Assembly (NCBI GenBank): GCA_008932965.1
Contig: WBXG01000041.1
Coordinates: 1-14,364 of the forward strand
Direction: 5' to 3'
Source of the DNA: Verrucomicrobiota bacterium
GTDB lineage: Bacteria; Verrucomicrobiota; Verrucomicrobiia; Chthoniobacterales; UBA6821
DNA: 14,364 bases
Below, piece by piece: positions 1 through 14,364 of the stretch; the stretch's first letter is position 1; each line of letters opens with the position of its first letter. Position numbers and translations under genes: made by a program. Below the pieces are notes generated by a model, which worked only from the letters and a program-made list of their open reading frames with translations, was not told where the DNA came from and ran no database searches.

Positions 1-1047
1 AAGCCCCTCATTAGCATCCTGCCTTACCTTATCTTCATCGGCTTCTTGGGCTTGTCTCCTAAGGGCCGCTCTAATTTCATCTGCGCTTAGCTCTTCTCCA
101 CCTGGTAGTAATTTACCAAATTGAAGTTTTACGTCATTCCTTCTAAAATCTGCTTCTAGTGCATCGTAATAGATCTTCCATAGATTTTCACCTTCTTCGA
201 AAATTCTCGTTTCATCGATCCTCTCCTGGAGCTCCTGACTCGATTCTTCCAATTGTTCCCGAGAACTTTCTGGAGAAAAAATTTCTGAACTTTGTTTTTG
301 GGTGTTAGAACCTTCACGTTGATTCAAAGAAAGATTCTTAAGTGTAGTGGTGAGTTCCTCCTCATCCCTCGATAATGAGCCTATGGGAGAAGGATTGGAG
401 CTAGCCTTTTCAGGTAGCATGGGGTGCTGAGGAGGAGGGGTCTGAGGATGTTGACGAAGCTCCGTCTCCCTATCTCGACCATGGAGGGTGAATCTTGTGC
501 CCTCTTCGATAGCGATTCCAAGCACTACAGACTCTAGGATCCACTCGATAATCTCATCCATTCCAGCTTCGAGAGCACTCTCCTCTAATCCCGATTGATA
601 GATCTCTGCTCCTGAAGCAGTGAGATCAAAAGTCAGAATATTAGATTGCAATGAGGGATCGACCTTGATCTCAGAGAAGGAATCCAAAATTCGAGAATGA
701 AGGCTAGGGGAGGAATCGGGATGACAACACCTGCTATAAAAAGCAGCCTCCTCCAAGCTGAGAGTTGCGAGGCATGCAGAAGAGCAATCCAGCTTGGAAA
801 TGAAATGATAGCAATAATCTCCAGGGGAACCTGTGCGTAAGATAGAATCACCGAGTATTTCAATAGCGTAGAGATTCCCGCAATAGCCTGATTCTTCAAA
901 AGCTGAAGTTTGATTCAAAAATTGAGAATACCTTTGAATGGTTATAGATTCTCGATCTCGGTTATTTACTTCATTTATCTGACTCACGAGATGAGTGCTA
1001 CCTAACCCAAGAAGGATGAGTAATGCAATAAAAAGGCGAAATTTCAT
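1..1047 (-). CDS. Hypothetical secreted protein, 3'-partial (C-terminus lies beyond the left edge; at least 349 aa). Absent from the supplied ORF track.
   Basis: Hand translation of the minus strand from the ATG at 1047-1045 gives 349 codons with no stop down to position 1. The N-terminus MKFRLFIALLILLGLGSTHLVSQINE looks like a Sec signal peptide (K/R n-region, hydrophobic core, no lipobox Cys). A Cys-rich block follows (GYCGNLY..DYCYHF..LDCSSACL..RCCH), then an acidic Pro/Ser-rich low-complexity segment (QHPQTPPPQHPMLPEKASSNPSP..), then an acidic helical part (ENLWKIYYDALEADFRRNDVKLQFGKLL..). I recognise no family. Confidence 0.7.
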   Translation of the reverse strand, partial: MKFRLFIALLILLGLGSTHLVSQINEVNNRDRESITIQRYSQFLNQTSAFEESGYCGNLYAIEILGDSILRTGSPGDYCYHFISKLDCSSACLATLSLEEAAFYSRCCHPDSSPSLHSRILDSFSEIKVDPSLQSNILTFDLTASGAEIYQSGLEESALEAGMDEIIEWILESVVLGIAIEEGTRFTLHGRDRETELRQHPQTPPPQHPMLPEKASSNPSPIGSLSRDEEELTTTLKNLSLNQREGSNTQKQSSEIFSPESSREQLEESSQELQERIDETRIFEEGENLWKIYYDALEADFRRNDVKLQFGKLLPGGEELSADEIRAALRRQAQEADEDKVRQDANEGL

Positions 1048-1149
1048 CGTCAGTAGGTAGTCTTTTATCTCTTTTTGAGTCAACTCATAAAATCGATACC
1101 TTATTAATTTTTCTGTTCACTCGATCCGCAAGAATGTATCAATGAGCCC

Positions 1150-1707
1150 ATGCGTCTTCTTATTGCTGGCACAGGGGCTAGTGGTTCTCTCTATCTACAA
1201 CGTTTCTTGCATCACTTAGATGGAAAAAGTCATGAGCTCCACTTGATTTTAAGTAGTTATGCTAAACAAGTGATTCATCAAGAAATCGGTGCTTTGAAAA
1301 TTCCCGAAGGAACGCAGTTTCATCAAGAAAAATCGATGACTGCTTCATGTGCAAGTGGGTCTGCTCTTTTTGATGCAATGATTGTGATTCCTTGCTCTAT
1401 GGGGACGGTTGGACGGATTGCTGCAGGAACGAGCGACTCACTTATTATTCGCTCCGCTGATGTTTTTTTAAAAGAACGTCGCAAGCTCATTCTTGTGGTT
1501 CGCGAAACCCCATGGAATCTCATTCAAGCTCGCAATATCGTGACTGTCATGGAGGCTGGAGCTTCAGTGCTTCCAGCAATGCCCTCCTTTTATAGTAACC
1601 CAAAAACATTCGAAGAATTAGCCGATACGGTTGTGTTTAGGGTTCTTGATCAGCTGGGAATCAATCTTAGTGAGGCCTACCGTTGGGGAGATATTTATCA
1701 AGAATGA
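1150..1707 (+). CDS. ubiX: Flavin prenyltransferase UbiX
   Basis: 185-aa ORF. N-terminal IAGTGASGS nucleotide-binding motif. Conserved UbiX/Pad1 blocks are present: VIPCSMGTVGRIAAGTSDSLIIRSADVFLKERRKLILVVRETP and PAMPSFYSNPKT..VVFRVLDQLGI. Confidence 0.9.
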   Translation: MRLLIAGTGASGSLYLQRFLHHLDGKSHELHLILSSYAKQVIHQEIGALKIPEGTQFHQEKSMTASCASGSALFDAMIVIPCSMGTVGRIAAGTSDSLIIRSADVFLKERRKLILVVRETPWNLIQARNIVTVMEAGASVLPAMPSFYSNPKTFEELADTVVFRVLDQLGINLSEAYRWGDIYQE

Positions 1708-2351
1708 CTCGAGAAACTTTTCTTGCTGCTCTTGCTGCACGGGTAGCTCGTATGCTTTTTAAAACGCTACGACTGAGTGTTGTTGACCATGCCGGATTTT
1801 TATCCAATCCGCTTGCAGTACCATCGATCATCACTTTCTGGCACAATCGTATTCCAGCCATTGCGGTAGGGTTTTTAAGAAAATATCATCATCGCCATCG
1901 TAAGGGGGTCGTTGTTCTTACAAGTCCCAGCAAAGATGGCGATATTCTCTCTGGAGTCATGGCCCGTCTTGGGATGGGCTCGGTGCGTGGATCTAGCTCG
2001 CGCCGTGGATCGACAGCTCTTCGTGAGCTCTCAGCAAAACTAGAAGAGGGTTATGATCTAGCTATTACACCAGATGGTCCTCGTGGCCCAAAATATTGCC
2101 TTGGACCTGGAGTGATTTTTTTAGCACAAAAGACAGGGGCTCCCATTTTACCTCTCCATGCTCGCTATCATTATGCTTTTCGATTGAAAACGTGGGATTC
2201 ATTTTCCATTCCCTTTCCTTTTTCTCGAGTTGATATTATTCTAGACCCTTCTATTACCATTGATCCTTCCCTCTCAGACCTAGAACCAGAACGCCTCAAA
2301 CTTGAACAACTTTTAAAAACAAACGCTCAACATTTCGATGATCCTTCTTGA
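1704..2351 (+). CDS. DUF374-domain protein (lysophospholipid acyltransferase family)
   Basis: DUF374-like signature: FWHNR...[38 protein letters not shown]...[11 protein letters not shown]...[15 protein letters not shown]. The track starts this ORF at a TTG (1683). I prefer the ATG at 1704-1706, which overlaps the ubiX TGA (1705-1707) as ATGA. Confidence 0.8.
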
Positions 2352-3216
2352 TGGAAAACAGACTGCTGCTTCTCTTGAAGCAGAAACACTAAAACGTATT
2401 GCCCAGCTTCAAAAACGTGGAATCACTCCCGGTCTTGCAGTCGTATTAATTGGCGAAAATCCAGCTTCGCAAGCCTATGTTCGAAACAAAGATCGCACCT
2501 GCTCAAGGCTCGGTATGCTTTCGCGTAAATTAGAACTCCCTGCAAGCACAACGCAAAAAGAGTTGTTAGAAGTCATCGATGAGCTCAATGAAGATCCGCT
2601 CATCCACGGTATTCTTGTTCAATCCCCACCTCCCTCTCATATCGATGAAAAAACCATTACTCTGGCGATTGATCCCAAAAAAGATGTTGATGGGTTCCAT
2701 CCAATCAACGTTGCAAAACTCGCTATGGATGACCCAACTGGATTTGTTCCTTGCACACCGCTGGGATGTCAGCACCTTCTAAAAGCCTATGATATTCGAA
2801 CACGTGGAGCCCATGTTGTGGTCGTAGGACGCAGTCTTATTGTTGGAAAGCCAATGGCTCTTTTACTTCTTCAAAAAGGTCTTGGTGGTGATGCCACTGT
2901 TACCATTGCTCATTCTCAAACGCGCGATCTAGCTGCAATCACCCGCAGTGCTGATATTGTTATTGCAGCACTCGGCCGAGCTCATGCTTTGGGGGCTGAG
3001 CATATTCGTGAAGGGGCTGTGGTGATAGATGTTGGTATCAATCGTATTGATGATGCTTCTAAACCCTGTGGATACAGGCTTGTCGGGGATGTTGACTTTG
3101 AATCTGTCAAAGAAAAATGCTATGCCATCACTCCGGTTCCCGGAGGTGTTGGTCCAATGACGATTGCGATGTTGATGCAAAATACTGTCACTGCTTGTGA
3201 AAGATTCACACAATAA
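2338..3216 (+). CDS. folD: Bifunctional methylenetetrahydrofolate dehydrogenase/cyclohydrolase FolD
   Basis: 292 aa. It begins [13 protein letters not shown] and contains [61 protein letters not shown] and [16 protein letters not shown], all typical FolD blocks. The start overlaps the upstream CDS by 14 nt. Confidence 0.95.
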
Positions 3217-3244
3217 CGCGCATGAGAACATTTTCTTTTACTCC

Positions 3245-3272
3245 TAGCCCGGATATTTCATGCTGAAATATC
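3245..3272. repeat. Terminus-like fragment of the element inserted in ribD. It forms a perfect 9-bp hairpin (GATATTTCA tgc TGAAATATC).
   Basis: 3245-3266 (tagcccggatatttcatgctga) matches the reverse complement of 13277-13298 at 21 of 22 positions. 3252-3260 and 3264-3272 are perfect inverted repeats with a 3-nt loop. It lies 29 nt after the folD stop, with no T-tract following. Confidence 0.6.
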
Positions 3273-3357
3273 ATGTGACTCTGTGCAAAGCCTATTAGTA
3301 TTGTCAAAGTGCTTAGAAATTACAGGAAAGAGCCTTTGAGATTCTATTTCTATCTTT

Positions 3358-4074
3358 GTGAACAAGACCTCCTCCTCATTTCCTAAAACTGCTGCCCTCA
3401 TTGTAGCTGGGGGATCGAGTCTTCGTTTTGGTGGTGATAAGTTAATGGCCTCTCTTCTAGGGAGACCGCTTATTACCTATAGCCTGCTAGCATTTGCTAA
3501 GACCTCCTTGATCTCTTCTATCATCCTTGTTGTTCCTTCCAAGCGAGAAGAGGAATTTCAAGGTGTGATAGATTCCTTAAATAATCCGAGACTCTCTGAG
3601 ATCATTCGTATTATTCCTGGGGGAGAGAGTCGTCATGCATCGGTACAACGTGGTCTTATCGCTCTATCGGATTCATGTGCCTTTGTTGCTATTCACGATG
3701 CTGCTCGCCCTCTTATTAAACAAGATCAGATCGAAGGAGTCTGCAAAGCAGCTTATAGTGTAGGAGCCGCAGCCTTAGCTCTTCCAGTTGCTGAAACACT
3801 ACACCGCAGTGATGCTAGCGGTTATGCCCAAGAAACAATCGATCGTCATCAACTTTGGTCAATGCAAACTCCTCAAGTCTTTCGTGTAAAGGAAATGCTT
3901 CGTATCATTCATGAAGATAAGAAATCACTTAGGATTCCCACCGATGAAGTATCTGCTTTGCTTTCGCATGGGATTAAAACGATGTTAATTGAGAATCGTG
4001 TTCCGAATATTAAAGTCACTTACCAAGAGGATCTCAGGCTTGTAAGGGCATCCTTAGAGAACTCTTCGCAATAA
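3358..4074 (+). CDS. ispD: 2-C-methyl-D-erythritol 4-phosphate cytidylyltransferase IspD
   Basis: 238 aa with a GTG start and no in-frame ATG nearby. Contains AALIVAGGSSLRFGGDK (the P-loop-like IspD motif), VVPS, IIPGGESRHASV, VAIHDAARPL and MQTPQVF. Confidence 0.9.
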   Translation: MNKTSSSFPKTAALIVAGGSSLRFGGDKLMASLLGRPLITYSLLAFAKTSLISSIILVVPSKREEEFQGVIDSLNNPRLSEIIRIIPGGESRHASVQRGLIALSDSCAFVAIHDAARPLIKQDQIEGVCKAAYSVGAAALALPVAETLHRSDASGYAQETIDRHQLWSMQTPQVFRVKEMLRIIHEDKKSLRIPTDEVSALLSHGIKTMLIENRVPNIKVTYQEDLRLVRASLENSSQ

Positions 4075-4092
4075 ATCCTGAAGCATTGTCAA

Positions 4093-4551
4093 CTACGTTA
4101 ATAGTCGCTGTACAAGTGCACTCAACTGACGTCCATCGGCTCGTCCTGCGGCCTTTGCTTGGGCTCCTTTCATCACTGCTCCCATTTGAGCCTTGGAGGT
4201 AGCACCGACTTCAGCGATCACCTCGCGCACAAGAAGTTCCATCTCGATTTCAGTAAGACTTTGAGGAAGGTAAGTTCTTAGGATTGCAATTTCTGTTTTT
4301 TCCTTCTCAGCAAGTTCAGGTCGGCCACCTTGCTCAAAGCTCATTACTGAATCCTCTCGTTGCTTGATCTGTTTACGCAATACTGCAGAAGTATCTTCTT
4401 CAGAGAGAGGAGTGGTTACGCCTCCCTTTTCAATAGCAGCATAGTTGAGTGCTGATTTTACCATCCGGAGTGTTCCTAACTTGAAAGCATCCTTGGCCTT
4501 CATTGCTTCTTTGAGGTCGCAATCAATTTGTTGTACAAGATTCATATTCAT
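4093..4551 (-). CDS. yqeY: GatB/YqeY domain-containing protein
   Basis: 152 aa. Contains L..DLKEAMKAKD..KLGTLRMVKSAL...LSEEDTSAVLRKQIKQREDS...GGRPELAEKEKTEIAILRTYLP...GATSKAQMGAVMK, the typical YqeY-family pattern. It is convergent with ispD across an 18-nt gap. Confidence 0.9.
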   Translation of the reverse strand: MNMNLVQQIDCDLKEAMKAKDAFKLGTLRMVKSALNYAAIEKGGVTTPLSEEDTSAVLRKQIKQREDSVMSFEQGGRPELAEKEKTEIAILRTYLPQSLTEIEMELLVREVIAEVGATSKAQMGAVMKGAQAKAAGRADGRQLSALVQRLLT

Positions 4552-4666
4552 AAAATTTTTTTATAGGAGGTAACAAGTTCTTTTGTTTTGAAAAAAAGCT
4601 TGAGTCCACATATTTCACACAAATCCATTACGGCTTGTGGATAGCTTATCATTACTGCGTGGGTCT

Positions 4667-4726
4667 CGAATTGTGATTTTAATTTAGCTGGTAGGGACCT
4701 CTACAGCCCGGCATCACAATCCTTCG
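4667..4726. repeat. Nested imperfect palindrome in the atpC-yqeY spacer
   Basis: The outer stem is ATTGTGAT (4670-4677) with ATCACAAT (4713-4720), plus 3 more bp (4667-4669 with 4724-4726) across a bulge. The inner stem is GCTGGTAG (4687-4694) with CTACAGC (4701-4707), with one bulged base and the loop ggacct. No T-tract on either strand. Confidence 0.5.
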
Positions 4727-4788
4727 CCCCTCTTGTACTAATGAACTGTGCACGGTGCCTCATGATACTTCAGTATAGAATATTCGAA

Positions 4789-5199
4789 TTAATGATGATG
4801 ACGTCTCTTCACACGGAGCTTTGCCAATGAGTGTAACAGGGATGACTGAACCAGTGCCACCTCCTCATGAGAGAGTGTTTGGTCTTTCAATTCTTTTTCC
4901 GCAAGAGCCACTGCTTTTTCTGCTGCATGTTCATCAATATCTGCTTCATCAATGGCCATTTCCGTCATGATGGAGACACGATCAGGTCGTACTTCTAAAA
5001 AACCTTCACCGACGGCCATGCGAAGTTCCTTTCCCCCTTGTTGGATACGTAATTCTCCAGGGACAATCTGAGTCATTAAACCAACATGCTGGGGTAAAAT
5101 TCCTAGCTCCCCATCCACTCCAGGTACGATGACCCCTTCTACTTCTGCTTGGTAGGCGAGTGCTTCAGGTGTGACAATTTCAAGGTGAAGGGTTGGCAT
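4789..5199 (-). CDS. atpC: F1 ATP synthase subunit epsilon
   Basis: 136 aa. It starts 3 nt after the atpD stop. LEIVTPE...VIVPGVDGELGILPQHVGLMTQIVPGELRI fits the epsilon beta-sandwich, followed by a helical C-terminal domain. Confidence 0.9.
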   Translation of the reverse strand: MPTLHLEIVTPEALAYQAEVEGVIVPGVDGELGILPQHVGLMTQIVPGELRIQQGGKELRMAVGEGFLEVRPDRVSIMTEMAIDEADIDEHAAEKAVALAEKELKDQTLSHEEVALVQSSLLHSLAKLRVKRRHHH

Positions 5200-5202
5200 A
5201 GT

Positions 5203-6724
<1,522 letters not shown>

Positions 6725-6750
6725 CTTGAAGATAAATGATAGACTCAATT

Positions 6751-7665
6751 TTAACCTAATGCCATCTGAGCAGTAGTGATTTCAAGGAGTTCTGTGGTGA
6801 TGCTTGCTTGGCGTGCTTTGTTATATTCGAGTGTAAGATCTTTAACTAGATTTTTGGCATTATCCGTTGCAGCTTTCATTGCCACCATACGAGCACTTTG
6901 TTCGGAAGCACGTTCATCAAGTATTTTTTGAAATACTTCGAAATGAAATGAGTAAGGAAGAATAGCATTAAGTACACTTTGAGTACTTGGTTCGAAAAGA
7001 TATTCTCCGATTTCACTACTCTCATTTTCCGAATCTTTTTCAGCTGTTATAGGACGTTCAAGGGAGGAGGAGGCATTAGGTGAGGGGACCATGCCATCAG
7101 CTTTTTCGATGCTAATAGGAAGCAACTGAAGATTCACTGGGCGTTGCACAAGGGTATTAATAAATTTTGGATAGAGGATATTCACTTGATCCACAGCTCC
7201 AGAAAGGAATTGTTCCAAACAAAATTGAGAGATCGGTTTGGTTTGTAAAAAAGCTGGATTATCAGGAAGCGTAAAGTCAGCAATCATCTGACGTCCTGTC
7301 CGAGCAAGGAAAGAGGCGCCTTTGCGACCTACAGCGACAAAAAGTGTGGTGGAGGTATCTAGCAATGATGCATCACGTAGCACATTCGTATTAAGTGCAC
7401 CGCACAATCCTTTGTCAGAAGTAAGCAAAATAACTAATGTTTTGTGGACATCTCTTTGTGCGAGTAGTGGATGAGATTCTTTATCCACATGGTCACGCAA
7501 GGAAACAAGCACTTCATTGAGCACCTCTGAATAAGGGCGTCCAGCCACGGCTGCCTGTTGCGCTCGACGCATCTTGGAGGCAGCCACCATCTCCATCGCC
7601 TTAGTGATTTGAGAGGTATTTTTGACCGACTTAATCCGTCGTCGAATATCGCGAGTGTTAGCCAT
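6751..7665 (-). CDS. atpG: F1 ATP synthase subunit gamma
   Basis: 304 aa. N-terminus MANTRDIRRRIKSVKNTSQITKAMEMVAASKMRRAQ and C-terminus LEYNKARQASITTELLEI are the conserved gamma coiled-coil ends. Contains DKGLCGALN. Confidence 0.95.
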   Translation of the reverse strand: MANTRDIRRRIKSVKNTSQITKAMEMVAASKMRRAQQAAVAGRPYSEVLNEVLVSLRDHVDKESHPLLAQRDVHKTLVILLTSDKGLCGALNTNVLRDASLLDTSTTLFVAVGRKGASFLARTGRQMIADFTLPDNPAFLQTKPISQFCLEQFLSGAVDQVNILYPKFINTLVQRPVNLQLLPISIEKADGMVPSPNASSSLERPITAEKDSENESSEIGEYLFEPSTQSVLNAILPYSFHFEVFQKILDERASEQSARMVAMKAATDNAKNLVKDLTLEYNKARQASITTELLEITTAQMALG

Positions 7666-7695
7666 GTGAGGAGTGAGTGAACCGTAATCGGAGTG

Positions 7696-7802
7696 TTGAA
7701 AGAAGAATCAACGCTGCTGTTTCTAGGTAACAATAAAATTATTTATTAATTTTTATAAAATGGAATGGAGAGAAAAAGATTCTAGGTCTCTTGAAAGAAG
7801 AA
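7696..7802 (-). repeat. Pair of 12-nt direct repeats in the atpA-atpG spacer, bracketing two copies of TTCTAGGT
   Basis: TTGAAAGAAGAA occurs at 7696-7707 and 7791-7802 (UUCUUCUUUCAA on the transcript). TTCTAGGT occurs at 7721-7728 and 7780-7787 (ACCUAGAA on the transcript). An A/T-only stretch lies between them at about 7733-7760. Confidence 0.6.
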
Positions 7803-7808
7803 GAGAGC

Positions 7809-9344
7809 TTAGGTGGTGACTGCTTTGAACTCATCAAGAGCATCCCCTAATTCCTTTTCTAAAGATGCATCAAATGCTTTTTTTGTTAGAATACTCAAAA
7901 GAACCGATTCCTTGCGTGTTGAGAGAAACTCTTCCATCTTTGCTTGAAATTCTTGAACTTGGTTCACTGGAACTTCATTGAAATATCCTTTTTGCATTGC
8001 CCAGAGAATAGCTGCTTGGAGTTCCACCGAAAGAGGTTTGTGTTGACCTTGTTTAAAAAGTTCTACGATACGCTGTCCACGATCCAGTTGAGACTTGGTA
8101 CGTGCATCAAGATCACTTCCAAATTGTGCAAAGGCTGCTAATTCACGATACTGCGCAAGATCACCTTTTAATTTACCAGCGACTTGTTTCATTGCTTTGA
8201 TTTGAGCTGCTGAACCAACACGAGAAACCGAAAGTCCTACAGAAATAGCAGGTCGAATTCCTTGGTAAAAAAGATCGGTCTCTAAATAAATCTGCCCATC
8301 AGTAATAGAAATGACATTGGTTGGAATATAGGCAGAAACATCACCGGCTTGTGTTTCAATAATAGGAAGTGCGGTGAGTGATCCATTACCTGCTTTTTCA
8401 CTCAGACGTGCAGAGCGCTCCAGTAAACGGCTATGCAGGTAGAAGACATCTCCTGGATAGGCTTCACGTCCTGAAGGACGTTTGAGCAATAGAGAAATTT
8501 GACGATACCCAACGGCATGCTTGGAAAGATCATCGAAAATAATTAATGCATCCATTCCATGATCCATGAACCACTCTCCCATAGCTGCTCCGGCAAAAGG
8601 TGAGATATATTGATCTGCAGCAGCATTGGAGGCAGTTGAAGAAATAATAATCGTATACTTGAGCGCATCGTGTTGTTCAAGAGCATTAATAACTCGAGCC
8701 ACATTAGCGACACGTTGACCAATAGCCACGTAGATCGAGTAGAGAGGACGGAACTGTGGGTCCCCACTTTCCTCTCCTACACGGTTGATTCGTGCTTGGT
8801 TAATAATGGTATCAATAGCAATGGTAGTTTTTCCTGTGGCACGGTCACCGATGATTAATTCACGTTGACCACGTCCGATAGGAACCATGGCATCAATCGA
8901 CATAATCCCTGTTTGTACCGGCTGTGAAACTCCTTGGCGCTTGATGATTCCAGGAGCAATTTTTTCCACAGGATAGAATTCTTCATTTCCTAATTCCCCT
9001 TTGCCATCTACTGGACGACCTAATGCATCGACAACACGACCCAATAATTTTTTTCCAACAGGAACTTGAAGTAAGCGTCCCGTTGTCGTGACCTCATCTC
9101 CTTCGCTAATTTTGGTATAGTCCCCTAAAATAATGGCACCAACTTCGGTTTCCTCAAGGTTGAGAGCTAATCCGTAAATGCCTCCAGGAAATTGCAACAT
9201 TTCATTGAGCATGACGCTACTGAGTCCCTCAATGCGAGCAACCCCATCACCAATTTCTCGGACGATACCAACATTGGTTTTTGTAACGTTGGAGGAACGA
9301 AGAGAGCCGATTTTCTGTTCTAATTCTTGTAAAAGAGTACTCAT
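7809..9344 (-). CDS. atpA: F1 ATP synthase subunit alpha
   Basis: 511 aa. Contains Walker [53 protein letters not shown] and ITDGQIYLE. Confidence 0.98.
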
Positions 9345-9396
9345 ATCAAAAGTGATGGGTTAAAAGGTTAAAAAGGTGAAAGCGTTATGAAAAAGA

Positions 9397-9783
9397 CTAT
9401 ATATTGTTTAATTGATGAAGTTTTGCAGAGATGCTTCCATCCCAAACGTCACTTCCAAGACGAATGCGAGTACCGCCGAGAAGGGAAGGATTCACGATTA
9501 TTGAAACATCAACTTGATCGTCACGAGACTGAAGTGCAGTAATGATCTCCGCTTGGGAGGAAGGTTCCAGGGGTGTTGCACTTTCCACAATAGCTTGATG
9601 AGCATTCAGCTGTAATCGGGTGAGGCGTGTGAATTCTTTGAGAATTTCAAAAGCAGCACGTGGTCGTTTTGAAACAAGTGTCTCAGCAATGATGAGGCTC
9701 CTAGAGTGATCCAGCCGGCCATTGACTAAAGATGCATCAAAAAGTTGGCGTGCTTGCCTTTTAGCCTCACGGGAAAGTTTCAT
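9397..9783 (-). CDS. atpH: F1 ATP synthase subunit delta (OSCP), unusually short at 128 aa
   Basis: It sits between atpF and atpA. The C-terminal half (AIVESATPL...VDVSIIVNPSLLGGTRIRLGSDVWDGSISAKLHQL) matches the conserved delta/OSCP C-terminal domain. The ATG lies 3 nt after the atpF stop, so no upstream extension is possible. Confidence 0.75.
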   Translation of the reverse strand: MKLSREAKRQARQLFDASLVNGRLDHSRSLIIAETLVSKRPRAAFEILKEFTRLTRLQLNAHQAIVESATPLEPSSQAEIITALQSRDDQVDVSIIVNPSLLGGTRIRLGSDVWDGSISAKLHQLNNI

Positions 9784-9786
9784 AAA

Positions 9787-10299
9787 TTATGAAGTAGCTA
9801 ATGCAGAGGTTGTCTCCATAGAAAGGCGCTGTTGATCTTCAGGAGAGATGATTTTACCTACTACTTGAGATGTTGTCTGTACCACAAGATGTAACATCTC
9901 TTTTTTTACATCATCGATCATATGTTGACGATCGAGCATGGTGACTTCATGAGCTCGTGCAATAATACTTTCTGCATCTTTAATTGCTCGTTGTGTCTCC
10001 TTGGTCATCAATGCTTCTGCGGAGACCCGAGCTTCATCGATCATTTTTTTTGCATCTAAATTCGCTTTGCGAAGAATTTCTTCATAGCGTAATTCTGCTT
10101 CAGCCAGTTGTTTTTTGATTTTCTCTGCATTGAGCTGTGCCTCTTCAATGCGTCGACGACGCTCTTCTAGCATGGTAATGACCGAGGCAAAGGCAAAACG
10201 ACGAAGGATTAAATAGACAACAAGAAAAAGAATTGTTTGGGCTAAAAATTTAGGCCAATCAATACCGAAATTTTCAAATAGATCAGTGAGTACTTTCAT
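9787..10299 (-). CDS. atpF: Fo ATP synthase subunit b
   Basis: 170 aa. It has a single N-terminal TM helix (FLAQTILFLVVYLILRRF) followed by a long charged helix (EERRRRIEEAQLNAEKIKKQLAEAELRYEE...). Operon position is correct for atpF. Confidence 0.85.
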   Translation of the reverse strand: MKVLTDLFENFGIDWPKFLAQTILFLVVYLILRRFAFASVITMLEERRRRIEEAQLNAEKIKKQLAEAELRYEEILRKANLDAKKMIDEARVSAEALMTKETQRAIKDAESIIARAHEVTMLDRQHMIDDVKKEMLHLVVQTTSQVVGKIISPEDQQRLSMETTSALATS

Positions 10300-10322
10300 T
10301 CAAAAAGGAAGTTCAGGAGTTC

Positions 10323-10479
10323 AAAAGTTTAGTAGTTTAGGGGAGAATTAATTTGGAAAAACGGATTCTTATTAGCTTGAAAAAGTTTTTTAAAATCATT
10401 CATGTCATCAATGATGCTGAAGTTGATTTTTAGAGAAAAAAGTTTTCTCACCCCTAAACATCTAAAAATCTAAACTTTT
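10323..10479 (-). repeat. Imperfect palindrome filling the atpE-atpF spacer (about 23 bp of pairing around a 97-nt interior)
   Basis: AAAAGTTTAG (10323-10332) is the perfect reverse complement of CTAAACTTTT (10470-10479). GTTTAGGGGAGAA (10335-10347) pairs with TTCTCACCCCTAAAC (10445-10459) with a 2-nt bulge. The outer arm abuts the atpE stop codon (10480-10482). Confidence 0.6.
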
Positions 10480-10707
10480 TTATTGGCCAGCGAAGGCACG
10501 AATGAGCGCATAAATCGCGATCGATTCAGCAAGAGCCATCCCGATAATCGCTAGCGTGAGCACGCGACCAAAGGAACCTGGGTTGCGACCAATGGCCTCA
10601 ACGGCTTTAGCACCAATAAAACCGATGCTTAATGCAGCACCTGTTCCGGCTACACCAAGGGTGAAACTACCAGTAATGCCTTCAGCTAATAATGTTGGAA
10701 TAGTCAT
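10480..10707 (-). CDS. atpE: Fo ATP synthase subunit c (75 aa)
   Basis: MTIPTLLAEGITGSFTLGVAGTGAALSIGFIGAKAVEAIGRNPGSFGRVLTLAIIGMALAESIAIYALIRAFAGQ is a two-helix hairpin with an RNP loop and the essential carboxylate (AES). The track ORF extends to 10770, but those extra 21 codons (..GRTHTHNTHISI) come from a CA-repeat tract. I use the ATG at 10707. Confidence 0.9.
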   Translation of the reverse strand: MTIPTLLAEGITGSFTLGVAGTGAALSIGFIGAKAVEAIGRNPGSFGRVLTLAIIGMALAESIAIYALIRAFAGQ

Positions 10708-10713
10708 AATAGA

Positions 10714-10738
10714 TATGTGTGTGTTGTGTGTATGTGTT
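10714..10738 (-). promoter_or_regulatory. CA-repeat tract (TG-rich on the plus strand) immediately upstream of the atpE start
   Basis: The transcript reads ..acgaacacauacacacaacacacacauaucuauu-AUG, with no SD. A short complementary run ACACACAC (plus strand 10878-10885) lies at the other end of the 221-nt atpB-atpE spacer. Confidence 0.5.
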
Positions 10739-10928
10739 CGTCCTTGGTTGCACGGTAAGCACAATCCCAAGAATAAAAATGTTTGTTGATCCTATTTGGA
10801 GTTCACAGGTACTGCAAGCAAGTACGATGGGACTAATGGAAATAAAACTATCGTGTTTATGATGACACTCTAATTTTACACACACCTGACTTTTCGTTCT
10901 TCTTTTAGTTTTGCGACCTTAAAGAATT

Positions 10929-11783
10929 CTAATGGTTCTCTGCTTCCTCCTCATCATGACTCGTAGAGAGATTTAGATAAACAGCGCAGAGAAGAGTAAA
11001 AACGAAGGCTTGAAGCGCTCCAATGAGAAGCTCCAAAAAATAAAATGGGATTGGTAAAATAATGCTGGTGAGTTTTGCAAGCCATAACGGAAAATGGAGT
11101 GTGTGCCCCATGGACATCATGGTGTTGATTAAATTTTCACCAGCAAACACATTTCCAAAGAGCCGTAGAGAGAGAGAAACAGGGCGAATCAGTATGGAAA
11201 TGACTTCAATGATTCCTACGAAAAAAAAGATGGGCATTAGTGAATAAGCCATGATTCCTTTTACTCCTCCTTTAACTCCAAAAATATGTTGAAGAAAAGA
11301 GACGACCCCAACTTCCTGTAATGTCCAGATAAGCCAAAAAATCATGAAGACAATAGCCAGTCCGATGGTTGTGTTCATATCTGCAGTAGTAGGTCGTAAT
11401 AGTGGTAAGAGTTCCCCATTGGCTTCCTTCCAGCCAATAGATCCTACACCGGGAAGTAGACCAAACCAGTTTGCTGCCAGAATATAGAGGAAGAGAGCTG
11501 CTAAAAGACTAAAGGCTTTAGGAATCATATGTTTTCCCACAATTCCTTCAAAAAAGTCATATAAACTAGAAATGATAAACTCAAAAAAGTTTTGCATTCC
11601 AACAGGGATCAATTGCATGCGACGTGTCGATCGCTGTGCCCAGTAAACAATGGCAATAACTAACAAGGCCGATACGAGAATGGAATTAGTGAGCCAAGAT
11701 TGGGTTGTCCATTCTTTAACTGCCTTAGCAAAAATTGGCTCCGCTTCAATAGGAACAATAGATGCGAGAGGTAATAAATACAT
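10929..11783 (-). CDS. atpB: Fo ATP synthase subunit a
   Basis: 284 aa and polytopic. It carries the conserved LSLRLFGNVFAGE motif with the essential Arg and is the first gene of the operon. Confidence 0.95.
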   Translation of the reverse strand: MYLLPLASIVPIEAEPIFAKAVKEWTTQSWLTNSILVSALLVIAIVYWAQRSTRRMQLIPVGMQNFFEFIISSLYDFFEGIVGKHMIPKAFSLLAALFLYILAANWFGLLPGVGSIGWKEANGELLPLLRPTTADMNTTIGLAIVFMIFWLIWTLQEVGVVSFLQHIFGVKGGVKGIMAYSLMPIFFFVGIIEVISILIRPVSLSLRLFGNVFAGENLINTMMSMGHTLHFPLWLAKLTSIILPIPFYFLELLIGALQAFVFTLLCAVYLNLSTSHDEEEAENH

Positions 11784-11847
11784 GTGAGAATTCTAGGTCC
11801 GAAATATATTCGTGTAGGCTCAAAACTGAGAAAGTTAAAGGGTGATA

Positions 11848-11876
11848 CTTATACTTGGAATCATATCTTAATGCAA
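11848..11876 (-). promoter_or_regulatory. Candidate sigma70-like promoter for the atp operon
   Basis: The minus strand reads TTGCAT, then 17 nt, then TATAAG, about 65 nt upstream of the atpB ATG. This is a by-eye match only. The -35 is weak, and the organism may not use canonical sigma70 consensus. Confidence 0.25.
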
Positions 11877-11920
11877 GATCCATTTTTAATAAAATAAGCA
11901 GCCTCAATATCTGATGCTTG

Positions 11921-11949
11921 TTGATAAAACGAGATGCTGTCGCTACAAA
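11921..11949 (+). promoter_or_regulatory. Candidate sigma70-like promoter for ribD
   Basis: TTGATA (11921-11926), then 17 nt, then TACAAA (11944-11949), about 55 nt upstream of the ribD ATG. An alternative (TTGATC, 16 nt, TATTTA) lies about 40 nt further downstream. By-eye match only. Confidence 0.25.
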
Positions 11950-12002
11950 AGATAATAGTCGATTTGATCGTCAAATGATTATGAATATTTATTTACTGAA
12001 GC

Positions 12003-13388
12003 ATGCAATCATTAGCTCCACAGGAACTTCAAATAAGACCTAAACTAACCACAAGTGAAATAGATGCTCTTTTGATGCAAGTGGCCCTCAAAGAAGCAAA
12101 AAAAGGAGAGGGTAAAACAGCTCCAAATCCCCTAGTTGGAGCAGTTATTGCTCGAGATGGAGAAATGCTCTCCTCGGGCTATCATGCCAAAGCAGGCTCC
12201 CTTCATGCCGAGATAGAAGCCCTACGGCATTTGAAATGCATTTCAGATGCTTGCGGAGCAACCCTCTATGTGACCCTCGAACCATGTTCAACTTTTGGGA
12301 AGACTTCTCCTTGCACTAAGGCAATCATCGATGCAGGGGTGAAACGCGTCGTCTATGGAGCCACCGATCCTAACCCACTTCATCAAGGAGAGGCTGAGAA
12401 AATTCTGAGTGCAGCAGGTATTGAGGTTGTGACGGGTGTTTTGACTAAAGAATGCCAAGAGCTTAACAAACATTGGAATCACCGCATGCAAACAGGATTG
12501 CCGTGGGTGATTGCTAAATATGGAATGTCACTGGATGGCCGTATTTCTTCGTTTCCAGGTCGTCGTTGGATCACCTCTGAAAAAAGCCGTCGTGATGCGA
12601 TGCGCCTGCGTGCCCAAGTCGAAGCGATTCTGGTTGGTGGTGGAACGATTCGAGATGATGATCCCTCACTCACACTACGCGGTCTTTCAAAAAAAGAGAG
12701 GCCCTTCTCTCAACCTTGGAGGATTGTTTGGAGTCGCTCTGGAGATATACCTCGCAGCGCCCAAGTTTTAACGGATAAGGAGTGTTCAAAAACAATAGTA
12801 TTAACAGAGAGGTCCTTGCGTAGAGCCCTTCAAGATCTTGCAGAACGTGGAATCAGCTCGGTCTTAATCGAGGGAGGGGGACGCACCTTAGGGGAAGCAT
12901 TTGATAAGCATCTCGTCGATGAAGTTCGTTTCTATGTTGCTCCCATCATGATTGGAGGGCCGGTCTTGGCTGTCGGTGGAATCGGTTACCAAAAGGGAAG
13001 AAGGCTAACCCAGGTATTTCATAATGATCATTTGCGGAGATCGGCAAGCCAGATGGATACTGTGCCCAAGTTCGAAGTCTTATTCGGGCAGTGTGTACAC
13101 ACAGAGCCCTTGTCAAAATACGTGTCTGCGTTGACTCGCTCACTCCCGCTCGTTTCGCCTTTTCAGAGCTGCCTAAAGGAAGTGGAAGTGCAAGTGGAAG
13201 TGGAAATGGAAGTCTCCCCTGAGGAGCCCCGACTACCGGTGGTGCCCCATCAGCCTTCGCGGTCTCCTCGTCACAATCAGTATGAAATATCCGGGCTAAC
13301 ATCTGTTTCCTACAGGATGCTCGGAGAGGATCTTGTGATCTCTGGATTAGTAAAAAAATTTCCTAATAATTCCCTGCCCGAAAAATAA
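12003..13388 (+). CDS. ribD: Bifunctional riboflavin biosynthesis deaminase/reductase RibD, carrying an in-frame insertion of about 97 codons near the C-terminus
   Basis: The deaminase zinc motifs HAEIEAL and TLEPCSTFGKTSPC are present. Reductase-domain blocks are present: PWVIAKYGMSLDGRI, WITSEKSRRDAMRLRAQVEAILVGGGTIRDDDPSLT, VLIEGGGRTLGEAF, DEVRFYVAPIMIGG and the terminal YRMLGEDLVISG. At 461 aa it is longer than the roughly 360-370 aa of canonical RibD. The excess maps to 13009-13295. There is also a possible N-terminal extension of about 20 aa relative to E. coli and B. subtilis RibD, and there is no alternative ATG before M25. Confidence 0.9.
   Translation: MQSLAPQELQIRPKLTTSEIDALLMQVALKEAKKGEGKTAPNPLVGAVIARDGEMLSSGYHAKAGSLHAEIEALRHLKCISDACGATLYVTLEPCSTFGKTSPCTKAIIDAGVKRVVYGATDPNPLHQGEAEKILSAAGIEVVTGVLTKECQELNKHWNHRMQTGLPWVIAKYGMSLDGRISSFPGRRWITSEKSRRDAMRLRAQVEAILVGGGTIRDDDPSLTLRGLSKKERPFSQPWRIVWSRSGDIPRSAQVLTDKECSKTIVLTERSLRRALQDLAERGISSVLIEGGGRTLGEAFDKHLVDEVRFYVAPIMIGGPVLAVGGIGYQKGRRLTQVFHNDHLRRSASQMDTVPKFEVLFGQCVHTEPLSKYVSALTRSLPLVSPFQSCLKEVEVQVEVEMEVSPEEPRLPVVPHQPSRSPRHNQYEISGLTSVSYRMLGEDLVISGLVKKFPNNSLPEK
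13009..13295 (+). mobile_element. MITE-like non-autonomous element inserted in-frame in ribD (boundaries uncertain by a few nt)
   Basis: The terminal inverted repeats are 13009-13028 (cccaggtatttcataatgat) and 13276-13295 (atcagtatgaaatatccggg). They are 17/20 complementary, with a perfect 9-bp core (13015-23 and 13281-89). Weaker subterminal complementarity (about 17/24, one gap) continues inward. The direct repeat GGCTAAC occurs at 13003-13009 and 13294-13300, exactly 291 nt (97 codons) apart. There is no stop in the ribD frame. Hand-counted G+C is about 53%, visibly higher than the flanks. Internally there is a 12-bp palindrome GTGTGTACACAC (13091-13102) and a hexamer repeat. Confidence 0.6.
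13178..13213 (+). repeat. Imperfect tandem hexamer repeat (GGAAGT)x6 inside the ribD insertion
   Basis: The sequence is gga agt gga agt gca agt gga agt gga aat gga agt. In the ribD frame it reads EVEVQVEVEMEV. Confidence 0.8.
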
Positions 13389-13389
13389 G

Positions 13390-13429
13390 AAAAAGAGGAA
13401 GCCCAGCTCCTTCTCTTTTTGTGTTTTTT
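13390..13429 (+). terminator. Candidate intrinsic terminator after ribD
   Basis: It lies directly after the TAA. AAAAAGAG (13390-97) is the perfect complement of CTCTTTTT (13413-20). An alternative imperfect stem is GAGGAAG / CTCCTTC. The T-rich run TCTTTTTGTGTTTTTT follows. The stem is weak and A/T-rich. Confidence 0.4.
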
Positions 13430-13494
13430 AAGAGCACTATGAGATAAAGCAACTTGATTAAATCACGATAACCTTAGAACATCTGGACCTTTTC

Positions 13495-14364
13495 ATGCGT
13501 ATTCTTTCTGGCATTCAACCCTCGGGTACTCTGCATCTAGGGAATTACTTCGGGATGATGCGTCCGGCTATTGAGCTTCAGGATCGTGGGGAGGCTTTTT
13601 ATTTCATCGCCGATTATCATGCTTTAACATCGCTTCATGATGCTTCTATATTAAGAAAGAACGTGCATGAGGTTGCCATTGATTTTTTGGCTGCAGGATT
13701 AGACCCCAAGAAAAGTTGTTTTTTTCGACAAAGTGATATCGTCGGCATTACAGAACTTTCGTGGATTTTAACTACCGTTGCACCCATGGGTCTCCTAGAG
13801 CGTTGCCATTCTTACAAAGACAAAGTTGCTAAAGGTCTCTCTGCCTCAGTGGGGCTCTTTTCGTATCCTATTTTAATGGCGGCCGATATTTTAATTTATG
13901 AGAGTGATCTGGTTCCAGTCGGTAAAGACCAGAAGCAACATGTGGAAGTAGCTCGTGATTTAGCGGTGAAGATGAACGAAACCTACGGTCCTCTTTTAAA
14001 GCTTCCGGAGGCAAAAATTCAGGAGGCATCTGCTCTGGTTCCTGGTCTTGATGGAGCTAAAATGAGCAAGAGCTATGGAAATACTATTGAACTTTTTTTA
14101 GATGAATCTGCAATGCGTAAAAAAGTGATGTCGATCAAGACCGATTCTTCTTCCGTTGAGGATCCCAAGTCGATCGAAGATTCGGTCATTTTGGAACTCT
14201 ATGCCCATGTCGCTTCTCCAGCTCATTACGCAGCCATGAAGAATGCTTTTCTTGCAGGAGGAAGCGGTTATGGGTTTTTTAAAAAACAACTTTTTGAAGC
14301 TATTTGGGAATACTTAGCCCCTCTTCGAGCAAGGCGTGAAGAGCTTCTCCGTGACCCTGGCTAT
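13495..14364 (+). CDS. trpS: Tryptophan--tRNA ligase, 3' end beyond the right edge (290 codons in window). Absent from the supplied ORF track.
   Basis: Hand translation from the ATG at 13495 has no stop to the window end. It reads MRILSGIQPSGTLHLGNYFG (HIGH-type motif) ... YPILMAADILIYESDLVPVGKDQKQHVEVARD ... GAKMSKSYGN (KMSKS). This is the class-I TrpRS pattern. Confidence 0.95.
   Translation, partial: MRILSGIQPSGTLHLGNYFGMMRPAIELQDRGEAFYFIADYHALTSLHDASILRKNVHEVAIDFLAAGLDPKKSCFFRQSDIVGITELSWILTTVAPMGLLERCHSYKDKVAKGLSASVGLFSYPILMAADILIYESDLVPVGKDQKQHVEVARDLAVKMNETYGPLLKLPEAKIQEASALVPGLDGAKMSKSYGNTIELFLDESAMRKKVMSIKTDSSSVEDPKSIEDSVILELYAHVASPAHYAAMKNAFLAGGSGYGFFKKQLFEAIWEYLAPLRARREELLRDPGY

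Follow-up and report, generated by a model that had tools for sequence, protein, structure and literature searches.

How did the ribD gene of this verrucomicrobial genome come to be about 97 codons too long, and in what state does this leave its product? The answer given here, which we hold with considerable confidence, is that a MITE inserted in-frame in ribD and is most likely translated as a disordered loop, leaving RibD functional. The gene and the reading frame opposite it lie as follows in the window (the whole stretch of 14,364 nt that was analysed):

12003 to 13388, plus strand: ribD coding sequence, bifunctional deaminase/reductase, 461 aa with the insert (ORF list, translation and Pfam).
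12946 to 13302, minus strand: antisense ORF of 118 aa spanning the insert (ORF list).

Pfam places dCMP_cyt_deam_1 at residues 20-119 and RibD_C at residues 167-337 of the ribD product, the closest solved structure to which is that of B. subtilis RibD (2b3z), and finds no domain match on the 97-aa insert. The excess length proposed in the original prediction was borne out when the product was aligned first with its 9 and then with its 70 nearest homologues (330-402 aa long): the block of about 97 aa is unique to the window protein. The excess is 291 nt, consisting of a 287-nt element (13009-13295) and a duplicated CTAA; it corresponds to 97 codons at about residues 336-432. Removing 13009-13299 in silico gives ...GGIGYQKGRRLTSVSYRMLGEDLVISGLV... 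and, as had been foreseen, a RibD of 364 aa. The translated insert starts with TQVFH and ends with EISGL. The tryptic peptides predicted from it are FEVLFGQCVHTEPLSK, SLPLVSPFQSCLK and LPVVPHQPSR, with HNQYEISGLTSVSYR as the junction peptide. The insert had also been thought richer in G+C than its flanks, which is true with respect to the downstream sequence (0.52 versus 0.42) but barely so with respect to the remainder of ribD (0.46-0.50).

The open frame, and nothing more, would favour the idea that the 97 residues are an old lineage-specific loop or domain of RibD, or else an assembly chimera, rather than mobile DNA. This idea is refuted, and we give it practically no credence: the block is missing from all 70 nearest homologues, its DNA is homologous to scores of intergenic repeats with terminal inverted repeats (TIRs) and target-site duplications (TSDs), and at least nine independently assembled contigs, from different ENA, JGI and NCBI samples, have these junctions. 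The source samples include JGI 3300045435 and 3300039196 and ENA ERZ28593679. Moreover, two ribD loci (L098 and L099) have clean empty sites, with the element missing at the homologous codons. The nearest "empty" orthologue (protein P0002, locus L008) retains a 15-nt footprint of the right end of the element, and so is not a naive empty site.

The inserted element has the following parts:

13009 to 13295, plus strand: MITE of the long class, 287 nt (nhmmer, blastn and a multiple alignment of nine copies).
13005 to 13008, plus strand: left TSD copy, CTAA, in the Leu-Thr codons CTA A.. (family-wide flank analysis).
13296 to 13299, plus strand: right TSD copy, CTAA (family-wide flank analysis).
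13009 to 13029, plus strand: left TIR CCCAGGTATTTCATAATGATC, with three mismatches to the consensus CCCGGATATTTCATACTGATC.
13275 to 13295, plus strand: right TIR AATCAGTATGAAATATCCGGG, with one mismatch to the same consensus.
13091 to 13102, no strand assigned: 12-nt palindrome GTGTGTACACAC (from the sequence; its counterpart in the short-class consensus is the middle of the hairpin).
13142 to 13244, plus strand: internal module confined to the long class and missing from the 176-nt class, encoding ...ALTRSLPLVSPFQ....
13178 to 13213, plus strand: hexamer expansion of six GGAAGT-like units (EVEVQVEVEMEV), copy-specific and frame-preserving (repeat search).

The inverted repeats first proposed for the ends are real, with arms of 23 nt (13006-13028 and 13276-13298) that are 83% complementary, and both the hexamer repeat and the palindrome that had been noticed are present. 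The short-class consensus of the family to which the element belongs folds as an almost perfect 186-nt hairpin, and the palindrome is, to judge from its position, the apex of an ancestral whole-element hairpin. The short-class profile covers the ribD element only at 13006-13141 and 13245-13299, on either side of the long-class module. Within this module, the other long copies in the alignment have just zero to two hexamer units at the position of the expansion.

The ribD element is a member of a dense, near-palindromic MITE family. A long-class profile built without the window copy matches it in nhmmer with an E-value of 1e-50, blastn finds other copies that are 69-77% identical to it, and an 18-nt probe for the ends hits the window twice, where chance would give 0.02 sites. 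In all, 101 distinct paired copies were found that have the 21-nt consensus TIR (CCCGGATATTTCATACTGATC) in common, and they fall into a short class of 176 nt and a long class of 257-294 nt. The family has many of the properties of a MITE: it is small and multi-copy, has TIRs, a TSD and empty sites, carries no transposase gene and is matched at its ends by an autonomous element. It is very abundant in the Chthoniobacterales (Verrucomicrobiota): a 14.9-kb contig of this species (L002) holds five copies, or about one per 3 kb, and at least 65 pieces were counted in the loci sampled from one genome bin and at least 63 in those from another. No family pieces were found in 12 chance pattern matches from unrelated taxa. 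The window itself contains three full or partial copies (blastn and nhmmer), the other two being:

4601 to 4792, no strand assigned: second, decayed copy, of the short class (nhmmer E 1e-16).
3244 to 3317, no strand assigned: family remnant between folD and ispD (nhmmer E 2e-5; blastn match of the 22/22-nt class).

The former adjoins atpC, the stop codon of which is contained in the TTAA flank of the copy, and is polymorphic between populations; the latter is made up of CTAG, the complete left TIR and a fused piece of the right TIR. The mobile palindromic repeat tolerated in RibD that was originally predicted is thus supported, since the segment is absent from the homologues and further copies of the termini are numerous both in this species and among related genomes, where they share the TIRs and the target duplications.

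What is duplicated at the target? The repeat GGCTAAC does occur at 13003 and 13294, 291 nt apart, as had been pointed out, but it is not a 7-nt TSD: the true TSD is the 4-nt CTAA, and the GG and C that complete the 7-mer belong to a TIR on one side and to the host on the other. Across the family, the 4-nt flanks are TTAA, CTAG, CTAA or TTAG (YTAR). Identical flanks were found in 58 cases, 48 with a palindromic and 10 with a non-palindromic 4-mer, and none of the flank pairs was inverted-only; the ten identical non-palindromic pairs against no inverted-only pair show that this is a true 4-bp TSD. A TA duplication of the IS630 type was rejected because the non-palindromic 4-mers repeat directly. 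Beyond YTAR, the search for a target preference gave merely a weak GGG/CCC enrichment, which is accounted for by tandem copies.

The enzyme that moves the family is likely to belong to the IS1380 family, judging by shared terminal sequences and flanks. A 1801-nt element in locus L026 (4916-6716), flanked by CTAG and with ends identical to those of the MITE, has a transposase gene of the IS1380 family (Pfam DDE_Tnp_1_4, 3e-97; NCBIfam NF033539, 244 bits for a cutoff of 180); its product matches just about 70% of the NCBIfam profile and is possibly defective. Another 38 IS candidates of 1.7-2.1 kb in metagenome contigs (L100-L179) share these ends and are flanked by YTAR, and this clade encodes NF033539/PF13701 transposases and carries the terminal CCCGGATATTTCATAC that, together with the 4-nt YTAR flanks, it shares with the MITE. 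Intact transposases of the clade are encoded, for example, in L100, L105 and L108. The ribD element itself has no transposase and only its terminal 16-18 nt in common with these elements, which came from other Verrucomicrobia and environmental contigs rather than from the MITE-bearing genome. In the MITE-bearing bins, comparing all the fetched loci with one another by megablast in search of an IS gave orthologous regions only, and pairs of ends 600-3500 nt apart proved to be ordinary genes bracketed by MITEs. No MITE copies were found adjoining the metagenomic ISs, the contigs of which are short. A described member of the IS1380 family, IS1247, has a length of 1672 bp, 16-bp inverted repeats and 5-bp direct repeats (PMC3281130). 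The YTAR target is known from IS5, which duplicates these 4 bp (5'-YTAR-3'; PMC5009759), and from IS711 (PMC2266754), and IS5 was first favoured as the partner for this reason. It was dropped because the elements with the same ends as the MITE encode IS1380-family transposases; the resemblance of the target to that of IS5 and IS711 is one of convergence or distant relatedness.

The probable course of events is that a DDE transposase of the IS1380 family, supplied in trans, would recognise the terminal repeats of about 16-21 nt (CCCGGATATTTCATAC...) and insert the element at a YTAR tetranucleotide, which it would duplicate. In ribD, the tetranucleotide hit would have been CTAA, which lies in the codons CTA ACA (Leu-Thr) directly ahead of the final beta-hairpin of the reductase domain, and the orientation and frame of the inserted element would be the one combination that is commonly stop-free in the family. 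Since 291 nt is exactly 97 codons and this frame is commonly open, translation most likely runs straight through the insert, adding a probably disordered surface loop of about 97 residues before the native C-terminal hairpin resumes; RibD would presumably stay functional.

How common is this open frame? The frame used in ribD is stop-free in 51% of the short and 22% of the long copies, most other frames being so in 0-13%, and the family has one commonly open frame per strand. The antisense ORF of 118 aa is a by-product, one minus-strand frame also being often stop-free across the family. The chance of an open frame had been put at about 1%, which is right for random sequence (about 1.3% at 52% G+C) but is not the proper baseline, given the frequencies in the family. 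In the dominant sizes, element and TSD together come to multiples of three (176+4 = 180, 257+4 = 261, 266+4 = 270 and 287+4 = 291 nt). Both the open frames and the 3n length may be accidental features of a master copy, with a rough joint chance of about 0.07.

Copies inside other genes bear on what happens to the host protein. Fifteen of the 101 copies sit in ORFs that run through them. According to Pfam, pheT, glnD, a class-A PBP gene and an LMW phosphatase gene have host domains both before and after the insert, the other hosts so identified including a PMT glycosyltransferase gene; the pheT insertion was confirmed against a solved PheT structure. In-silico excision showed all nine testable intragenic copies to be in-frame, and none breaks its gene. 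Selection would remove disruptive insertions, so that only frame-compatible copies would persist inside genes.

These copies also bear on whether the insert is removed or skipped, be it as a self-splicing intron, as an intein or by ribosomal bypassing between the duplicated CTA codons. The identical CTA-A on both sides of the insert and the ability of the ends of the element to pair would suit such a mechanism, which would, however, tolerate stops and frameshifts, whereas all the testable intragenic copies are in-frame and stop-free. There is no Rfam match, either for the whole window at the gathering threshold or for 12850-13450 at a permissive one (a plant miRNA model, E 0.28, being the one hit at E<=1), and the 97 aa have no Pfam domain and neither an N-terminal Cys/Ser nor a C-terminal His-Asn of the kind that an intein would have. 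The RNA fold of the entire element is ordinary (z = -1.24, no better than shuffles); hence, no structural-RNA claim is made for the ribD copy. Removal or bypassing at the RNA level, offered initially as an alternative, has found no support in these data and is very unlikely.

It is still conceivable that the MITE inactivated or crippled ribD, that the open frame is fortuitous and that riboflavin comes from another copy of the gene or from uptake. Only about 25 kb of the genome is covered, so a paralogous ribD is possible; 22% of the long-class copies are stop-free in this frame anyway; and the insert falls within the reductase fold, some 30 residues before the C-terminus. Against this, dN/dS for ribD relative to L008 is 0.19 ahead of the insert and 0.05 in the 32 codons that follow it, neither a frameshift nor a stop has accumulated, and four alleles from many samples all encode 461 aa and differ by only three substitutions. 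The catalytic motifs (the HAE and PC...C of the deaminase) and all the other invariant columns across 71 aligned RibD sequences are kept, though by construction, the window protein being one of the 71. The preservation of frame in nine out of nine testable intragenic copies suggests that host genes are still under selection. We see only a small chance that ribD was inactivated.

The preferred reading, a functional RibD with a translated insert, agrees with the AlphaFold model, in which pLDDT is mostly above 90 in the core, below 50 for residues 327-427 and about 90 again in the C-terminal hairpin (432-450). The model predicts an intact core and C-terminal hairpin with a disordered insert, and most likely the insert adds a floppy loop of 97 residues to RibD. 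The ribD case is in itself ordinary, a tolerated insertion in a predicted surface loop.

The comparison with Rickettsia palindromic elements (RPEs), which the original prediction drew, is apt. RPEs are short palindromic repeats found in-frame in housekeeping genes (Ogata et al. 2000, 2002, as presented in PMC10969869). The present family, with its near-perfect hairpin consensus, is likewise multi-copy, short and palindromic, a sizeable fraction of its copies are in-frame and stop-free in unrelated genes, and its peptide segments appear to be tolerated by the host protein fold (here in ribD, pheT, glnD, the class-A PBP gene and others). In contrast to RPEs, it has clear TIRs, a 4-bp YTAR TSD and an identifiable type of transposase (IS1380 family), its elements are 176-294 nt rather than about 100-150 nt long, and its hosts are environmental Verrucomicrobia rather than obligate intracellular Alphaproteobacteria. 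No transposition machinery is known for RPEs, which are the most thoroughly studied example of such in-frame insertions. The resemblance is claimed as functional only, sequence homology not being expected.

In-frame intragenic copies are also on record for ERIC, Coxiella QMITE1 and Anabaena MITEs (PMC10969869, PMC5896051, PMC3184786), which resemble the present family in being non-autonomous, hairpin-forming and multi-copy, with TIRs and a TSD and occasional translational fusions to host ORFs; they differ in family and host clade, and the local density reached here (about one per 3 kb in L002) is unusually high. Literature searches turned up no described MITE of the Verrucomicrobia or Chthoniobacterales and no described IS1380-derived MITE. 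The family is apparently undescribed, and it behaves as RPEs and other MITEs are already known to, so that it is not a new category.

One practical meaning of the finding concerns annotation, in which gene callers make "hypothetical proteins" of intergenic copies (P0121-P0128) and give host proteins an excess length of 60-97 aa. The in-frame insertion of a MITE is among the few routes by which a bacterial protein may gain tens of residues in one step, and the process is experimentally tractable in this family, the ends of which can be read, the YTAR target of which is defined and for which there is a candidate family of transposases. A larger idea, possible but on balance doubtful, is that the family is an independent, free-living counterpart of RPEs: an IS1380-derived palindromic MITE, the dominant forms of which have been shaped to be compatible with coding and which is a recurrent source of new protein segments. 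If so, it would spread through essential genes (ribD, pheT, glnD and the class-A PBP gene) as translated, disordered loops and would recurrently supply new protein segments rather than tolerated junk alone.

The ribD ORF (12003-13388) encodes 461 aa, in which Pfam recognizes a cytidine-deaminase-type domain (residues 20-119) and RibD_C (residues 167-337), and its top solved-structure match is the RibD of B. subtilis, 2b3z. The original prediction that ribD is some 97 codons too long is borne out by alignment with its nine, and later its seventy, nearest relatives (330-402 aa), in which a block of about 97 residues, between ...VGGIGYQKGRR and LTSVSYRMLG..., is present in the window protein only. 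The anatomy proposed for this insert was likewise recovered, namely inverted arms (13006-13028 and 13276-13298, 23 nt, 83% complementary), the direct repeat GGCTAAC at 13003 and 13294, a hexamer run at 13178-13213, and a 12-bp palindrome (GTGTGTACACAC, 13091-13102); excising 13009-13299 gives the junction ...QKGRRLTSVSYR... and restores a RibD of 364 aa. An 18-nt end probe has two sites in the window versus 0.02 expected by chance. The insert is indeed more G+C-rich, but less markedly than claimed (0.52 versus 0.46-0.50 in the remaining ribD), and the complete element shows no unusual fold energy (z = -1.24). An intron was rejected for want of an Rfam hit, as was an intein, since the insert has no Pfam match and lacks the intein end motifs; an assembly artefact is excluded by the same junctions having been independently assembled in at least nine contigs.

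The translation of the insert matches eight short 'hypothetical proteins' of Verrucomicrobia genome bins (two bins giving two each), and several of the matched ORFs span the end of one repeat copy and the start of the next. Using the 298-nt region, blastn revealed full and partial copies throughout the contigs fetched for these proteins. The further copies anticipated by the original prediction were found both in relatives and in the window's own species (L001-L007), whose RibD differs from that of the window by at most one residue and of which one contig, L002, carries five copies within 14.9 kb. This DNA-level homology to intergenic repeats excludes an ancient loop or domain of RibD. A scan with CAGTATGAAATATNCGGG, taking one genome per species, gave at least 86 loci, and among the matches listed, four genome bins of Chthoniobacterales/'Spartobacteria' account for nearly all; in a profile HMM search, the family sequence was absent from twelve single hits in unrelated taxa. 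Public 'hypothetical proteins' of 54-162 aa (P0121-P0128; e.g., at 10001-10324 of contig L009 and 1050-1466 of L011) lie on family copies; such calls arise because one repeat frame is often open, and these proteins are most likely annotation artefacts.

From the scanned and fetched loci, 101 distinct paired copies were extracted. The main size class is 176 nt long, and its consensus forms, with flanks, a near-perfect 186-nt hairpin (-166 kcal/mol). The second class (257-294 nt), which includes the 287-nt ribD copy, has an additional internal module. A long-class profile from which the window copy was left out matches 13006-13299 (E 1e-50), and that of the short class covers 13006-13141 and 13245-13299, so that the skipped stretch, 13142-13244, is the module specific to the long class. 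The (GGAAGT)6 run inside this module is a frame-preserving expansion specific to the ribD copy.

The consensus ends of the family are CCCGGATATTTCATACTGATC and its complement, bordered on the outside by the tetranucleotide TTAA, CTAG, CTAA, or TTAG. Flanks could be scored in 98 copies; they are identical and palindromic in 48, identical and non-palindromic in 10 (CTAA six times, TTAG three times, GTAA once), and in no case an inversion-only pair. These last two observations indicate a true 4-bp target duplication at YTAR; no strong target preference was found outside YTAR. The 7-nt duplication first proposed for ribD must therefore be reduced to CTAA, the other bases of the 7-mer belonging to the terminal inverted repeat on one side and to the host on the other. 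Tandem pairs of copies with one common 4-nt YTAR spacer (L011 1005-1457, L029 4167-4522, L035 5246-5685, L042 2931-3385, and L076 6500-6863) suggest insertion into the duplicated target of a pre-existing copy.

YTAR is the published target of IS5 (PMC5009759). A partner was sought as ends 0.8-2.6 kb apart enclosing a long ORF. In a Pedosphaerales genome bin (L026, 4916-6716), a 1801-nt element has exactly the family ends, with CTAG flanks, and encodes a transposase of the IS1380 family (Pfam DDE_Tnp_1_4, 3e-97; NCBIfam NF033539, 244 bits, cutoff 180). This same-ended element is a better candidate than IS5, despite the fitting target of the latter. The transposase, used as a query against metagenome contigs, yielded 80 loci (L100-L179), among which are 38 further IS candidates of 1.7-2.1 kb with CCCGGATATTTCATAC-type ends and YTAR flanks, some of these flanks being direct non-palindromic repeats (for example, CTAA..CTAA and TTAG..TTAG). 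The shared ends and flanks indicate that the MITE uses the ends and target of this IS1380-family clade, even though YTAR is usually quoted for IS5. The sequence common to the MITE and these elements is limited to the terminal 16-18 nt, and the partner IS was not found within the MITE-rich bins themselves. The clade with CCCGGATATTTCATAC termini comes from soil, peat, and freshwater metagenomes.

ribD is read into the element at offset 2, a frame that contains no stop codon in 51% of the short copies and 22% of the long ones; the corresponding frame on the minus strand is open in 41% and 26%, respectively, and the remaining frames in 0-13% across both classes. These commonly open frames explain both the open ribD frame and an antisense ORF of 118 aa across the insert (12946-13302). 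In 61 of the 101 copies, the element and its duplication together have a length divisible by three; the copies are related by descent and are not independent events. ORFs run through 15 of the 101, in hosts that include the following:

Host genes of other family copies
L049 3796-3971: pheT (Pfam-identified), tRNA-binding and B3_4 domains on either side of the element, in-frame and stop-free
L046 3871-4046: glnD (Pfam-identified), HD and ACT domains on either side of the element, in-frame and stop-free
L036 292-548: class-A PBP gene (Pfam-identified), transglycosylase and transpeptidase domains on either side of the element, in-frame and stop-free
L042 5006-5181: LMW phosphatase gene (Pfam-identified), domain match split in two around the element, in-frame and stop-free
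L057 276-451 (Kiruna_bin-02438): PMT glycosyltransferase gene, Pfam match confined to one side of the element, in-frame and stop-free
Acyl-CoA-dehydrogenase-like gene: Pfam match confined to one side of the element

Compared with the solved PheT structure, the PheT query has 64 additional residues exactly at the element position. In-silico excision, limited to intragenic copies flanked by 60 or more codons on each side, preserved the frame in all nine testable cases, none of which interrupts its gene. This is the pattern that selection against disruptive insertions would leave. Splicing or another bypass of the insert would not need frame-preserving copies, yet all nine are so.

As for RibD itself, the AlphaFold model (71-sequence alignment) gives a core with pLDDT mostly above 90, a stretch below 50 at residues 327-427, and confident C-terminal strands (432-440 and 443-450, pLDDT about 90). 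By alignment, the insertion point lies directly before the last 27 or so residues of the 2b3z chain, which form the terminal hairpin in the model. The deaminase HAE and PC...C motifs are present, as are all invariant columns of the 71-sequence alignment. Relative to L008, the nearest orthologue (79% identity), dN/dS is 0.19 over 326 codons upstream of the insert and 0.05 over 32 codons downstream. Four ribD alleles from numerous samples all encode 461 aa, with three variable positions, and the 298-nt insert region is identical in 7/7 fetched contigs of the species. The fold model, kept motifs, dN/dS, and allele constancy argue that ribD is most likely expressed with the insert read through, and still under selection. 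The sole serious rival, that the insertion has silently inactivated ribD, is rather improbable given these dN/dS values, motifs, and constant allele length.

In L098 and L099, the homologous codons are clean and uninterrupted. At the site, L008, whose RibD (P0002) is the nearest without the insert, reads GAT AAA ATA TCC GGC TTA ACG, compared with TAT GAA ATA TCC GGG CTA ACA at the right junction of the window, and its loop is one residue longer than in other relatives. About 15 nt of the right end of the element are thus in frame there (DKISG-LT), and a solo MITE end follows straight after the ribD stop codon (both within L008 2640-2733). We read this site as an element footprint and hence not as a naive empty site; either the common ancestor already had the element, most of which was then lost by an in-frame deletion, or a second element inserted at this site and was subsequently lost. 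Similarly, between folD and ispD in the window (3244-3317), CTAG and an intact left terminal inverted repeat (CCCGGATATTTCATGCTG) are fused to a right-repeat fragment, which is the footprint of an almost wholly deleted copy. A decayed short-class copy at 4601-4792 has a TTAA flank (4789-4792) that includes the atpC stop codon. The version carried there by L001 and L002 is different, with less decay and some 55 nt of additional length, which makes this locus polymorphic; the atpC gene call has a length of 100 aa in L001 (2898-3200) and L002 and of 136 aa in the window (4789-5199) and L003.

In-frame fusions through intragenic MITEs are known from Rickettsia palindromic elements, ERIC, QMITE1, and Anabaena MITEs (PMC10969869). 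A literature search found neither a description of the Chthoniobacterales family nor one of a MITE derived from IS1380 in Verrucomicrobia. The family resembles the Rickettsia elements in its repeated in-frame copies in essential genes but differs from them in having an identifiable transposition system. Taken singly, the ribD insertion is ordinary; the family itself is apparently new. More interesting is the behaviour of the family, with its dense copies and its recurrent in-frame insertion in essential genes.
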